Assembly: GCA_028709045.1 (NCBI GenBank)
Contig: JAQVXR010000001.1
Span: 31,221-95,220, forward strand
DNA: 64,000 bases
Direction: 5' to 3'
Source of the DNA: Desulfitobacteriaceae bacterium
Lineage (GTDB): Bacteria > Bacillota > Dehalobacteriia > Dehalobacteriales > Dehalobacteriaceae
In this document: positions 1-64,000 of the stretch, piece after piece
Position numbering within the stretch: position 1 is the stretch's first letter
Layout of the letters: the number at the start of each line of letters is the position of its first letter
Notes under the pieces: generated by a model
Databases searched by the model: none
What the model was told of the DNA's origin: nothing
Seen by the model: only the letters and a program-made list of their open reading frames with translations
Position numbers and translations under genes: made by a program

Positions 1-1505
1 AAACAATTGAAATAGAAGAAGCGGCTGGGCCAAAACCGATGGCCAAATTTTCTCTTGACAAATACCAAGTTATTGTTGGTGAGAAAGTCCAATATTTTGA
101 TGAGAGTTATGATCCTGCAGGAGGGAAAATCTCCGACCGGGTATGGGAAAATAAATCTACATCTTTTACCCAACCCGGGGTTTATGAAATCAAATTGAGG
201 GTAAGAAATAAAGACGGAGTCTGGAGTGACTGGTGCATCCAAGAAATTGAAGTATTGGAGAAGCCAAACGAGCCCCCGGTGGCCAAATTTAGTGTCAACC
301 GGACAAAAGTGGATCAAGGTGTAACAGTTGAATTTACTGACAAAAGCTTTGACCCGGACGGGGATGAGATCACCGAGTACCGCTGGACGGGAAAACAACG
401 GGCATATTTCAGTGAAGGCATCGTGCCTGTGACTCTTCAGGTCAAGGATAAAAGAGGTGACTGGTCTGAACCATATACGGTAGAATTAAATGTAACCGGC
501 CGAGTAGTGATGTCGGAAATAGAATATAATTTGAATTATCCTTTGGCTGGGGAAATGGTTCGATTAAGTGAAGTGAATCCGATTAGTTTCCCGAAATTGG
601 ATCCGGTTTCTCGGGAAGATGACAATACTACATTGATTCTTTCCAATTCTCCCGAGACAGTTGGGAAAAGCGGCCTTCTTTACCGGGATAGCGCTTCCGG
701 ACGAGTCCGCTTAATGTATTCCCATAAAAATATATCAGGCACGGCAAAAAAATTATATATTCTCGCATATAACAACAGTTCTCAAACAGTGAAAATAACC
801 AAAACCCAAAAAGGCTGGGGAGGTCCTTCCCCTGATGATTTAGCAGTTGGTCAGGCATGTCTAAAAAGATACTTAAATTCGTCGCTTAATTCTATCAGCC
901 AGATATCACCGGGAGATACCGTTATCTTGGAACAGGCGGGTGAAGGGAGTCTGATTCATCCTAATCAATCGGTTACCGGGATGACTGATCTATATATAGA
1001 GGGACAGATTTCCTTTATATTTGTTATGGTAGATCCAACATCTGATGTTTTAGGCACCTATGCATCTCTTCCTGAATTGGAAAAGGACAGGCATCCTAGG
1101 GGGACATTTTTTGGTGCCAACCGGGTATATCGGCTGAATATACAGGATCGGGAGTCAACTCGGTTTGTTTTTGGAGACAATTTAATTGACCGATTTATCT
1201 ATGGGACTGATGCTCTAACAGGTGATACCGTTATTAACAAAGGTAATTATGGCGTTGTTTATACGGTGGAAATTAGTGCTGGAACCCGATTGGGTGTTTT
1301 GACCAATCCTCGGGGCGGGGTGTTTATGGGAGCCGGTTTGCTACCTGATGGAACAGTCTATGGATTGCCGGGAGCGGGTTTAATCAAGGATAGTGCCTAC
1401 GGGGTAATGAATATGGTTATAGAAAAGGGCAGAGAGGAAAGGTTTATTTTTAGTCCTCCGGCTTCTTCAAACATGCCGGTTGCCCTGCTCTTTATACCTT
1501 TTTAA
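1..1505 (+). CDS. PKD-repeat protein, 5' end outside window; C-terminal ~330-aa domain of unknown function
   Basis: Track ORF 39..1505. The frame stays open back to position 3 (TIEIEEAAGPKP-MAKFS) and mirrors the linker before the next repeat (IEVLEKPNEPPVAKFS). PKD-like units: GVYEIKLRVRNKDGVWSDW and VPVTLQVKDKRGDWSEP. Confidence 0.7.
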   Translation, partial: TIEIEEAAGPKPMAKFSLDKYQVIVGEKVQYFDESYDPAGGKISDRVWENKSTSFTQPGVYEIKLRVRNKDGVWSDWCIQEIEVLEKPNEPPVAKFSVNRTKVDQGVTVEFTDKSFDPDGDEITEYRWTGKQRAYFSEGIVPVTLQVKDKRGDWSEPYTVELNVTGRVVMSEIEYNLNYPLAGEMVRLSEVNPISFPKLDPVSREDDNTTLILSNSPETVGKSGLLYRDSASGRVRLMYSHKNISGTAKKLYILAYNNSSQTVKITKTQKGWGGPSPDDLAVGQACLKRYLNSSLNSISQISPGDTVILEQAGEGSLIHPNQSVTGMTDLYIEGQISFIFVMVDPTSDVLGTYASLPELEKDRHPRGTFFGANRVYRLNIQDRESTRFVFGDNLIDRFIYGTDALTGDTVINKGNYGVVYTVEISAGTRLGVLTNPRGGVFMGAGLLPDGTVYGLPGAGLIKDSAYGVMNMVIEKGREERFIFSPPASSNMPVALLFIPF

Positions 1506-1530
1506 TTGGTATTTGTAGGCATAGATAAAG

Positions 1531-1565
1531 AACAACCGGAGCTTTTTGGCCCGGTTGTTTTTGTC
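1531..1565. terminator. Intrinsic terminator hairpin between convergent genes
   Basis: aacaaccgg (1531-1539) pairs with ccggttgtt (1551-1559), followed by a T-run. Confidence 0.6.
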
Positions 1566-1575
1566 TTATAAATAA

Positions 1576-2433
1576 TTATTTTTGGTTAATAAATTTATCC
1601 GCAATTAAGTCAATGTCATCCTGATATTTTAGAATAAAATTTAAGGTGGAGGTTATTTTTTTATCCTGAAGAGACTTAATCTGAAGTTCCGTAAGAACCT
1701 TAGCCCAGTCCAGGGTTTCTGCAATACTGGGTTTTTTCTGAAGCTTTTCTTTTCGTATCTGTTGGATGAATTCTACAATCTGCCGGTTCAGGTCATATGA
1801 AATGCCGGGAATCTTAGTTGAAATAATTGCGAATTCCCGCTCAAATTCCGGGTAGTTAATATAATAGTGGACGCACCGTCTTTTTAGCCCGTCGCTGAAA
1901 TCCCGGGATCCGTTGCTGGTGAGAATTACCAAGGGGATCGAACGGGCTTTTATCGTGCCCATTTCCGGAATGGTTACCTGAAAATCAGATAAGGCTTCTA
2001 ATAAGAAGCTCTCAAATTCTTCATCACTTTTATCAATTTCGTCGATTAAAAGAACGACCGGTTGCTCGGAAAGAAAGGCTTTTAATAAGGGACGTAATAG
2101 GAGAAAGTCTTTCGAAAAAATATCCCTTTGAATGGTTTCCCAACTACTGCTGTTTCCGGCGGCGCTCTGAAGGTAGAGAAGCTGTTTCTGGTAATTCCAT
2201 TCATATAGGGCATGGTGTTCATCCAACCCTTGATAACACTGAAGACGAATCAATTCCATATGCAAACTGCTTGAGAGAGATTTAGCCAGTTCGGTTTTCC
2301 CCACACCGGCCGGGCCTTCTAATAGGATCGGCTTTTTTAGGTACATGGAAAGACTTATTACTGTAGCTAAACCTTCGTCGCAGAGATATTGTTGGTTAGC
2401 CAGTTTCTGCTGTATTTCTCTAACCTGCAGCAT
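1576..2433 (-). CDS. MoxR/CoxD-like AAA+ ATPase
   Basis: Walker A GPAGVGKT, Walker B LLIDEIDK; length and layout typical of single-module MoxR ATPases. Confidence 0.85.
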   Translation of the reverse strand: MLQVREIQQKLANQQYLCDEGLATVISLSMYLKKPILLEGPAGVGKTELAKSLSSSLHMELIRLQCYQGLDEHHALYEWNYQKQLLYLQSAAGNSSSWETIQRDIFSKDFLLLRPLLKAFLSEQPVVLLIDEIDKSDEEFESFLLEALSDFQVTIPEMGTIKARSIPLVILTSNGSRDFSDGLKRRCVHYYINYPEFEREFAIISTKIPGISYDLNRQIVEFIQQIRKEKLQKKPSIAETLDWAKVLTELQIKSLQDKKITSTLNFILKYQDDIDLIADKFINQK

Positions 2434-2556
2434 TTTTCACCCTCCGTATTGCTCCAAATATAAAGACAGTATAGCATAAAAGAAAACCGGAACATAGACC
2501 ACGGGGAAGGAATTATGGTATGATAATTTGTAAAATTGCAGCTAGCGGAGGGCGTC

Positions 2557-3897
2557 ATGGAAAAACGGTTGTTGAAATTTATCCGCATGCTTAGGGGTTC
2601 CGGGGTAAGAATTTCCCCCGGTGAATTGACTGAATGCCTCAAGGCGATAAAGCATTTTGGTATTTCCGACAGGGATATGTTTTATCGTCTCTTGAAAGCA
2701 ACATTGATAAAGGCGGAGACAGATCGGGAGATATTTGACCTTGCTTTCAGATTATTTTTTCTGGGAGAAGTGGAAAAGCCTCCTGTATTGAATTGTTCCG
2801 GAAAATACGACGGGTTTACTTCATCTGTTGACGGCTCCGGGACGGGAAAGGCGGGAATGGGGGCAGCTTCCAGGCAGCTTTATCAGGCTCTTCGGGAACG
2901 TAACGGAGAGCTTTTATCCGAGATGGTTCAGAAGCAGTTAGCCGGGCTTCGGTTTAAAGAAGAAAAAATTGATGAATTGGTGCATCGGGTCAAGGTTAAG
3001 ATGGAATGGTTTATGGTGGAAAATGCTGTTGAACGAGACGGGCGCGAAGGAGAAGCTGCTTACCAGGTTCTCAAAGATCTTGAGGATTTCTTAAGGAAGA
3101 GTGTGGAAAAGACCATTGTCAAAAAACGAGGCGAGGAAATAATCGAGGAAATTTTATCTGACGAGAACCTGAGAACCAAAGATTTTGGAGCACTGAATGA
3201 AAGCCAAGTTAAAGAAATGGAAAAAAGAATTGACCGGCTGGCCCATATCCTGGCATCCCGTTATTCGTATCGGCTAAAGCCGGCAAAAACGGGCAGAGTA
3301 GATATGCGTCGAATGTTGCAGCGTGCCGCACGGACAGGCAGAACTCCGGAAAAGCTCTATTACCAAGATAAGGTGATGAACAAACCTTCATTAATTGTGC
3401 TTTGTGATGTTTCAGGGTCTGTGGCTGTTTACAGTGCTTTTTTACTTCAGCTTATTTATGCGATGTCCCGGCGCTTTGAAGATATTAGGACTTTTTTATT
3501 TGTTGATGAGGTGGCTGAAGTAACGCCGGATCTCAAAAAAAGTACTGTCCGGGAGGGGGTAACGGAGGCTTTGTCCCGGGCAAAATGTTCGCGACTGGGG
3601 ATTTCGAATTTTGGTCAGGTTTTTGAACTTTTTCGGAAAGAGTATCAGCATGTTCTGAACCCAAAGAGTTCATTAATTATTTTGGGAGATGCTAAAAATA
3701 ATTGGTATCCTCCCCGAGATGAAGAACTCGCTTTTTTGTCCCAACAAGTGAAACGGGTGGTTTGGCTAAATCCGGAGCCTATGGGGGAATGGAATAAGGA
3801 AGATAGTATTATCGGCAGGTATGCACTAAGCTGCAGTGCTGTCCTGGAATGCCGCAATCTGGAACAACTGGAGCGAGCTATCTGTAAAATTGTCTAA
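2557..3897 (+). CDS. VWA-domain protein, CoxE-like
   Basis: C-terminal VWA fold with MIDAS-like LIVLCDVSGSV. Divergent from the MoxR ATPase, the usual pairing. Start moved to ATG 2557 behind GGAGGG (track start 2536). Confidence 0.8.
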   Translation: MEKRLLKFIRMLRGSGVRISPGELTECLKAIKHFGISDRDMFYRLLKATLIKAETDREIFDLAFRLFFLGEVEKPPVLNCSGKYDGFTSSVDGSGTGKAGMGAASRQLYQALRERNGELLSEMVQKQLAGLRFKEEKIDELVHRVKVKMEWFMVENAVERDGREGEAAYQVLKDLEDFLRKSVEKTIVKKRGEEIIEEILSDENLRTKDFGALNESQVKEMEKRIDRLAHILASRYSYRLKPAKTGRVDMRRMLQRAARTGRTPEKLYYQDKVMNKPSLIVLCDVSGSVAVYSAFLLQLIYAMSRRFEDIRTFLFVDEVAEVTPDLKKSTVREGVTEALSRAKCSRLGISNFGQVFELFRKEYQHVLNPKSSLIILGDAKNNWYPPRDEELAFLSQQVKRVVWLNPEPMGEWNKEDSIIGRYALSCSAVLECRNLEQLERAICKIV

Positions 3898-4019
3898 TCC
3901 TACTCTCTATTATTTGAGGAATTATATCTCGACTATGAAGTAATTCTAAAAAAGATTAAGGAGTATAGTATTATAATGGGTTGGCCAAAATGGTTTTTTT
4001 AAAATGGAGAGTGGGATGA

Positions 4020-5390
4020 TTGGGTAACAGAGCGGGGCGGGAGAAATTTTCCACCGGTCTGGCGGCTTTTTTTGCTACCTTGGGGTCCGCCTTAGGTCTG
4101 GGAAATATTTGGAAGTTCCCCTATTTAGTAGGGGAAAATGGGGGAGGAGCATTTCTTTTCATTTATCTTCTGTGCGTAATTTTCGTTGGTATTCCGGTGA
4201 TGATTTGCGAGTTCTATATCGGCCGTAAGACCAGGAAAAATGCTGTTGGAGCTTTTCAAAAGATAGGGACTAATCCGGCGTGGAAGATCATTGGTTACCT
4301 GGGAGTTTTGTCGGCTTATCTAATTATGTTTTTTTATAGTTGTGTTGCCGGGTGGGTTTATTCTTATGTTTTTAAAGCATTGAAAGGCGATTTTAATGCT
4401 ATCAGTGCCCACTCTGTTGAGGCGGAGCTGACAAAAGCCGTTGTCGGGCCGATATCGCCCCTGTTCTGGCAGCTGGTTGTATTAATAGTGGTATCTGTCG
4501 TTTTGATCTGCGGAGTGAAAAGGGGAATTGAACGGGTAACGAAAACACTGCTTCCCGTCTTATTTATTCTAATTATTATCTGTGCTATCCGGGCAATGAC
4601 CCTTCCCGGTGCTTTTCAAGGCCTCTACTTTCTTTTCCATATAGATTTTTCCCAGTTAACACCCAATATAATTCTGATGGCATTAGGGTTGGCCTTTTTT
4701 AAGCTTTCTTTGGGGATGGGTACCTTGATTACCTATGGCAGTTACTTTACCGAAAACAATAATATGATAACGACGGCGATTAAAGTGGCTTTGTCCGACA
4801 CAGTTGTTTCCTTGCTTGCCGGAATTGCGATCTTTCCGACCGTGTTTTCTTTTAGCATGGAGACAGGTGCCGGTCCGGGGTTACTTTTTCTCACAATTCC
4901 CTTGGTGTTTTCTCAGATTCCTTTCGGGAATATTCTCCTTGCAGCTTTTTTCTTTTTGACATCTATAGCTGCTACTACTGCCATGATTTCCATCGTTGAG
5001 GTATTGGTAGCTTACCTGTCCGAGGAGAAGGGGATGTCCAGAACTAAAGCAGTGATTTTTAATGCTACTCTGATTATGTTTATCGGAATGCTGGCGACTC
5101 TTTCAGCCGATAGGGCAAGTATCTTAGGGGATGTACATATTTTTGGAAGGACATTTTTTCAGTTGTTTGATTTTACGTCATCCAATGTTATTCTCCCTAT
5201 AGGAGGGCTGCTTATCGTGATCTTTGTTGGTTGGGTTGGAGCTAAGGAAGAATTTAGATATGAACTCTCAAATCAGGGAATGTTAAAGACGGATTGGCTG
5301 ATTAGTATTTTCTATTTTTTTATTAAATATGTGGCGCCGGTTCTTTTGGCGGTTGTTTTTTTAAACTCAATTGGCTTGTTTAGGATATAA
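4020..5390 (+). CDS. Sodium-dependent transporter, NSS/SNF family
   Basis: GLGNIWKFPY signature near the N-terminus; polytopic hydrophobic profile; TTG start behind GGAGAG. Confidence 0.85.
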   Translation: MGNRAGREKFSTGLAAFFATLGSALGLGNIWKFPYLVGENGGGAFLFIYLLCVIFVGIPVMICEFYIGRKTRKNAVGAFQKIGTNPAWKIIGYLGVLSAYLIMFFYSCVAGWVYSYVFKALKGDFNAISAHSVEAELTKAVVGPISPLFWQLVVLIVVSVVLICGVKRGIERVTKTLLPVLFILIIICAIRAMTLPGAFQGLYFLFHIDFSQLTPNIILMALGLAFFKLSLGMGTLITYGSYFTENNNMITTAIKVALSDTVVSLLAGIAIFPTVFSFSMETGAGPGLLFLTIPLVFSQIPFGNILLAAFFFLTSIAATTAMISIVEVLVAYLSEEKGMSRTKAVIFNATLIMFIGMLATLSADRASILGDVHIFGRTFFQLFDFTSSNVILPIGGLLIVIFVGWVGAKEEFRYELSNQGMLKTDWLISIFYFFIKYVAPVLLAVVFLNSIGLFRI

Positions 5391-5651
5391 TTATAAATTA
5401 AGTTTCGGGATAGGCTTTTAAATATGGGTGATGCGTTCTTTTTTTAATCTTGTTTTCTCTTTCACCGCTCATAGGGAAGGGCACTTTTTCTATAAGCAGA
5501 TAAAAAGAAATGCGTAGAAGTTTTAGGGAAATTGACATTGTTTGATTTTTGCAAAGTTCATAAAACAAAAATAAAGGAACAGTAGCAGGATTTACTATAG
5601 GAAAGAAGAAAATTAATATTGGGTTTTGCCAAAAAAATATTTGGAGTGAGC

Positions 5652-6500
5652 ATGATGAGTAAAAAGAAACTAACCATACCCCAAATGAAGGCCATGAAGA
5701 AAGCAGGAAAAAGATTCGTGATGTCTACAGCCTATGATTATCCCTCCGCTCTTTTAATAGAAAAAACTGATATTGAAATGATTTTGGTGGGAGATTCTTT
5801 AGGCATGACAATGCTTGGCTACGATAGCACCGTACCTGTAACGATGGAAGATATGGTGCACCATATTAAACCGGTGGTCAAGGGTGCTCCCAATTGTTTT
5901 GTGGTAGGGGATTTACCTTTTGGTTCTTATAATATTAGTGTTGAAGATGCTGTGAGAAATTCAGTCAAACTGATGAAAGATGCGGGAGCGGATGCCGTCA
6001 AACTGGAAGGAGGAGAAACAGTAGCTGAGACTGTGCGCGTTTTAGTGCGGGCGGGAATACCGGTGATGGCCCATATTGGTTTGACGCCTCAGATGATTTC
6101 CCAATTAGGCGGATTTAAAGTTCAGGGTCGGGATGCCATGAGTGCAAGAAAGATCGTTGAAGATGCCCAGGCGCTGGAGGAGGCAGGGGCATTCGGCATA
6201 GTCCTGGAATGTGTTCCGGCTCCTATTGCTAAAATGATTACAGAGAAACTTACCATCCCCACAATTGGAATTGGGGCCGGTGCCGGCTGTGACGGGCAAG
6301 TTCTTGTCTTCCATGACATGCTGGGTTTGTTTGAGAAGTTCCTTCCCAAATTTGCCAAACAATATGCTAATCTAGGACCAACTATCGTTGAAGCGTTGTC
6401 TTCATATTCAGAAGAAGTCCGGACGGGGTGTTTTCCTGATGAAGAGCATAGTTTCAGCATGTCCTTAGAGGAAGTTGAAAAGATTTTCAAGAATAGTTAA
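5652..6500 (+). CDS. panB: 3-methyl-2-oxobutanoate hydroxymethyltransferase
   Basis: PanB-like sequence (STAYDYPSA, VGDSLGM, KLEGG). ATG 5652 behind GGAGTG (track start 5619). Confidence 0.9.
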   Translation: MMSKKKLTIPQMKAMKKAGKRFVMSTAYDYPSALLIEKTDIEMILVGDSLGMTMLGYDSTVPVTMEDMVHHIKPVVKGAPNCFVVGDLPFGSYNISVEDAVRNSVKLMKDAGADAVKLEGGETVAETVRVLVRAGIPVMAHIGLTPQMISQLGGFKVQGRDAMSARKIVEDAQALEEAGAFGIVLECVPAPIAKMITEKLTIPTIGIGAGAGCDGQVLVFHDMLGLFEKFLPKFAKQYANLGPTIVEALSSYSEEVRTGCFPDEEHSFSMSLEEVEKIFKNS

Positions 6501-6510
6501 GGTGATTAAC

Positions 6511-7437
6511 ATGCGGGTAGTTGTAGTAGGTGCGGGTGCCATGGGCTGCTTAACCGGCGGTCTTTTGGCTCAGAGCGGGATAGATGTAATTCTTTTTGAT
6601 AAATTGAATGAGAGAGTTGAGCCAATCTGCCGTCACGGCCTAGTTATTGAAGGGGACAGCGGCTGTCGGTCAATTAAGGTTCAGGCGACAACCCTGGCCG
6701 ATGATTTAGGGACAACAGACATGCTGGTCGTGTTGGTTAAATCCTATGATACTAGGGAAGCGGTCTGGGGAGTCCGAAACTGTATTGGCCGAGAAACTTT
6801 GGTTTTGACATTGCAGAACGGTTTGGGGAACATTGAAGCAATTACTGGGTTAGTCCCTGAGGAAAGAGTTTTTGCCGGCGTCACATCTCACGGTGCCATG
6901 CTTACGGCACCTGGCATTGTGCGCCATAACGGGGGAGCAAAAACACATATCGGGGCTGTCGTAAACGGAGGGGAAGGTCGGGTGCAAAATATAGCCCGGG
7001 TTTTATCAGCGGCAGGGATGGAAACAGAATTTTCCCCTGATATTCAAGGTGCGCTCTGGACAAAACTGATTGTCAATGCGGCGATTAATCCGCTCACTGC
7101 GCTTTCCGGGCTATATAACGGAGAACTCCTGGATAACAGTGAGACATTGGAAGTTATGCGACAAATTGTTAATGAGGCGATGCAGGTGAGCGCAAGGGAA
7201 AAAGTCAATCTGCAGTCAGAGGATATGGTTAGCCATGTAAAATCAATTTGTCAGGCAACTGCGGGCAATAAGTCATCCATGTTGATGGATATTCTCAACG
7301 GACGGCGTACGGAAATTGATGCGATCAACGGAATGATTGTTCAAAAAGCAAAAGAACATTGTTTAGCTACACCGGTAAATGAAACGATTACTCGCCTAGT
7401 GCGGGTTATAGAAAGGAACGAGTCAAACCGGTTATAG
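6511..7437 (+). CDS. panE: 2-dehydropantoate 2-reductase
   Basis: N-terminal Rossmann motif VVVGAGAMG; ApbA/PanE family; directly follows panB. ATG 6511 behind AAGGTGA. Confidence 0.85.
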   Translation: MRVVVVGAGAMGCLTGGLLAQSGIDVILFDKLNERVEPICRHGLVIEGDSGCRSIKVQATTLADDLGTTDMLVVLVKSYDTREAVWGVRNCIGRETLVLTLQNGLGNIEAITGLVPEERVFAGVTSHGAMLTAPGIVRHNGGAKTHIGAVVNGGEGRVQNIARVLSAAGMETEFSPDIQGALWTKLIVNAAINPLTALSGLYNGELLDNSETLEVMRQIVNEAMQVSAREKVNLQSEDMVSHVKSICQATAGNKSSMLMDILNGRRTEIDAINGMIVQKAKEHCLATPVNETITRLVRVIERNESNRL

Positions 7438-7472
7438 AAAAAATAGAGGATTACAATAATACCATGAAAGTG

Positions 7473-7499
7473 AAAAAGCGCCTTCGGCGCTTTTCGTTT
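7473..7499 (+). terminator. Intrinsic terminator after panE
   Basis: gcgcc-ttc-ggcgc hairpin flanked by an A-run and ttttcgttt. Confidence 0.75.
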
Positions 7500-7655
7500 A
7501 TCGGGAGCTAAAAATAAACCTTTATGTTAGGGTTATCAAGGGAAGATGAGGCTATAGACTGTTTTTTGTATTGTCAGGAGTTTTGAATAGTGTTAAAATG
7601 GTTGCAATATTTATTTGGATAATAATACAGGGGTTTAACGCAGGAGTGATTTGTT

Positions 7656-9323
7656 ATGTTGATGAACGGTGCTCAGGCATTAGTAAAAAGTTTAAAATCT
7701 GAAGGCGTGGATATTTTATTTGGCTACCCGGGGGGGGCGGCTTTAACTTTATATGATGCGCTTTACGATTCCGGAATTAGGCATATTTTGACTCGGCATG
7801 AGCAGGGAGCGGCTCATGCGGCAGATGGGTTTGCCCGAGCGACAGGAAAAGTAGGGGTGTGCATTTCTACATCAGGACCAGGGGCGACAAATTTGGTAAC
7901 GGGGATAGCAACTGCTTACATGGATTCAGTTCCCGTAGTCTTTATTACCTCTCAGGTAGCGACCGGTCTTATTGGTAAGGATTCTTTTCAGGAGGCGGAT
8001 ATTACCGGGATAACTACCCCTATTACAAAACACAACGTGCTGGTGAAAAAGCCCCAGGATTTATTGAAGTGTGTGAAGGAGGCTTTTTATATAGCGAGGA
8101 CAGGCCGACCTGGCCCGGTGTTAGTTGATATTCCCAAGGATATATTTGCTGCTAAGATGGATTTTACTTATCCGGAAACAGTAAAATTAAAGGGATATAA
8201 GCCAATTTTTGCGGGAGAAAAGTGCAAAGTTTCATTGGTGGCTGATGCTCTTGCCCAGGCTAAAAAACCGGTATTTTTTATCGGTGGCGGGATTAACATT
8301 GCCGGGGTATCCGAGGAATTTTCTCGTCTAATTGAAAAGACCGGGATCCCTGTAACCACAAGTTTAATGGGCATGGGTGGCTTTCCCTCTGACCATCGAT
8401 TGAATTTGGGAATGTTGGGTATGCACGGTACTTATGCCGCCAATCAGGCTGTAACACAATGTGATTTACTGATTGGGGTGGGGGTACGGTTTGATGACCG
8501 AGTGACAGGGCTGGTATCCCGCTTTGCCCCTAATGCTACCGTGGTTCATTTTGATATTGATCCAGCAGAAATAAATAAGAATATTAAGACAGATATTCGA
8601 GTAGTAGGAGATTTAAACTGGTCCCTGTCCCAGTTGAACAGCATCATTACAAACCCTGATATTAGTGACTGGCAGTGCGCTGTTATGAAGTGGAAACAGG
8701 AAAGACCTCTGACATTTGATGAAGACACGAGAGAAATCAAGCCGCAGAGTGTTATTCAAGAGATTGATCAATTAACTGATGGAAATGCTATCATGGTTAC
8801 TGATACGGGACAGCATCAAATGTGGACCGCTCAATATTACACATTCAAGAAACCCCGTACACTGATTACTTCCGGCGGTCTTGGCACAATGGGATTTGGC
8901 TTGCCTGCTGCTATTGGTGCCCAATTAGGTTGTCCTGACCAACTGGTTTGGGCAATTTCCGGTGATGGAAGCATCATGATGAATTGCCAGGAAATTGCTA
9001 CTGCGGCGGAGCATAATCTGCCCATAAAAACGGCGATTTTAAACAATAAGGGGCTTGGTATGGTGCGCCAGTGGCAGCGCATGTTTTACCAAAAAAGATA
9101 CTCCGGGTCTAAACATGAAAGAGGAACGGATTTTGCTAAACTGGCCGAGGCTCTTGGAGCTAAGGGGATAACGGTGAAATCCGCTCAGGAATTGCGTCCT
9201 GCCTTAGAAGAAGCGATAAAAACACCGGGCCCGGTATTTTTGGATATTTGGGTCAGTGAAGATGAGGACGTGTTGCCGATGGTACCGGCCGGCGCGGCTC
9301 TTGATGAAATGATAGGAGGGTAA
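7656..9323 (+). CDS. ilvB: Acetolactate synthase large subunit
   Basis: ThDP-enzyme motifs (GYPGGA, GGLGTMGFGLPAAIGA); 555 aa; followed by the small subunit. Confidence 0.92.
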   Translation: MLMNGAQALVKSLKSEGVDILFGYPGGAALTLYDALYDSGIRHILTRHEQGAAHAADGFARATGKVGVCISTSGPGATNLVTGIATAYMDSVPVVFITSQVATGLIGKDSFQEADITGITTPITKHNVLVKKPQDLLKCVKEAFYIARTGRPGPVLVDIPKDIFAAKMDFTYPETVKLKGYKPIFAGEKCKVSLVADALAQAKKPVFFIGGGINIAGVSEEFSRLIEKTGIPVTTSLMGMGGFPSDHRLNLGMLGMHGTYAANQAVTQCDLLIGVGVRFDDRVTGLVSRFAPNATVVHFDIDPAEINKNIKTDIRVVGDLNWSLSQLNSIITNPDISDWQCAVMKWKQERPLTFDEDTREIKPQSVIQEIDQLTDGNAIMVTDTGQHQMWTAQYYTFKKPRTLITSGGLGTMGFGLPAAIGAQLGCPDQLVWAISGDGSIMMNCQEIATAAEHNLPIKTAILNNKGLGMVRQWQRMFYQKRYSGSKHERGTDFAKLAEALGAKGITVKSAQELRPALEEAIKTPGPVFLDIWVSEDEDVLPMVPAGAALDEMIGG

Positions 9324-9325
9324 AA

Positions 9326-9823
9326 ATGAAGTATACATTGGCAGTGTTGGTAGAAAACCGTCCTGGAGTTCTCACTCATATTTCCGGCCTGATTTCTCGC
9401 CGGGCGTTTAATATTGAAAGCATTACGGCCGGCTCTACCGAAGAACCGGACATGACCCGTATTACATTGGTTGTTGATGCAGAAAATGAGGATGAATTAG
9501 AACAGGTAGTTAACCAGCTCGATAAACTTGTTTATGTGATAAAAATTGTTAATCTGACTAAAGTTGATTCTATTAACCGGGATATGGCTTTGATTAAAGT
9601 CCGGGCACTTCCGGAAAGTAGATCGGATATTGTAGATATCGTAAGCATTTTTAGAGCAAAAATTGTTGATGTTCATCCGGAGACGATGGTTATTGAACTG
9701 ACTGGGGAAGAAGATAAAATTGACGCCTTGAGTGAAGTGTTAAAAGACCATGGAATCGTTGAGATTGTCCGGACAGGGAAAATAGCTCTTTCCCGGAGTC
9801 CTGTAGCGGCCAAAAATAATTAA
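9326..9823 (+). CDS. ilvN: Acetolactate synthase small (regulatory) subunit
   Basis: ACT-domain N-terminus LAVLVENRPGVL; starts 3 nt after the ilvB stop. Confidence 0.9.
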   Translation: MKYTLAVLVENRPGVLTHISGLISRRAFNIESITAGSTEEPDMTRITLVVDAENEDELEQVVNQLDKLVYVIKIVNLTKVDSINRDMALIKVRALPESRSDIVDIVSIFRAKIVDVHPETMVIELTGEEDKIDALSEVLKDHGIVEIVRTGKIALSRSPVAAKNN

Positions 9824-9861
9824 TGGCAACTCTTAGTTACTTAAGTTAACGTGTCTTCAGT

Positions 9862-9889
9862 AAAAGCCTGCAAATTAGTAGGCTTTTTT
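9862..9889 (+). terminator. Intrinsic terminator after ilvN
   Basis: aaaagcct pairs with aggctttt, followed by a T-run ending at 9889. Confidence 0.7.
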
Positions 9890-9890
9890 A

Positions 9891-10030
9891 TACTATCAGA
9901 TAAGTTTATATAGGTTGATACTAAGTGAACTAAGGCTTCTCCCAAAGGACTGGAATCTTGCGCACTGTAAAAAGCATAATACTAGAAATTCTGGTGTGCC
10001 TGCATTAAAGACTTGAAGAAGCCTAGTTTC
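9891..10030 (+). repeat. Intergenic repeat family, copy A (long form, degenerate 3' hairpin)
   Basis: tactatcag..taagtttatatagg..ttgata..taagtgaactaaggcttc + 59-nt insert (9940-9998) + cctgca..agacttgaagaagcctag. Aligns with copies at 25681, 37948, 44529 and 59577. Confidence 0.7.
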
Positions 10031-10261
10031 CTTTATAATACGGTTAACATGGGTTGCAGTAAGTTTGTGCTTTTGCAGGAGTTTGCTTTTCAATGTCGAA
10101 TTATACTTTGTTTAACTAAAAAACAAATATTTATGTTCTATATTGAACTAACTGGTTTTTCTTTACATTTTCAGGCCGCTTTTTTTGGTAGTCGATTTGG
10201 TCTTTCAATACCAGAAAGGGCCGGCCTTATTTTTTGGTAGTATGCACTTGGAGGGTAGAAA

Positions 10262-11236
10262 ATGAAAATAGGTGTACCTCGGGCCTTACTTTACTATTAT
10301 TACTTTCCTTTATGGCAAAAATTGCTTCTCTGCCTGGGACACGAGGTAGTTGTTTCTCCTGAAACAAATAAAGAAATTGTTGACCTAGGTGTAAAAAAAT
10401 CGGTACCAGAAATTTGTGTCCCTATAAAAATTTTTAATGGCCATGTGGAAAACTTGCTCAAGAAAAACGTAGATTATCTATTTGTACCCCGGATGGTATC
10501 GGTGGAAAAGGGGTGTACCTTTTGTCCTAAATTTTTAGGGTTACCTGATATGGTAAGGAGCACCTTTCCGGAACTGGAAGGAAAGCTTATCAGTCCCAAA
10601 ATAGAGATGAATAGTGAAATAATTGCGGAACCTCATTGTTATCAGGAACTGAAAGATGTTTTAAATCTAAGTGATAAGGAACTTCGCAAGGCTCTAAAGG
10701 TTGCAAAAAAACACTGGTTAAAATTTCGCAGTATCAGCAAAAAAGGTTATCTAATCAGCGAGGCCTTGGATTTGGTGGATCAGAAAACCGTGCCGCCTTT
10801 CGAAAATCAAGGAGATATTACCATTGGCCTGATTGGATATGTTTATGATATCTATGATGAATTTGTCAGCATGAATGTTGCCAAGAGGATGAGAGGGCTA
10901 GGTGTTAATGTTGTAACTTTTGAAATGCTGGAAGAAAGAATTATTGATCGGGAAGTAAAACAAATGAGTAAAGTTCTTTTTTGGACTTTCTCTAATAAAA
11001 TATTTGGGGCAGGAATGCATTTTTATAGAAACAAAAGAGTTGATGGAATTATTCATATTACGGCTTTTGGCTGCGGTCCGGACAGCTTGTTAGGGAAAAT
11101 GTTGGAATTGGATTCGGAAAAATTCAACAAACCTTTTATGACAGTACGGGTTGATGAGCATACAGGTGAAACCCACCTGCAAACACGGATCGAAGCATTT
11201 ATTGATATGCTAAGAAAGAAAAAGAAGAAGGGGTAA
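10262..11236 (+). CDS. DUF2229-like protein (CoA-enzyme-activase-associated domain), paralog 1
   Basis: C-terminal motifs HITAFGCGPDS and VDEHTGETHLQTRIEAFIDML match paralog 2. Same operon as a BcrAD/BadFG ATPase. Confidence 0.75.
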   Translation: MKIGVPRALLYYYYFPLWQKLLLCLGHEVVVSPETNKEIVDLGVKKSVPEICVPIKIFNGHVENLLKKNVDYLFVPRMVSVEKGCTFCPKFLGLPDMVRSTFPELEGKLISPKIEMNSEIIAEPHCYQELKDVLNLSDKELRKALKVAKKHWLKFRSISKKGYLISEALDLVDQKTVPPFENQGDITIGLIGYVYDIYDEFVSMNVAKRMRGLGVNVVTFEMLEERIIDREVKQMSKVLFWTFSNKIFGAGMHFYRNKRVDGIIHITAFGCGPDSLLGKMLELDSEKFNKPFMTVRVDEHTGETHLQTRIEAFIDMLRKKKKKG

Positions 11237-11240
11237 AGCT

Positions 11241-12344
11241 ATGAAGGTATCCTTCCCATATATGGGTACACCGATTGGTTATAAAAAGATTGCTGCTCTT
11301 CTTGGGCATGAGGTGATTGACCCCCCTAAGCCTACCCAGAGAACTATTGATTTAGGTGTCAAGTATAGCCCGGAGTTTGCCTGCTTTCCCATGAAAGTGC
11401 TGCTGGGAAGCTATATTGAGGCAATCGAACTTGGTGCCGATACATTAATTTCCTCCGGTGGACATGGACCCTGTCGGGCGGGATTTTATGGCGAAGTCCA
11501 ATCCAAAATTCTCCGGAGTATGGGCTATGATGTGGATTTAATCATCTTTGATTCTATAAAAAGAGACTTTTTAGGTTTTTATCGTAAGGTAAAAAAGATT
11601 AAAGGCAAGCACTCCTGGAGGGATGTTTGGTATACTCTCAAGTTTTCCTATCACACGATAAAGATATTGGATTTCCTGGAACAACAGATAGAGACGGTGC
11701 GCGCTTATGAAGTGCATAAAGGACAGTCCACCAAGGTTTGGGAGATGATCGAAAAGAAGATAGACGGTGCCTATAGTGATGCAGAGCTTGACCGGGTAAA
11801 AAAAGAAGCCCAGGAAATGATTGATGAAATAAAATTGGTCCAGGTGCCGGAGGAGCAAAAGATTCGGATTGGTATTGTTGGAGAAATTTATGTTGTTATG
11901 GAATCCTCTGTTAATATGCGGGTGGAGGAGAGACTTGGTGAATTAGGCTGTGAGGTTAGAAGATCCCAGTATCTGTCCGAGTGGGTAGATTTTAATCTAA
12001 TTCCGGCCCGTTTCAGCCCGTCCCGAGAACCTGAAATTTTGCGCAAGGGAGAAAAATATATTGAAATTATTATCGGCGGCCATGCCAAGCAAAATATGGG
12101 TGCCATTGTGGATTATAAAGAACAGGGATTCGATGGGATCGTCCATCTTATGCCCTTTGGTTGTCTCCCGGAGTTAATATCCCAAAGTATTATGCCAAAA
12201 GTGTCGGAAGATCTTGATATCCCGGTTTTAACTCTCTCATTAGACGAACAGACAGGAAGAGCAAACAGCCTAACCCGTCTGGAAGCTTTTGTAGATTTAA
12301 TTCGGACCAGGAAAAACGGCAAGTGCATTATCCAGGTCAGCTAG
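11241..12344 (+). CDS. DUF2229-like protein (CoA-enzyme-activase-associated domain), paralog 2
   Basis: HLMPFGCLPE and LDEQTGRANSLTRLEAFVDLI parallel paralog 1. Starts 4 nt after the previous stop. Confidence 0.75.
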   Translation: MKVSFPYMGTPIGYKKIAALLGHEVIDPPKPTQRTIDLGVKYSPEFACFPMKVLLGSYIEAIELGADTLISSGGHGPCRAGFYGEVQSKILRSMGYDVDLIIFDSIKRDFLGFYRKVKKIKGKHSWRDVWYTLKFSYHTIKILDFLEQQIETVRAYEVHKGQSTKVWEMIEKKIDGAYSDAELDRVKKEAQEMIDEIKLVQVPEEQKIRIGIVGEIYVVMESSVNMRVEERLGELGCEVRRSQYLSEWVDFNLIPARFSPSREPEILRKGEKYIEIIIGGHAKQNMGAIVDYKEQGFDGIVHLMPFGCLPELISQSIMPKVSEDLDIPVLTLSLDEQTGRANSLTRLEAFVDLIRTRKNGKCIIQVS

Positions 12345-12355
12345 GAGGAAGGAGT

Positions 12356-13318
12356 ATGAAAGGGGTTTATTTAGGGATCGATGTAGGTTCCGTTACTACA
12401 AAAATTGCTGCTATTGATGATCAGGCTGGGATGGTTTTCACTAGGTATATCAGAACAAATGGTCAGCCCCTGGAGTCGGTAAAACAGTCTTTACGAGAAC
12501 TGAGAAACGAACTTGGGGAATTGAATGTACTAGGAGTAGGCACCACGGGAAGCGGCAGGCAGCTGGTGGGTATTATGGTAGGGGCGGATGTGGTAAAAAA
12601 TGAAATTACCGCCCACGCCACAGCAACTGTTTTTCAGTATCCCAAGGTGCGGACAATTTTTGAAATCGGCGGGCAAGATTCAAAAATAATTGTGGTGCAA
12701 GACGGTGTGGTGGTGGATTTTGCTATGAATACTGTCTGCGCTGCGGGAACCGGGTCTTTTTTAGATCATCAGGCTGAACGATTAAAAGTTCCTATTGAAC
12801 AATTTGGAGAACTGGCATTAAAAGCAAAAAAAGATGTGCGTATTGCCGGTCGGTGTACGGTTTTTGCTGAATCCGATATGATTGCCAAACAGCAGTTCGG
12901 CTTTTCCAAAGCAGAAATAATTAAAGGCCTTTGTGAAGCCCTGGTCAGAAATTACATTAATAATTTAGGCCGGGGGAAAAGACTGGAACCGCCTTTTGTC
13001 TTTCAAGGCGGGGTTGCGGCTAATCAGGGAATTCGCGCTGCTTTTGAGAAAGAAATGGGGTGCGAAATTATTGTCCCTAATCATGCAGGAAACATGGGCT
13101 CCATTGGGGTGGCATTAATTGTTCGGGATTATATTCAGGAAACAGGCGTTCCGACGAAGTTTCGCGGATTTGATGTGGCTGAACTGGAATTTGTTCCGTC
13201 CAGTTTTGAATGTTCAGGGTGCTCCAATCACTGCGAAATTGTCAAGGTGGAGTTAAATAGTAAGATGATTGCTGCCTGGGGTGACCGGTGCGGCAAGTGG
13301 ACTAATAACACCATTTAA
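12356..13318 (+). CDS. BcrAD/BadFG-type ATPase (CoA-substrate-specific enzyme activase family)
   Basis: LGIDVGSVTTK and GGQDSK (ASKHA fold); C-terminal Cys motif CSGCSNHCEI...C. Start moved to ATG 12356 behind AGGAGGAAGGAG (track start 12323). Confidence 0.85.
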   Translation: MKGVYLGIDVGSVTTKIAAIDDQAGMVFTRYIRTNGQPLESVKQSLRELRNELGELNVLGVGTTGSGRQLVGIMVGADVVKNEITAHATATVFQYPKVRTIFEIGGQDSKIIVVQDGVVVDFAMNTVCAAGTGSFLDHQAERLKVPIEQFGELALKAKKDVRIAGRCTVFAESDMIAKQQFGFSKAEIIKGLCEALVRNYINNLGRGKRLEPPFVFQGGVAANQGIRAAFEKEMGCEIIVPNHAGNMGSIGVALIVRDYIQETGVPTKFRGFDVAELEFVPSSFECSGCSNHCEIVKVELNSKMIAAWGDRCGKWTNNTI

Positions 13319-13395
13319 ATTAAGAAAACAGTCCGGAGTATGGACTGTCAGATTGTCGATCGTTTTAAATTATGAAGGGTTCGGTGTGGTTCAAA

Positions 13396-13425
13396 AGGAA
13401 AAAAAGACAGCCTTAGGCTGTCTTA
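13396..13425 (-). terminator. Intrinsic terminator of the TGS-kinase gene
   Basis: agacagcc-tta-ggctgtct hairpin; on the minus strand it is followed by a T-run of seven. Confidence 0.75.
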
Positions 13426-13428
13426 AAA

Positions 13429-15096
13429 TTAACAGGTAAGAAAGCAGCTTCCGCCACAAAATTCTCTTAAAATGGAATTTAACGGGACGTTTTCCGGGGA
13501 TATCGGAATAATATATTCTAGAAAATAAAGCAATCTTTTCGCTTCTACGTATTCCGGAACCCAGGAGGGAAGTTTTTCCAGCTCCGGTTCTACCAGTCCC
13601 TTCAAAACAGCCAGTTCATAAGCCAGTGCCGAGTTAAAAATATAATCTGCATCTTCTTGGTAGGGGAAGATGTTTTTTTCTTCTCCTCTGCGTACGGAGA
13701 TCCAGCGTTTCAAGGTGTCCTGGACACTGGTACCTCTAAACTGGAGGTCTCTTGCCATCCGACGGATGAGGCGGGTATCGGAACTGGGAATAGGATTGTA
13801 ATCGTCAATACTCAACTGGGTAAGAGCACTTACGTAAATCTTCCTTTTATTTTTCTGACTAATTGAAGCAGTGAGCATTTCATTCAGACCGTGGATCCCT
13901 TCTACAATGAGAATTTGGTCCGGCCCTAATTTTACCCTGTCACCGTTTGGAATACGGCTTCCTGTTTTAAAGTCATAAAGGGGAATGGTAACTTCCTTTC
14001 CGGCAATCAATTCTTCCAGGTGTGTGTTAAACAATTCTAAATCCAGGGCATTAATATGCTCAAAATCGTATTCACCATTTTCATCTCGGGGGTTAATTTC
14101 TCGATCAACAAAATAATTATCCAAGGAAATGGCTACCGGTTTAATCCCGTTTACTCGAAATTGGATGGATAAACGCTGGGCAAAGGTAGTTTTCCCTGAT
14201 GATGATGGGCCGGCAATCAGTACGAGGCGTATGTCCCGGTTAACACAAATATCATTGGATATTTTGTGCAAATTTCTTTCATGCAGTGTTTCCGCGATTT
14301 GAATGATATCGCTTTCCTGACCCGATTGAATCAATTCATTAAGCTGGGCAAGCTTATCTACCCCCACCAGTTCTCCTCTGCGCTCCGATTCACTAAATAC
14401 GGCGGCCAGTTTTTTTGGTTCTCTGTAAGGAGAAAAACCTGTGGGGTTGTCCTTGTCCGGAACAATAAGAATAAACCCTTTATCAAAGGGGCGAAGTTCA
14501 AAATATTTTAAACAACCGGTATTGGGAGCCATTGGCCCAAAAAAGTAATCGGTTACCGGTCCACAGGTATAAAGGTAAACAGTATCTCCAGGTTTATATG
14601 AGATGAGTTGGGCTTTTCCCGGCCTGTGACAGCTGAGAAAATATTTTTGGGCATCATCCCGGGATACTTCCCGCCGTGTAATAGGCAAATTCAATGCCAC
14701 CAGTGACTGCATCTCTTCTTGAATCCGAGCTATATCCATCGGGGATAAGGTCGGCTCCCCCCGCAATTCACAATAAGTTCCCTTGGCAAGAGAGTGCTCA
14801 ATTTTTAATTGATGATGGGGAAACAGGTTGGAGACAGCTGCCAGAAGGACAAAATTAATACTACGCTTGTAGATTCTTAATCCGGCATCGGTTGTCAAAT
14901 CCAACCATTGCACAATACTATCCGCATAGAGGGGGTAAGTTAACTCTTGCAGTTCGCCGTTTACCAGCGCTGCTGCTGTGGGAATTACATTTTCTGACAA
15001 CTTTTCCAATACTTCTTGTAAGGTTGTACCTCTGGGGATCTGGTGGATGTCAGCGTCTATTTTCACCTGTATTTTCTTTAGGGTGGGCATACTCAT
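13429..15096 (-). CDS. TGS-domain / uridine-kinase-family P-loop kinase fusion
   Basis: Central Walker A LIAGPSSSGKTTFAQRL in a uridine kinase/PRK-like C-terminal half; ~280-aa N-terminal extension beginning with a TGS-like segment. Confidence 0.8.
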   Translation of the reverse strand: MSMPTLKKIQVKIDADIHQIPRGTTLQEVLEKLSENVIPTAAALVNGELQELTYPLYADSIVQWLDLTTDAGLRIYKRSINFVLLAAVSNLFPHHQLKIEHSLAKGTYCELRGEPTLSPMDIARIQEEMQSLVALNLPITRREVSRDDAQKYFLSCHRPGKAQLISYKPGDTVYLYTCGPVTDYFFGPMAPNTGCLKYFELRPFDKGFILIVPDKDNPTGFSPYREPKKLAAVFSESERRGELVGVDKLAQLNELIQSGQESDIIQIAETLHERNLHKISNDICVNRDIRLVLIAGPSSSGKTTFAQRLSIQFRVNGIKPVAISLDNYFVDREINPRDENGEYDFEHINALDLELFNTHLEELIAGKEVTIPLYDFKTGSRIPNGDRVKLGPDQILIVEGIHGLNEMLTASISQKNKRKIYVSALTQLSIDDYNPIPSSDTRLIRRMARDLQFRGTSVQDTLKRWISVRRGEEKNIFPYQEDADYIFNSALAYELAVLKGLVEPELEKLPSWVPEYVEAKRLLYFLEYIIPISPENVPLNSILREFCGGSCFLTC

Positions 15097-15310
15097 TTTT
15101 TGCAGGCCTCCTTTGTAAACATTAATAATTCTACAAATACTTAAAAAGTCCTTCCTATAATAAATTATGGGATTAGATAGAATTTGGCAAAAGATAAAAT
15201 GTTTAATAAGTATAATTCTCTAGGAATAAAAGGAGATTAGATGAAAGCGTTTAATGTTTAAAACATGGTGGCTGCATTATCAGGAAGGCATGAAAAAACA
15301 AGAGGTGAAT

Positions 15311-15339
15311 TAAAAAAAGCACGGTTAGCCCGTGCTTTT
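15311..15339 (-). terminator. Intrinsic terminator of the small membrane-protein gene
   Basis: gcacgg-ttagc-ccgtgc hairpin; on the minus strand it follows the stop codon directly and precedes a T-run. Confidence 0.75.
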
Positions 15340-15589
15340 AATCAATTCTTTCCGCATATGCTTTGTCATTGTTGATCCTGATAATACGGTAGACCTGATT
15401 GTCGGCAGAAATGTATTCATCTCCTACGGAAAGAAAGGTGGAAGTGTGGGTGAGTGTCCGATTGGTAGAGGCATCTACCAACCAGTAACTGGGGTCAGGA
15501 GGCGGAGCTTTAGACTGAAAACGAAAGATTACCGGAACAGCCAGTGCCAGAAACAAAATAGGCAGTATAATACGGATATATTTTTTCAT
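15338..15589 (-). CDS. Small N-terminally membrane-anchored protein, unknown function
   Basis: MKKYIRIILPILFLALAVPVIF anchor. Start moved to ATG at 15589 behind GAGGAG (track start 15655). Confidence 0.6.
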   Translation of the reverse strand: MKKYIRIILPILFLALAVPVIFRFQSKAPPPDPSYWLVDASTNRTLTHTSTFLSVGDEYISADNQVYRIIRINNDKAYAERID

Positions 15590-15718
15590 GCTTATACTCC
15601 TCAAGTTTATAGTTTTGGCACCGGTAGTTTTGCCCAATGACAATATATTATTCATCTTCCTTGATCCCTTACGTGAAACTATCCTGAAAAAGTGACATTT
15701 ACTTATTTCAAATCTCTC

Positions 15719-16834
15719 TTAGATTAAATTTTCCGGGTTTAGGGAATCCAGTTCGGGAATGATGAACTTACCGTTTTTTCGCACCAGGTTATCATCAAAG
15801 TAAATTTCCCCTCCGCCGAATTCGGGACGTTGAATACAGACTAAATCCCAATGAATAGCGGATTTATTTCCATTAAAAGCGTCTTGATAGCAAGAGCCTG
15901 GGGTAAAGTGGATGCTTCCCATAATTTTTTCATCAAACAAAGTGTCCTTCATTGGCTGAAGAATATAAGGGTTGACGCCAATGGCAAACTCTCCGATAAA
16001 TCGTGCGCCCTCATCAGTATCAAGCACTTGGTTAATCTTCGTTGAATCATTGGCGGAAGCCTTGATGATTTTTCCATTTTCAAATTCAAAGCTGATATTT
16101 TCATAAGTAAATCCCTGGTATACAGCAGGAGTATTATAGGAAATTTTCCCTTGAACGGAATCTCGCACCGGCGCAGTGTAGACTTCACCGTCCGGAATGT
16201 TAAGATGACCGTCGCATTTAACCGCGGGAATGTCTTTAATGGAAAAGGACAAGTCAGTTCCGGGACCGGTGATTCTGACCCGGTCGGTTTTATTCATCAA
16301 GTTAACAAGGGCGTCCATCGCCAGGGACATTTTGACGTAATCCAGGTTGCATACCTTAAAATAGAAATCTTCAAAGGCATCAGTACTCATTCCGGCCAGT
16401 TGCGCCATAGAATAATTAGGATAGCGCAGTACAACCCATTTTGTTTTGGCAACACGAATCTTATGATGTACCGGTTCAAGATAATATTTCATATAAAGCT
16501 GCATTTTATCCATTGGAACAGTGCTCATCTCAAAATTGTTTTCCCCTGCTCTAAGGCCGATATATGCGTCCATGGCTTCCATCCGAGGTATTTCCCACTT
16601 GGCAAGTAACTCCATTTGTTCTCGAGAAGCGTTTTCCAATAGTGTTCGGTTGATTTCCTGATTTTTTATGGAGACAAATGGTATACCGCCGGTACGATAG
16701 GATTCCTTGATTAATTCTTTAGTCAGTGGAAGTTCCCATCCGGTTGTTTCAATTAAAATTTTTTCTCCAGGCTTGAGGCCAACAGAATAATTGATTAGAT
16801 TACCGGCCAGAGCTTGAATGCGTGGGTCTTTCAT
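15719..16834 (-). CDS. Aminopeptidase, M29 (AmpS/PepS) family
   Basis: Full-length resemblance to thermophilic metalloaminopeptidases (MKDPRIQALAGNLINYSVGLKPGEKILIE). Inner ATG at 16834 has AAGGAG 9 nt upstream. Confidence 0.85.
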   Translation of the reverse strand: MKDPRIQALAGNLINYSVGLKPGEKILIETTGWELPLTKELIKESYRTGGIPFVSIKNQEINRTLLENASREQMELLAKWEIPRMEAMDAYIGLRAGENNFEMSTVPMDKMQLYMKYYLEPVHHKIRVAKTKWVVLRYPNYSMAQLAGMSTDAFEDFYFKVCNLDYVKMSLAMDALVNLMNKTDRVRITGPGTDLSFSIKDIPAVKCDGHLNIPDGEVYTAPVRDSVQGKISYNTPAVYQGFTYENISFEFENGKIIKASANDSTKINQVLDTDEGARFIGEFAIGVNPYILQPMKDTLFDEKIMGSIHFTPGSCYQDAFNGNKSAIHWDLVCIQRPEFGGGEIYFDDNLVRKNGKFIIPELDSLNPENLI

Positions 16835-16975
16835 CTTTTCACTCTCCTTCATCGGGAATTATTCCCAAAGCAAAAACATTTTAACAAAAAGAGTCTAAAA
16901 AAACAAGGGAGGGTTTTTATCGGTGCATTTTTAAAAAAATTGTAATATAATTATGATAAAAAGGGAGAGGATAAT

Positions 16976-17317
16976 GTGAAAGGACTAATTGTTCGGTGGA
17001 TTCTAAATGCGGTAGCTTTGTTAATAACGGCGCAACTAATTAATGGGATGGAGGTAAGCGGGCTTTTATCTGCTTTAGTTGCAGCAATGGTTTTAGGCGT
17101 GGTTAATGCAGTGATTAGGCCAATAATTTTAGTCCTGACACTTCCAATTAATATTGCCACCCTGGGCTTGTTTACCCTGATTGTCAATGGGTTTATGTTA
17201 AAAGCGGTAAGCAGCGTCGTAGTAGGTTTTCAGGTGCAAGGATTTTGGGCAACCATAGTTGGTGCTCTTTTATTGTCAATTTTAAGCGGAATATTATCCA
17301 TGCTGGTTAGAGATTAA
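16976..17317 (+). CDS. Holin-family-IV-like (DUF360/YvlD) small membrane protein
   Basis: 113 aa with about four TM segments; WILNAVALLITA...VNAVIRPIL pattern; GTG start behind AGGGAGAGG. Confidence 0.7.
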   Translation: MKGLIVRWILNAVALLITAQLINGMEVSGLLSALVAAMVLGVVNAVIRPIILVLTLPINIATLGLFTLIVNGFMLKAVSSVVVGFQVQGFWATIVGALLLSILSGILSMLVRD

Positions 17318-17357
17318 GTGATTTAATGCGTGGTTAAGTATTTTTTAAAAAGTATGA

Positions 17358-17392
17358 TAAAAACGGCAGCTTGTTGTAGGCTGCCGTTTTAC
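17358..17392. terminator. Bidirectional intrinsic terminator
   Basis: aaacggcagc pairs with gctgccgttt; A-run upstream and T-run downstream; lies between convergent genes. Confidence 0.8.
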
Positions 17393-17408
17393 TACTTATA
17401 TAAAATTG

Positions 17409-17978
17409 TTATAAAAAATAAATGCTGCCGTTTTCCAGTTTAGCAATCCGAGCAAGGGACTCTACGCGCACACCCTCATCTCTCAGGGAATTGCCTCCAT
17501 CTTGAAAGGCTTTTTCAATGACGATCCCAACACCTACCAAGGTAGCACCGGCTTGATGCACTATCTCAATCATTCCCCGAGAGGCTTCACCTGTTGCCAA
17601 AAAATCATCAATTACCAATACCCGGTCATTGTTGTTGAGATAATTAGCAGAGACCATAATATCAACATCTTCTTCCTTCGTAAAGGAATGGATCCGGCCG
17701 AAATAGGCTGTGTCGGTCAGTGTTGAGGGACGCTTTTTTTTCGCGAAAACTACGGGAACTCGCAGGGCTAGGCCGGTCATCAAAGCAACAGCTATTCCTG
17801 ATGCTTCCAGGGTTAGTACCTTTGTAACCTTGCTCTGGGCAAACCTTTTGGCAAATTCGGTACCGATGGCCTCCATCAAGACAGGGTCTATTTGGTGATT
17901 GAGAAATGAATCCACTTTTAGAATTTGATCGGAAATTACCTTGCCTTCATTTAATATTTTCTGCTTAAGCAGTTCCAT
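17409..17978 (-). CDS. xpt: Xanthine phosphoribosyltransferase
   Basis: MELLKQKILNEGKVISDQILKVDSFLNHQIDP is a typical Xpt N-terminus; PRPP loop VLVIDDFLATG. Start at 17978 behind AGAGAGG. Confidence 0.88.
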   Translation of the reverse strand: MELLKQKILNEGKVISDQILKVDSFLNHQIDPVLMEAIGTEFAKRFAQSKVTKVLTLEASGIAVALMTGLALRVPVVFAKKKRPSTLTDTAYFGRIHSFTKEEDVDIMVSANYLNNNDRVLVIDDFLATGEASRGMIEIVHQAGATLVGVGIVIEKAFQDGGNSLRDEGVRVESLARIAKLENGSIYFL

Positions 17979-17997
17979 GATGTCTGACCTCTCTTTT

Positions 17998-18930
17998 TTA
18001 GCGTTCTTCTCTATCGTAAGGAAGTCCAAGGGCACCAGGCGGACTAACCCGGTGTGACTTTGTTTCTCGAGTAATTAAAATCAGAACAATAATTGTACAT
18101 ATATAAGGAAGCATCTGCAAAAAGAAGGGAGAGATGTCAATTCCTCTGGTCTGAATCCGAAAACCTAAGGCGTCTACTCCACCAAAAATATAAGCACCAA
18201 GCAAGCACTTTATTGGATTCCAGGTGGCAAAGATAACTAGGGCTACGGCAATCCATCCCCGGCCAGCAGTCATGTTCTCCAGCCAGGAAGGAGCATAAGC
18301 CAGTGATAGGTAAGCTCCTCCTAATCCTGCTAACATTCCGCCAAATATAACGGCAACATAACGAATTAAGGAAACGTTTATCCCAACTGCATCTGCTGCT
18401 GCCGGATTTTCCCCAACTGCCTTTAGATTTAGGCCCCAACGTGTTTTATATAAAACCACAGCCAAAACAATTACTATAAGGTAGCTGAGGTAAACAAGGG
18501 CATCATGTTGAAAAAATATTTCTCCTATATAGGGAATTTTACTCAGAACGGGAAAATCAAACGGCTTAAAAGTAGTCGGAGCGGGAATGCCGATAAGCGA
18601 TTTTCCCATAAAACCGGAAAGGCCGGTTCCAAACATAGTCAGGGCAAGGCCACTCACAACCTGATTGGCTCGGAGGGTGATTGTCAAAAAAGCATGAATT
18701 AGAGCCGTGGCTCCTCCGGCAATCATGGCAGCCAATACTCCTATCCATGGGTTCTGCACATAGGCATTAATCATAAACCCTGTGACGGCGCCGACCAGCA
18801 TCATTCCTTCTACGCCAAGATTAAGATTGCCTGCTTTTTCCGCTACCATTTCCCCTAGGGAGGCAAAAAGAATGGGGGTTCCTGCTGTTACTGCCGTGGC
18901 AAGCATGGAGACAAGAAAAATATTTTCCAT
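17998..18930 (-). CDS. BMP-type ABC transporter permease (NupQ/YufQ-like)
   Basis: Polytopic permease in an operon with a BMP lipoprotein and a double-cassette ATPase. Confidence 0.85.
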   Translation of the reverse strand: MENIFLVSMLATAVTAGTPILFASLGEMVAEKAGNLNLGVEGMMLVGAVTGFMINAYVQNPWIGVLAAMIAGGATALIHAFLTITLRANQVVSGLALTMFGTGLSGFMGKSLIGIPAPTTFKPFDFPVLSKIPYIGEIFFQHDALVYLSYLIVIVLAVVLYKTRWGLNLKAVGENPAAADAVGINVSLIRYVAVIFGGMLAGLGGAYLSLAYAPSWLENMTAGRGWIAVALVIFATWNPIKCLLGAYIFGGVDALGFRIQTRGIDISPFFLQMLPYICTIIVLILITRETKSHRVSPPGALGLPYDREER

Positions 18931-20018
18931 TATGCACCCTCCTTTGCTGTCGGTTTACTCTTTCCTTTACCAAATTTCAGGTCATAATTGGTAAGAAGCT
19001 GTCCGCCCAGAATAAAAAAGAGAATTGTACCTTGAATCATATTCACGGTAGCAGCAGGAAGCCCCACTAACTGAGTTGCATAGCCCCCAACCAAAAGACC
19101 GCCGAAAAGAAAGGATACCACTGCCAGGAGGGCAGGATGAAGTTGACCCAGCCAAGCGATAATAATAGCGGTGTATCCGTAACCGGGGCTTAATCCGTGC
19201 TGTAGTCTCCCTGCTACGCCGGACACTTCCGCCATTCCGGCAATACCTGCTAACCCACCGCCAATAAATAAAACTAAACAAATGTTACGGGCAATGTTCA
19301 TTCCGGCATAACGAGCGGCAGCAGGGCTTTCTCCGATTACTCGCACCTGATAACCCCACTTGGTATAGCCGATAAGCACATAGATTATCACTGCTGCTAC
19401 AATTGCAAATAACAGCCCCAGGTGGATTCTGCTATTTCCCAGGGTGGGGAGTAGAGCGCCTTCCGTAAAGGGGGCTGTCATAGGAAAATTGAATCCGTTA
19501 GGATCCTTCCAAGGGCCGTAAACCAAATAATCGAGCCATAAAATAGCTATATAGTTCATTAAAAGAGTGGTAATTGTTTCATTTACCTTAAGGTAGGCTC
19601 TGGGAATAGCCGGGAGCAGCCCCCAGATGCCTCCGGCGAGAAAGCTCATAATAAACATAAAAGGAATCATTAAATATGCCGGCAGATTTGGGAAGTTCAG
19701 TGCTACCCAAGTTGCTCCAAACGCACCCATATAAAACTGACCTTCTGCGCCAATATTCCATAACTGCATGCGAAATGCTAAGGCAACTCCCAATCCGCAA
19801 AGCATCAAAGGAATCGCCTTAACAATGCTTTCCGTTAAGCCATAGGATGTGCCGAAAGCACTGGAGAAAAGCATGGCGTAAACTTTTATGGGATCAAAGC
19901 CGGAAAGTAACAGAAAGATTCCGCTGACGAAAAGAGCCATTAAAATTGATAGTATGGGAATTACCACCGACATCATCCGTGATGGGGCAGCCCTTTTTTC
20001 CAGTTTTATCCTCATCAT
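18930..20018 (-). CDS. BMP-type ABC transporter permease (NupP/YufP-like)
   Basis: Polytopic permease; translationally coupled to both neighbours by overlapping stop/start codons. Confidence 0.85.
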   Translation of the reverse strand: MMRIKLEKRAAPSRMMSVVIPILSILMALFVSGIFLLLSGFDPIKVYAMLFSSAFGTSYGLTESIVKAIPLMLCGLGVALAFRMQLWNIGAEGQFYMGAFGATWVALNFPNLPAYLMIPFMFIMSFLAGGIWGLLPAIPRAYLKVNETITTLLMNYIAILWLDYLVYGPWKDPNGFNFPMTAPFTEGALLPTLGNSRIHLGLLFAIVAAVIIYVLIGYTKWGYQVRVIGESPAAARYAGMNIARNICLVLFIGGGLAGIAGMAEVSGVAGRLQHGLSPGYGYTAIIIAWLGQLHPALLAVVSFLFGGLLVGGYATQLVGLPAATVNMIQGTILFFILGGQLLTNYDLKFGKGKSKPTAKEGA

Positions 20019-21550
20019 GCAATCCCCTCCTGGAGCGACTGGGTTCCCGTCATTAATAATCCCAAGGATTCTTTGGTAGTATTCTCAGGAAGTTTTTCCG
20101 CCATAGTTTTACCTTCGAAGAGAACGAGAATTCGGTCGGAGAGACTGAGTATTTCGTCTAGATCCTCGGAAATTAAAAGTATTCCTGTTCCCGCCATTTT
20201 TTGCTTTAATAAAAGGGAGCGGACTGCTTCGGTTGCCCCAATATCCAATCCTCTTACCGGGTAAACGGCCACAATCAAACGGGGGTCGGTAGATATCTCC
20301 CGGGCAAGTAGCAGTTTTTGCAGATTGCCTCCCGACATTAGTTTGACAGGGGCATCAATAGTTGTGGTTCTTACGTCAAATTGTTCAATTATTTCTTTTG
20401 CTTTAGTACGTAAAGGCTTATAATTTATCAACCAACCTTCTTGGCGACGATATTGTTTTAAGATAATATTGTCAACTGTGCTGAGGTTTGGCACTAAGCC
20501 CATACCTAAACGATCTTCCGGAACATGGGAAATACCTGCCTCAATAAATTTTTCCGGTGAGGCAGCGGTAAAGTCTTTGTCATTAATTAGTATTTTACCA
20601 TGGGTAGTAGGTCGTAAACCGGTTATCACTTCAACCAGTTCTCTTTGTCCGTTGCCCGCTACTCCGGCAACACCTAAAATTTCCCCCGCGTTAATATGAA
20701 GTGTTATATCCTTTAAACCGGGTAACCCTTTGTCATTTAATGCCCGGATATTTTCCAGCTTAATAATGGTGTTTCCTGAAACAGAAAACCGCCTGTTTTT
20801 ATTAAAGGAAATATCATGTCCAACCATCATGTGAGCAAGTTTTTCTCGGGTTGTTTTTGCTTTTTCCAGGGTTGCTACGGACTTACCGCCCCGCAATACC
20901 GTTACCCGGTCGGCAGCATCCATTACTTCCTGCATTTTATGGGTAATTACGATAACAGATTTACCGGCATCAGCCATGCGCCGCAAGGTAGCAAAAAGAT
21001 CTTTGGATTCCTGTGGTGTTAAAACTGCAGTGGGCTCGTCTAAAATTAAAATATCCGATCCTCGATAAAGGATTTTAATAATTTCAACACGCTGCTGTTC
21101 TCCTACAGATAATTGCCAAACTTTTGCCTGGGGATCTACCGCTAGACCGTATTGTTCAGAAAGGGATTTAATTTTTTCATTGATTTTTTTCTTGTTCAAC
21201 CAAAAGGAAGTACTTTGAGAACCCAAAATAATGTTTTCTGCTACTGTTAGTGGCCGGACCAAACGAAAATGCTGGTGTACCATACCGATTCCGGCGAAGA
21301 TGGCATCTTTTGGAGATTTAAAATTAACCTTTTTTTCTTTAATAAAAATTTCACCGCTGTCAGGCTTGTACAGGCCGGTTAAAATACTCATCAAAGTGCT
21401 TTTACCGGCACCATTTTCTCCTAACAGGGCATGAATTTCCCCTGCCTGCACTTCTATATTGATATCAGTATTTGCGGCAACCCCGGGAAAATGTTTGGTG
21501 ATTTTGTTCATTTTAACGATCACAGGGTGTATCATTGTTTCATCCCCCAA
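20015..21550 (-). CDS. ABC transporter ATP-binding protein with two cassettes
   Basis: Walker A GENGAGKST, LSVGEQQR signature, second signature MSGGNLQK; 511 aa. Confidence 0.9.
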   Translation of the reverse strand: MGDETMIHPVIVKMNKITKHFPGVAANTDINIEVQAGEIHALLGENGAGKSTLMSILTGLYKPDSGEIFIKEKKVNFKSPKDAIFAGIGMVHQHFRLVRPLTVAENIILGSQSTSFWLNKKKINEKIKSLSEQYGLAVDPQAKVWQLSVGEQQRVEIIKILYRGSDILILDEPTAVLTPQESKDLFATLRRMADAGKSVIVITHKMQEVMDAADRVTVLRGGKSVATLEKAKTTREKLAHMMVGHDISFNKNRRFSVSGNTIIKLENIRALNDKGLPGLKDITLHINAGEILGVAGVAGNGQRELVEVITGLRPTTHGKILINDKDFTAASPEKFIEAGISHVPEDRLGMGLVPNLSTVDNIILKQYRRQEGWLINYKPLRTKAKEIIEQFDVRTTTIDAPVKLMSGGNLQKLLLAREISTDPRLIVAVYPVRGLDIGATEAVRSLLLKQKMAGTGILLISEDLDEILSLSDRILVLFEGKTMAEKLPENTTKESLGLLMTGTQSLQEGIA

Positions 21551-21619
21551 AATAATAATCTTTGGCTACCGGGAAAACCGGCAGCCAAAGATTCACTGCT
21601 TTTTTAGTTCTGAAAATAA

Positions 21620-22735
21620 TTATTCGACCGAACCTTCAACGCCTTCCACAAACCAATCAAGATTAAGTTTCTCTTCGTCACTTAAGCTTTGCCCTTCAGG
21701 TACTTTTGCTGTCCCATCTTGAGCTTTGATCGGGCCATCGAAAACATCCCATTCACCGCTGTCAATCAGAGCTTTTTTCTCTTCAACCAACTGTTTTACA
21801 TCTTCAGGTACAAAGGAAGCGAAAGGAGCAAGGTCAACAGCCCCATCGGCCATGGAATACCATTTTTGTTCCGATTTCCATGTGCCATCCATTACAGCCT
21901 GGACGGTTTCCACATAATAGGAGCCCCAATCCCACACAGGACCTGTCAGAACAGCATTGGGCGCAAATTGAGACATATCACTGTTATAACTGATGCCGTA
22001 AACTCCAGCCTCTTCTGCAGCTTGCTGCGGTCCAGGGGTGTCCTGATGTTGAGCAATTATATCAGCACCGGCTTCCACAAGGCTTTTTCCAGCATCCTTT
22101 TCTTTTGCCGGATCGTACCAGGTATTGGTCCATACCACTTTCACGGTTGCTTCAGGGTTGACAGAACGTACACCTAAGGTAAAGGCATTAATCCCCCGGA
22201 CAACTTCCGGAATGGGAAGAGCAGCCACGTAACCGATGGTATTGGTCTCAGTCATTTTTCCGGCAATAATTCCGGAAAGATATCGCGGTTGATATATCCG
22301 ACCAAAATATGTACCCACGTTATCGGCGGTTTTAAAACCGGAACAGTGGAGGAAGGTAACTTCCGGATTCTGTTCCGCTACTTTGATAACACTGTCCATG
22401 TAACCGTAGCTTGTGGCAAAAATAACTTTACAGCCTTCACTTACCATTTGGTTCAGCACTCGCTCGGCATCAGTGGGGTTTTCGTTAACGGATTCGGCCT
22501 TTACTAACTCCACATTGCCAATTTCATTTTTCATATACTCTGCACCTAAATCATGAGCGTAGGTCCAGCCGGCATCACCGATGGGACCCACATAAATAAA
22601 TCCGACTTTCAAAGGTTCTTCTTGGGAATTGTCTGCCGGGGTTTGAGGCTCACCATCCTGTTGCCCACACCCTACAGCAAGTGCTGCAACCAGCATCAGG
22701 GCCAGCAGAAGCAGCAATGCTTTTTTCGTTTTCAT
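21620..22735 (-). CDS. BMP-family (PnrA/Med-like) substrate-binding lipoprotein
   Basis: Signal peptide with lipobox LAVGC; BMP-family body; first gene of the transporter operon. Confidence 0.88.
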   Translation of the reverse strand: MKTKKALLLLLALMLVAALAVGCGQQDGEPQTPADNSQEEPLKVGFIYVGPIGDAGWTYAHDLGAEYMKNEIGNVELVKAESVNENPTDAERVLNQMVSEGCKVIFATSYGYMDSVIKVAEQNPEVTFLHCSGFKTADNVGTYFGRIYQPRYLSGIIAGKMTETNTIGYVAALPIPEVVRGINAFTLGVRSVNPEATVKVVWTNTWYDPAKEKDAGKSLVEAGADIIAQHQDTPGPQQAAEEAGVYGISYNSDMSQFAPNAVLTGPVWDWGSYYVETVQAVMDGTWKSEQKWYSMADGAVDLAPFASFVPEDVKQLVEEKKALIDSGEWDVFDGPIKAQDGTAKVPEGQSLSDEEKLNLDWFVEGVEGSVE

Positions 22736-22949
22736 CAGAAAATAAACCCTCCTAAAATAAATTTATTCTCTCTATATCTCATCTATCTGGAAAATACTTT
22801 TTTAAAATCGAACTTATGAGATATGAGAACGATTTGTTTACAAAACTAATTCCATGCGATTAGAAAAAATCCTGCCGTTTATTCGAAGAAATACGAAAGT
22901 TTTTTTAAAGAAGAGAGCTAATGTTCGGCAAATTATTCAAATAGTTTCA

Positions 22950-23603
22950 TCAAATATTATTAATGATAAATTGGTGATAAAAACTTGCACTGGATTGATG
23001 GGCAAGAGGCAGGAGAAAGGAAAGGGCTTGAGGGAAGTTTTTTTCCCGGCTTTTTTCTGAAACGAGGGGATAATATTTTTGCGATTTGAGAGCATTGATT
23101 ACCAGCCAGCCGGTAGGAGGCAGTTTAACAGGTTTTGAAGAGTAATTGCAGCGGACATATTTTTCCCGGTTTACATATGCCCAGTTTTCAAAAGTCTGGT
23201 GACCGTCAAATAAAACCCCGTTGGAATGGTGGGGAACACACATGTCTTGGATCAGGTGCCCGGCTGCGCCCAGGTAAAAGGCGGCTTTCTGATATTTTTT
23301 CAGGAGGGCAAACTTTTGTGCTTTTGCTACATGATGACTGTATCCTTTAAGAGCATGGGGAAAATACCATTTTCCTTTCTTGGTTTGGGGATTATAAAAA
23401 TGGGTGGCGTTTTTGAAAGAACTGTCTGCCCATGAGGATCCTGTGTCAAGATCAGTCAAGTATGTATCAAGAAAATCGACACAGACATGTTCCCGGAGGC
23501 TTCTGAGAATGATCACGGCCTGCTGATTACAGAAGTGGTGGGTCGCTGCAGGATTTGGAGCGCTATTATCAAAAAAACTTGTGAGAAGCAAATTAACACC
23601 CAT
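22950..23603 (-). CDS. Zinc-dependent phospholipase C-like family protein
   Basis: His-rich metal-site pattern (HF, FYNP, GHLIQDMCVPHHS) resembles the Zn_dep_PLPC fold. No signal peptide seen. Confidence 0.65.
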   Translation of the reverse strand: MGVNLLLTSFFDNSAPNPAATHHFCNQQAVIILRSLREHVCVDFLDTYLTDLDTGSSWADSSFKNATHFYNPQTKKGKWYFPHALKGYSHHVAKAQKFALLKKYQKAAFYLGAAGHLIQDMCVPHHSNGVLFDGHQTFENWAYVNREKYVRCNYSSKPVKLPPTGWLVINALKSQKYYPLVSEKSREKNFPQALSFLLPLAHQSSASFYHQFIINNI

Positions 23604-23862
23604 ACTTGACCTTTTCCTGTTTCCCTTTTATATTAGGGTTGTATTTATCTAATTGGAAATTATGGAAAAAACGTAGTGCAGTATGTGCTGTCTTCAATAT
23701 GTTAAAAAATACTATTTCTTAAGAAATAGGTATTTAAGTTGGTACCGGAACGTAGCAAGATTGTAAAAGAGTGCAGGGACTAAAAGAATAGGATTGGCAC
23801 TTGTTTGAGCTTTGACGAGTTTGTACCAATCCCTTTAGAACTTAGACAATGCCTAGTTTTGT

Positions 23863-24033
23863 TTAATAACCTTCATCTGATGAGTCTACTTCATTACACA
23901 AGTTATCGCTGCACGAGTAACCGCAAATTGGACAAGTAGATGCAACCTTGGGTTCTGCTTCAAACATGTTTCCGCACCGGGCACATTTGTATGAGCGAAC
24001 CGCGTTATCCGGCATCCCAAAATTTTTGTTCAT
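23863..24033 (-). CDS. Small zinc-ribbon protein (56 aa), absent from the ORF track
   Basis: My translation: MNKNFGMPDNAVRSYKCARCGNMFEAEPKVASTCPICGYSCSDNLCNEVDSSDEGY. AGGAGG lies 7 nt before the ATG. CxxC...CxxC. Terminator-like hairpin ggattgg.ac/gt.ccaatcc downstream. Confidence 0.65.
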   Translation of the reverse strand: MNKNFGMPDNAVRSYKCARCGNMFEAEPKVASTCPICGYSCSDNLCNEVDSSDEGY

Positions 24034-24204
24034 GGTTTTACCTCCTGTGCTTATATAAAAATAATGTTATAGTGTTGTTTATCAAAATAAATGTAAATAA
24101 TATAATTGGACTGAATTAGTTTTCCGTAAATCGAGTTAACTTATGCAAACAATAACTCTGTTTAAATTTTCATTGGAATAATCTTTATTTCAAGGAGGTA
24201 TACG

Positions 24205-25299
24205 TTGGAAAAAGTAATAAAAGATATTATTCAAAAAAAAGGACCTATGACATTTGCCGGTTTTATGCATCTTGCTTTATATTATCCGAAGTGGGGTTAT
24301 TATACTTCTAACCAAGATATTATTGGCAGGGAAGGCGATTTTTTTACTAGTGCACACGTTAACCCGGTATTTGGTGAAACACTGGCGGAACAGTTGTCTC
24401 AAATGGCCGATATTTTGGGTGAACCGGAATTTAAAATTGTGGAGTTTGGTGCCGGGCGGGGTTTTTTAGCGTTGGATATTTTAAACGGCCTAAAGAAAAA
24501 ACATCCAAGGGTTTTTGAGGGAACACGCTATTATATTGTAGAAGTGGGACCCGGGTTAAAACAAAGGCAGCGGGAATTGCTGGAAGAAGAAGTGGACTTC
24601 CGCGGGAAAATAAAATGGCTGGACAATTTGAAAGAAATAGATAAACCCATTTGCGGCTGTGTACTAAGCAATGAATTGGTAGATGCTTTTCCGGTACATA
24701 TTGTCAAGCAGGTTGGCGCGGAACTTAAAGAGGTATATGTAGATATAAAAGACAATGGATTTTGTGAGATTTTAGATGAGCTGTCCACGCCGTTGCTTAA
24801 AGAATACTTTAGTCGATTAAATATAAAACTGCAGGATGGGCAGCGGGCGGAAGTAAATTTGGCGGCGCTTGACTGGCTTAAGGAAGTGGCAGGGAGCCTT
24901 GACCGGGGATTTCTCCTTACTATTGACTATGGTTATGAGGCTCCCCTCTTATATCATCCTGTCCGCCATGACGGAACGATCATGTGTTATTATCGGCACA
25001 GGGCTTCTGATAATCCTTATATAAATGTGGGGCGGCAGGATATCACGGCTCATGTTAACTTTACCGCCCTAAAAATCTGGGGAGAAGATGCCGGTCTTAT
25101 TACTACCGGGTTTACCAATCAGATGCACTTTTTGTTTAATCTGGGGATTATCCGGGAGGCTCAGGGAGATGGTAAAAAGGCTTTGGCTGTTCAGCAGTTG
25201 GTAAGTCCGGAAGGAATGGGAGGTATTTTTAAAGTCTTGGTTCAGCATAAGGGAATTAAGGATCCCCATTTAAAAGGACTTGTGGATCATATGAGTTAG
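24205..25299 (+). CDS. SAM-dependent methyltransferase, MidA/NDUFAF7 (DUF185) family
   Basis: VEFGAGRGFLA SAM motif and SNELVDAFPVH; TTG start behind AAGGAGG. Confidence 0.8.
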   Translation: MEKVIKDIIQKKGPMTFAGFMHLALYYPKWGYYTSNQDIIGREGDFFTSAHVNPVFGETLAEQLSQMADILGEPEFKIVEFGAGRGFLALDILNGLKKKHPRVFEGTRYYIVEVGPGLKQRQRELLEEEVDFRGKIKWLDNLKEIDKPICGCVLSNELVDAFPVHIVKQVGAELKEVYVDIKDNGFCEILDELSTPLLKEYFSRLNIKLQDGQRAEVNLAALDWLKEVAGSLDRGFLLTIDYGYEAPLLYHPVRHDGTIMCYYRHRASDNPYINVGRQDITAHVNFTALKIWGEDAGLITTGFTNQMHFLFNLGIIREAQGDGKKALAVQQLVSPEGMGGIFKVLVQHKGIKDPHLKGLVDHMS

Positions 25300-25432
25300 T
25301 TGTTGAGATAAACAAATAGACTGATCGGAAAACCAAATATTTAGCAATAAACTCGCAAAAAAAATTTATCGAAAAAAAGAGGAATTTCCTATTTAATAAA
25401 GAATCCTTAAAAATTCTAAAAACAAATAGCAG

Positions 25433-25605
25433 TACGGATGAAGGTAATAGGAGAAGACTTTGGTCGCCGAAGGGGCAAGAAAATACTCTGCCGGGTATTT
25501 TTGAATCTCTCAGGTTTATGACTGTTACCGGACGAACCTCTGGAGAGACTTGGTTGGTTCCAGGCGCCGAAGGATTTATTCTCTCAGGCAAAAGGACAGG
25601 GGAAG
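25433..25605 (+). promoter_or_regulatory. Tandem glycine riboswitch
   Basis: Aptamer 1: ggagaagac..gtcgccgaaggggcaa..aatctctcagg. Aptamer 2: ctctggagagac..caggcgccgaagga..ctctcaggcaaaaggacag. Matches conserved glycine-riboswitch cores and lies upstream of an alanine/glycine symporter. Confidence 0.85.
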
Positions 25606-25645
25606 GCACGCCGGTTGTAAGACCGGATGTTTTCATTTGTTTAGA

Positions 25646-25677
25646 AACCAAGTTCAACTATCTGAGCTTGGTTTTTT
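25646..25677 (+). terminator. Terminator-like hairpin, probable riboswitch expression platform
   Basis: aaccaag (25646-52) pairs with cttggtt (25667-73), followed by a T-run. Confidence 0.6.
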
Positions 25678-25680
25678 GTA

Positions 25681-25803
25681 TTGTCACTATAAGTGCAACG
25701 AGGGTTTCCCCTAAAGGACTGGAATTTCTACGCATTGTAAAAAAGCACAATGCTAGAAATTCTGACGCGCCTGCGTGGAATTCGGTGCAAACCAAGTTTT
25801 CTT
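25681..25803 (+). repeat. Intergenic repeat family, copy B (5'-truncated long form, degenerate 3' hairpin)
   Basis: ttgtcactataagtgcaacgagggtttc + 61-nt insert (25709-25769) with the best-preserved hairpin + cctgcgtggaattcggtgcaaaccaagtttt. Confidence 0.65.
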
Positions 25804-25905
25804 TAGCTTATCAAGGCCGGGGCTGTGCATTTGAAGGAGGGGTTTTCGGAATACTGATCTTTCCGTTTGATGAACCTAATCAAAAATTAACAGGAGGAAT
25901 GACAT

Positions 25906-27255
25906 GTGACCTTTATTGAATTAGTAACAAAAATAGATGATATTGTTTGGGGAGTTCCTTTGTTGGTGCTGTTGGTAGGAACAGGATTATTCTTAACCCT
26001 CAGATTACGGTTTTTATCTTTTCGCAAGCTTCCCCTTGCGTTAAAAATGGTCTTTACCCGTTCAGAAAGCAAGGATGGAGCAGGGGACATTACTCATTTT
26101 CAGGCTTTGATGACTGCTCTTGCCGCAACTATTGGTACAGGTAATATTGTTGGAGTGGCCACCGCAGTTTTTGCCGGCGGACCTGGTGCTGTATTTTGGA
26201 TGTGGGTAACTGCACTGGTCGGGATGGCTACCAAATATGGAGAAGCTGTACTAGCCGTAAAGTATCGAATTGTTGATGATAAAGGGGAAATGGCAGGCGG
26301 CCCCATGTATTATTTGGAGCGGGGCTTAAAGATGAAGTGGCTCGGTGTTTTGTTTGCTGTTTTCGGTGCGATCGCCGCTTTTGGGATTGGCAATATGGTA
26401 CAGTCCAATTCAGTAGCCGGGGCACTTAATGATACATTTAATTTGCCATTGCCTGCAGCCGGGATCATTCTTGCTGTCTGTGTCGGGGTGGTAACTTTAG
26501 GCGGGATCAAAAGCATCGGCCGGGTTTCCGAATGGGTGGTGCCGATAATGGCCGTTATATATGTAATTGGCGCTTTAGTTATTCTGCTGATTAATATAAA
26601 AGCAATTCCGGCGGCAATTGTTTTAATCGTTGAGTCTGCTTTTACCGGACATGCTGCTTTAGGCGGATTTCTTGGTGCTACAATGAAGAAGGCTATTCAA
26701 ATGGGTGTTGCACGGGGGGTTTTTTCCAATGAATCCGGTCTGGGTAGTGCGCCTATTGCTGCGGCAGCAGCGAAAACTGATTACCCGGTGAGGCAGGCAC
26801 TGGTCTCCATGACCGGAACATTCTTAGATACAATTATTGTTTGTTCCATGACCGGTTTAGTGCTTGTGATTACAGGAGCTTGGGCTTCCGGAAAAGAGGG
26901 CGTAGAAATGACCAGACTGGCCTTTGGCTCCGGGCTGCCAGGTAATTGGGGAGGTTTTATTGTTTCTTTCGGAATAATATTCTTTGCCTATTCAACTATT
27001 TTGGGCTGGAGTTACTACGGAGAAAAGTGCATGGAATATCTTTTTGGCTTAAAATTAATTTTACCTTATCGAATTCTTTTTGTTATTATTGTATTTATCG
27101 GCAGTACCATGAAGCTGGATCTGGTTTGGAAAATTGCCGACATTATGAATGGGCTGATGGCAGTTCCCAACTTAATCGGGCTGCTAGGTTTAAGCGGAGT
27201 CATTGTGGCGGAAACCAAATTGTTTTTTGATAAGATTTCCCAAGAAAATAATTAG
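25906..27255 (+). CDS. Alanine/glycine:cation symporter (AGCS family)
   Basis: AGCS-like N-terminus ([19 protein letters not shown]), GAVFWMW; GTG start 8 nt after AGGAGG. Confidence 0.88.
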
Positions 27256-27275
27256 AGAATTTAAAAAACATAAAT

Positions 27276-27314
27276 GGAAATACCCGCTGATTAAGATGGC
27301 GGGTATTTCCATTT
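27276..27314 (+). terminator. Intrinsic terminator after the symporter gene
   Basis: 12-bp stem ggaaatacccgc/gcgggtatttcc followed by attt. Confidence 0.65.
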
Positions 27315-27380
27315 AGAAAAATGAAATAATCAAAAAGGTTATTGGCATAATAAAAGTGTCAAAAAGAGGGGGGATACAAA

Positions 27381-28307
27381 ATTAAAAAAAGTATAATTTT
27401 AATGGTTGTGTTTATTGGTATCTTTTTCAGCGCACCTATTTGGGCCTATGAATGCAGTGATTTTGTTTCCTGTCCTGTACTAAAAGCCGGTGACCCTGCT
27501 CCAACAGGTCAATTTATTGCCGACCTTCAGAAATTACTGAAAACGGCAGGCTATTACCACGAAAAGATCAATGGTAAGTATGACCAAGTAACCGCACAGT
27601 CTGTAAAGGATTTTCAAAAAGATTTTAACTTAAGTGCAGATGGGGTAGTAGGTGTAAAAACATGGGATGCATTGGCTGATTTATATGAAGAGCCTGTGAT
27701 GACCAATACCTTGAAAGAAGGGCCAAAAGGAAAGATTTCCATATTGGTCGATGTCAATAAACTTCAGTTACATGTGCTGGATGACGGGAAGGTCTTTAAA
27801 ACATATCCGATTGCCATCGGAACGTCTAAGACTCCCAGTCCTGTGGGCGAATATAAAATCATTAATAAGGCAGTGAACTGGGGAACGGGATTTGGTACGA
27901 GATGGATGGGGTTAAACGTTCCTTGGGGAATTTACGGGATTCATGGTACCAACAAACCGGGTTCAATTGGCAGAGCCGCTTCGCACGGGTGTTTTCGCAT
28001 GTTTAATCAGCATGTTGAGGAAATATTTCCCTGGATACCAATTGGGACAAGGGTGCGTGTAATTGGTTACACACCAAAGTTTCATAGTTTCACGAGACCA
28101 TTAAAATTAAAGAGCTCAGGCCAAGATGTGGTTATGTTGCAGTATCGGTTACAGGAACTGGGTTTCAGCAGCGATCCTGCGGATGGACGTTACGGGGGGA
28201 TGACCGAACTGGCGGTAAAAATTTTTGAAGCTTACCACATGTTGCCGGTAGATGGTACTGCCGACATGGAAATGTTAAAAAGGTTGGAAGAATATCAAAA
28301 AAAATAG
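27381..28307 (+). CDS. L,D-transpeptidase (YkuD) flanked by peptidoglycan-binding domains
   Basis: Catalytic SHGCFRM; PG_binding_1-like segments at both ends. Track start is ATG 27402. In-frame ATT 27381 sits 7 nt after GAGGGGGG and would restore a KK n-region (start uncertain). Confidence 0.8.
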   Translation: MKKSIILMVVFIGIFFSAPIWAYECSDFVSCPVLKAGDPAPTGQFIADLQKLLKTAGYYHEKINGKYDQVTAQSVKDFQKDFNLSADGVVGVKTWDALADLYEEPVMTNTLKEGPKGKISILVDVNKLQLHVLDDGKVFKTYPIAIGTSKTPSPVGEYKIINKAVNWGTGFGTRWMGLNVPWGIYGIHGTNKPGSIGRAASHGCFRMFNQHVEEIFPWIPIGTRVRVIGYTPKFHSFTRPLKLKSSGQDVVMLQYRLQELGFSSDPADGRYGGMTELAVKIFEAYHMLPVDGTADMEMLKRLEEYQKK

Positions 28308-28310
28308 GAT

Positions 28311-28341
28311 AATCCCAGGCATTGACCTGGGATTAGTTTTT
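28311..28341. terminator. Bidirectional terminator between convergent genes
   Basis: aatcccagg-cattga-cctgggatt followed by agttttt. Confidence 0.7.
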
Positions 28342-28349
28342 ATCCTTAT

Positions 28350-30125
28350 TTATTCTTCCATAGTAGATAGGTCTCCGGCAAATGTCCCTAACTCCCATGC
28401 CTTTAATACCCGCCGCATGATTTTCCCGGACCGGGTTTTGGGCAATTTTTCGCGGAATTCAATTTCGTGAGGAGCGGCGTGGGCAGAAAGATTTTTTTTC
28501 ACAAAAGCCCGAATATCTTCTTTTAACTCTTCAGAAGGTCGAAAGCCTTTTTTTATTGAAAGAAATGCTTTGATGATTTCTCCGCGTACCGGATCCGGCT
28601 TTCCAATAACCCCTGCTTCGGCAACTGCCGGGTGTTCCAATAATTTACTTTCCACTTCAAATGGGCCGATCCTTTCCCCTGAGGTATTAATAACATCGTC
28701 TAGGCGCCCTTGAAACCAAAAATAGCCATCCTCGTCTTGATAAGCAGAATCCCCCGACAAATACCATGGTTTAAAGTAAAAATAGTCTTCATATTTGGCC
28801 GGGTTTTTCCAAATCTGGCGCATCATTGCCGGCCAGGAAACTTTAATTGCCAGGTGTCCCATCTTGTTTGGACCTAACTCACACCCGCTGTCATCAATAA
28901 TAGCAGCGTATATTCCGGGAAATGGTTTTCCCATGGAACCTGGTTTAATAGGCATACAGGGATAGTTGGCAATGATTTGACCTCCTGTTTCGGTCATCCA
29001 CCAAGTGTCGTGGATCCGTTGCTTTAAAACCTTGCTTCCCCACCGGACAACCTCCGGGTTTAAAGGTTCTCCAACAGATAATACATGGCGCAGGCTGGAA
29101 AGATCATACTCTTTGACTAAATCGTCCCCGGCAGCCATCAGCATGCGGAAGGCGGTCGGTGCACTGTACCAAACGGTAACCTGGAATTTTTCCAGCACAG
29201 AATACCATTCTCTCGGCAAAAAACGGCCTCCGCGCACTACGATAGACGCACCCAGCAACCAGGGACCAAAAATACCGTAAGATGTCCCTGTGATCCATCC
29301 CGGGTCGGCGGTACACCAGTAAATATCATCATCACGCAGGTCTAAAACCCAAAGAGTGGTTTGGTAAAGGTGAATCATGGCATTGTGGACATGCAGAACC
29401 CCTTTTGGTTTGCCGGTAGAACCTGATGTATAATGCAGCACCATTCCGTCTTCGCCGTCCATCCATACTATGGGGAAATTAGCGGAGGCATGATCCATCA
29501 ATGTTTTGTAATCGAATTCGTTTTCTTTAAATTTATGGCCGTCGGCATCTACCAAAAAAATGCATTTTAAATTGGGCAAATTTTCCTGGTCTACCCGGTC
29601 CAGCATTTTAGGGGTGGTAATAAGAGCAACTGCTTCACTATCCTTTAACCGGTCGGTTACTGCCGATTTCATAAAAGCTTCGAACAAGGGCCCGACGATT
29701 CCTCCTGCTTTCAGTATGCCGAGACAACAAATATATAGTTCCGGTTGACGCGGCATAAAAATAAAAACGCGGTCACCTTTACCTATCCCCACATCGGAAA
29801 GAACATTGGCAAACTTGTTTGATAACAGTTTAAGATCTAAAAAGGTATATTTTTCGTTCCGGGTATTGTTGGTAAAGTAGAGAGCTACCTTATTCTTTTT
29901 CCAGGAATCACAGTGGCGGTCAATGCATTCATATGCGATGTTTAACTTGCCTGTTTCGTACCAGGAGAAATTTTTCTCTGCGTCGGACCACTGAAAGCTT
30001 TGATAAGCGTTTTCATAATCCGGCATATTTAATGTTAATGACGTAGCCGGTATGTAGTTAAAATCATCCAAAGGGTACCCCTCCCGTTCGAATAAAGGGA
30101 CCTGCCACCGGTCCCCTTTTCTCAT
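28350..30125 (-). CDS. acsA: Acetyl-CoA synthetase (AMP-forming)
   Basis: Near-colinear with B. subtilis AcsA from memory (HYTSGSTGKPKGVLH, WWMTETG, KTRSGKIMRRVLKAWE). Divergent from acuABC as in Bacillus. Confidence 0.92.
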   Translation of the reverse strand: MRKGDRWQVPLFEREGYPLDDFNYIPATSLTLNMPDYENAYQSFQWSDAEKNFSWYETGKLNIAYECIDRHCDSWKKNKVALYFTNNTRNEKYTFLDLKLLSNKFANVLSDVGIGKGDRVFIFMPRQPELYICCLGILKAGGIVGPLFEAFMKSAVTDRLKDSEAVALITTPKMLDRVDQENLPNLKCIFLVDADGHKFKENEFDYKTLMDHASANFPIVWMDGEDGMVLHYTSGSTGKPKGVLHVHNAMIHLYQTTLWVLDLRDDDIYWCTADPGWITGTSYGIFGPWLLGASIVVRGGRFLPREWYSVLEKFQVTVWYSAPTAFRMLMAAGDDLVKEYDLSSLRHVLSVGEPLNPEVVRWGSKVLKQRIHDTWWMTETGGQIIANYPCMPIKPGSMGKPFPGIYAAIIDDSGCELGPNKMGHLAIKVSWPAMMRQIWKNPAKYEDYFYFKPWYLSGDSAYQDEDGYFWFQGRLDDVINTSGERIGPFEVESKLLEHPAVAEAGVIGKPDPVRGEIIKAFLSIKKGFRPSEELKEDIRAFVKKNLSAHAAPHEIEFREKLPKTRSGKIMRRVLKAWELGTFAGDLSTMEE

Positions 30126-30327
30126 GTCTCTTTAACAAAATACTTAGCATTTATTATAGCATAAATATTCAGAAAAGAAAAACAAATCTAACGACAACAA
30201 AGCTAAATTATCTAAATATTCCTACAATTAAAATGCCAGGAGAAACTTTGTTTTTATGGAAAAAAATAGAAGGAATAAGAGAGGGACCCTCGAATTATTT
30301 TACTTATTAAAGAGACGGGGTGAAAAG

Positions 30328-30981
30328 ATGGGGCAGGGTCCTGATATAAAAAGAATGAAAAAAACCTGTTACCGTAGGGAATTGATAATTCCTGAGGGTC
30401 TGATAGTAATTGAGGGACCGGTAACCTCCCGATATTTGGCACAATTAGACATGGACCCAGGCCTTAAAGGGTTCCGGCCTCCCGAATTGCAGTGGGACGC
30501 ACTGCAGGAGATTGCTGAACTCCCGGAAGGCCGAGTAATTATGGCTGTTCATAAAGGAAGTATTGTAGGATATATAACGTTCCATTTTCCTGATGAATTT
30601 GGCCGGTGGGGGCGTTCGAAAATGCCTTGTTTACTGGAACTTGGTGCGATAGAAGTAGCTCCCCGGGTCAGGGGACGAGGGGTGGCTCCCCAACTTCTTC
30701 AAGTTGCTTTTGAGGATGAGGATATGGAAGAGTTTATTGTGATTTCAACTGAATACTACTGGGAATGGGATTTGGATGGGACCGGCCTTTCCGTTTGGCA
30801 GTATAAGAACATGATGGAAAAACTATTAGGAAAAGTTAACCTTCGTCCGGTGGGAACCGATGACCCGGAAATTTCCGCTCACCCGGCAAATTCTTTAATG
30901 ACCCGGTTTGGCAAAAAGGTTGACTATGATTTTCTTCAAAAATTTGAAATTCTGAGATACAAAAATAAATATACATTATAG
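30328..30981 (+). CDS. acuA: Acetoin-utilization protein AcuA (GNAT acetyltransferase acting on AcsA)
   Basis: IEGPV, FRPP, LPEGR, LELGAIEVAP blocks match AcuA. Start placed at ATG 30328 (track start 30256); 30355 is also possible. Confidence 0.85.
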   Translation: MGQGPDIKRMKKTCYRRELIIPEGLIVIEGPVTSRYLAQLDMDPGLKGFRPPELQWDALQEIAELPEGRVIMAVHKGSIVGYITFHFPDEFGRWGRSKMPCLLELGAIEVAPRVRGRGVAPQLLQVAFEDEDMEEFIVISTEYYWEWDLDGTGLSVWQYKNMMEKLLGKVNLRPVGTDDPEISAHPANSLMTRFGKKVDYDFLQKFEILRYKNKYTL

Positions 30982-31111
30982 TTTAACTAGGCTTTTTGCC
31001 CTGCCCTGCCTTACCGGTGTATATTCAATTGATATAACCAAGTACTTTAGATAAACAGATAACTGTTAGCTATCGGATAAATGTTTTAGGTAGGCAAGGA
31101 GTGAAGATCAA

Positions 31112-31759
31112 ATGATTGTTGAAAACATTATGAACTCCAAAGTTATTACAGTTCACCCGGATAATTCCGTGGCCCAGGCGATAGACTTAATGCGCGATAA
31201 CAATATTAGGCATCTTCCCGTAACAACTGAGGGTAACCTTATCGGAATTATATCGGATCGGGATATGCGTTCCGTCTCTCCGTCGATTTTAACAGGGGAT
31301 GAACCGGAATTATTAATAAACACCAAGGTAAAAGATATTATGCAAAAACAGGTGATTACCGTACACCCGCTGGATTTTTTAGAGGAAGCGGCCCGGCTGA
31401 TATACGAATACAAAGTTGGCTGTCTGCCTGTTGTTAGCCAAGAAAGGGTAGTAGGCATAATTACTGAGGCGGATGTCTTACGTTCAATGGTGGAATGGGT
31501 TGGTCTGCTTCAACCGGGAGCTCACCTTGAACTGGAACTGCCAAACAGACCGGGAATGTTGGCTAGTGTTGCCGGCATTGTCCAAAGACATGGTGTTAAT
31601 ATTATTAGTGCTCTTCTTTTCCCGGGAAAGATGGATAATACACAAACTCTGATTTTACGTTTAAAAGCTCTTGATATTAGAATGATCATAAAAGACATTG
31701 AAGCTGAAGGGCATAAAGTCCTCTGGCCGCTACAAAGGGAACCTGATTATGAGCGGTAA
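31112..31759 (+). CDS. acuB: AcuB-like CBS-pair + ACT domain protein
   Basis: Two CBS motifs (IRHLPV, GCLPVV) followed by an ACT-like C-terminus; positioned between acuA and acuC. Confidence 0.85.
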   Translation: MIVENIMNSKVITVHPDNSVAQAIDLMRDNNIRHLPVTTEGNLIGIISDRDMRSVSPSILTGDEPELLINTKVKDIMQKQVITVHPLDFLEEAARLIYEYKVGCLPVVSQERVVGIITEADVLRSMVEWVGLLQPGAHLELELPNRPGMLASVAGIVQRHGVNIISALLFPGKMDNTQTLILRLKALDIRMIIKDIEAEGHKVLWPLQREPDYER

Positions 31760-32912
31760 GGCTGTTTTTGTTTATCATCCAGATTTGGAAAAATATTATT
31801 TCAAACCTGAACATCCTTTTAATCCCACGAGGCTTAGGATCACTGTGTCTTTACTTCAAGAATTAGGTTTGCTCAAAGAAAATGACATTGTGACTCCCCG
31901 CTTGGCTTCGATGGAGGAGCTTTTACTTGCCCACGACCAGGATTATATTCGGGCGGTTGAGAAATTGTCTAATAACTGTTTTGAGGAGGAAGGATTATTT
32001 TTTGGAATCGGCACTGAAGATAACCCGGCATTTTCCGATATGCATTGGGCATCCAGCCTTGTTGTTGGGGCAACGCTTACGGCAGGGGAAGAAATTATGG
32101 AAGGCAGAGCAGACCATGCAGTAAGTATTGCCGGAGGGCTGCATCATGCCGGCAGAAGGCAGGCTTCCGGTTTTTGCATCTACAATGATATTAACGTTGC
32201 TATCCGTTATTTATGCCATAAATATCATATCCGGGTTTTTTATATTGATACTGACGCCCACCACGGAGATGGAGTGCAATGGGAATTTTACGAGGATCCG
32301 AATGTACTCACTGTGTCTTTTCACGAAAGTGGTCGGTTCCTTTTTCCGGGCACCGGCTGGCTGAACGAACGAGGCAAAAAAGAAGGATATGGTTATTGTG
32401 TCAATGTGCCATTGGAGCCTTTTACAGATGACAATTCATTTTTAGAATGTTTTCGTGAAGTGGTCCCTCCGTTGATAGAAGCTTTTCAGCCTGATTTAAT
32501 CATCAGCCAGAATGGTTGTGACGGTCACTTTTATGATTCCTTAACCCATATCAATCTCTCCATTAGCGCTTTTCAAGAGATTCCTCGCCTTGTACATCAG
32601 CTTGCCCACGCATTTTCCGGGGGCAAATGGCTGGCTGTGGGCGGAGGTGGTTATGATCCGTTTAGAGTTGTTGCCAGGGCCTGGGTTTTATTATGGGCAG
32701 AAGCTGCCGGGTTAAATGTTAAAGGGAACATTCCCCTTTCATGGCAAAAAAAATGGCAAAAAATAAGCCCCTGCACTGTGCCCCAAACTCTATTTGATTC
32801 CCCGGAGGTTTCTTTGTCTGTTCCTCGCTGCCAAGAGATTGCGGAAAAAAACTTCCGTGCGGCAAGTCAGGCTGTTCAAGATACGCTGATTGTTCTAAAT
32901 AAATATATTTAA
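31749..32912 (+). CDS. acuC: AcuC-type deacetylase (histone deacetylase/acetoin utilization family)
   Basis: HPFNP, GGLHHA, DTDAHHGDG motifs. ATG 31749 overlaps the acuB end by 11 nt. Confidence 0.88.
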   Translation: MSGKAVFVYHPDLEKYYFKPEHPFNPTRLRITVSLLQELGLLKENDIVTPRLASMEELLLAHDQDYIRAVEKLSNNCFEEEGLFFGIGTEDNPAFSDMHWASSLVVGATLTAGEEIMEGRADHAVSIAGGLHHAGRRQASGFCIYNDINVAIRYLCHKYHIRVFYIDTDAHHGDGVQWEFYEDPNVLTVSFHESGRFLFPGTGWLNERGKKEGYGYCVNVPLEPFTDDNSFLECFREVVPPLIEAFQPDLIISQNGCDGHFYDSLTHINLSISAFQEIPRLVHQLAHAFSGGKWLAVGGGGYDPFRVVARAWVLLWAEAAGLNVKGNIPLSWQKKWQKISPCTVPQTLFDSPEVSLSVPRCQEIAEKNFRAASQAVQDTLIVLNKYI

Positions 32913-33034
32913 TAACCAGAGCAACAGGCTGTTCTTTGGATATTATTTACAAAAGGATTTTAAATTTTTGTGGAAAATTATATAAAGACTGGCTGGAGGG
33001 ACCAAAAGTAATATTTCCAAGGAGAGATTATATA

Positions 33035-34126
33035 ATGAAGCATGCCGGACTGGTTTTTCTTTTAATTATTGGAGTCATATGGTCGGGAATCGTTGATGTT
33101 CAGGCAGCGCCGGAAATTAAAATTCAGGTTGATGGTAAAACGCTTTCATCTGATGTGGAACCCGTTATTGACCAAGGCCGCACTCTTGTTCCTCTTCGGG
33201 TTGTTATGGAAAATCTAGGCGCGAAAGTTTCTTATGAACATGAAACTAAGACTGTGATAATTAAGAAATTTACCCGGAACATGATCTTAAAAATAGACAG
33301 CAAAGAAGCGCGGATAGATGATGAAGTAGCAATACTAGATGTGCCGGCAGCGATTGTTTCAAATCGAACCCTAGTTCCATTGAGATTTGTCGGTCAAGCC
33401 TTGGGATCTACAGTTCACTGGGAAGACAAGACAAAAACAGTAGTAATCGGTGCGCCTCAATTGATATTTGATACTAAAGGGGCGGAGCAAGAAGTTTTTT
33501 CTTTGGTCAACAAAGTTCGAAAACAGCATGGTTTGCAGCCATTAATATGGGTCGAGGAGTTAGCCGACGCAGCTCGGGCCCATAGCCAAGATATGGGTGA
33601 ACATGATTTCTTTGCCCATATATCTCCTACAACCGGAAGCCCTGCTCAAAGAGTGCAATCTTATGGACTTCCCGGTGCAGCGGAAAATATTGCGGCGGGA
33701 TATACAGATGCTAATGCTGTTTTTGATGCCTGGATGTTGTCGCCGGACCACCGGGGAAATATTTTAAATCCTGATCACAGATTTATTGGAAACGGAGTGT
33801 ACTGTGAAAATGATAACAGAGACCCGTATAACGGTTTTTATTGGACTCAAGAGTTTATTAAAGGAGAAGCAGTTCTTTTATCTCCCGGACCGGAATCAAC
33901 GGTAACCGGTAGACGCTTGCAAGTAGAGGGGTATTCAGCAGAACCTGAAGTAGAGTTAACTGTTTATAAAATGTTAGATAAGAAAACTTATTCCGAAAAA
34001 TATACGGAAGATATTTCTGTTGGTCATGACGGTAAATTTTCCGAGGAAATATCCCTGCGCAAAGGGCGGGGTCTTTACCTGATTCAGGTTTCTGATTATG
34101 ATCTTCGCTATGTGGAGTACCAATAG
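33035..34126 (+). CDS. Secreted protein: copper-amine-oxidase-N-like stalk repeats + CAP/SCP (YkwD-like) domain
   Basis: Signal peptide MKHAGLVFLLIIGV; RTLVPLRVV and RTLVPLRFV repeats; CAP-like HSQDM...H...GENIA. ATG 33035 behind AAGGAGAG. Confidence 0.75.
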   Translation: MKHAGLVFLLIIGVIWSGIVDVQAAPEIKIQVDGKTLSSDVEPVIDQGRTLVPLRVVMENLGAKVSYEHETKTVIIKKFTRNMILKIDSKEARIDDEVAILDVPAAIVSNRTLVPLRFVGQALGSTVHWEDKTKTVVIGAPQLIFDTKGAEQEVFSLVNKVRKQHGLQPLIWVEELADAARAHSQDMGEHDFFAHISPTTGSPAQRVQSYGLPGAAENIAAGYTDANAVFDAWMLSPDHRGNILNPDHRFIGNGVYCENDNRDPYNGFYWTQEFIKGEAVLLSPGPESTVTGRRLQVEGYSAEPEVELTVYKMLDKKTYSEKYTEDISVGHDGKFSEEISLRKGRGLYLIQVSDYDLRYVEYQ

Positions 34127-34194
34127 AGTCAAAAGAAGAATATAAATGATGTTATAATAAATTAGAAATAAAAACTCTGGACGGAGGCAACTTA

Positions 34195-35553
34195 ATGAAA
34201 GCGATACCATTTGGCCCAACTTATGAAGAAATGCTTTATCCCGACCGGGTAAGCCCTGACATAAGGAGTCAGGCTTTAAACAAACTAAGTGATGATGAAT
34301 TTGATCCCATCAATTTATTTAATATTACCTGGAAAAACGGGGGAAACAAAGTGCGGAAAGTTGTTCTTCCCCGAGAATTAACCGGGGTAGAGGCAAATAT
34401 TATAGTTTTACTGGGGAAATATTTTCCCTCAGGTTCACATAAGGTAGGTCCGGCTTATGCTACGTTAATGGAAGGGTGTGTTGATGGAGAGATCCTTCCC
34501 GGCCGGAATACTATTTTAGGGCCTTCATCCGGCAATTTTGGGATTGGGGTAGCTTACATATGCCGCTTAATGGGATATGAATCAATTATTATTGTTCCTG
34601 CCGCGATGACCAGAGAGCGGGTGGAACGTATCAAAAAATATGAGGCCGGCTTGGAAAGGGTTAGTGGCGAGGAGGCGGGCATGCGCAGTATTCTGAAGCG
34701 TACCCGCGAATTAATGAAAAATCCTGTCAATCGGGCGCTAGCCCAATTTGAGCTTCTACCCAATTATCGTTTTCATCGGTATGTAACAGGCCATTCTGTT
34801 GTGGAAGCTGCCCAAGAAACAGGTAATGGAAAAATTGCCTGTTTCGCTGTAGCGCCAGGGTCAGCGGGAACCATTGCCGCCGGTGACCATGTTAAAAGCG
34901 TTTTTCCTGAAGCTGTTGTAGCGGCTCTGGAGCCATTTGAATGTCCTACCTTATCCAGGGGCTTGGGTGGGGCTCACCGGATTGAGGGTATCGGTGATAA
35001 TTTATGCAATCTGATTCATAATTTGCTCACCACGGACTATGTGGTACTTGTTCATGATGATGACTGTGTTAAAGGATTAAAGATAATCCAAGAGGGGGCG
35101 CAGATTTTAACGAGGATGGGTGTTGATTCGAATCTTGCGCAAAGCTTGGTCAATTTGTTTGGTGTTTCCGGGATATGCAATATTCTTGGTTCTATTAAAA
35201 TGGCCAAATATTTACACTTAGGACCGGAGGATAATGTCGTAACCATCTCAACCGACGGCTTTGATCGTTATAGCTCGGTCTTAGAGGATTTAGCTGCTCG
35301 TAATCCCGGAATGGATAATACAATGCTGGAGCAATGGGGGGAAGAAATTTTTTGGGGACTGGACTCGGAGCAGATATTTGATTTTCGCGCTCAAGAGGCA
35401 AAAAATCATTTGTTTAAATTGAAGGAAAAAGATTGGGTTCCTTTTGGGTATTCTTTGGATTATTTGGAGACGATGAAAGAAATGAAATTTTGGGACCGGG
35501 AATATGAACGGGTGATTGAATATGATAAAAGAATAAAAGAATTGCGCAAATGA
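34195..35553 (+). CDS. PLP-dependent enzyme, tryptophan-synthase-beta superfamily (fold type II), substrate unknown
   Basis: GSHKVGPA (putative PLP lysine) and SSGNFGIGVA glycine loop; 452 aa; RBS GGAGG. Confidence 0.7.
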   Translation: MKAIPFGPTYEEMLYPDRVSPDIRSQALNKLSDDEFDPINLFNITWKNGGNKVRKVVLPRELTGVEANIIVLLGKYFPSGSHKVGPAYATLMEGCVDGEILPGRNTILGPSSGNFGIGVAYICRLMGYESIIIVPAAMTRERVERIKKYEAGLERVSGEEAGMRSILKRTRELMKNPVNRALAQFELLPNYRFHRYVTGHSVVEAAQETGNGKIACFAVAPGSAGTIAAGDHVKSVFPEAVVAALEPFECPTLSRGLGGAHRIEGIGDNLCNLIHNLLTTDYVVLVHDDDCVKGLKIIQEGAQILTRMGVDSNLAQSLVNLFGVSGICNILGSIKMAKYLHLGPEDNVVTISTDGFDRYSSVLEDLAARNPGMDNTMLEQWGEEIFWGLDSEQIFDFRAQEAKNHLFKLKEKDWVPFGYSLDYLETMKEMKFWDREYERVIEYDKRIKELRK

Positions 35554-35572
35554 TTGGGTCTATCAAGGAATA

Positions 35573-35599
35573 AAAATCCCGGCTTTCTGCCGGGATTTG
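35573..35599. terminator. Bidirectional terminator between convergent genes
   Basis: aatcccggc-tttct-gccgggatt with an A-run upstream and T-rich sequence downstream. Confidence 0.75.
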
Positions 35600-35600
35600 C

Positions 35601-36257
35601 TTATTCTGTGTATGTGCTGTAGCTTTTATAAGAATGAATCTTGTAACCTGCATTTTTCAAGAGATTTATAATTGGGTTAACATTTTCGTGGGTAATCCTG
35701 ATAACAAGGAAGGTCTTTTCTTCTTCCCGGAAAACAGCAACTCGGGAAATATTCGTACCTTCGTTTTTAATAATTTCAGTGACTCTAGCAAGTGTTCCGG
35801 GTTTATCTTCAACTTCCAGCGTAATCCGGCTTCCCGCTTCTTTAACGCCTAAAAGATCGATGAACGCATCAAAAATATTTGTCTCAGTAATAATTCCTAC
35901 CAGTTTTCCATTTTCTAACACGGGGAGTGCTCCGACTTTATGCTCTCTTAAAATAATTGCGGCTTCTTCTACATAAGCGTTGGGGCTAATGGTGAATATT
36001 TCTTGGCGTTTAGGTAAAACATCAGCAACTTTCATTTTGGCTAGAAGGTAATTAATTTCGAAGACACTTAAGGAAGTGGCCGGAGATGGGGAGACCTCAC
36101 TTAAATCCCGGTCGGTGACAATACCGATCAGTTTGTCCCTTTCCATAACCGGTAAACGCCTGATGTTGTACTTGCGCATTAATTCCAGAGCCTCTGCAAT
36201 AGTAGTTTGCTTTGTAATTGTAACGGGATTTCTCGTCATTCTGGATCGAACATGCAT
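35601..36257 (-). CDS. Second AcuB-like CBS-pair + ACT domain protein
   Basis: MTRNPVTI...IRRLPV and VGALPVL CBS motifs plus an ACT-like tail; paralogous in layout to 31112..31759. Confidence 0.8.
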   Translation of the reverse strand: MHVRSRMTRNPVTITKQTTIAEALELMRKYNIRRLPVMERDKLIGIVTDRDLSEVSPSPATSLSVFEINYLLAKMKVADVLPKRQEIFTISPNAYVEEAAIILREHKVGALPVLENGKLVGIITETNIFDAFIDLLGVKEAGSRITLEVEDKPGTLARVTEIIKNEGTNISRVAVFREEEKTFLVIRITHENVNPIINLLKNAGYKIHSYKSYSTYTE

Positions 36258-36475
36258 TGTTTAATCCCCCTTCCGGATTTAGCTTCAAATGATTTTCCAT
36301 ATGATAATATTTACTGGATTAATGTAGTTTATTTTTCTACTTTAGAGATTATATTTCCTGCTGAAAAGAAAATTTTTAGTTAGTTTTGACACTTCTTTTA
36401 GAAAAAGAACGACAGAAGGAGTTTTTCTGAATGGTATAGAATAAAAAATGATAAAGTTTAAGGAGGCATGAAATA

Positions 36476-37114
36476 ATGAGTGTTCAAAAATGGCATCATG
36501 AGGTTATCGGACAAAGAGTTGTTGAAGCTCTAAAAAATAATGAATTTGAAGCAGTCTATGTTCCCACTCGTCAAAAGGCGGCCGAGTATGTGTTGAATTT
36601 TATTAAACCCGGAGATTCTATTGGCATGGGAGGATCGGCTACTCTTGGAGAACTTGATATAACTCCCAAAATAACAGGGAAAGGGGCCCATATTTTAAAT
36701 CAGAATCAGCCTGGTTTATCCCCGGAAGAAAAGGACAGTATTCGCCATCGGCAGCTAATAAGCGATGTATTTTTATGCAGTAGCAATGCGATCACCCTTG
36801 ATGGCTACTTGGTAAATGTGGACGGGGTAGGGAACCGGGTAGCGGCAATGACATTCGGACCAAAAAAAGTAGTGGTTGTGGCCGGAATCAACAAGATTTG
36901 TGAAGATGTGCAGGCGGCTTTTCGAAGAATTGCTTTGGTGGCTGCACCACAAAATAATAAAAGGTTAGGTCTTCCAAATCCTTGTGTTGTGACGGGAATT
37001 TGTGCCGACTGCCGTGCTAAGACGAGAGTCTGCCGGATATTTTCTGTTATGAAGCGGAAACCAATGCTGTCGGATATTACGGTAGTTGTGGTTGGGGAGA
37101 GTTTGGGTTATTAA
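36476..37114 (+). CDS. LUD-domain (DUF162, LutC/YkgG-like) protein
   Basis: LUD-like core (GMGGSATL, SSNAITLDGYLVNVDGVGNRV) with C-terminal Cys cluster CVVTGICADCRAKTRVC. Confidence 0.75.
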   Translation: MSVQKWHHEVIGQRVVEALKNNEFEAVYVPTRQKAAEYVLNFIKPGDSIGMGGSATLGELDITPKITGKGAHILNQNQPGLSPEEKDSIRHRQLISDVFLCSSNAITLDGYLVNVDGVGNRVAAMTFGPKKVVVVAGINKICEDVQAAFRRIALVAAPQNNKRLGLPNPCVVTGICADCRAKTRVCRIFSVMKRKPMLSDITVVVVGESLGY

Positions 37115-37142
37115 AGAACAGTAATTGTGATCTGTCGGGGAG

Positions 37143-37907
37143 GTGTTGGTTTTGGATCTGCGGGAAGATCAATTAATACGTTACAGCCGCCATATTAACT
37201 TAAAGGAAGTGGGGGCGGCAGGCCAGTTAAGCCTTTTAAATGCTAAGGTACTGATTGTCGGTACCGGAGGCTTGGGGTCACCGGTAGCCTATTACTTGGC
37301 GGCCGCCGGTGTTGGCCAAATTGGTATAGTTGACAGTGATGCAGTTGATCTCAGCAATTTAAACAGGCAGATCCTTTACGGTCAGGCCGATGTTGGGCGC
37401 CTAAAGGTTGAACAGGCTAAAAAAAGGTTGGAAGCCATTAATCCGGACGTGAAAGTCATACCCTATCCCAAGCGGTTTGAAACTGATAATGCAGAAGATA
37501 TTTGCCGGGAATACGATGCAGTTGTGGATTGCCTAGATAATTTTACCACAAGATTTGTGCTGAATGATGTATGTCTAAAGTATCAAATCCCCATGGTGCA
37601 TGCAGGGGTGTATAAGTATTTTGGCCAAATACTAACTATTATTCCCGGTCAAGGTCCATGCCTGCGCTGTATTTATCCGGAGCCGGATAGTTTGGATATG
37701 AATAGCCCAAGTTGTTCCCAGGACGGTATTTTGGGGGTGGTACCCGGGATTTTGGGAACGCTGCAGGTAATGGAAGTGATAAAATTGCTTCTGAATGTGG
37801 GGAAACCAAATTCCGGCAGTATTCTTTATTTTGATGGGCTCAATTTAAGCTTTGACCAGATCAAAGTACAACCCCGTCCGGATTGTATCTGCCGGAAAAA
37901 AACATAA
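37143..37907 (+). CDS. ThiF/MoeB/HesA-family adenylyltransferase (E1-like)
   Basis: RYSRHI, nucleotide loop GTGGLGSP, DxDxV...NLNRQ, CxxC (CLRC). Exact start uncertain (GTG/TTG cluster at 37143-37152). Confidence 0.8.
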   Translation: MLVLDLREDQLIRYSRHINLKEVGAAGQLSLLNAKVLIVGTGGLGSPVAYYLAAAGVGQIGIVDSDAVDLSNLNRQILYGQADVGRLKVEQAKKRLEAINPDVKVIPYPKRFETDNAEDICREYDAVVDCLDNFTTRFVLNDVCLKYQIPMVHAGVYKYFGQILTIIPGQGPCLRCIYPEPDSLDMNSPSCSQDGILGVVPGILGTLQVMEVIKLLLNVGKPNSGSILYFDGLNLSFDQIKVQPRPDCICRKKT

Positions 37908-37916
37908 ATTTCTAAA

Positions 37917-37947
37917 TAAAAAAGGCACCTGGCAGGTGCTTTTTTTA
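37917..37947 (+). terminator. Intrinsic terminator after the ThiF-family gene
   Basis: gcacct-ggc-aggtgc flanked by an A-run and seven Ts. Confidence 0.75.
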
Positions 37948-38040
37948 TACTATCAAAAAGTATAAGTTTAAGGTTGATAGTATAAGTGCAACTAAGGCTT
38001 CCGCCTGCGTCTGAGACTTGGCACAAGCCAAGTTTTTTTT
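37948..38040 (+). repeat. Intergenic repeat family, copy C (short form, best preserved)
   Basis: Perfect 9-bp stem tactatcaa/ttgatagta with a 17-nt loop, then taagtgcaactaaggcttc-cg-cctgcgtctgag, then acttggc-acaa-gccaagt and eight Ts. Confidence 0.75.
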
Positions 38041-38563
38041 ATTCGATCGTTCCGAAATTGTCTAAAGGCCAGATGCGGAATATAGCCTTTCCTTTGATAT
38101 CTTCTACGGGAATGAAGGAAACATCGGCACTTCGGCTGTCATGACTGTTCCCTCTGTTGTCCCCCATAACAAAAACTGTATCCGGGGGAACCAGGGTATC
38201 AATATTCCCGTCAGTATAGTCTTCATTAATATATGGTTCTTCCAAGGCTTCTCCATTACGATAAACAACGCCGTCCTCAATAGAAATATGGTCTCCCGCT
38301 AAAGCAATCGTTCTTTTTACGTAATAAGATCCGGCCCGGTCAGGTGCATCAAGTATTACAATATCCCCACGGTCAGGTTCGCTTAAGGCATAAACAATTC
38401 TGTTGGTAAAGAGCCTGTCTTGATTATGCAAGGTGGGATACATGGACTGTCCGTACACCTCGGTGATCTGAAAGAAATAAGTTCTAATTATCAGTGCAAT
38501 AACAACTGCTAAAAGAAAACTCTTCAAATATTCCCAGAGGACACTACTAATTGATTTTTTCAC
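38039..38563 (-). CDS. lepB: Signal peptidase I
   Basis: S26 motifs GQSMYPTL, KR, GDNRGNSHDSR; N-terminal TM anchor. Confidence 0.88.
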   Translation of the reverse strand: MKKSISSVLWEYLKSFLLAVVIALIIRTYFFQITEVYGQSMYPTLHNQDRLFTNRIVYALSEPDRGDIVILDAPDRAGSYYVKRTIALAGDHISIEDGVVYRNGEALEEPYINEDYTDGNIDTLVPPDTVFVMGDNRGNSHDSRSADVSFIPVEDIKGKAIFRIWPLDNFGTIE

Positions 38564-38736
38564 TTTTTAACACCTCTTTCAACGCCATATATTATACCAT
38601 GTCTCACCTCATTGTGAACTTATTATGTTAAAGAATATTTTTTGGGTGACTTTTCCAGGGTACCTGCAAGTGAAAATAGCTTTTTTCAAGAATAGCTTAA
38701 GTTAACTTACAGATAATAGTTAAGAGGTGATGCTGG

Positions 38737-39819
38737 ATGAAACGATTTAGGTTATTATTTTTAGGGGCATTATTGTTTTTTTTGTTTCCAGGAGGAGCTT
38801 GGGCGGAACCTAATATCAGTGCCAAAACGGCAGTAGTTATTGATGGATACACCGGGGAAATGTTATGGGGAAAGGACGCCGACAAGTTTCGAGCTCCGGC
38901 CAGTACGATAAAGATGCTGACGGCGTTGATTGCCATGGAACAGCTTGATCTTAAGGAGCAGGTGACCATTGGGAAAAAGGCGCATCAAACTTATGTAGGG
39001 CAAACGATCGGTCTAACTCAAGGGGATGTAGTGACCGTTGAGGATCTGTTGGAGGCGGCACTCTTGTGGTCGGCTAATGATGCTGCGGTGGCCTTAGGAG
39101 AGCACATGGCAAAAACCCCGGAGCTATTTGCCTTTATGATGAACTATAAAGCTTGGGCGCTAGGCGCTTTTCGTTCCCGTTTTGTTAATCCCAATGGTTA
39201 TTCAGATCCGTTACAGTACTCTACTGCCTATGATTTGGCGCTCATTAGCCGGGCGGCTATGGAAAATTCATTTATCCGAAATACTGTTTGTAAGCAAAAT
39301 GCAAAGATTACTTGGTTAAACAAGAATAAGACAAAAGAAGTGGCCAATACTAACCAGCTGTTAGAATTATACCCTTACGCAAACGGAATTAAAACCGGCA
39401 CCACCAGTGCGGCCGGGGGCTGCCTGGTAGGCTCGGCTTTACAGAATGACCGCTGGCTGATTACAGCTGTCCTGGGAAGCTCCCGCCGTTATGCGGATAC
39501 AATTGCTCTTTTTGATTATGGAATGAAGAATTTTTCTCAGGTGGGGATAGTAAAAGAAAGAGCGTATACTGCGATAAATGTGACAAAGGGGGAGGTAGAA
39601 CGGGTAGCATTGTTACCGGAGGAAAACATCTATCTGACCGTCCCCAACGATAAATTTTCCGAAGTAAAAATTGAAGCAAGCATGCCTTCGAGTGTTTCAG
39701 CACCTGTGAAAAAAGGCCAGGTGTTGGGAAACGTAACTGTTTATTATGAAAACCGGGTTATCAACCGGACAGATCTTGTTGCGGCTGACAACGTAAAGCG
39801 AAAAAGCATATTTTTTTAA
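38737..39819 (+). CDS. D-alanyl-D-alanine carboxypeptidase (S11, PBP5-like)
   Basis: SxxK (ASTIKM), SxN (SAND), KTG (KTGTT); signal peptide; C-terminal PBP5_C-like domain. Confidence 0.85.
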   Translation: MKRFRLLFLGALLFFLFPGGAWAEPNISAKTAVVIDGYTGEMLWGKDADKFRAPASTIKMLTALIAMEQLDLKEQVTIGKKAHQTYVGQTIGLTQGDVVTVEDLLEAALLWSANDAAVALGEHMAKTPELFAFMMNYKAWALGAFRSRFVNPNGYSDPLQYSTAYDLALISRAAMENSFIRNTVCKQNAKITWLNKNKTKEVANTNQLLELYPYANGIKTGTTSAAGGCLVGSALQNDRWLITAVLGSSRRYADTIALFDYGMKNFSQVGIVKERAYTAINVTKGEVERVALLPEENIYLTVPNDKFSEVKIEASMPSSVSAPVKKGQVLGNVTVYYENRVINRTDLVAADNVKRKSIFF

Positions 39820-39849
39820 TCCAATAATATATTCTGAGACCGGACGCTA

Positions 39850-40368
39850 TTGCATAAACATTTGATGTGGAAAACTTTTGGGGAGGGATGGGAGTTGACA
39901 TCGAAAGAAAAAGAGGTAGCGGCCGGTTGTGGCATGTTTAATATGGATGAAATGTATAACTTGAATCCCATGATGGGAGCGGAAGGTATGTGCCCTATGA
40001 TGGGAACTCCTGATATGGGGATGCAGCCAATGAACATGCAGCCGGCGCCAGGAATGTGTCCTATGACAGGCATGCAGCCAATGAATATGCCGCCGATGAT
40101 GGGCATGTCTCCAATGATGGGGATGCAGCCAATGAATATGTCTCCAATGAATATGTCTCCAATGATGGGGATGCAGCCAATGAATATGCCTCCGATGATG
40201 GGCATGCATCAGATGATGGGAATGCCTCCGATGCAGGCACATATGCCAATGGAAATATCCCCTACTCAAGTCATGCCTGAAGAGTGGTATGATAAAATAC
40301 AGCATGTATACAAACGAATTAATGAGATCTATAAAATGGTACATGAAATTCATCGGAAAATTAAGTAA
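39850..40368 (+). CDS. Methionine/proline-rich repeat protein, unknown function
   Basis: Track ORF. The more likely start is in-frame TTG 39895, 7 nt after GGGGAGGG. Non-repetitive N-terminus and an amphipathic C-terminus (EEWYDKIQHVYKRINEIYKMVHEIHRKIK) flank the MQPMNM/PMMGM repeats. Confidence 0.6.
   Translation: MHKHLMWKTFGEGWELTSKEKEVAAGCGMFNMDEMYNLNPMMGAEGMCPMMGTPDMGMQPMNMQPAPGMCPMTGMQPMNMPPMMGMSPMMGMQPMNMSPMNMSPMMGMQPMNMPPMMGMHQMMGMPPMQAHMPMEISPTQVMPEEWYDKIQHVYKRINEIYKMVHEIHRKIK
40021..40218 (+). repeat. In-frame imperfect tandem repeat (period about 51 bp, 4 units)
   Basis: atgcagccaatgaa(c/t)atg recurs at 40021, 40072, 40123 and 40171 (spacing 51, 51, 48). Confidence 0.85.
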
Positions 40369-40429
40369 CACAGCTTTGCCAAAATTGGGTATAATATGGG
40401 GGTGAGAGATAAATAAAAGGAGATACCAT

Positions 40430-40867
40430 GTGAAGGAAGTAATCATTTATACAGACGGTGCTTGTTCGGGGAACCCCGGTCCCGGAGGATGGGGGGCTGT
40501 TTTAATGTACGGAGGTGCCCAAAAAGAAGTATCCGGCTATCACCCGGCGACGACAAACCAGAGAATGGAATTAACAGCAGCCATTGAGGCCTTAATACTT
40601 CTCAAAGAGCCGTGTATTATTAAGTTGTACAGTGACAGTGCCTATCTAGTTAACGCATTTCAACAGGGTTGGTTGCGTAACTGGCAAAAGAACGGCTGGA
40701 GGAATTCCCGTAAGGAGCCGGTGGGAAATCAGGATTTATGGAAAAAGCTTCTTGAGATGAACCATAAACACCAGGTACAATGGTTGAAGGTGGCGGGTCA
40801 TTCCGATAATCAATATAATAACCGTTGCGATGAATTAGCCCGAAATGAGATTAAGAAGAACCGTTGA
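40430..40867 (+). CDS. rnhA: Ribonuclease HI
   Basis: IYTDGACSGNPGPGGWG, NQRMEL, DSAY, GHSDNQYNNRCDELA; GTG start 7 nt after AAGGAG. Confidence 0.88.
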   Translation: MKEVIIYTDGACSGNPGPGGWGAVLMYGGAQKEVSGYHPATTNQRMELTAAIEALILLKEPCIIKLYSDSAYLVNAFQQGWLRNWQKNGWRNSRKEPVGNQDLWKKLLEMNHKHQVQWLKVAGHSDNQYNNRCDELARNEIKKNR

Positions 40868-40887
40868 ATAAACAGCGGTTCTTTTTC
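40856..40887 (+). terminator. Intrinsic terminator overlapping the rnhA stop
   Basis: gaaccg pairs with cggttc (11-nt loop), followed by ttttt. Confidence 0.6.
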
Positions 40888-40959
40888 CTTGCCTGCAGCA
40901 GGAAATTAAATTTTGCCCGGCGAACATTGCTACAGGTTTATAAAAAGGAGGCTGGCGAA

Positions 40960-41856
40960 GTGTCCGGCATTAAGCAAATCAGAGCATTTATTATGGTGGC
41001 CGATTTAAAGAGTTTTACCTGTGCCGCCGAAGCGTTATACATGACTCAACCTGCGGTGAGCAGTCAGATTAAGTCTCTGGAGGAGCATCTAGGAATCTCT
41101 TTGATTAAAAGAAACGATAAGCGGGTTGAATTAACCGAAGCAGGTAAACAATTTTATCTTGAGGCAAAAAATATTATTATTGCCTATGAACGGGCATTAG
41201 AAGTTATAGACGAGTTCCGAGGATTGAAGAGAGGACGGCTTTCAATCGGTGCCAGCACAATTCCCGGTGAATATATAATTCCCAGGTATATTGGTTCTTT
41301 CCACAAACTATACCCTGGAATAGAGATTCGCCTTACTGTCGGGGATACAGGCTCTGTTCTGGATATGCTTTTGGCAAGAAGGATCGATCTCGGGATAGTT
41401 GGGGCAAAGCTTGATATAGAAAAAGTCGATTTTGATCCGTTCTGGAAAGATGAACTGGTACTGATTTCAGCGACTGACAGGGAAATCCCCGGAGAAATTT
41501 CCTTGAAGGATCTACCCCGGTTTGATTTTATTATGCGGGAAAAGAATTCCGGTACCAGAATGACACTGAAAAAAATAATGGCTGGCTTTGGTATGACTGA
41601 AAAAGATTTACGCATAGTAATGGAACTTGGCAGTACCCAGGCTGTGATTACGGCAGCGGCTGCAGATTTGGGAGTGGGTATTGTTTCAAAGTGGGCGGCT
41701 AGAGAGGCCTTGAAGGCCGGAAGCATAAAAAAAGTAAGGATTAAAGAAGGGGAATTGCAGCGAGAGTTATTTATCGTAACTTTAAAAAACGCTATGGGGA
41801 CCGGAGCCAGGGATTCTTTTCAGGAGTATATAAAAAAGCAGACTCCTGCCTTTTAA
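40960..41856 (+). CDS. LysR-family transcriptional regulator
   Basis: HTH FTCAAEALYMTQPAVSSQIKSLEEHLG followed by a LysR substrate-binding domain. GTG 40960 behind AAGGAGG (track start 40864). Confidence 0.85.
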   Translation: MSGIKQIRAFIMVADLKSFTCAAEALYMTQPAVSSQIKSLEEHLGISLIKRNDKRVELTEAGKQFYLEAKNIIIAYERALEVIDEFRGLKRGRLSIGASTIPGEYIIPRYIGSFHKLYPGIEIRLTVGDTGSVLDMLLARRIDLGIVGAKLDIEKVDFDPFWKDELVLISATDREIPGEISLKDLPRFDFIMREKNSGTRMTLKKIMAGFGMTEKDLRIVMELGSTQAVITAAAADLGVGIVSKWAAREALKAGSIKKVRIKEGELQRELFIVTLKNAMGTGARDSFQEYIKKQTPAF

Positions 41857-41886
41857 AGGCAGGAGCCAAAGTTGATGATAAAAATA

Positions 41887-42981
41887 TTAGACATTAAATC
41901 GGAAATTAATGATATCGCCATCCTGAACGAGATAGTCTTTTCCTTCCAAGCGAAAAAGCCCCATTTCCCTTGCTTTAGCTATGGATCCGGCTTTTTTTAG
42001 GTCCTCAAAAGCGACTACCTCTGCTCGGATAAATCCCCTTTCAATATCAGAGTGAATTTTCCCTGCTGCTTTTTTAGCGGGCAGTTCCTTTTTTATTGTC
42101 CAGGCTTTAACCTCGTCCTCGCCTGCTGTCAAAAAGGAGATTAGTCCCAACAGCCGGTAAACGGCCTTTGCCAGCCTGTCAATCCCTGGTTCGTTAATCC
42201 CCAGATCTTCCATAAAAACTGTTTTATCTTCGTCCTCTAACTGACTGATTTCCGCCTCAACCTGGGCACATATTTCCAGGATAATGATGTTGTGCTCTTT
42301 ACCATACGTATAAATAGCATCCTTCTGAGGATATGCTTTTGAGGTAAACTGTTTTTCATCCAAATTTACGACAATCAGCATTGGCTTATCTGTCAGGAAA
42401 GTAATATGTTTTACTGCCTCTTTTTCACCGTCTGTAAAACTAATGGAACTGACAGGCTGTTCATTTTCCAAAACATCACGGATTTTTAATAAGGTTACTT
42501 CTTCCAAAGGGTTTTCCAGTTTCTTTTTCTTTCCGCTGTTTATCCTTTCTAACCGGGTTTCCACAAGCTGCAGGTCCGCAAACAAAAGTTCCATGTTAAC
42601 GGTTTCTAAGTCCTGCAAAATATCAAGGGTATCGTCCACATGTAGTACATTTTTATTTTCGAAGGAGCGCAGAATATGTACTAAGGCGTCGGCGTCACGC
42701 ACGGCAGAGAGAAATTCATTGCCTGTTCCCTTTCCTTGGCTTGCTCCCCGGACCAGCCCGGGAATGTCAATAAATTCAATTTGAGCATAAGTTGTTTTTT
42801 TAGGCTTAAACATTTTGGAAAGATAATTAACCCGTTCATCGGGAACAACAGCCATATTAATGTTTGTGCCGGTCTTGCCGGAGTAAAAGGCGCTGGTTTC
42901 AATTCCTGCATTGGTGAGTAAGTTAAAAAAAGTGGTTTTGCCAACCATGGGAAGTCCGACGATGCCACAGGTCAGGGCCAT
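41887..42981 (-). CDS. ychF: Redox-regulated ATPase YchF (Obg-family)
   Basis: G1 GLPMVGKTTFFN, DIPGLV, C-terminal TGS-like DGDIINFRFNV; 364 aa. Confidence 0.92.
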   Translation of the reverse strand: MALTCGIVGLPMVGKTTFFNLLTNAGIETSAFYSGKTGTNINMAVVPDERVNYLSKMFKPKKTTYAQIEFIDIPGLVRGASQGKGTGNEFLSAVRDADALVHILRSFENKNVLHVDDTLDILQDLETVNMELLFADLQLVETRLERINSGKKKKLENPLEEVTLLKIRDVLENEQPVSSISFTDGEKEAVKHITFLTDKPMLIVVNLDEKQFTSKAYPQKDAIYTYGKEHNIIILEICAQVEAEISQLEDEDKTVFMEDLGINEPGIDRLAKAVYRLLGLISFLTAGEDEVKAWTIKKELPAKKAAGKIHSDIERGFIRAEVVAFEDLKKAGSIAKAREMGLFRLEGKDYLVQDGDIINFRFNV

Positions 42982-43144
42982 AAAAACACCTCCATATGTG
43001 TATCGTTAATTAAATGAATAGTACTGGTAATTATTATACTTTATCAATGCTAAAGGCACAAGGCAAGTAAGGGGTGGCCGTTTGCCAATCAAACTTTATA
43101 AAAATTTGCTATTTTCCAACAAATTTCTCATAAAGATTTTTATA

Positions 43145-43173
43145 TTTACCAATTGCCAAATTTACTTTATAAT
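43145..43173 (+). promoter_or_regulatory. Candidate sigma-A promoter for nhaA
   Basis: TTTACC (43145-50), 17-nt spacer, TATAAT (43168-73); would give a leader of about 150 nt. Confidence 0.4.
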
Positions 43174-43329
43174 GTAAAATTGGGGAATAATTTTAAGTAT
43201 TCTAGTATAGAAAATCAATTTTCAATATAGTGCCACAGACCATTTTATTATAAGATTGCCGGGCCATATTAACTGAATTGGGGAACACTTGCAATATTTG
43301 AAACAATAATTATAGAAGGGAATGATGAT

Positions 43330-44478
43330 ATGAAAAGATCTATTCAATTGTTGCAGGAATTTTCAATCCCATTAATTGCCGGTGTCCTTGCTGCTTTAGC
43401 TTGGGCTAATTTATCTCCGGAAAGTTACCATTATTTTATTCACAAGGAATTGTTCGCTGGTGTAAACTTTCACTTTTTAGTTAATGATGTCTTTATGGTT
43501 TTTTTCTTTGCTACTGCGGCAGTAGAAATAACTCAGGCTCTGCTTCCGGGCGGAGATTTAAACCCAATTAAAAAAGCAATCAATCCTCTTTTTGCGACCA
43601 TTGGCGGAGTGGTGGGACCGGCTGTTGTTTATCTGGCGTTAAATGCGGCTATTGGTGCGCCGGAGTATGTGAGAGGCTGGGGGATTCCCACGGCTACCGA
43701 TATTGCCCTTGCTTGGCTGGTAGCCCGGTTTGTGTTCGGAGCGGCTCACCCGGCGGTGAAGTTTTTACTGCTTTTAGCGGTAGCCGATGATGCTCTCGGG
43801 TTGATAATTATTGCTGTTTTTTATCCTGATCCAATGAACCCTGTAGTCCCAGGTATGCTGATCTTTGTTTTACTTGGTATGCTCGCTGCATTCCTTTTGA
43901 GGAGGTTTAAAGTTCAAAATTACTGGCCGTATTTAATCATCGGCGGAGTATTAAGTTGGTATGGTCTCTACAGTGCTCACTTACATGTTGCTTTAGCGCT
44001 GGTTCCCATTATCCCGTTTTTGCCTTCGGATAAAAAAGAAACGGCACACTTATTTGAGGCGGATATCAATGAAAATTCAACTTTAACCAAGTTTGAACAT
44101 GACTGGAAATTATTTATTGATTTTGGGCTCTTTTTCTTTGGCCTATCCAATGCAGGCGTACAGTTTTCTGAAATTGGCGTTCCTACTTGGTTGGTATTCT
44201 GTGCGCTGTTATTTGGAAAGACTATCGGAATTACTTTGTTGGGCAGTCTGGCACGGCTTATTGGCTTTCCGTTGCCCAACGGCATGGGCTTCAAAGAACT
44301 TTTAATTGCCGGTGTTGTTGGGGGCGTTGGATTAACGGTAGCCCTTTTTGTGGCTACGGCAGCCTTTGTTGATTTGGATATTCAAGCAGCAGCAAAGATG
44401 GGAGCACTCTTTAGCGCTGCGATTGCCATTATTGCCATTGCCCTCGGCAAAGTGTTGCACATTAAAAGAATAGAATAA
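43330..44478 (+). CDS. nhaA: Na+/H+ antiporter NhaA
   Basis: NhaA-family sequence (GWGIPTATDIA, VADDALGLIIIAVFY); polytopic. Confidence 0.9.
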   Translation: MKRSIQLLQEFSIPLIAGVLAALAWANLSPESYHYFIHKELFAGVNFHFLVNDVFMVFFFATAAVEITQALLPGGDLNPIKKAINPLFATIGGVVGPAVVYLALNAAIGAPEYVRGWGIPTATDIALAWLVARFVFGAAHPAVKFLLLLAVADDALGLIIIAVFYPDPMNPVVPGMLIFVLLGMLAAFLLRRFKVQNYWPYLIIGGVLSWYGLYSAHLHVALALVPIIPFLPSDKKETAHLFEADINENSTLTKFEHDWKLFIDFGLFFFGLSNAGVQFSEIGVPTWLVFCALLFGKTIGITLLGSLARLIGFPLPNGMGFKELLIAGVVGGVGLTVALFVATAAFVDLDIQAAAKMGALFSAAIAIIAIALGKVLHIKRIE

Positions 44479-44496
44479 AGAAAAGCAAGTTAACAA

Positions 44497-44527
44497 TCCG
44501 GGGCGCGTTTTTACCCCGGATTTTTTC
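44497..44527 (+). terminator. Intrinsic terminator after nhaA
   Basis: tccgggg pairs with ccccgga, followed by six Ts. Confidence 0.8.
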
Positions 44528-44528
44528 A

Positions 44529-44621
44529 TACTACCAGGAACTAAGTTAATATAGGTTGGTATGATAAGTGTAACTAAGGCTTTTGTCTGCGTCAAAGACT
44601 TTGACGCAAGCCCAGTTTTTT
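44529..44621 (+). repeat. Intergenic repeat family, copy D (short form, alternative 3' hairpin)
   Basis: tactaccagg..taagttaatatagg..ttggtatga..taagtgtaactaaggctt, then perfect 10-bp hairpin tgcgtcaaag-a-ctttgacgca, then agcccag and a T-run. Confidence 0.7.
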
Positions 44622-44714
44622 ATATATGGCTGCATATTTATTGGAGCGATCAACTGAAATAATTTACCAACTCATCCTTTTGGGATATAATAAAAGGGGT
44701 GGAGGGAATAACAA

Positions 44715-45365
44715 ATGACCATAAATTTGATGATACTGGGATTGCTCATTCTGGGTTTTATTATCGGATGGAAAAAGGGTTTTATAAGAATTATATCCTG
44801 TCCCCTGGGGATCCTCGTCGGCTTATATCTTGGCGTTAATTTTGCCGGGTGGTTGGGAGCGTTGATTAATACCCGCTATGATTTAGTGGCTAAATTAAAC
44901 GATTTTTTTTTAGGGAAGTCGTTTATTGTCAAAATTGGGGAGTTGGCCATGTCCTTATTAGCTCCCTTTCACGGGGTTTCCAGAGCGGTAACGAGTATTG
45001 TTCCTAACTCCGATACATCTTTAATGGAGCCGACCCGGTTTTTGGCCGTTCTCTTTTTATATTTAATATCGTTTATCTTTCTCTTGATTGCTGCAAAAAT
45101 TATTTTCAATCTTTCAGTCTATTTAATTACAAAAGGTTTAGATCATACTTTTGTAGGTGTTTTTAATCGTTCTGCAGGTGGTCTTGCAGGATTGGTAATT
45201 TCATTGGTACTGTGTGGATTCATAATTATTCTTTTTACAGTTCTGCTTCCCACCACGGTCCTTGGTACTGAGAGTAATACTTTGGGTAAAATGTCTCAGA
45301 CGATAAATGATTCCGTTGCTGCCGGTGCTGTAAAGGAGCTAGTCGGTGGGTTTTTTAGGAGGTGA
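44715..45365 (+). CDS. CvpA-family membrane protein
   Basis: N-terminal IILGLLILGFIIGWKKGFIR pattern and four to five TM segments are typical of colicin V production (CvpA) family proteins. Confidence 0.7.
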   Translation: MTINLMILGLLILGFIIGWKKGFIRIISCPLGILVGLYLGVNFAGWLGALINTRYDLVAKLNDFFLGKSFIVKIGELAMSLLAPFHGVSRAVTSIVPNSDTSLMEPTRFLAVLFLYLISFIFLLIAAKIIFNLSVYLITKGLDHTFVGVFNRSAGGLAGLVISLVLCGFIIILFTVLLPTTVLGTESNTLGKMSQTINDSVAAGAVKELVGGFFRR

Positions 45366-45369
45366 ATAT

Positions 45370-46071
45370 GTGGAACCGGAAGAGTTAAAAATTCAGTTAG
45401 CAGGATTGACAGAAATTTGGGGTGGTGATCTTTTTGGGGTTGCCGACCTGGGTGAAATAGCCGATGCAATTGCCGGGGAATATGGCGATCAGTTTAAAGA
45501 GTTAACCCGTGCCATTTCGGTAGCGGTGTTTTTTCCCAAGTCTGTGGTGAACGAATTGGCACAAGGTCCTACTCATACCTACCTGCGCTATTATGATACG
45601 ATCAACGCACGCTTGGATGATATTGCTTTAAGGCTTAATAATTATCTTCAAAAAAAGGGGTATCAAACATTCCCGATTCCCGCATCCCAACGGGTGAGCG
45701 AATCAAGACTGGCAGGAATCTTCAGCCATCGTTTGGCCGCCCATCGAGCAGGTCTTGGGTGGATCGGGAAAAATTGCTCCTTGATAAATCCGAAAGTTGG
45801 CCCGAGGCTTCGTTTGGTTACTGTCCTGACTGATGCACCTTTACCGGCGGATAGGCCCTTAGAAAATCGCTGCGGGGAGTGTACTCTTTGCCAGGAGGCT
45901 TGTCCCCCCGGCGCAGTCAAAGGGATTGCTTTTCGGGCAGACGGTTCTTTGGATGAACGTTTTGATGCGCCGGCTTGTAATGACTATCTGAGTCAGATGC
46001 GGCACAGTTTTGGCAAAAGAGTGTGCGGGCGGTGTTTGGCGGCCTGCCCTTGGGGGAATAAAGGCAGATAA
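45370..46071 (+). CDS. 4Fe-4S double-cluster protein, QueG/reductive-dehalogenase-related C-terminal type
   Basis: CGECTLCQEACPPG and CGRCLAACPWG motifs. Start moved to GTG 45370, 7 nt after AGGAGG (track start 45346). Confidence 0.7.
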   Translation: MEPEELKIQLAGLTEIWGGDLFGVADLGEIADAIAGEYGDQFKELTRAISVAVFFPKSVVNELAQGPTHTYLRYYDTINARLDDIALRLNNYLQKKGYQTFPIPASQRVSESRLAGIFSHRLAAHRAGLGWIGKNCSLINPKVGPRLRLVTVLTDAPLPADRPLENRCGECTLCQEACPPGAVKGIAFRADGSLDERFDAPACNDYLSQMRHSFGKRVCGRCLAACPWGNKGR

Positions 46072-46103
46072 ATATTATTAGGAATCTATTGGAGGTGAGA
46101 TCC

Positions 46104-47162
46104 GTGGGTGATAACGGGATTCGTTTAACTCAGATGGTTACAGCTGCCGGGTGAGCGGCTAAAATCGGTCCGGCGGACCTGGCAAAAATTCTCTCCGGTA
46201 TGCCAAAATTTTCTCATCCAAATTTATTAGTAGGAACAGAAAACTATGATGATGCCGGGGTTTATAAAATTTCAGACGATCTGGCGCTGATTCAAACAGT
46301 GGATTTTTTTACGCCTATGGTGGATGATCCATTTGCCTTTGGACAGATTGCTGCTGCGAATGCTTTAAGCGATATCTATGCCATGGGGGGTGAACCCCTG
46401 ACGGTCATGAATATTGCTACTTTCCCTAAGTGCTCTGATCTTGAAGTGTTTGCCAAAATTTTACGGGGCGGAGCACAAAAGGTGATAGAGGCAGGCGCCC
46501 TTTTAGTCGGAGGGCACACTGTAGATGATAAAGAACCAAAGTACGGGTTGGCTGTTACGGGAATTGCAAAACCGCAAGAAATACTAACTAATGATAAAGC
46601 ACGTCCGGGGGATTTGCTGGTTATGACAAAAACCCTGGGAAATGGTATTATTGCCACCGGGATTAAGGCGGGAATGGTAGATGAACAAACTGAACTGGAA
46701 GTAATTCGGGATATGGCCGCTCTCAATAAAAATGCGGCAGTGGCAATAAAAAAGGCAGGTGTTCACTCTGCAACCGATATTACCGGGTTTGGTTTCTTAG
46801 GGCACCTGGGGGAAATGATGGCTGCCAGTAAAGTTTCGGCGGAAATATGGGCAGAGCGACTCCCTGTTTGGGAAAAGGCACGGGAACTGGCTGAGATGGG
46901 CATTATTCCCGGAGGCTGTTACAACAATAAAAATTATTTAGCGGAGAGATTAGATTTTCAGGCAGATGTTCCCCAATTTTTACAGGATATCATGTTTGAC
47001 CCGCAGACCAGTGGAGGACTATTGATCGCTGTTTCGCCCCTGAAAGTGAATTTGCTGGTTTCGCTGTTGCAAGAAAGCCGGGTAGGCTTTCGCCTTGTAG
47101 GAAAGGTTCATGGGGAGAACCCAGGGAAAATTTATGTCAGCCGGGGTGAAGGAAATCTTTAA
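46104..47162 (+). CDS. selD: Selenide, water dikinase; selenoprotein form (in-frame UGA at 46152-46154 read as Sec)
   Basis: GTG 46104 behind GGAGGTG. Translation VGDNGIRLTQMVTAAG-U-AAKIGPADL... runs in frame into track ORF 46200..47162. It aligns with E. coli SelD IRLTQYSHGAGCGCKISP, with U at the catalytic Cys17 position. Confidence 0.85.
46167..46179 (+). promoter_or_regulatory. Putative SECIS apical hairpin
   Basis: ggtcc-ggc-ggacc begins 12 nt after the UGA and has a G-containing apical loop. Confidence 0.5.
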
Positions 47163-47182
47163 ATGGTCAGGGGGAGATTGGG

Positions 47183-48031
47183 GTGCTGTATATTGGGGCT
47201 GCTTTTGCATTATTGGCAGTAATTATTCTTTGGTACTTCGGTGTATTTAAGAGGCAAAAAGCAAGCAGTGAAGGGGACAATCCGGAAGGCGGAGTTGATC
47301 TCTCCAGGAAATTGATTCAGGCCAAGGGCGCTCTCTCGGAAACAATGCTGAACAGATTAAATGATTATGGTATTCAGCAGGTGCCGGAGGCGATAGAGTT
47401 GTGGCCTCGAATTGCCCCGGAAATAAAAAAAGAGCTGGTTGATTTTTGGGAATCTCAAGGCTTTATTAAGGATTATCTTAGTGATCTTGGCACTAAAGAT
47501 GAAGGTAAACGGGCTGAAGCAGCTCGCATCCTGATTAGTCTTAAAGAAAAGAGAATCATTCCCTTATTGGTCGATGCTTTATCTCAGCCAGAGAAATACT
47601 TACCTGCTCGGGTTGCTGAAGTATTGGCGGCATTTGGTACTGATACTGTGGATTATTTAAGCGGCATGTTATTTGATTTACCTGATAAGACAAAGTCTTT
47701 AGCCATTGATATTCTTCAGGAAATTGCTGATGACCGGGCGGTAGTACCGCTTATCAAAGAATTAGCGGCAGAGTCTCCTGAGATACGTCAAAAGGCAGTA
47801 TCTGCTCTGGGGGAAATCGGCAACCCTAAGGCGTTGGAGAACCTAATCAACTTAATGGGGGATGTTGAGTGGAAAGTAAGGTCGATGACAGCCAGGGCGC
47901 TGGGTCAACTTGGATGTCCTGAGGCAATTCCTGTATTGCAAAAAGCGCTTAATGATGAAGCTTGGTGGGTGCGGGTTAATGCCCGGGATGCCTTAGACAA
48001 GCTGGTCGTCAATGAGAAAAAACATGCTTGA
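47183..48031 (+). CDS. HEAT-repeat (PBS-lyase-like) protein with N-terminal TM anchor
   Basis: Repeated ...AA.ALG.IG...A...L segments (e.g. IRQKAVSALGEIGNPKA, VRSMTARALGQLGCPEA); GTG start behind GGGGGAGA. Confidence 0.75.
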   Translation: MLYIGAAFALLAVIILWYFGVFKRQKASSEGDNPEGGVDLSRKLIQAKGALSETMLNRLNDYGIQQVPEAIELWPRIAPEIKKELVDFWESQGFIKDYLSDLGTKDEGKRAEAARILISLKEKRIIPLLVDALSQPEKYLPARVAEVLAAFGTDTVDYLSGMLFDLPDKTKSLAIDILQEIADDRAVVPLIKELAAESPEIRQKAVSALGEIGNPKALENLINLMGDVEWKVRSMTARALGQLGCPEAIPVLQKALNDEAWWVRVNARDALDKLVVNEKKHA

Positions 48032-48124
48032 GGCTAATTTATCTTATAATGAAGAAGTTTTTGGATTAAAAACCTTACCCATGCCGGTTATTTAGAAGGT
48101 CTGTGGTTTAAGGAGGGTTAAACA

Positions 48125-48316
48125 GTGGACAGGTTCCATCTGGGTGATGTGGTTAAATTAAAAAAGGCTCATCCATGCGGGGGATTTGAGTGGGAGATAA
48201 TGAGAACAGGGATGGATTTTCGGATAAAATGTCTAACCTGCGGTCGTCAGGTTATGATTTCCCGCCCGGATTTTGAAAAGCGGGTAAAAAAAATTATCAA
48301 AAGTGCTCAGGACTAA
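48125..48316 (+). CDS. DUF951-family small protein
   Basis: GDVVKLKKAHPCGG..W...R.G.D...KC..C pattern. Conserved position between ychF and rpsF in Firmicutes. GTG behind AAGGAGGG. Confidence 0.8.
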   Translation: MDRFHLGDVVKLKKAHPCGGFEWEIMRTGMDFRIKCLTCGRQVMISRPDFEKRVKKIIKSAQD

Positions 48317-48349
48317 TGATTATTCCATTCTGCCTGGACAAAAAATAAT

Positions 48350-48378
48350 TTGTTTGTGTTGTCAATTTATGTTATAAT
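48350..48378 (+). promoter_or_regulatory. Candidate sigma-A promoter of the rpsF operon
   Basis: TTGTTT (48350-55), 17-nt spacer, TATAAT (48373-78); A-tract upstream. Confidence 0.5.
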
Positions 48379-48401
48379 GTCCTAGTGTCATATCGTATAT
48401 G

Positions 48402-48440
48402 TCCCTGCCCCGTAAGGCGCAAAGCGCCGGGGCCGTAAGT
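48402..48440 (+). promoter_or_regulatory. Structured rpsF 5' leader, possible S6:S18 autoregulatory motif
   Basis: gcccc-gtaa-ggcgc-aaa-gcgcc-ggggc hairpin with the duplicated element ccgtaag, just before the RBS. Confidence 0.35.
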
Positions 48441-48453
48441 CCAAAGGGAGGAG

Positions 48454-48750
48454 GTGAAGGTCATGCGAGCATATGAAACACTGTATATCATTAGACCCGA
48501 TTTAGATGAGGAAAAAGTACAGGCGACAATTGAGAAGTATTCCTCGCTGATCCAGAACAACGGTGGTGAGCTGGTCAAGGTGGATCCATGGGGTAAACGT
48601 CGGCTGGCTTATGAAGTGAAAAAGTTCCATGAGGGCTACTATGTACTTGTTAATTTTAAAGGCACTCAGGAAACACCCGCTGAACTGGAACGGAACTTTA
48701 AAATATCTGATGATGTTATCCGTTACTTAATTGTTAAAGAAGAAGAGTAA
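48454..48750 (+). CDS. rpsF: 30S ribosomal protein S6
   Basis: MRAYETLYIIRPDLDEE...WGKRRLAY is a canonical S6 sequence. Confidence 0.93.
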   Translation: MKVMRAYETLYIIRPDLDEEKVQATIEKYSSLIQNNGGELVKVDPWGKRRLAYEVKKFHEGYYVLVNFKGTQETPAELERNFKISDDVIRYLIVKEEE

Positions 48751-48772
48751 AATGCGCAGGTGGTGAGGTTAG

Positions 48773-49165
48773 GTGCTAAATCGCATCATATTAATCGGCA
48801 GACTAACAAAAGATCCTGAACTCCGTTATACACCTAACAACGGTGTTGCGGTGGCAACCTTTACCCTGGCGGTGGACCGGATGAGGAAAAATGCTCAAGG
48901 GGAAAGGGATACGGATTTTATAAACATTGTTGTTTGGCAGAAGCAAGCGGAAAATTGTGCAAACTATCTGTCTAAGGGGAAATTAGCTGCTGTAGATGGC
49001 CGACTGCAAATTAGAAGTTATCAGGGACAGGACGGACAGCGCCGTTGGGTAACCGAAGTTGTGGCAGAAACTGTTCGCTTTTTAAGCCCAAAAGACTCAA
49101 GCGGCGGACCCAGTGATTTTATTGATGCGGAAGGTGCACCCCCTGATGACGATTTGCCATTTTAG
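48773..49165 (+). CDS. ssb: Single-stranded DNA-binding protein
   Basis: [23 protein letters not shown]-fold; acidic tail DDDLPF. Confidence 0.93.
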
Positions 49166-49184
49166 GATGTAAGGAGGATAAAAA

Positions 49185-49448
49185 ATGTCTGAACACGACC
49201 GTGGTGAACGACCACGTGGCCGGGGCAATCGAGGCCGACGTGGCCGTAAGCGCGTTTGCAGTTTTTGTGTTGATAAAGTTGATGTTATTGATTACAAGGA
49301 TATAGGCAAGTTAAAAAAACACATTACCGAAAGGGGAAAGATTCTTCCCCGGCGGATCTCCGGAAACTGTGCGAAACACCAGCGCACTTTAACGCTGGCT
49401 ATTAAAAGGGCTCGAAACATAGCGTTATTGCCCTATACAACGGAATAA
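49185..49448 (+). CDS. rpsR: 30S ribosomal protein S18
   Basis: CSFC..K...IDYKD...[21 protein letters not shown] is a canonical S18 sequence. Confidence 0.93.
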
Positions 49449-49456
49449 TTAATGAT

Positions 49457-49486
49457 AACAGGGGAAGCGCAGGCTCCCCTGTTTTA
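49457..49486 (+). terminator. Intrinsic terminator after rpsR
   Basis: aacagggga pairs with tcccctgtt, followed by tttt. Confidence 0.8.
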
Positions 49487-49629
49487 TATAAAAAACAGAA
49501 AGGAGAAACCGTTCCGGGTTTTGACAAGTCAGCTTTGGACTGTCATAAATTGTCCGATTTTGGTGGCAGGAAAAGAATAATTGACTGCAGAAATTATATG
49601 AATATTTTTTCTGGGAGGGGGATAATTTT

Positions 49630-49947
49630 ATGTACTCCAACACCAGGGATTTTGACATTGCCAAAAATGTAAAGGTAATTGATTGGTTAAAGGCTGAACT
49701 TGTTGGTTCCGTGGCAGCCCTTCTAAAGGCAATGGTAAAAGGCAGTGAGGGGCTTATTTTGGAATGTATAACGGGAATACTAATTACTACTTATCTTTTG
49801 GGCAAAAGATTAGGAATGTCCTATGCCCGCATTGATTTAAATATGAAAACTAAATTGCGGGAGAGCGTTATGAAAGGGCATGAAGTAGAAAAGTGGTATG
49901 GGGACTTATCCAGTTTGCTAAAATATGTGGAGGATAATCGGCGGTGA
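49630..49947 (+). CDS. Small conserved hypothetical protein (possibly MazG-like), upstream of the yybS-like gene
   Basis: 105-aa ORF behind GGGAGGGGG; its stop overlaps the next start. The family assignment is from memory and weak. Confidence 0.5.
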   Translation: MYSNTRDFDIAKNVKVIDWLKAELVGSVAALLKAMVKGSEGLILECITGILITTYLLGKRLGMSYARIDLNMKTKLRESVMKGHEVEKWYGDLSSLLKYVEDNRR

Positions 49948-50933
49948 CATTAAACAAATCAACTTCTCCAATTACGGTGCGCGCCATGACGGAAGGGGCG
50001 CTGATGGCGGCCATAGCCACATTGCTGGGTATTATTGGCATCTATATACCTGTCCTGTCGTTTGTCACAGGCTTGTTTTGGGCGATTCCGATTATTTTGC
50101 TTATTATGCGGCATGATATCAGATTAGGTGTGATGGGAGTGGTTGTTGCCGGAGGTCTTATTTCTATTTTGGCCGGCCCGGTTCAGGCGATATTGCTGGT
50201 CGTCAATCTTGGCGGGATGGCAATTGCCTATGGCTACTGTTTCAAAAAAAATCTTTCTCCCATGAAAGCCTTGTTATTGGGAACGTTAATCACTGCAGTT
50301 TCAACCGCTGCGACGATAGTGCTGTCTGCTTTCGTGGCTAACCTGCCTATTTCCCAGTGGATTTCAGAAATTAAGATAGCAGTTGATGAGGCCTTTAAAA
50401 CATACGAAAACATGGGAATTATGGAACGGATGCTGCCTGAGGGAATTTCGCCGGAACAGTATAAACAGCAAATTTTTCAAATGATTGACACATTACTGCC
50501 GGGAGCTTATATTACAGCTTCCATGGGTGTGGCTTTGGTAAACTACTTGATAGCCCGGAAAATATTAAGAAGGTTAAGGTATGAAATCCCGGATATGCCT
50601 CCTTTTAGGGAATGGCACTTTCCCTGGGTTATTGTATGGGGTATTATTGGCGGTTTGGGGTGTTTGTTGTTAGGAAATCACCTTGGACACCGGCTGCTTA
50701 TACTGATAGGCCAAAATATTTTATATATCTATTATCCATTACTGTTGATTTCCGGCATTTCGGTTGTGGTTTTTTATTGGAAAAGTTATCGACTTACCCC
50801 TCCGATGAAGGCATTGATTATTATTGGTATCATCATGTTCAGCCATATAATTTTTATGCTTTTATTGGTAGTTGGCTTGTTCGATCCATTATTTGATTAC
50901 CGCCGTTTTATCAGGACGGGGGCAGAGCAATGA
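49944..50933 (+). CDS. YybS-like (DUF2232) integral membrane protein
   Basis: Polytopic protein in the conserved position before gdpP, as in Bacillus yybS-yybT. Confidence 0.75.
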   Translation: MTLNKSTSPITVRAMTEGALMAAIATLLGIIGIYIPVLSFVTGLFWAIPIILLIMRHDIRLGVMGVVVAGGLISILAGPVQAILLVVNLGGMAIAYGYCFKKNLSPMKALLLGTLITAVSTAATIVLSAFVANLPISQWISEIKIAVDEAFKTYENMGIMERMLPEGISPEQYKQQIFQMIDTLLPGAYITASMGVALVNYLIARKILRRLRYEIPDMPPFREWHFPWVIVWGIIGGLGCLLLGNHLGHRLLILIGQNILYIYYPLLLISGISVVVFYWKSYRLTPPMKALIIIGIIMFSHIIFMLLLVVGLFDPLFDYRRFIRTGAEQ

Positions 50934-51011
50934 AATGGCTGACGCATTTTTGCCAATAAGCATAAGAGTTAAGGTGCTGTCCCTTTTCCAAACTGAAAGG
51001 AGTTTCCCCGG

Positions 51012-52895
51012 GTGATAGAGTGTTACTTTTTCAGTGTGTTTTTCTTTTTGGCATTTATTATTGTATCAGCTTGGCATATTCGCCAGAAACGAAAATGGCA
51101 GATTTGCCGGGAGGATTTAAACCGGAGGATCAACGTTGTAAGTGAGACGGTATTATTCTCCTTTCCCATTGGAGTTTTGGTGACCGATCAGAAGGGAACC
51201 ATTCAATGGCATAATGATGTGTTTGCCGGGATGCTTGGACGGGAGGGAGTTATTAAGGGAAAAATTGTTCAGTACCTTCCGGAACTGGCTTTGCGGAGGC
51301 ATACTTGGTTCCCCAGATGGAAGACTTCTCAATTGGTTCTAAACGGTCGGACTTACCAGGTGGAAAGCAGGGAATTAAACAAAGAAGACGGGGAAAACCG
51401 CCTGCTGTTAACCTTTGAAGATATTACTGAACAGATTAATTTGGATCGGCGTTTCCAGGAAGAACGTCCGGTCATTGGAGTTGTCCAGATTGATAATTTT
51501 TCCGAAGCTTTTCAGGGTGTGGATGATGAAAAAAGGGCGGTGCTTTTAGCCGGTGTTGATAAAGTCTTAAATGAATGGGTCGGCAGATTGGAAGGGATAT
51601 TAAAAAAATTTGCCGATGACAGATACTTACTGGTGATTACTCAGGGGGTCCTCCAAGAAAGTCAAAAAACCCGTTTCGAAATTATCGACCGGGTAAGGGA
51701 AATCGGACAGGAAAGCAAAATTCCCATTACCCTAAGCATCGGAATTGGAGTAGGAGAAGAAACATTAACGGATTTGGCCCGTCTGGCTTATTTAGGGCTG
51801 GATCTGGCTCAAGGCCGAGGCGGTGACCAGGTAGTTTTAAAATGGTCAAATAAAGTTCTCTATTATGGAGGAAAGAGCAGTGCGCCGGAAAAGAAAACCA
51901 AAGTTAGAGCCAGGGTAGTGGCATCTACTTTGAAGCACCTTATCCAAGAAGCAGCCAATATCGTTATTATGGGGCATGAAAATTCCGACTTGGACAGTGC
52001 CGGCTCATCCCTTGGTGTTGCTCGGCTTGCACTATACTACGGAAAACAGGTTTATCTGGTCTTAGATAATGCCGCCGGCGCTTTGGATAAGCTTTTTGCT
52101 GCGGTTAAGGATTATCCTGAGTATAGGCAGATGATCGTTGCCGGCAGGGATGCTCTTCAATACACAGGAAGAGATACTCTGCTAGTAATTTGCGATACCC
52201 ATAAGCCCTCCCTCTTAATTGAACCGGCGATCTTGACAAAGGTAAAACACGCGGTAGTATTAGACCACCATCGCAGGGCAGAGGAATTTATCGATGATGC
52301 CCAGTTAATTTATGTAGAACCTTATGCTTCTTCTGCCAGTGAACTGGTAACGGAAATTATTCAGTATATGGATGAGGATATTTCCCTTGACCCATTGGTG
52401 GCGTCTGCCTTGCTGGCAGGAATTGTGGTGGATACTAAAAATTTTGTATTTCAAACGGGGGTACGTACTTTTGAGGCAGCGGCCTTTTTGAGAAGATCAG
52501 GGGCTGATCCGGGACTAATTCGAATGCTTTTGCAGGATGACTATGATACGGTTTTGCAGAGAGCGCAGGTGGTTAAGAACTCGGAAATCTGGTTCGGACA
52601 GGTGGTTGTTGCTACCATGGACCAGGTTGTGCCTCATGGAGCAGTTATTGCGGCACAGACTGCGGACATTTTGCTCACAGTGGAAAATGTCAAGGCCTCT
52701 TTTGTTGTTTATGCGGTTCAAGGTGGTACCAACATCAGCGGCCGGTCTAACGCTGATCTAAATGTCCAGGTTTTGTTGGAGCAATTGGGTGGCGGTGGGC
52801 ATCTTAATGTGGCTGGGGCCCAGTTAAAAGGAGTTTCCATAGAGGAAGCAAAGGAAAAGCTAAAAGGACTTTTGCAAGATTATTTTAATATTTAA
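51012..52895 (+). CDS. gdpP: Cyclic-di-AMP phosphodiesterase GdpP (TM-PAS-degenerate GGDEF-DHH/DHHA1)
   Basis: N-terminal TM, PAS-like segment, DHH-family motifs (NSDLDSAGS, VLDHHRR), DHHA1 GGGGH. Confidence 0.88.
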   Translation: MIECYFFSVFFFLAFIIVSAWHIRQKRKWQICREDLNRRINVVSETVLFSFPIGVLVTDQKGTIQWHNDVFAGMLGREGVIKGKIVQYLPELALRRHTWFPRWKTSQLVLNGRTYQVESRELNKEDGENRLLLTFEDITEQINLDRRFQEERPVIGVVQIDNFSEAFQGVDDEKRAVLLAGVDKVLNEWVGRLEGILKKFADDRYLLVITQGVLQESQKTRFEIIDRVREIGQESKIPITLSIGIGVGEETLTDLARLAYLGLDLAQGRGGDQVVLKWSNKVLYYGGKSSAPEKKTKVRARVVASTLKHLIQEAANIVIMGHENSDLDSAGSSLGVARLALYYGKQVYLVLDNAAGALDKLFAAVKDYPEYRQMIVAGRDALQYTGRDTLLVICDTHKPSLLIEPAILTKVKHAVVLDHHRRAEEFIDDAQLIYVEPYASSASELVTEIIQYMDEDISLDPLVASALLAGIVVDTKNFVFQTGVRTFEAAAFLRRSGADPGLIRMLLQDDYDTVLQRAQVVKNSEIWFGQVVVATMDQVVPHGAVIAAQTADILLTVENVKASFVVYAVQGGTNISGRSNADLNVQVLLEQLGGGGHLNVAGAQLKGVSIEEAKEKLKGLLQDYFNI

Positions 52896-52933
52896 TAAAT
52901 GCCACAACTTGGCACGGATTGGGGGAATCGGAA

Positions 52934-53380
52934 ATGAAAGTTATTTTGATGCAGGATGTTAAGAACCTTGGCAAAAAAGGAGACGTGGTGGAAGCGGCAG
53001 AAGGATATGCCCGGAATTTTCTCCTTCCTAAGAGGCTGGTTGTTGAGGCGTCTAAGGCAAATTTAACTCAGCTAGCCCAGGAAAATGCCCATTTGAAAGC
53101 AAAAAAGGACAAGGAATTAGAACAAGCAAAGGCTACCGGAGAGAAGCTTCGAGAAGCTGTGATCAATATTTGTGCGAAAGCTGGCGAAGGAGGGCGGCTT
53201 TTTGGCTCTGTTACCAATAAAGAAATTTCCGAACAGGTTGCCGGCCAGTTTAAGGTAAAGGTAGATAAGCGCAAGATCGAAATTTCAGAGCCGATTAAAA
53301 ACCTAGGGACATACGAGGCGGTTATTAAACTGCACCCGGAGGTTCAAGTTAAGGTTAAAATTAATGTTTGTTCCCAGTGA
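52934..53380 (+). CDS. rplI: 50S ribosomal protein L9
   Basis: MKVILMQDVKNLGKKGDVVEAAEGYARNFLLPK is a canonical L9 sequence. ATG 52934 (track start 52919). Confidence 0.92.
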   Translation: MKVILMQDVKNLGKKGDVVEAAEGYARNFLLPKRLVVEASKANLTQLAQENAHLKAKKDKELEQAKATGEKLREAVINICAKAGEGGRLFGSVTNKEISEQVAGQFKVKVDKRKIEISEPIKNLGTYEAVIKLHPEVQVKVKINVCSQ

Positions 53381-53419
53381 TAAAAGGTATTAAACGTGCA
53401 GGAAAGAAAGGGGAAAGCA

Positions 53420-55336
53420 ATGAAAGGGTTCTTAGACAAAATTAAAGGCCCCAAACTATCTGACTTAAATATTGCTAGTGAGGAAATCGAACACCAGGTA
53501 GCCGCTGCTTATTCGCTGGTTAGTGATGTTTACGGTGCTGACCATATGGTGATCAAGGCCACAAAGCTAGAAGCATTACCGCTTCTCAGGTCAAAAAACA
53601 TCGGTGAAAGGGTGCTTGGCCTGCAGAAAATTGTATTTAAGGATCCTACACTTGATACCGTTCCCACAAGGGAGGAGATCCCCGAAAGGCTCAAGGAAAT
53701 AGAAGAAGAACTGGCTGATTATATTGCCAGGCGATCTGTGGAAGACCGTCTGGAGAAGATGATTACCGATCGAATGCAGGAACGCCATGAGGATTATGTA
53801 AAGGAAATTAAAATGCAGATCGTCCGGGAAAACAGCGGGCCGGAAAATGCTCAGACTTTGAAAAAGCTTGCGATTTTGGAAAAAATGGAGCATACGCAAC
53901 TTGCCCGATCTGCGATGGAGGTACTCAGGCCTCAGGTACTGGAGGAAGTTGTGGGACAGGCGAGAGCGGTAAAAGCTTTAATGGCGAAAATAGCATGTCC
54001 CTTTCCCCAACATGTAATTTTATATGGTCCTCCCGGAGTAGGAAAAACGTCTGCCGCTCGTTTGGTACTGGAGGCAGCTAAACAAATTAAAAACACATCT
54101 TTTTCTTCAGATGCTAATTTTATAGAAGTGGATGGAAACACTCTAAGGTGGGATCCTCGAGATGTCACCAACCCGCTTTTAGGCTCGGTGCATGACCCCA
54201 TTTATCAGGGTGCCAGGCGGGATTTAGCGGACACCGGCATTCCGGAACCAAAACCGGGGCTGGTTTCAGATGCCCATGGCGGGGTGCTGTTTATTGACGA
54301 AATCGGAGAAATGGATCCAATGCTTTTAAACAAGCTGTTAAAAGTCTTGGAAGATAAAAGAGTCTTTTTTGAATCATCCTATTATGATCCACACGATGAA
54401 AATGTGCCCCAATATATTAAACGTCTGTTTGAAGAGGGAGCCCCTGCCGATTTTGTTTTGATTGGAGCGACAACGCGGAGTGCCGAAGAATTGAATCCTG
54501 CACTACGATCCCGTTGTGCAGAAGTCTATTTTGAACCGTTATCCCCCGGTGATATCAAAGATATTGTAATCAAAGCGGCTGAAAAATTAGATGTGGATTT
54601 AGACCCTTCTGTTCCGGAGATTATTGCCGAGTACACAATTGAAGGAAGAAAAGCCAATAACATTTTGGCCGACGCATATGGGCTGGCATTGTATAAGCAG
54701 CTGGCATCACATCCTGACTTTTCCGATAGGATTCAAGTGACCCGGGAGGATGTTTATGAGGTGGTCCAGATTTCCCGCCTCGCTCCCTACGTTGTGCAGA
54801 AAGCATCCCCCACACCTGAAATCGGCAAGGTATTTGGATTGGGTGTGGCCGGCTTTGTCGGTTCTGTTTTAGAGATAGAAGCGGTGGTTTTCCCCTGCGG
54901 GAAAGAGGGAAAAGGACAAATCAGGTTTAATGATACAGCCGGCAGTATGGCCCGGGATTCTGTTTTTAATGCATCTTCCGTTTTTCGAAAAGTAACCGGT
55001 AAAGATTTGGCTGATTATGATGTTCATGTAAATGTGGTGGGAGGGGGAAATATTGACGGTCCCTCAGCAGGTACAGCTATTTTTACGGCAATTTTCAGTG
55101 CGGTAAACCAAAAACCTTTGCGCCAAGACGTGGCGATAACCGGTGAATTATCTATTCAAGGAAAGGTGAAACCGGTAGGCGGTGTGTTTGAGAAGATCTA
55201 CGGTGCCAAACAGGCAGGGATGACCAAAGTGCTGGTTCCTAAAGACAATGCTAACGATGTTCCGGCTGATTTAAAGGGGATTGAGGTTATTGCAGTTTCC
55301 ACCGTAGAAGAATCACTCCAACATCTGATGGGATAG
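53420..55336 (+). CDS. Lon-family ATP-dependent protease (LonC-like, spore-former type)
   Basis: Walker A GPPGVGKTS, Walker B VLFIDEIGE, Lon protease Ser (DGPSAG) and Lys (GKVKPVGG). Lies between rplI and dnaB. ATG 53420 behind AAAGGGGA. Confidence 0.85.
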   Translation: MKGFLDKIKGPKLSDLNIASEEIEHQVAAAYSLVSDVYGADHMVIKATKLEALPLLRSKNIGERVLGLQKIVFKDPTLDTVPTREEIPERLKEIEEELADYIARRSVEDRLEKMITDRMQERHEDYVKEIKMQIVRENSGPENAQTLKKLAILEKMEHTQLARSAMEVLRPQVLEEVVGQARAVKALMAKIACPFPQHVILYGPPGVGKTSAARLVLEAAKQIKNTSFSSDANFIEVDGNTLRWDPRDVTNPLLGSVHDPIYQGARRDLADTGIPEPKPGLVSDAHGGVLFIDEIGEMDPMLLNKLLKVLEDKRVFFESSYYDPHDENVPQYIKRLFEEGAPADFVLIGATTRSAEELNPALRSRCAEVYFEPLSPGDIKDIVIKAAEKLDVDLDPSVPEIIAEYTIEGRKANNILADAYGLALYKQLASHPDFSDRIQVTREDVYEVVQISRLAPYVVQKASPTPEIGKVFGLGVAGFVGSVLEIEAVVFPCGKEGKGQIRFNDTAGSMARDSVFNASSVFRKVTGKDLADYDVHVNVVGGGNIDGPSAGTAIFTAIFSAVNQKPLRQDVAITGELSIQGKVKPVGGVFEKIYGAKQAGMTKVLVPKDNANDVPADLKGIEVIAVSTVEESLQHLMG

Positions 55337-55379
55337 AAAGGGGGTAAACCCGAACTCCAAAGGGTTCATAGGGTGAGAT

Positions 55380-57790
<2,411 letters not shown>

Positions 57791-57804
57791 TATAACCATA
57801 CTAA

Positions 57805-57842
57805 GAAAAAACCCTTCTGCTCACACGACAGAAGGGTTTTTG
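57805..57842. terminator. Bidirectional intrinsic terminator
   Basis: aaaaacccttctg pairs with cagaagggttttt; lies between convergent ilvC and the tautomerase gene. Confidence 0.85.
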
Positions 57843-57844
57843 GA

Positions 57845-58030
57845 TTATTTATCTACAAAAAGGGTACCAGCTTCAGCATAGTTTTCTTTTTCCATTTCCC
57901 GAATAATAATTTTAACTGCTTCGGGCGGGCAAGCAAGTGTTTTTGTAATTGCTTCCGTTACTTGTTTTGCCATTTGCCGTTTCTGTTCAACAGTGCGTCC
58001 TTTGATAATTTCTACCTGGACTATCGGCAT
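57845..58030 (-). CDS. 4-oxalocrotonate tautomerase family protein
   Basis: MPIVQVEIIKGRTVEQKRQM has catalytic Pro1; 61 aa; RBS AGGAGG. Confidence 0.85.
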   Translation of the reverse strand: MPIVQVEIIKGRTVEQKRQMAKQVTEAITKTLACPPEAVKIIIREMEKENYAEAGTLFVDK

Positions 58031-58168
58031 TTTATCACCTCCTGGTATAACATACTATTCTTTGTACCGACATATTTTTCCTCCTGCTTAGTATGACCTT
58101 GCTTAAAATATATTATAAATCAGTAAAGAATTGGTTTGTCGGTGTTTTAAAAAAAATCATGAAAGGGA

Positions 58169-58372
58169 TTGGTCAAGGTGCGCTTAGTGGGGATTTTGGT
58201 AACTCTTCTGGGAACCTGGGCTTTTTTTCGACCTGATACAGTAATTAATGGCATTTACCGGAGCTTTTATAAAGAAAAGAATCCTCCAAAAGAGAGCCGG
58301 AGGGTTCTGGCTGCTCGGATTTTATCCCTGGTATGGGTATTGATCGGTTTAATTATCGCCTTGAAAGGCTAG
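58169..58372 (+). CDS. Small two-TM membrane protein (hypothetical)
   Basis: Hydrophobic ORF of about 64-67 aa; start ambiguous (TTG 58169 or GTG 58178); weak RBS. Confidence 0.4.
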   Translation: MVKVRLVGILVTLLGTWAFFRPDTVINGIYRSFYKEKNPPKESRRVLAARILSLVWVLIGLIIALKG

Positions 58373-58504
58373 CATGAGAGGGAGATAACACCTGTTTTTT
58401 TAGGACTTCTGCTCGTTTCTTTTTTTCTTTGCCCGACTGTTTATGATTCGATTTACACCAAAGCTTTTTTATAATGAAAGACGGAAAAGGTGGAGGTGTT
58501 TACA

Positions 58505-59509
58505 ATGGCGAAGTTTTTGTTACGGGCAGTCCTGGTTTTGGTGTTTCTTTGTTTCTTACTTTGCTGCCCGGCCCAGGGAGAGGAGGAGATTTCCCTTATT
58601 GTTAACCGGGGTAGTGTCACAGAGACAGTATATTTTACCGGATTAATGAAAGATAATGTTACTTACGGTCATTTGCGGCAGATTAGCCAGATAGCCGAAT
58701 TCCCAATCATATGGTGTAAAGATACTTCTTCCGTTGTCTGGCAAACCGGGCAGGGCTGTTTGATTTTAACTCGAGATTTGGAAATAGTTTATCTTGTGGG
58801 AAATGAAGTTCAGGAGTTTAATTGGCCTGTTACACCAATTATGAGAGAAGGGAAATTTTTTGTTCCATTGAGAATGACGGAACTTGCCGGTGTTTTTGTG
58901 GAATATGATCCCGCTACAAAAGCAAGAAGTCTCAGTATTCCGGAGGGATATTCATCTGAGCAAATATTTTTTCCTTACGAGGCATATCTGCTGGTTCAAG
59001 GGAAACTCATGGAAGAGCTGGCAAAAAGGCCGCAGAGAATCAGCGGTTATTCAACGGTATTTAATCCTGGCTATCGGTCTCGTACGACAAATTTAAAACT
59101 TGCTGCAGATATTTTAGACGGCTATAAAATTAAACCCGGAGAAAACTTTTCCTTTAATGATACGGTAGGGCCGCGTCTGCCACAAAGAGGGTTTGAAAAG
59201 GCTATTGTCTTTATTAACAAAAAACAGGTTGAAGATTATGGGGGTGGCGTTTGCCAGGTTTCTTCCACTTTGTATAACACGGTTTTAAAGGCGGGTTTAC
59301 CTATCCTGGAAAGGCACCCTCACAGCCTGCCTGTTACCTATGTTCCTAAGGGTAAAGATGCTACCGTTAGTTACGGTACTGCTGATTTTCGATTTCAGAA
59401 CAATACTCGATATCCAATAATCATTCGGGCATCTGTGGACAAAAGTACATTGACGATCGAACTTTTTAAGGAACGGGTTGAAATATATTCTTATGAGATG
59501 ATACAGTGA
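58505..59509 (+). CDS. VanW-family protein with N-terminal stalk-like domain
   Basis: VanW core YGGGVCQVSSTLYN; signal/anchor MAKFLLRAVLVLVFLCFLL. ATG 58505 behind GGTGGAGG (track start 58490). Confidence 0.8.
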   Translation: MAKFLLRAVLVLVFLCFLLCCPAQGEEEISLIVNRGSVTETVYFTGLMKDNVTYGHLRQISQIAEFPIIWCKDTSSVVWQTGQGCLILTRDLEIVYLVGNEVQEFNWPVTPIMREGKFFVPLRMTELAGVFVEYDPATKARSLSIPEGYSSEQIFFPYEAYLLVQGKLMEELAKRPQRISGYSTVFNPGYRSRTTNLKLAADILDGYKIKPGENFSFNDTVGPRLPQRGFEKAIVFINKKQVEDYGGGVCQVSSTLYNTVLKAGLPILERHPHSLPVTYVPKGKDATVSYGTADFRFQNNTRYPIIIRASVDKSTLTIELFKERVEIYSYEMIQ

Positions 59510-59576
59510 TATTCAAACTTTAAGTCCAACCATAATTCAGCAGTATTATAAGAGAGAATAGTGGCGGTTTCTATGG

Positions 59577-59723
59577 TACTATTCGGAAAATAAGTTTATA
59601 TAGGGCGATAGGATAAGTGCAACTAAGGCTTCCCCTAAAGGACTGGAATTCGATTATAAAAAACACAATGCTAGAAATTCTAGCGCGCCTGCGACTAAGA
59701 CTTGGTGCAAGCCAAGTTTTTTT
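59577..59723 (+). repeat. Intergenic repeat family, copy E (long form, intact 3' hairpin)
   Basis: tactattcgg..ataagtttatatagg..gcgatagga..taagtgcaactaaggcttc + 55-nt insert (59633-59687) + cctgcgactaag + acttgg-tgcaag-ccaagt and a T-run. Confidence 0.75.
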
Positions 59724-59811
59724 ATTTTCTAAGGCATTATGATATAATTGGAAAAAGATTAGGCTCGTTAAATAGTAATTTATATTTGGTGAAATACTGG
59801 AGGCGGAAAAA

Positions 59812-61218
59812 GTGGAGTTTAAAAGCGACCTTAAAGGGCTTATTACTCTTCAGGAAGCAATGAAATTGTCTAGGGAAGAGAACCGGAAAAACCATCGGCG
59901 CTATGTAAACCCTGAACTGGTAAACATGATGGGCCTTTTAAATTTTGACAAATGTTTTGTTCAGGCAAAAGATTGCCAAGTTTGGGATACCGATGGCAAT
60001 GTATATCTGGATTTCCTGGGGGGATACGGGGCTTTAAATTTAGGGCATAATCACCCGGAGGTGGCGACGGCTGTCGAGAAAGTGAAGGATTATCCTAATC
60101 TTCTTCAAGCTTCCCTCAACCCGTTGGCCGGAGCCTTGGCAAAGAACCTTTCCTTGCTTGCTCCTGCGGATTTACAGTATTCTTTTTTTGGCAACAGCGG
60201 GGCGGAAGCGGTGGAAGGGGCTTTAAAGCTTGCTCGGGCCGCTTCGGGACGGGAAAAGATTGTTTCCTGTGAAGGCTCATTTCACGGAAAATCCTTTGGC
60301 GCTCTGTCCGTAACGGGCCGGGAGAAATATCGGAAGCCGTTTATGCCTCTTCTTCCTGTGGTGCGGTTTGTTCCTTACGGAGATGTGGAAAAGGCTGAGC
60401 AAGCCCTAGCTGATGGGGACGTAGCCGCTTTAATTGTGGAACCGGTTCAGGGAGAGGGTGGAATTATTATCCCCCCGGAGGGGTACCTGCAACGTCTCAG
60501 GGAGATTTGCAGCCGATATGGTACCTATTTAATTATTGATGAAATTCAAACCGGTTTTGGTCGCACCGGCCGTATGTTTGCCTGCGAATATGAAGATGTG
60601 TCTCCCGATATTATGTGTGTGGCAAAGTCTTTCGGAGGAGGGGTCATGCCTCTTGCTGCATATATTGCGTCAGAAAGCGTTTGGAAAAAAGCTTATGGAA
60701 GTGTTGATAAGGCCACCTTGCATACTTCTACTTTCGGGGGAAACAGCCGTGCGGCAGCTGCCGGAATTGCTACCATGGAGGTTATCTGCCGGGAAAATAT
60801 TCCTCTCCAAGCCAGAGAAAAGGGAAAGTATCTAATGGAGAAGTTAAAAGACTTTCAGAAAAAATATTCTTTTGTGCGGGAAGTCCGGGGCAAAGGATTG
60901 ATGATTGGCATTGAATTTAGCCAACCTGAAAAAGGTTTTTTAAGTTACCTGACAAGGGGCGCTGTGGAAAAAGTAGCGGCCGAATATACGGGATCATTGG
61001 TAGCAGGCGAATTGCTTAACAAATATCGGATCATTACAGCTTATACGCTGAACAATCCTAACGTTATTCGTCTGGAGCCGCCCTTAACGGTTTCTTACGA
61101 GCAGCTTGACATTTTGGTGGATGCCCTAAACCGGATCTGTCGTAAACATAAGAGCTTTTCCAGCATGGCGATTTCCAGTGCGAAAACCGTTTTGGGTTCA
61201 ATGCTTAAAAATAAATAA
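59812..61218 (+). CDS. Class III (omega) aminotransferase
   Basis: DEIQTGFGRTG and a PLP-lysine region (AKSFGGG); acetylornithine/putrescine aminotransferase-like. GTG behind GGAGGCGG. Confidence 0.85.
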   Translation: MEFKSDLKGLITLQEAMKLSREENRKNHRRYVNPELVNMMGLLNFDKCFVQAKDCQVWDTDGNVYLDFLGGYGALNLGHNHPEVATAVEKVKDYPNLLQASLNPLAGALAKNLSLLAPADLQYSFFGNSGAEAVEGALKLARAASGREKIVSCEGSFHGKSFGALSVTGREKYRKPFMPLLPVVRFVPYGDVEKAEQALADGDVAALIVEPVQGEGGIIIPPEGYLQRLREICSRYGTYLIIDEIQTGFGRTGRMFACEYEDVSPDIMCVAKSFGGGVMPLAAYIASESVWKKAYGSVDKATLHTSTFGGNSRAAAAGIATMEVICRENIPLQAREKGKYLMEKLKDFQKKYSFVREVRGKGLMIGIEFSQPEKGFLSYLTRGAVEKVAAEYTGSLVAGELLNKYRIITAYTLNNPNVIRLEPPLTVSYEQLDILVDALNRICRKHKSFSSMAISSAKTVLGSMLKNK

Positions 61219-61328
61219 ATAAATGTCATGTCGTAGCGACAATTTAAGACACCCCTTTTAGTTAGGTCAAACAAAATACTCCATAAAAAGCACAACTGTT
61301 ATGTTACCATATAAAGGGGTGAGCCGTA

Positions 61329-62483
61329 ATGAAAAGAATGTTTTTTTCCCTGGCTTTGGTTCCCGCGTTTCTATGGAGCATGTTTGCTACTGTTGTTTTA
61401 GCGGAGGATAGGCCGAAACGGCCTCAGGACGTAATTTGGATGGGAACGGAGGCTGTTTTACACCGTGAGGTAAACGGGGACTGTCTTATTATGTCCGGTA
61501 ATATAGACACAGGTGGAACTACCGGAGGGGACAGGCTTCTTCTTGGCCGAGAAGTAAATTTGGCAGGGGTAACCGGGCAAGATGCTCGCCTGGCAGGTGT
61601 TGTCCTAAACGTTCCCGGAGTGGTCAAGGGTAATGTTTCCGCAATTGGGCAAAGAATAAATATTGACAGGGATGCTTACTTAAACGGAAATTTGCATTGT
61701 ACAGGAGCGTATGTTGACATAAAGGGGCACATCGAGGGTAATGTGCAGGTACTGGGCGGAACGGTTGTTATTAGCGGGGATATCGGCGGGGACGTTGTGG
61801 TTGAGGGTGCTCGGGTGGGATTGAACCCGGGCGCGCGCATAAGAGGAAGCTTGAACTATTATTCTCCCCACGAGTTGGTCGTACCTCAAGGGGTAGAAAT
61901 AACAGGGGAAACTAAACGCTATAAACCTCATTTCTTTACCAGAATTGCCGAGATAATTCAGTACGGTTATTGGGGGATCAGCTTTTTTGTGATTAAACGA
62001 ATTCTGGGATTTGTCTCTTTGCTGTTTGTCGGATTGTTTATGTTGAAATGTTTTCCCGTTTTTTCCGGAGCGGCGGCCGGACATATTGCCGGCGGGATAA
62101 AGCAAGCTACCCTCTGGGGGATTTTATTACTAATCCTGGCGCCTCTTCTTTCCCTTATTTTTATCGTTTCGGTAATCGGCGCGCCATTAGGCATTATTTT
62201 TCTGACCGGGCTTGCTCTCTTGATATTAATCAGTAAGGTAACAGTTTCTCTTTGGCTGGGGCAGTCTTTAACCCGGGGCTGGGACGAGCACCGGACGGTT
62301 CCTTTCATTATGGGAGCTGTAATCATTTCTTTATTAACAGCTTTTCCGGTTATCGGACCTGTATTTTGGCTGGTGACAGCGGCAATGGGGATCGGTGGGA
62401 TTTTCTTTGCCTATCGAAGCGGTGTTCACTTACCGATAAATAAAGAAAACATTTCCGAGCAAACAAATTTATTAAAGAGTTAA
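61329..62483 (+). CDS. Membrane protein: signal peptide + bactofilin-like beta-helical repeats + polytopic C-terminal domain
   Basis: Repeated G(D/N)(V/I)...G segments (GNVSAIG, GNLHCTG, GNVQVLGG, GDIGGDVVVEG), then about five TM segments. Confidence 0.6.
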   Translation: MKRMFFSLALVPAFLWSMFATVVLAEDRPKRPQDVIWMGTEAVLHREVNGDCLIMSGNIDTGGTTGGDRLLLGREVNLAGVTGQDARLAGVVLNVPGVVKGNVSAIGQRINIDRDAYLNGNLHCTGAYVDIKGHIEGNVQVLGGTVVISGDIGGDVVVEGARVGLNPGARIRGSLNYYSPHELVVPQGVEITGETKRYKPHFFTRIAEIIQYGYWGISFFVIKRILGFVSLLFVGLFMLKCFPVFSGAAAGHIAGGIKQATLWGILLLILAPLLSLIFIVSVIGAPLGIIFLTGLALLILISKVTVSLWLGQSLTRGWDEHRTVPFIMGAVIISLLTAFPVIGPVFWLVTAAMGIGGIFFAYRSGVHLPINKENISEQTNLLKS

Positions 62484-62552
62484 GTGCCGGGTAAAATGAA
62501 ATAAAAAAACGAATAATTACAAACAAAATTAAATAAATATTCGGCTTTTTGA

Positions 62553-62581
62553 TTGACTTTTTCTGGTTGCTTTGATAGAAT
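62553..62581 (+). promoter_or_regulatory. Near-consensus sigma-A promoter
   Basis: TTGACT (62553-58), exactly 17-nt spacer, TAGAAT (62576-81); about 125-nt leader to the next CDS. Confidence 0.6.
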
Positions 62582-62711
62582 GAGATTGTGATAAATTATG
62601 AAGAGAATTTTTGTATTTTGAGGACACCTTAATAGGGCATCATTCCCCTATTGAGGTAATTTTTGTGCCTAAAACTGGTCACAATAGCCTTAAGAGTCAG
62701 GGAGATGAATA

Positions 62712-64000
62712 ATGAAGCATAAATACGATGTTGTGATTGTGGGCGCAGGCCCGGCGGGAATATTTACTTCAATTGAATTAGCACGCAAGAACCCGGGGAT
62801 TAGAACATTGCTTATTGACAAGGGACGAACTCTGGAACAGAGGAATTGTCCTGCCAGGCTTAAGGGCGTTTGTTGTAACTGTGATCCTTGCGCCATAACC
62901 AGCGGCTGGTCGGGAGCCGGGGCTTTCAGTGATGGGAAGTTGTCTCTTTCTCCTGGAGTAGGCGGAAGAATTACCGATTATATGTGTCGGGAGGAAGCTC
63001 AAGAAATCATTAATTATGCGGACAGTATTTACTTGGAATTTGGAGCAAGAGAAGAAGTGCACGGCTTGGATGAACGGCGTGTGGAAGATATTATGTATGA
63101 GGCTTCCAAGCACAGTATTCAGCTGGTTCCCTGCCCGGTAAGACATTTAGGTACGGAACTGGCCTTTGAAGTGCTCAAGGCCATGTACGATTACCTTATT
63201 AACAAGACAAAAACCGAATTTATGGAAATGACGAAAGCGCTGGATATCCTCGTGGAAAACGACCGGGTACGGGGGGTGCTGGTAGAACCGAAAGGAAAAG
63301 AACCTTTTGAAATTGAGGCCGATTTTGTGGTGGCCGCTCCCGGGCGGGGAGGGGCTGAATGGTTGTCTAAGCAGACCAAGCGTTTAAATATAAAAACTCA
63401 TAACAATGAAGTGGATATCGGAGTTCGGGTAGAAGTGCCAAACTCGATCATGGATCATCTCACCCGTGATCTTTATGAAGCAAAACTTGTGTATTATTCG
63501 GATACTTTTGATAACAGGGTTAGATCATTTTGTGTAAATCCCGGAGGCGTGGTCTCTGAAGAGCATTATGACGGAAAAATTGCAGTTGTTAACGGTCACA
63601 GCTATGGCAATCCAAAATTGAAAACAAATAACACAAATTTTGCCCTCCTTGTTTCCACCAGATTTACCGAACCCTTTAATGAACCCATCGAATATGGAAA
63701 ATATGTTGCCCGTTTGGCTAATATGCTAACCGGGGGCGGGGTGATGGTGCAGCGCTTGGGAGATGTCATCAAAGGGCGGCGGACAGATGTAGATAGATTA
63801 AAGAAGTCGACCACCATTCCTACGTTAAAAAGTGCTGTTCCCGGGGATTTGAGCTACGTGCTTCCTGCCCGGTACCTTACTTCGATTATTGAGACACTAA
63901 AGGCGTTTAATAATATTGCCCCGGGGCTATATGCAAAAAACACCCTGCTATATGGGGCGGAGGTAAAGTTTTATTCTTCTAAAGTCAAAGTTGGCAAAAA
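62712..64000 (+). CDS. FAD-dependent oxidoreductase (COG2509-like), 3' end outside window
   Basis: Not in the track because it is open at the window end. ATG 62712 behind GGGAG; my translation starts MKHKYDVVIVGAGPAGIFTSIELAR...CPARLKGVCCNCDPC; the frame stays open to 64000. Confidence 0.8.
   Translation, partial: MKHKYDVVIVGAGPAGIFTSIELARKNPGIRTLLIDKGRTLEQRNCPARLKGVCCNCDPCAITSGWSGAGAFSDGKLSLSPGVGGRITDYMCREEAQEIINYADSIYLEFGAREEVHGLDERRVEDIMYEASKHSIQLVPCPVRHLGTELAFEVLKAMYDYLINKTKTEFMEMTKALDILVENDRVRGVLVEPKGKEPFEIEADFVVAAPGRGGAEWLSKQTKRLNIKTHNNEVDIGVRVEVPNSIMDHLTRDLYEAKLVYYSDTFDNRVRSFCVNPGGVVSEEHYDGKIAVVNGHSYGNPKLKTNNTNFALLVSTRFTEPFNEPIEYGKYVARLANMLTGGGVMVQRLGDVIKGRRTDVDRLKKSTTIPTLKSAVPGDLSYVLPARYLTSIIETLKAFNNIAPGLYAKNTLLYGAEVKFYSSKVKVGK

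Follow-up and report, generated by a model that had tools for sequence, protein, structure and literature searches.

SPRITE repeats are small AT-rich interspersed elements that occur only in Streptococcus pneumoniae and S. mitis, in about 30 copies (PMC3049150). The repeat family described here, five copies of which lie in the window (the whole 64-kb stretch of DNA analysed), resembles them: both are small, AT-rich and from Bacillota, and in both a stem is followed by a U-rich tract like that of an intrinsic terminator (PMC3049150). Both also have T-rich or A-rich ends that are not real inverted repeats, no detectable target duplication and no known transposase, and both lie near the 3′ ends of genes, many of them convergent, with a lean to the leading strand. 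SPRITE is a single stem of ~18 bp, whereas the present family has two domains (P1, core, and a branched or terminator-like 3′ domain), a T-run target with one empty site, tandem arrays, and hosts in both Bacilli and Clostridia. Architecture and host range, as described for SPRITE, set the two apart.

Elements of the IS200/IS605 family have no inverted repeats, make no target duplication, place their left end 3′ of an AT-rich 4–5-mer, carry hairpins at their ends and target the lagging-strand template (PMC5027513, PMC7290912). Their non-autonomous derivatives, the PATEs, share with the present family the lack of inverted repeats and of duplication, a left end always 3′ of a short AT-rich target, hairpins near both ends, a right end that resembles the target and an overall lean to the lagging-strand-template strand. 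The 3′ hairpin of the present family is 8–9 nt from the right end, as in IS608. In contrast, P1 lies 0–1 nt from the target, whereas the left hairpin of PATEs is ~15–20 nt inside the element (that of IS608 ~19 nt), the target is a degenerate T-run instead of a fixed 4–5-mer, the bias is absent in two genomes, and no TnpA/TnpB or full-length parent was found in the loci examined.

REPs are GC-rich palindromes of 20–40 nt with a 5′ GTAG, usually in inverted pairs and best known in Proteobacteria; the proposed agent of their movement is RAYT (TnpA-REP), an HUH enzyme present in single copy and acting in trans (PMC3333891). REP/BIME and the present family are both highly repeated extragenic hairpins, often located after genes, but the latter has no GTAG-palindrome unit and, as judged by eye, no HUH-like gene between inverted copies. 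Class C group II introns are said to insert after intrinsic terminators, reportedly from work by Robart, Seo and Zimmerly in 2007. They share with the present family orientation-specific insertion at a terminator-type hairpin plus Ts, in Bacillota, but are ~0.7–2 kb long with ribozyme domains I–VI and, usually, a reverse-transcriptase ORF, whereas the present element has 83–155 nt; Rfam scans of the window and 14 loci gave no intron match.

BOX of S. pneumoniae is modular, as is the present family, whose insertion-tolerant middle recalls the variation in boxB number, and bcr1 of the Bacillus cereus group is a transcribed Bacillota MITE of ~155 bp that lands in TTTAT. Both have inverted terminal repeats and target duplication, whereas the present family has neither, and the bcr1 sequences (ATGGGCAG...CTGCCCAT ends; PMC2267715 supplement) are unrelated to it. 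A survey of Firmicutes stem-loops (with Bhal-1, Bcr1, Bant-1, Clop-1 and Clot-1) holds only unrelated sequences, the core motif being present in 0/93 of its families (PMC2267715). A MITE review gave no candidate family, and the core sequence string is absent from the searchable literature.

Copies in the window and elsewhere in Bacillota

The five copies of the window are mutually alignable, all on the + strand and all intergenic. The initial annotation had listed five such copies, and alignment together with a covariance-model scan shows them to be real and far beyond chance. With boundaries refined from sequence and the family consensus, copy A (9891..10035) is a long form with an insert of ~46 nt, ending in TTTCCTTTA; copy B (25679..25805) is an old, decayed long form; copies C (37948..38041) and D (44529..44624) are short forms; and copy E (59577..59724) is a long form. 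A covariance model built from Bacilli copies only recovers copy C with 40.8 bits (E=4e-7), copy D with 33.5 bits and, with filters off, the core of copy E with 20.4 bits. Copies A and B fall below its threshold because of the insert and of decay, and in the 64 kb there is no further copy, all other matches being no better than E=0.28. The parts follow one another in the order first described: 5′ arm, loop, 3′ arm, TAAGTGCAACTAAGGCTTC, an optional insert (~46 nt, present in copies A, B and E), CCTGCG..AGACTT, hairpin and T-run. Copy B had been called 5′-truncated; its P1 is indeed damaged, with the loop and the 3′ arm of the first hairpin gone, but this is not a simple truncation. The orthologue of copy B in a MAG of a close relative reads TTTTTTTATACTATCAGG|ATAAGTGCGAC.

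At least 119 loci match one 17-base core pattern, and covariance-model matches number 119 + 23 in ~1 Mb of loci from Bacilli and Clostridia, with 8 to >16 copies per genome among the matches listed. Carriers include Virgibacillus, Natribacillus, Oceanobacillus, Lentibacillus, Brevibacillus and Sporolactobacillus, as well as Desulfitobacteriaceae/Peptococcaceae MAGs and Ca. Formimonas. The search for copies elsewhere thus points to a dispersed family across two Bacillota classes and not to a local duplication. Its members are ~80–155 bp long, with forms of 83, 95 and 150 nt, and ~45 nt are nearly identical between copies from Bacilli and Clostridia. Head-to-tail tandem copies are found in three loci (L100, L101 and L045). 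Pattern and covariance-model searches found no real copies on plasmids, phages or IMG/VR contigs; 15 pattern matches in IMG/VR have no covariance-model support and are attributed to chance.

The description of the sequence as unclassified holds at both gathering and permissive thresholds of Rfam. With Rfam 15 at gathering thresholds, the window and 14 related loci give nothing at the element, the matches away from it being a glycine riboswitch, SSU rRNA and an L21 leader, and permissive scans of copies C and E return only terminator-driven noise far below thresholds. The family matches no catalogued RNA or repeat family among those searched.

Structure of the element

The structure was drawn by hand with the covariance-model alignment (P1 is misaligned in the raw MAFFT alignment). 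Every copy opens with a 5′ hairpin, P1, whose stem covaries; next comes the invariant core AUAAGUGCAACUAAGGCUU, then a 3′ hairpin that can be branched or terminator-like, and finally UUUUCU(A/U)(A/U)A. The invariant core ATAAGTGCAACTAAGGCTT is likewise found in each copy, the sequence of the 3′ hairpin is nearly invariant and unrelated to that of P1, and each copy has a T-rich right end of its own, TTTTCT(A/T)(A/T)A. In copy C, on the + strand, P1 occupies 37948..37982 (arms TACTATCAA and TTGATAGTA around a loop that contains the conserved AAAGTATAA) and is followed by the invariant core TAAGTGCAACTAAGGCTTC (37983..38001), in which AACT and GGCTT can pair with AAGCC-A-AGTT of the 3′ end to form helix P2. 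The terminator-like hairpin of this copy (38013..38041) reads GAGACTTGGC-ACAA-GCCAAGTTTT and then T8A. A terminator-like site is called in copies C and E.

Pairing is kept in 92% of cells and double changes occur in 26/27 pairs, a value reached by none of 500 shuffles. Covariation is strongest in P1, GC<->AU changes occur in P3, and P2 does not vary. A nested mini-unit has the compensatory changes AACT/AGTT to GACT/AGTC. The 3′ half has two mutually exclusive folds, and the P3 loop tolerates insertions, which give the 83-, 95- and 150-nt forms. Mismatches of the P1 stem are G.T in 48 cases and A.C in 42, that is, about equally frequent, and therefore give no sign of RNA-strand-specific selection, a comparison that is in itself uninformative on RNA versus DNA folding.

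That the element carries no credible ORF is borne out, as no conserved small ORF was seen by eye on either strand of the consensus. There is likewise no sigma-70 promoter inside it, in agreement with the reported lack of a −35/−10 pair, and no promoter at consistent spacing on either strand, within or before the element. A reverse-strand TTGCAC...TATACT pair noticed by eye was rejected as a promoter because its spacing varies between 17 and 21 nt. Likenesses to the Cas9 tracrRNA nexus, a RAT antiterminator, sigma-54 or sporulation-sigma promoters and the group II intron 5′ GUGYG were considered but dropped, as no test supported them.

Target sites and neighbouring genes

Immediately 5′ of each copy there is a T-rich run ending in A or G, and the orientation of the element relative to this run is constant. 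The run, often that of the upstream gene's own terminator, is a context absent from the initial annotation. T accounts for 60–84% of the left flank from −9 to −2, and −1 holds A in 48% and G in 32% of cases, whereas the right flank has no composition signal. The target is a degenerate T-run and not a fixed 4–5-mer, with which the one empty site agrees. Over 81 copies the flanks give no sign of target duplication (longest common substring 3.41, against 3.45 +/- 0.09 after shuffling), and no subfamily has terminal inverted repeats, the ends not being complementary. Copies from Bacilli often have G as the last base of the left flank; their right end is CTAA.

At 42% of insertion sites the T-run is directly preceded by a stable hairpin, compared with 16% for the remaining T5+R sites between genes (p=3e-4). 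Such enrichment behind terminators could reflect survivorship instead of targeting. The strand that is G-rich carries 74/101 copies, and 66/84 where |skew|>0.05, against a background of 46–47% of T-run sites and 66% of ORF coverage. The bias is uneven between genomes (8:7 in Natribacillus, 3:5 in PH28_bin88); in loci from complete genomes 7/7 copies fit it. Flanking genes are functionally unrelated, and no positions are orthologous across genera. The idea that the repeat is a 3′-UTR element finds no support in the 108 instances with neighbouring genes, which show every orientation arrangement, only ~60% of upstream genes being co-oriented. Among 41 convergent cases, 7 have a stop codon built from the terminal TTA or CTA of the element.

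The site of copy C is the only clean empty site obtained. A native bidirectional terminator between a ThiF-like gene and lepB (37925..37947, +; GCACCTGGCAGGTGC + T7A) is the insertion target of this copy. The site is empty in the relative MAG and in Ca. Formimonas. In the relative the identical hairpin is followed by T8A, with lepB immediately after, so that GGTGC-T8A-lepB corresponds to GGTGC-T7A-(94 nt)-lepB in the window. The minus-strand lepB ORF spans 38039..38563, and the TTA with which copy C ends (38039–38041) is therefore this gene's TAA stop read on the other strand; the ORF coordinates agree with the earlier statement that the T-tract of the copy supplies the complement of this stop codon.

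Copy A directly follows the terminator that belongs to an ilvN-like gene (hairpin 9864–9883, T6A 9884–9890), and copy D follows that of an NhaA gene (CCGGGGCGCGTTTTTACCCCGG + T6CA). Copy B sits between the T-run of a glycine-riboswitch terminator and a Na:Ala symporter ORF, and its insertion is common to the window and the relative MAG. Its P1 is mostly deleted and the stem of its 3′ terminator is broken; selection may act against the element at sites where termination would be harmful, the loss of this stem being a case in point. The orthologue of copy D in the relative is also decaying, with a deletion in the 3′ hairpin, among other changes. Between the window and the relative, the shared copies B and D show many substitutions and indels, whereas the adjacent riboswitch is almost unchanged: these older shared copies decay like neutral DNA.

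Copy E separates a VanW-like gene from an aminotransferase gene. No terminator-like site follows the VanW-like gene except the 3′ hairpin of this copy with its T7A, which is probably the working terminator of that gene. In the relative the genes around this position are arranged differently. The flanks of copy E, GGTTTCTATGG and TTTTCTAAGG, both resemble a single GGTTTCCCTTGG of the relative; this TTTCTAnGG similarity is an isolated case.

Mobility and its alternatives

On balance, and with little more than even confidence, we read the family as small non-autonomous mobile DNA repeats of Bacillota that target T-runs. The term MITE-like used for it initially is apt for a dispersed, mobile and non-coding lifestyle, but not in the sense of a canonical MITE, as inverted repeats and target duplication are missing. 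A protein whose gene lies elsewhere would copy or move the element in trans. As the 3′ end of the element is similar to the target, more copies can insert head-to-tail, and insertion at a T-run plus A that overlaps a convergent TAA stop regenerates the stop. As a side effect the element may provide an additional intrinsic terminator or an RNA hairpin. For a selfish element, ~45 nt nearly identical between Bacilli and Clostridia require recent horizontal spread. Counting against mobility, no plasmid, phage or IMG/VR copy that would attest to such spread was found.

Our leading guess at the route, and a tentative one, is that the element moves as single-stranded DNA in a strand-specific way, by “peel-and-paste” as in IS200/IS605, at hairpin-plus-T-run sites exposed during replication. 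A tblastn search with IS200 TnpA gave no match in ~1.3 Mb of loci, and clustering of neighbouring proteins revealed no protein family recurring beside copies. Between inverted or divergent pairs of elements no gene is HUH-like when the translations are read by eye; the ORFs look like ordinary small proteins, one of them resembling a GNAT acetyltransferase. A check of orphan 5′ and 3′ halves found no full-length or long element with these ends. The missing transposase, partner or parent, a P1 only 0–1 nt from the target and the uneven strand bias speak against a route of this type.

A bolder version, which we consider doubtful, would make the family an undescribed pan-Bacillota class of terminator-seeking mobile elements that recognise the intrinsic-terminator hairpin plus T-run, probably as single-stranded DNA, and are driven by an enzyme in trans. 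The 3′ end would then mimic the target, giving tandem arrays and “silent” insertion at stop codons, and the near-invariant 45-nt core would be the recognition site of the enzyme. The driver would be a single-copy HUH-type protein (like RAYT for REPs) or a host replication or repair factor.

A rival reading, which we hold to be unlikely, is a family of structured RNAs with a function: paralogous sRNAs, or a portable module that acts in cis as a terminator or regulator. The working parts would be the 5′ hairpin, a single-stranded UAAGUGCAAC “seed” and the intrinsic terminator, with conservation reflecting the binding of a host factor or target. The architecture is that of a classic sRNA (covarying 5′ hairpin, invariant single-stranded stretch, terminator), and the ~45 nt invariant across bacterial classes, the alternative folds of the 3′ half, the terminator-like sites of copies C and E and the compensatory changes of the mini-unit all suit such a function. 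Yet there is no promoter, each copy begins directly at the T-run before it, and the upstream sequences of different copies have no relation to one another; these points, and loci that are not orthologous, uphold the earlier opinion that a free-standing sRNA gene is the less likely reading. Orientation is independent of the neighbouring genes, there is no functional theme or orthologous placement, old copies decay neutrally with loss of P1 or the terminator, and G.T mismatches are about as frequent in stems as A.C (48 vs 42 in P1). Tandem arrays and insertion polymorphism are better explained by mobility.

Spread with no enzyme at all, by template switching or illegitimate recombination between T-runs, strikes us as quite improbable. 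A nascent strand would stall at a hairpin plus T-run, realign on the 3′ T-run of a donor copy, copy the element and return via the left T-run of the donor. T-runs on both sides of every copy, the failure to find a partner gene, the hairpin adjoining 42% of targets and the overall strand bias are all compatible with this, as are the right T-runs of the window, which vary and at copy C equal the T8A of the empty site in the relative. Among copies from Bacilli, however, TTTTCTAA always forms the right end, irrespective of the left T-run; the right T-run is therefore donor-encoded and not a hybrid of donor and recipient. Moreover, homopolymer microhomology of 6–8 nt is unlikely to give dozens of precise copies per genome in many genera, and the conservation of the core is left unexplained.

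It is very improbable that the family is a canonical MITE, in the sense of a deletion derivative of an IS with a DDE transposase that moves by cut-and-paste or copy-paste and duplicates a short AT-rich target such as TA or TTTAT. The element is like a MITE in its size, copy number and secondary structure and in its place between genes. The junctions of the window subfamily are often TTTAT on both sides (A, C, right side of D and E), so that a short T-rich duplication (TA or TTTAT) is possible in this subfamily only, and the flanks of copy E, both like one stretch of the relative, could be taken in the same sense. Nevertheless, terminal inverted repeats are absent from every subfamily and the 81 instances hold no duplication signal; a left flank often ending in G does not match a right end of CTAA in Bacilli; and the orientation is strictly fixed relative to the T-run, unlike that of DDE elements.

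Least probable of all is RNA-mediated (retro) mobility, in which a U-ending transcript would anneal to the A-run strand of a nicked target and be reverse-transcribed, much as in target-primed SINE/LINE insertion or in the terminator-seeking class C group II introns: the T-run target, often behind a terminator hairpin as in these introns, the T-runs on both sides, the tandem copies and an RNA of element length with a 3′ U-tract, plausible since the element ends in its own terminator, are outweighed by the lack of a promoter to make this RNA, of a reverse transcriptase nearby and of intron domains in Rfam scans, and by a size far too small for a ribozyme. We know of no precedent for such a bacterial SINE.

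If the family does consist of mobile repeats that target T-runs, many Bacillota genomes, from halophilic Bacillaceae to Desulfitobacteriaceae, would carry dozens of copies of an uncatalogued element. Such an element would add or duplicate intrinsic terminators, could give convergent genes their stop codons and could occupy regulatory leaders, as in the gap between glycine riboswitch and gene seen here. It would also break short-read assemblies and confound the prediction of terminators and small RNAs, and a covariance model of the family would be an immediate gain for annotation. The family would provide a tractable case for the movement of small repeats that, like SPRITE, have no inverted ends and no nearby transposase, and it would bear on whether mobile DNA that moves as a single strand generally lands at intrinsic terminators.

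Copies in the window and their architecture

The window contains five copies of the repeat (A to E), or roughly one every 13 kb, and they are far more alike than chance allows. Alignment bears out the initial annotation in that all are real, lie on the plus strand, and fall between ORFs. Their refined limits are 9891–10035 (A), 25679–25805 (B), 37948–38041 (C), 44529–44624 (D), and 59577–59724 (E). C and D are of the short form (94–96 nt), and A and E contain an additional block of ~46 nt between GGCTTCC and GCCTGCG. Copy B had been described as 5′-truncated; what it lost is the loop and 3′ arm of P1 (the 5′ hairpin), and it contains the same block, being thus of the long form. A covariance model made from Bacilli copies only was run on the whole window with filters off. 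Copy C scores 40.8 bits (E-value 4e-7) and D scores 33.5 bits; E is retrieved by its core (20.4 bits), the invariant stretch after P1. The count rests at five because this model gives no further match in the 64 kb better than an E-value of 0.28. The genes beside the copies (acetolactate synthase small subunit, CoA-enzyme activase, Na:Ala symporter, ThiF, signal peptidase, NhaA, CvpA, VanW, and aminotransferase) have no common function.

The 5′-most part of the element is P1, a hairpin of 9–14 bp, followed by the linker and core, A-TAAGTGCAAC-TAAGGCTT. The 3′ domain has two alternative folds: P2 (AACT-AA-GGCTT with AAGCC-A-AGTT) around a small hairpin P3 or, instead of both, a terminator hairpin, (G)GCTTGGCG-loop-AAGCCAAG. 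The T-rich 3′ end is TTTTCTAA in Bacilli and TTTTCTTTA in most Clostridia-type copies, with variants in the window, where a simple terminator scan calls the 3′ hairpins of C and E. When 119 copies are aligned to the model, 92% of the cells pair, a value somewhat inflated because that alignment was fitted to the model; pairing is only 33–51% when partners are shifted by 1–3 columns. Two-sided changes occur in 26 of the 27 pairs, and none of 500 shuffles attains the observed values. Most covariation is in P1; P3 alternates GC and AU (TCGCC/GGCGA vs TCACC/GGTGA), and the sequences of P2 and the terminator stem hardly vary. One can identify three sequence types of P1 (GCAGnTAAGAAAG..., CCAnCAGAAAG..., and TACTnnn...nnnAGTA), in each of which AAAGTATAA is retained within the loop or close to it. 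The forms of 83, ~95, and ~150 nt seen in different lineages result from insertions, which the P3 loop tolerates. At three loci from other genomes (L005, ~10–118; L014, 3685–3830; L040, ~3040–3130, in their own coordinates), this loop holds a nested 50-nt mini-unit, [hairpin]-ATAAGTGCGAC-TAAG-[CCCATAAATGGG]-CAAGTC-TTCTTTA. This unit reproduces the architecture in full, AACT/AGTT having undergone a compensatory change to GACT/AGTC, and could be an internal duplication or the insertion of one element in another.

Distribution and identity of the family

The exact pattern TAAGTG-N0–1-AACTAAGGCTT, scanned in one genome per species, matches at least 119 loci. About 10 of these are chance matches outside Bacillota, and the rest are full copies across two classes of that phylum, which disposes of the possibility, raised initially, that there were no copies elsewhere. 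Among Bacilli and relatives, the hosts are Virgibacillus (many species), Natribacillus halophilus (at least 16 copies), Oceanobacillus, Lentibacillus, Thalassobacillus, Ornithinibacillus, Pseudogracilibacillus, Pullulanibacillus, Sporolactobacillus, Brevibacillus, and a Paenibacillaceae MAG. Clostridia-type hosts are Peptococcaceae and Desulfitobacteriaceae MAGs (that of the window being related to Formimonas), Clostridiales bacterium PH28_bin88, Thermacetogeniaceae, Desulfitispora, and Candidatus Formimonas warabiya. In Oceanobacillus halotolerans, the element lies within a composite repeat of ~270 nt with imperfect inverted ends, ..AGCGCCTACCCCC.. / ..GGGGGTGATCAAGGCGCT.. (L013, L017, L027, L074, L083, L089, L098, and L110), and in this genome it spreads with a second repeat family, either as its passenger or fused to it. 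In the relative MAG JBMNTN01 (L049, 7560–7850), a 5′ piece of the element, comprising a P1 remnant and TAAGTGTAACTAAGGCTTCCGCC, immediately precedes a putative T-box leader (identified by eye, ..GGTGGCACCGCG..) and its terminator, followed by a gene.

The family is still unclassified, as neither the window nor 14 related loci give an Rfam match to it. A Virgibacillus copy has no BLAST hit in plasmid and phage collections, and none of 15 pattern matches in IMG/VR has covariance-model support. The core sequence is absent from the searchable literature and from all 93 stem-loop repeat families of an earlier survey. Identity with bcr1 was rejected, the sequences being unrelated. Judged against Rfam, three sequence collections, and the open-access literature, the family stands outside any named one, and we file it as small non-autonomous interspersed repeats. 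The closest described thing in lifestyle is SPRITE of Streptococcus pneumoniae, which is terminator-like, ends in A/T-runs, has no known transposase, and is enriched at convergent 3′ ends (PMC3049150). However, SPRITE is a single stem found in two species only (PMC3049150), whereas this family has two domains, hosts in two classes, tandem arrays, and a demonstrable target with an empty site. The chief puzzle is the near-identity of ~45 nt between Bacilli and Clostridia when individual copies decay freely; despite this near-identity, neither a vehicle (plasmid or phage) nor a partner gene is seen.

Insertion sites, orientation, and decay

Site C is empty in a related MAG (LepB 91% identical), which has the same terminator hairpin, T8A, and then lepB, whose TAA stop is formed by the last bases of the T-run. 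In the window, the order is hairpin-T7A-[94 nt ending in T8A]-lepB; Formimonas, like the relative, is empty at this site. As noted initially, the last TTA of copy C supplies the stop of lepB (ORF 38039..38563, minus strand), a pattern explained by insertion at a T-run regenerating the stop codon. More generally, of 41 cases with a convergent downstream ORF, 12 have that ORF stopping no more than a few bases from the end of the element, and in 7 of those 12 the stop is the element's terminal TTA/CTA. A short-read Logan contig with identical lepB (L121, SRR22315502_310013) breaks off inside copy C (last ~30 nt); the repeat thus breaks assemblies.

With the copies aligned at the base of P1, T accounts for 60–84% of the left flank at −9 to −2, and the final base is A (48%) or G (32%); the right flank shows no such signal in its composition. 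A stable unrelated hairpin, which is the neighbouring gene's own terminator, stands just 5′ of the T-run in 42% of copies with a clean T-run; at the remaining intergenic T5+R sites of these loci the figure is 16% (odds ratio 3.8, p = 3e-4). In the window, native terminators precede A, B, C, and D, that of B belonging to a glycine riboswitch. The element has no terminal inverted repeats, and there is no signal of target duplication (longest common substring of flanks 3.41 vs 3.45 in shuffled pairs). The flanks of copy E, GGTTTCTATGG and TTTTCTAAGG (59560–59576 and 59725–59734), both resemble the single GGTTTCCCTTGG of the relative (L132, ~1905–1925), which is the data set's only hint of a 9–10-bp duplication; the relative has an additional minus-strand PCC-domain gene at this position. 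Head-to-tail tandems of two or three copies occur at L100 (three copies, 4660–4946), L101 (~5329–5520), and L045 (7456–7698). In them the next copy begins directly after the preceding TTTTCTTTA or TTTTCTAA, the element's own 3′ end resembling its target.

Copies B and D are common to the window and the relative, with many substitutions and indels. Copy B is ~15% diverged while the adjacent riboswitch is almost unchanged; it has lost P1, and the terminator stem is damaged in both copies. Between genera, no copies are at orthologous positions. Taken together, the flanks, native terminators, lack of inverted repeats and duplication, tandems, stop codons, empty site, decay, and non-orthology point to an element that has inserted repeatedly, precisely, and in a specific orientation, its copies then decaying neutrally. 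An island inserted beside a CBS/ACT-domain gene distinguishes two very close relatives of the window organism (L130, 13333–19434; L131, 13054–20206). It has genes for an AAA_13 ATPase, a 911-aa protein without Pfam hit, and an N6_N4 DNA methylase and is, in our reading, a defence island.

Crude ORF calls around 108 copies give all four arrangements of upstream and downstream neighbours (+,+ 26; +,− 18; −,− 18; −,+ 11), with only ~60% of upstream genes co-oriented with the element. Hence it is not tied to a 5′-leader role, nor to the 3′-UTR role proposed initially; ~60% is the value that two independent leading-strand biases would give. The element is on the locally G-rich strand at 74 of 101 loci (p = 3e-6; 66 of 84 where |skew| > 0.05), against backgrounds of 46–47% for T-run sites and 66% for ORF coverage. 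This bias is 7:0 at complete-genome loci; in a Virgibacillus MAG it is 7:1 and in O. halotolerans 8:3, but Natribacillus (8:7) and PH28_bin88 (3:5) lack it; an overall strand bias, uneven between genomes, is suggestive only.

Nature of the element and effect on transcription

The evidence best supports a mobile, non-autonomous repeat whose insertions lie 3′ of T-runs and which adds a second terminator-like hairpin there; among the T-runs, those of intrinsic terminators are enriched through preference or survival. The element is "MITE-like" in lifestyle, as proposed initially, but has neither the inverted repeats nor the duplication signal of a canonical MITE. The leading mechanism, though a doubtful one, would be single-strand transposition of IS200/IS605 type. 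These transposons and their non-autonomous derivatives, PATEs, lack inverted repeats and duplication, have a strand-specific AT-rich target at the left end, hairpins near both ends, and a right end like the target, and are biased to the lagging-strand-template strand (PMC5027513, PMC7290912). The element broadly resembles them in these respects, its 3′ hairpin lying 8–9 nt from the right end and its bias holding overall. Against this, no IS200-type TnpA is found in ~1.3 Mb of loci, the left hairpin sits directly beside the target, which is itself degenerate, and the strength of the bias differs between genomes, so that membership is not established. Nor does any protein family recur beside copies, any HUH-like gene lie between inverted pairs (ORF translations, by eye), or any long element have the same ends.

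A functional sRNA-like RNA family remains as the first rival, given the architecture and 45 invariant nucleotides; however, orientation is independent, decay is neutral, and there is no promoter within the element, as first annotated, or before it, downstream genes having promoter-like sites beyond it. The consensus, read by eye on both strands, likewise has no conserved small ORF. Enzyme-free template switching between T-runs also remains: the variable right T-runs of the window copies make it attractive, but TTTTCTAA, being constant in Bacilli, contradicts it. A canonical DDE-type MITE and RNA-templated insertion remain as well, the former facing the absence of terminal inverted repeats and of a duplication signal.

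As a side effect, the intact repeat probably terminates transcription, and copy E provides the sole terminator-like site downstream of the VanW-like gene. Copy B lies between the terminator (~25646–25678) of a tandem glycine riboswitch (two RF00504 aptamers, 25438–25602) and the ORF of the Na:Ala symporter (25906–27255) that riboswitch and terminator control, the whole interval spanning 25438–25905. Its terminator stem is broken in the window and in the relative MAG alike, as one would predict were an intact second terminator to switch the symporter gene off. Copy B has lost the ability to terminate where a terminator would block the gene.

Follow-up and report, generated by a model that had tools for sequence, protein, structure and literature searches.

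The window analysed here is a 64,000-nucleotide stretch of DNA from the 2.8-Mb draft genome of a Desulfitobacteriaceae bacterium. It contains five copies (A to E) of a short dispersed repeat, all on the plus strand. The interval singled out in the initial annotation, 44529-44575, belongs to copy D and covers its 5' part; this copy begins directly behind the terminator of an nhaA-like gene. The copies, together with the individual parts of copy D, are as follows.

9889..10036, plus strand: copy A, long form; 5' arm 9889-9899, 3' arm shortened to TTGATAC, 9915-9921
25681..25806, plus strand: copy B, long form, without the 5' arm
37946..38042, plus strand: copy C, short form; 3' hairpin 38013-38036
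44498..44526, plus strand: hairpin and T-run that terminate the upstream nhaA-like gene; copy D starts directly after it
~44527-44625, plus strand: copy D as a whole
44527..44537, plus strand: 5' arm of copy D, CATACTACCAG; partner 44556-44566; TACCAG is 44532-44537
44538..44555, plus strand: hairpin loop of copy D, GAACTAAGTTAATATAGG
44556..44566, plus strand: 3' arm of copy D, TTGGTATGATA; G 44559 pairs with C 44534
44567..44579, plus strand: unpaired linker of copy D, AGTGTAACTAAGG; family consensus AGTGCAACTAAGG
44578..44625, plus strand: 3' module of copy D; helix of GGCTTTTGTC (44578-44587) with GACGCAAGCC (44603-44612), T-rich tail to 44625
59577..59725, plus strand: copy E, long form with inner module; 5' arm 59577-59586, 3' arm 59605-59615

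The repeat is non-coding and 95–155 nt long, and the hairpin discussed below is its 5' module. The order of parts is 5' hairpin, unpaired linker AAGTGCAACTAAGG (the most conserved stretch of the family), an optional inner hairpin module of ~55–58 nt, 3' hairpin and tail GTTTTCTTTAT. The inner module is present in the long forms A, B and E, and internal deletions that keep both ends are common among the copies. Terminal inverted repeats are absent, i.e., the left end, (T)ACTATCAG, is not an inverted copy of the right end GTTTTCTTTAT. The hairpins at the two ends are dissimilar as well (5' stem ACTATCA/TGATAGT, 3' stem GGCTTCCGCC/GGCGCAAGCC), the right one lying ~10–13 nt from the end of the element. 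In the 3' module, a T-tract follows a hairpin with a GNRA loop, and in copy C a terminator scan flagged this hairpin (38013-38036) as terminator-like. RNAalifold analysis of 31 diverse full-length short forms selected a long-range 3' helix, GGCTTcCGCC / GGCGcAAGCC, which is 94% paired with double changes at 5 pairs. The local 3' hairpin CTTGGC/GCCAAG is 90% paired with zero double changes. The long-range helix (37996-38029 in copy C, 44578-44612 in copy D) and the local terminator-like hairpin are mutually exclusive. The inner module is located exactly at the internal mismatch of the long-range helix. One locus of this genome (C2:12503-12661) is a long form whose orthologue in the sister genome G001 (L008) is a short form without the inner module, so the module was gained or lost within a resident copy.

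The initial annotation described a perfect 9-bp stem in copy C, one complementary double change in each of copies D and E, and a loop core conserved in sequence, all of which are present in the window. The stem of copy C extends further, to a perfect 11 bp formed by the 5' arm TATACTATCAA (37946-37956) and TTGATAGTATA (37974-37984). Copy D reads TACCAG (44532-44537) and TTGGTA (44556-44561), with C-G in place of the T-A pair of copy C. Copy E reads CTAT(T)CG (59579-59585) and CGATAG (from 59606), with G-C for A-T and one bulged T. The loop core TAAGTT.A..AGG is common to the window copies. The 3' arm of copy D carries an additional GT-to-TG swap that breaks two outer pairs, and its 5' stem retains 7 Watson-Crick pairs and one G.T of 11; the stem of copy E has an A.G mismatch besides the bulge. 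Folded as single-stranded DNA, copy C reaches -5.9 kcal/mol (z = -4.8), with 0 of 200 shuffles folding equally well. Copy D (-2.1 kcal/mol, z +0.6) and copies E and A (~0 kcal/mol) fold no better than their shuffles. A rough estimate of the joint probability of two complementary doubles among the few arm changes of D and E is ~0.01–0.04, and the window evidence alone is therefore only suggestive.

The C-G pair of copy D is also found in the related copy C66:28657, and the orthologue of copy D in the sister genome (L032, with the same flanks) has C.A at this position, so the pair probably came from a source variant and did not arise by fixation at the site. Different pairs are broken in copy D and in L032. 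The G-C pair of copy E can be derived from A-T by way of G.T, a state that is frequent in related copies. Inheritance from source variants, or chance, is the best reading of the two compensated window pairs, in preference to repair at the locus. Most of the window copies are in decay.

For the family as a whole we compared a non-redundant set of 176 5' modules, drawn from this genome, four relatives and metagenome loci. The subfamilies differ in both arms of the stem. The arms of sf1 are TATACTATCA / TGATAGTATA (core ACTATCA/TGATAGT), and those of sf3 are TATACTTTCA / TGAAAGTATA (core ACTTTCA/TGAAAGT), which amounts to a change of A-T to T-A at pair 7. In H3, TATACTTGTCA / TGACAAGTATA (core ACTTGTCA/TGACAAGT), a whole G-C pair is inserted in both arms. 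The arms of sf4, GTCTATCAGAAAG / CTTTCTGATAGAT, form a 13-bp stem with an 8-nt loop; an extended-stem haplotype, CTATCAGAAAG/CTTTCTGATAG, reaches 13–15 bp, and one lineage has a perfect 15-bp stem, TATACTATCAGAAAG / CTTTCTGATAGTATA. All subfamily consensus sequences fold well as single-stranded DNA (z -3.1 to -10.3).

Covariation, which had been suggested from the window copies, is present in this larger alignment. For 150 copies aligned with MAFFT without structural guidance, 78.2% of cells are paired compared to 70.6% after shuffling, and the covariation score is 0.199 compared to 0.105 for shuffled alignments and 0.02–0.07 when the partners are slid; neither observed value is reached in any of 500 shuffles. 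Subfamily sf4 was analysed separately because MAFFT misaligned its 3' arm; there, 95.8% of cells are paired and double changes occur at 5 pairs compared to 1.2 expected (2 of 500 shuffles reach this number). Differences from the subfamily consensus affect 1–13% of cells at stem sites and 9–19% at loop sites, and across the family the loop is the most variable part of the 5' module, with a length of 5 to ~37 nt. Because the arms covary between subfamilies and the stems vary less than the loops, we conclude that the fold is maintained and not the sequence alone; the large alignment makes the hairpin statistically solid. A dimeric protein site on double-stranded DNA is ruled out by the arm differences between subfamilies together with the variable spacing of the arms.

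Complementary changes could also arise by mutation alone. An inverted repeat in DNA with a short spacer is a known substrate of quasi-palindrome correction, in which template switching copies one arm from the other and so reverts or mirrors changes in a single step. The arms of the repeat have this arrangement, and the process would yield paired changes, even the paired insertion seen in H3, without any function of the fold; the lack of a clear strand asymmetry agrees with it. It leaves unexplained, however, why the hairpin persists in at least 16 families with such different loop lengths, why mismatches stay uncorrected in most resident copies, and why the 5' arm keeps a partner even where the partner has changed. 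We regard a purely mutational origin of the paired changes as improbable.

The change of partner is seen in sf2, the subfamily that produced a burst of copies and is the most prolific one. Its long stem has 3 mismatches, and it folds instead through a nearer partner (TATACT with AGTATA, 7 bp), which repeats the distal arm in direct orientation (GTATAAGT is found twice). Consequently, the distal stem is not strictly required, and what is conserved is not one fixed pairing but a hairpin beginning at the extreme 5' end.

Individual resident copies present a different picture from the subfamily consensus sequences. Single changes at consensus Watson-Crick pairs within subfamilies comprise 43 G.T, 28 A.C and 38 other mismatches. 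The compensated cells number 20, of which 12 represent the difference between sf1 and sf3, leaving 8; with that difference excluded, 109 single uncompensated changes stand against 8 compensated ones. In this genome, approximately 8 of ~28 hairpin-bearing copies keep at least 9.5 of 11 pairs. The initial annotation had proposed selection on a fold rather than neutral decay, and this proposal holds in part. It is borne out for the family by the covarying arms of the subfamilies and the lower variability of stems relative to loops, and it does not extend to upkeep of the window copies, given the marginal or absent predicted stability of D, E and A and the preponderance of single over double changes. 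The related expectation that stem-breaking changes would be few in otherwise intact copies does not hold, with 66 stem-breaking and 43 wobble singles against the 8 compensated cells within subfamilies.

The repeat is abundant and widely distributed. A blastn search located ~43 loci in this genome, four relatives from the same family have at least 24–32 scored matches per genome, and a scan anchored in the linker, i.e., outside the hairpin, recovered at least 120 metagenome stretches. In these metagenome loci at least 45 copies are within 0–3 differences of one consensus, nearly all of them from the metagenome sample Ga0255336, which indicates a recent burst. In a census of an even sample of the phylum, 40 of 401 genomes carried the repeat, with 73–92% identity; they represent 30 of 277 genera and at least 16 families. 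The repeat also has matches in Desulfitobacterium species and several metagenome-assembled genomes of Bacillota. No Rfam 15 family matches the repeat at the gathering cut-off or at E <= 10 apart from weak terminator-like noise, the plasmid and phage collections contain no match to it, and the literature searched makes no mention of it. A different dispersed repeat of ~85–110 nt, unrelated to this one, is found in the sister genome beside one of the main element's copies (L021:1625-1735) and has copies in this genome at C21:10039-10123, C142:2526-2601 and C299:696-778.

The sites occupied by the repeat have a characteristic composition. The 5' flanks are T-rich from -10 to -3, with T at position -4 in 192 of 199 distinct flanks, and the T-rich stretch is preceded by G+C-rich bases. 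Moreover, 80% of the 5' flanks fold at <= -8 kcal/mol, compared to 30% of random 45-mers. The element thus lies directly behind terminator-like hairpins with their T-runs. The orientation of a copy is always that of the upstream T-run, which is usually the T-run of an intrinsic terminator. The 5' flank most often ends in TTTAT, and the right end of the element itself is ...TTTCTTTAT. The element's own 3' end imitates the insertion target. Tandem arrays with a 94-nt period are found in metagenome loci, where the junction reads ...GTTTTCTTTAT followed directly by ACTAACAG. The nested insertion with junctions ...CGCTTT/CCTACG... and ...CTTTAT/CGCAAG has no target-site duplication, and the 5' flank variants TGT, AGT and CAT have no mirror at the 3' end. 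A clean pair of empty and filled orthologous sites was not recovered from the sister genome, where the apparently empty sites are eroded copies, and the boundaries of the element are for this reason not fixed by that comparison.

Several observations concern individual sites. A related 79-nt element (CCTACGATGCAAGTAG...GGCCAAGTCTTCTTTAT) is nested in copies of the main family (L046, L075, L086 and L062 of metagenome Ga0255336), where it follows ...CGCTTT; it forms tandem arrays of 2–3 units and has the linker ATAAGGCGACTAAGGCC and the tail in common with the main family. The terminator that precedes copy C (37925-37946) has an A-run ahead and a T-run behind (aaaaaaGGCACCTGGCAGGTGCttttttt) and is probably bidirectional, since the scan flagged it on the minus strand. 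Copy B follows a tandem glycine riboswitch (25438-25602) and its terminator and precedes the downstream gene (the whole arrangement spanning 25438-25906); the two glycine riboswitch aptamers are the only Rfam matches in the window. The 3' hairpin of copy B is weakened by a C.A mismatch in TTCGGT..ACCAAG. The missing 5' arm and the weak 3' hairpin would be expected if the leader could not tolerate a strong terminator.

The position behind terminators raises the question of whether the hairpin acts as RNA at each locus. In such a scheme, read-through from the upstream gene would transcribe the element, whose 5' hairpin and 3' terminator could serve as a back-up terminator, protect the 3' end or act as a small RNA, and selection would keep the fold. 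The uniform orientation relative to the upstream T-run, and hence to the upstream transcript, is in keeping with such a role, and so are the terminator-like 3' module, a stem variability 1.5–9 times below that of the loop, the level of identity retained across the carrier families, and the wobble-compatible nature of both stem changes between the orthologues C2 and L008. G.T singles also exceed A.C singles, with 43 compared to 28 cells in the 5' stem (p = 0.10) and 85 compared to 49 in the 3' stem, where many cells repeat one subfamily state. However, the excess is not significant when repeated states are counted once (22 compared to 16 distinct events in the 5' stem, p = 0.42), and we therefore dropped these counts as a pointer to RNA or single-stranded DNA as the folded strand. 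The copies moreover reside behind terminators, where transcription should be low, they have no promoter in common, the repeat matches no Rfam family, and many residents have broken or deleted hairpins. The tandem and nested copies and the near-identical burst are signs of selfish spread. On this evidence, we consider a function as RNA at each locus unlikely.

We lean towards the explanation that the hairpin, being the structural module at the 5' side of a small non-autonomous repeat, is needed as a folded single strand while the repeat is copied, and that resident copies decay afterwards. The hairpin would be read as a folded single-stranded nucleic acid during copying to a new site, presumably as top-strand DNA exposed at replication and less likely as a transcript. 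Only source copies able to fold would leave descendants, and such a filter would leave subfamilies distinguished by complementary changes between their arms. Once inserted, a copy would be under little or no constraint and would decay, the state in which D, E and A may be. Multiplication within genomes is evident from the ~43 loci, the tandem arrays, the precise nested insertions and the near-identical burst. The points that weigh against the explanation include the following: 1) the better conservation of stems than of loops could also reflect constraint at each locus, 2) neither a parent insertion sequence nor, in five carriers, a Y1_Tnp gene was found, and 3) the most prolific subfamily, sf2, has a mismatched long stem.

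PATEs and REP/RAYT systems are strand-specific hairpin elements without inverted ends or target duplication; their single-stranded DNA is handled by Y1 HUH enzymes, and they are biased with respect to replication. The repeat could be a miniature element of the IS200/IS605 type (a PATE) or resemble REP, with a Y1 HUH transposase, such as the RAYT-like proteins of this genome, acting in trans and binding the single-stranded hairpin. It resembles IS200/IS605 PATEs in the absence of inverted ends and target duplication, in its subterminal hairpins, including the short distance of the right one from the end, and in insertion on one strand 3' of a short T-rich motif. Orientation tracks replication in the complete genome G005, where it flips at dnaA (3.98 Mb) and again near 1.15–1.2 Mb; 28 of 30 copies point with replication, so the copies mark both replichores. 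In G002, just 16 of 25 copies do so. A replication-strand bias may fit targeting of the lagging-strand template and fits equally well copies that follow gene orientation; being strong in G005 but weak in G002, it was dropped as decisive evidence.

The genes that could provide such a transposase were searched for directly. This genome has two Y1_Tnp genes, one of which exceeds the NCBIfam cut-off for REP-associated tyrosine transposase, and this RAYT-like protein is enriched among carriers of the repeat (24 of 40 compared to 102 of 361 other genomes; odds ratio 3.8, p = 1e-4, with no correction for phylogeny). On the other hand, this protein is absent from 16 of 40 carriers, the burst genome included, eight RAYT-like genes (those of this genome and their homologues) all lack a copy of the repeat in the 1.5 kb around them, and no match to Y1_Tnp was found in 5 of 16 carrier genomes checked, including the complete genome G287. 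Copies in genomes free of Y1_Tnp could be relics. The RAYT-like gene C232:162-935 (minus strand) has on either side, in inverted orientation, a different repeat (C232:94-1016), GGGGACGGGGTTGTTGACAAC / GTCnnGGGGACGGGGTTGTTGACAAC, which has 16 copies in this genome (13 other sites besides C232:94-1016); this gene and its own repeat look like a separate REP/RAYT-type system. The RAYT-like Y1 protein was rejected as the mobiliser of our repeat because it has no adjacent copies, because the C232 gene has its own repeat and because of the carriers that lack it. An IS605 element that adjoins a copy in G164 was likewise rejected as the parent, its ends being unrelated to those of the repeat. No autonomous parent, i.e., left and right ends 0.5–3 kb apart, was found in the complete genomes G002 and G005. 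This genome contains no coding partner, the loci with only a left or only a right end adjoin ordinary genes, and TnpB is represented by just an 18-residue fragment at a contig end.

The repeat therefore differs from IS200/IS605 PATEs in that its two hairpins are unlike (one TnpA could bind both if they were alike), in that no autonomous insertion sequence with the same ends was found in this genome, G002 or G005, and in that a Y1 transposase is not present everywhere the element occurs. It differs from REP/REPIN-RAYT systems in that no RAYT gene is flanked by it. We consider descent from or mobilisation by either kind of system unlikely. Among enzymes that might copy the repeat, an HUH-type single-strand nuclease is our first candidate, although we give it a low probability.

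Classical MITEs, which derive from DDE transposons, are similarly short, non-coding and present in many copies, but the repeat has neither their terminal inverted repeats nor their target-site duplication. Defining features of all three kinds of element, the classical MITE, REP/RAYT and the IS200/IS605 derivative, are thus lacking. Insertion immediately behind the hairpin and T-run of an intrinsic terminator, in a single orientation, is known from class C group II introns. The repeat lands in the same manner, but at 95–155 nt it has no ribozyme domains, no reverse transcriptase and no Rfam intron match, and its small size rules out such an intron.

The closest analogues are bcr1-bcr3 and SPRITE. 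The bcr1-bcr3 repeats of the Bacillus cereus group are structured non-coding multi-copy repeats of 100–400 bp, with mobility linked to TTTAT at the ends and no known transposase; bcr1 is reported to be restricted to the B. cereus group, with copies reported on plasmids. Our repeat is likewise a small structured multi-copy repeat of Bacillota, with the end TTTCTTTAT and a 5' flank that mostly ends in TTTAT. It differs from bcr1 in that it spans at least 16 families in another part of the phylum, has no blastn match in the plasmid collection and shows no clear duplication of TTTAT at nested insertions. SPRITE is a small AT-rich repeat with a terminator-like hairpin and a T-tract, enriched downstream of genes, with no established cognate insertion sequence or target duplication; it consists of one 18-bp duplex with AAAA/TTTT ends and occurs only in S. 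pneumoniae and S. mitis (PMC3049150). In contrast, our repeat has two separate hairpins and a conserved linker, abuts a pre-existing terminator, makes tandem and nested arrays and is found phylum-wide.

A live alternative for the copying step is template switching that involves no transposase and takes place at sites with a hairpin and a T-run. The hairpins would act as stall sites and the T-run with TTTAT would provide microhomology, which would account for the missing inverted ends, the missing target duplication, the targeting of the element's own 3' end and the absence of a dedicated enzyme. Taken further, the repeat could belong to an undescribed, phylum-wide class of terminator-homing element that uses folded single-stranded hairpins at both ends together with T-run microhomology, and that moves either by hairpin-stalled template switching with no dedicated transposase or by an enzyme type new to mobile DNA. 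We put this forward tentatively, as a possibility that we would not expect to be correct; if it were, a spare terminator would be added at every landing site.

Small structured repeats are common, REP, BOX, bcr1 and SPRITE being examples, and the movement of most of them is unexplained. The family described here is an unusually clean case that is present in about one genome in ten in the sampled phylum, with a defined landing position after the T-runs of terminators, a single orientation, targeting of its own 3' end, and covarying arms. These features give an experimental handle, i.e., a stem broken and then restored, on how such elements copy themselves. Recognising the family also matters for annotation since it prevents copies from being called small RNAs, parts of riboswitches or real terminators; one copy in the window lies inside a glycine riboswitch leader. 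The hairpin, which may act as RNA or as single-stranded DNA, is a maintained structural feature of the family, although most of its copies in the window are decaying.
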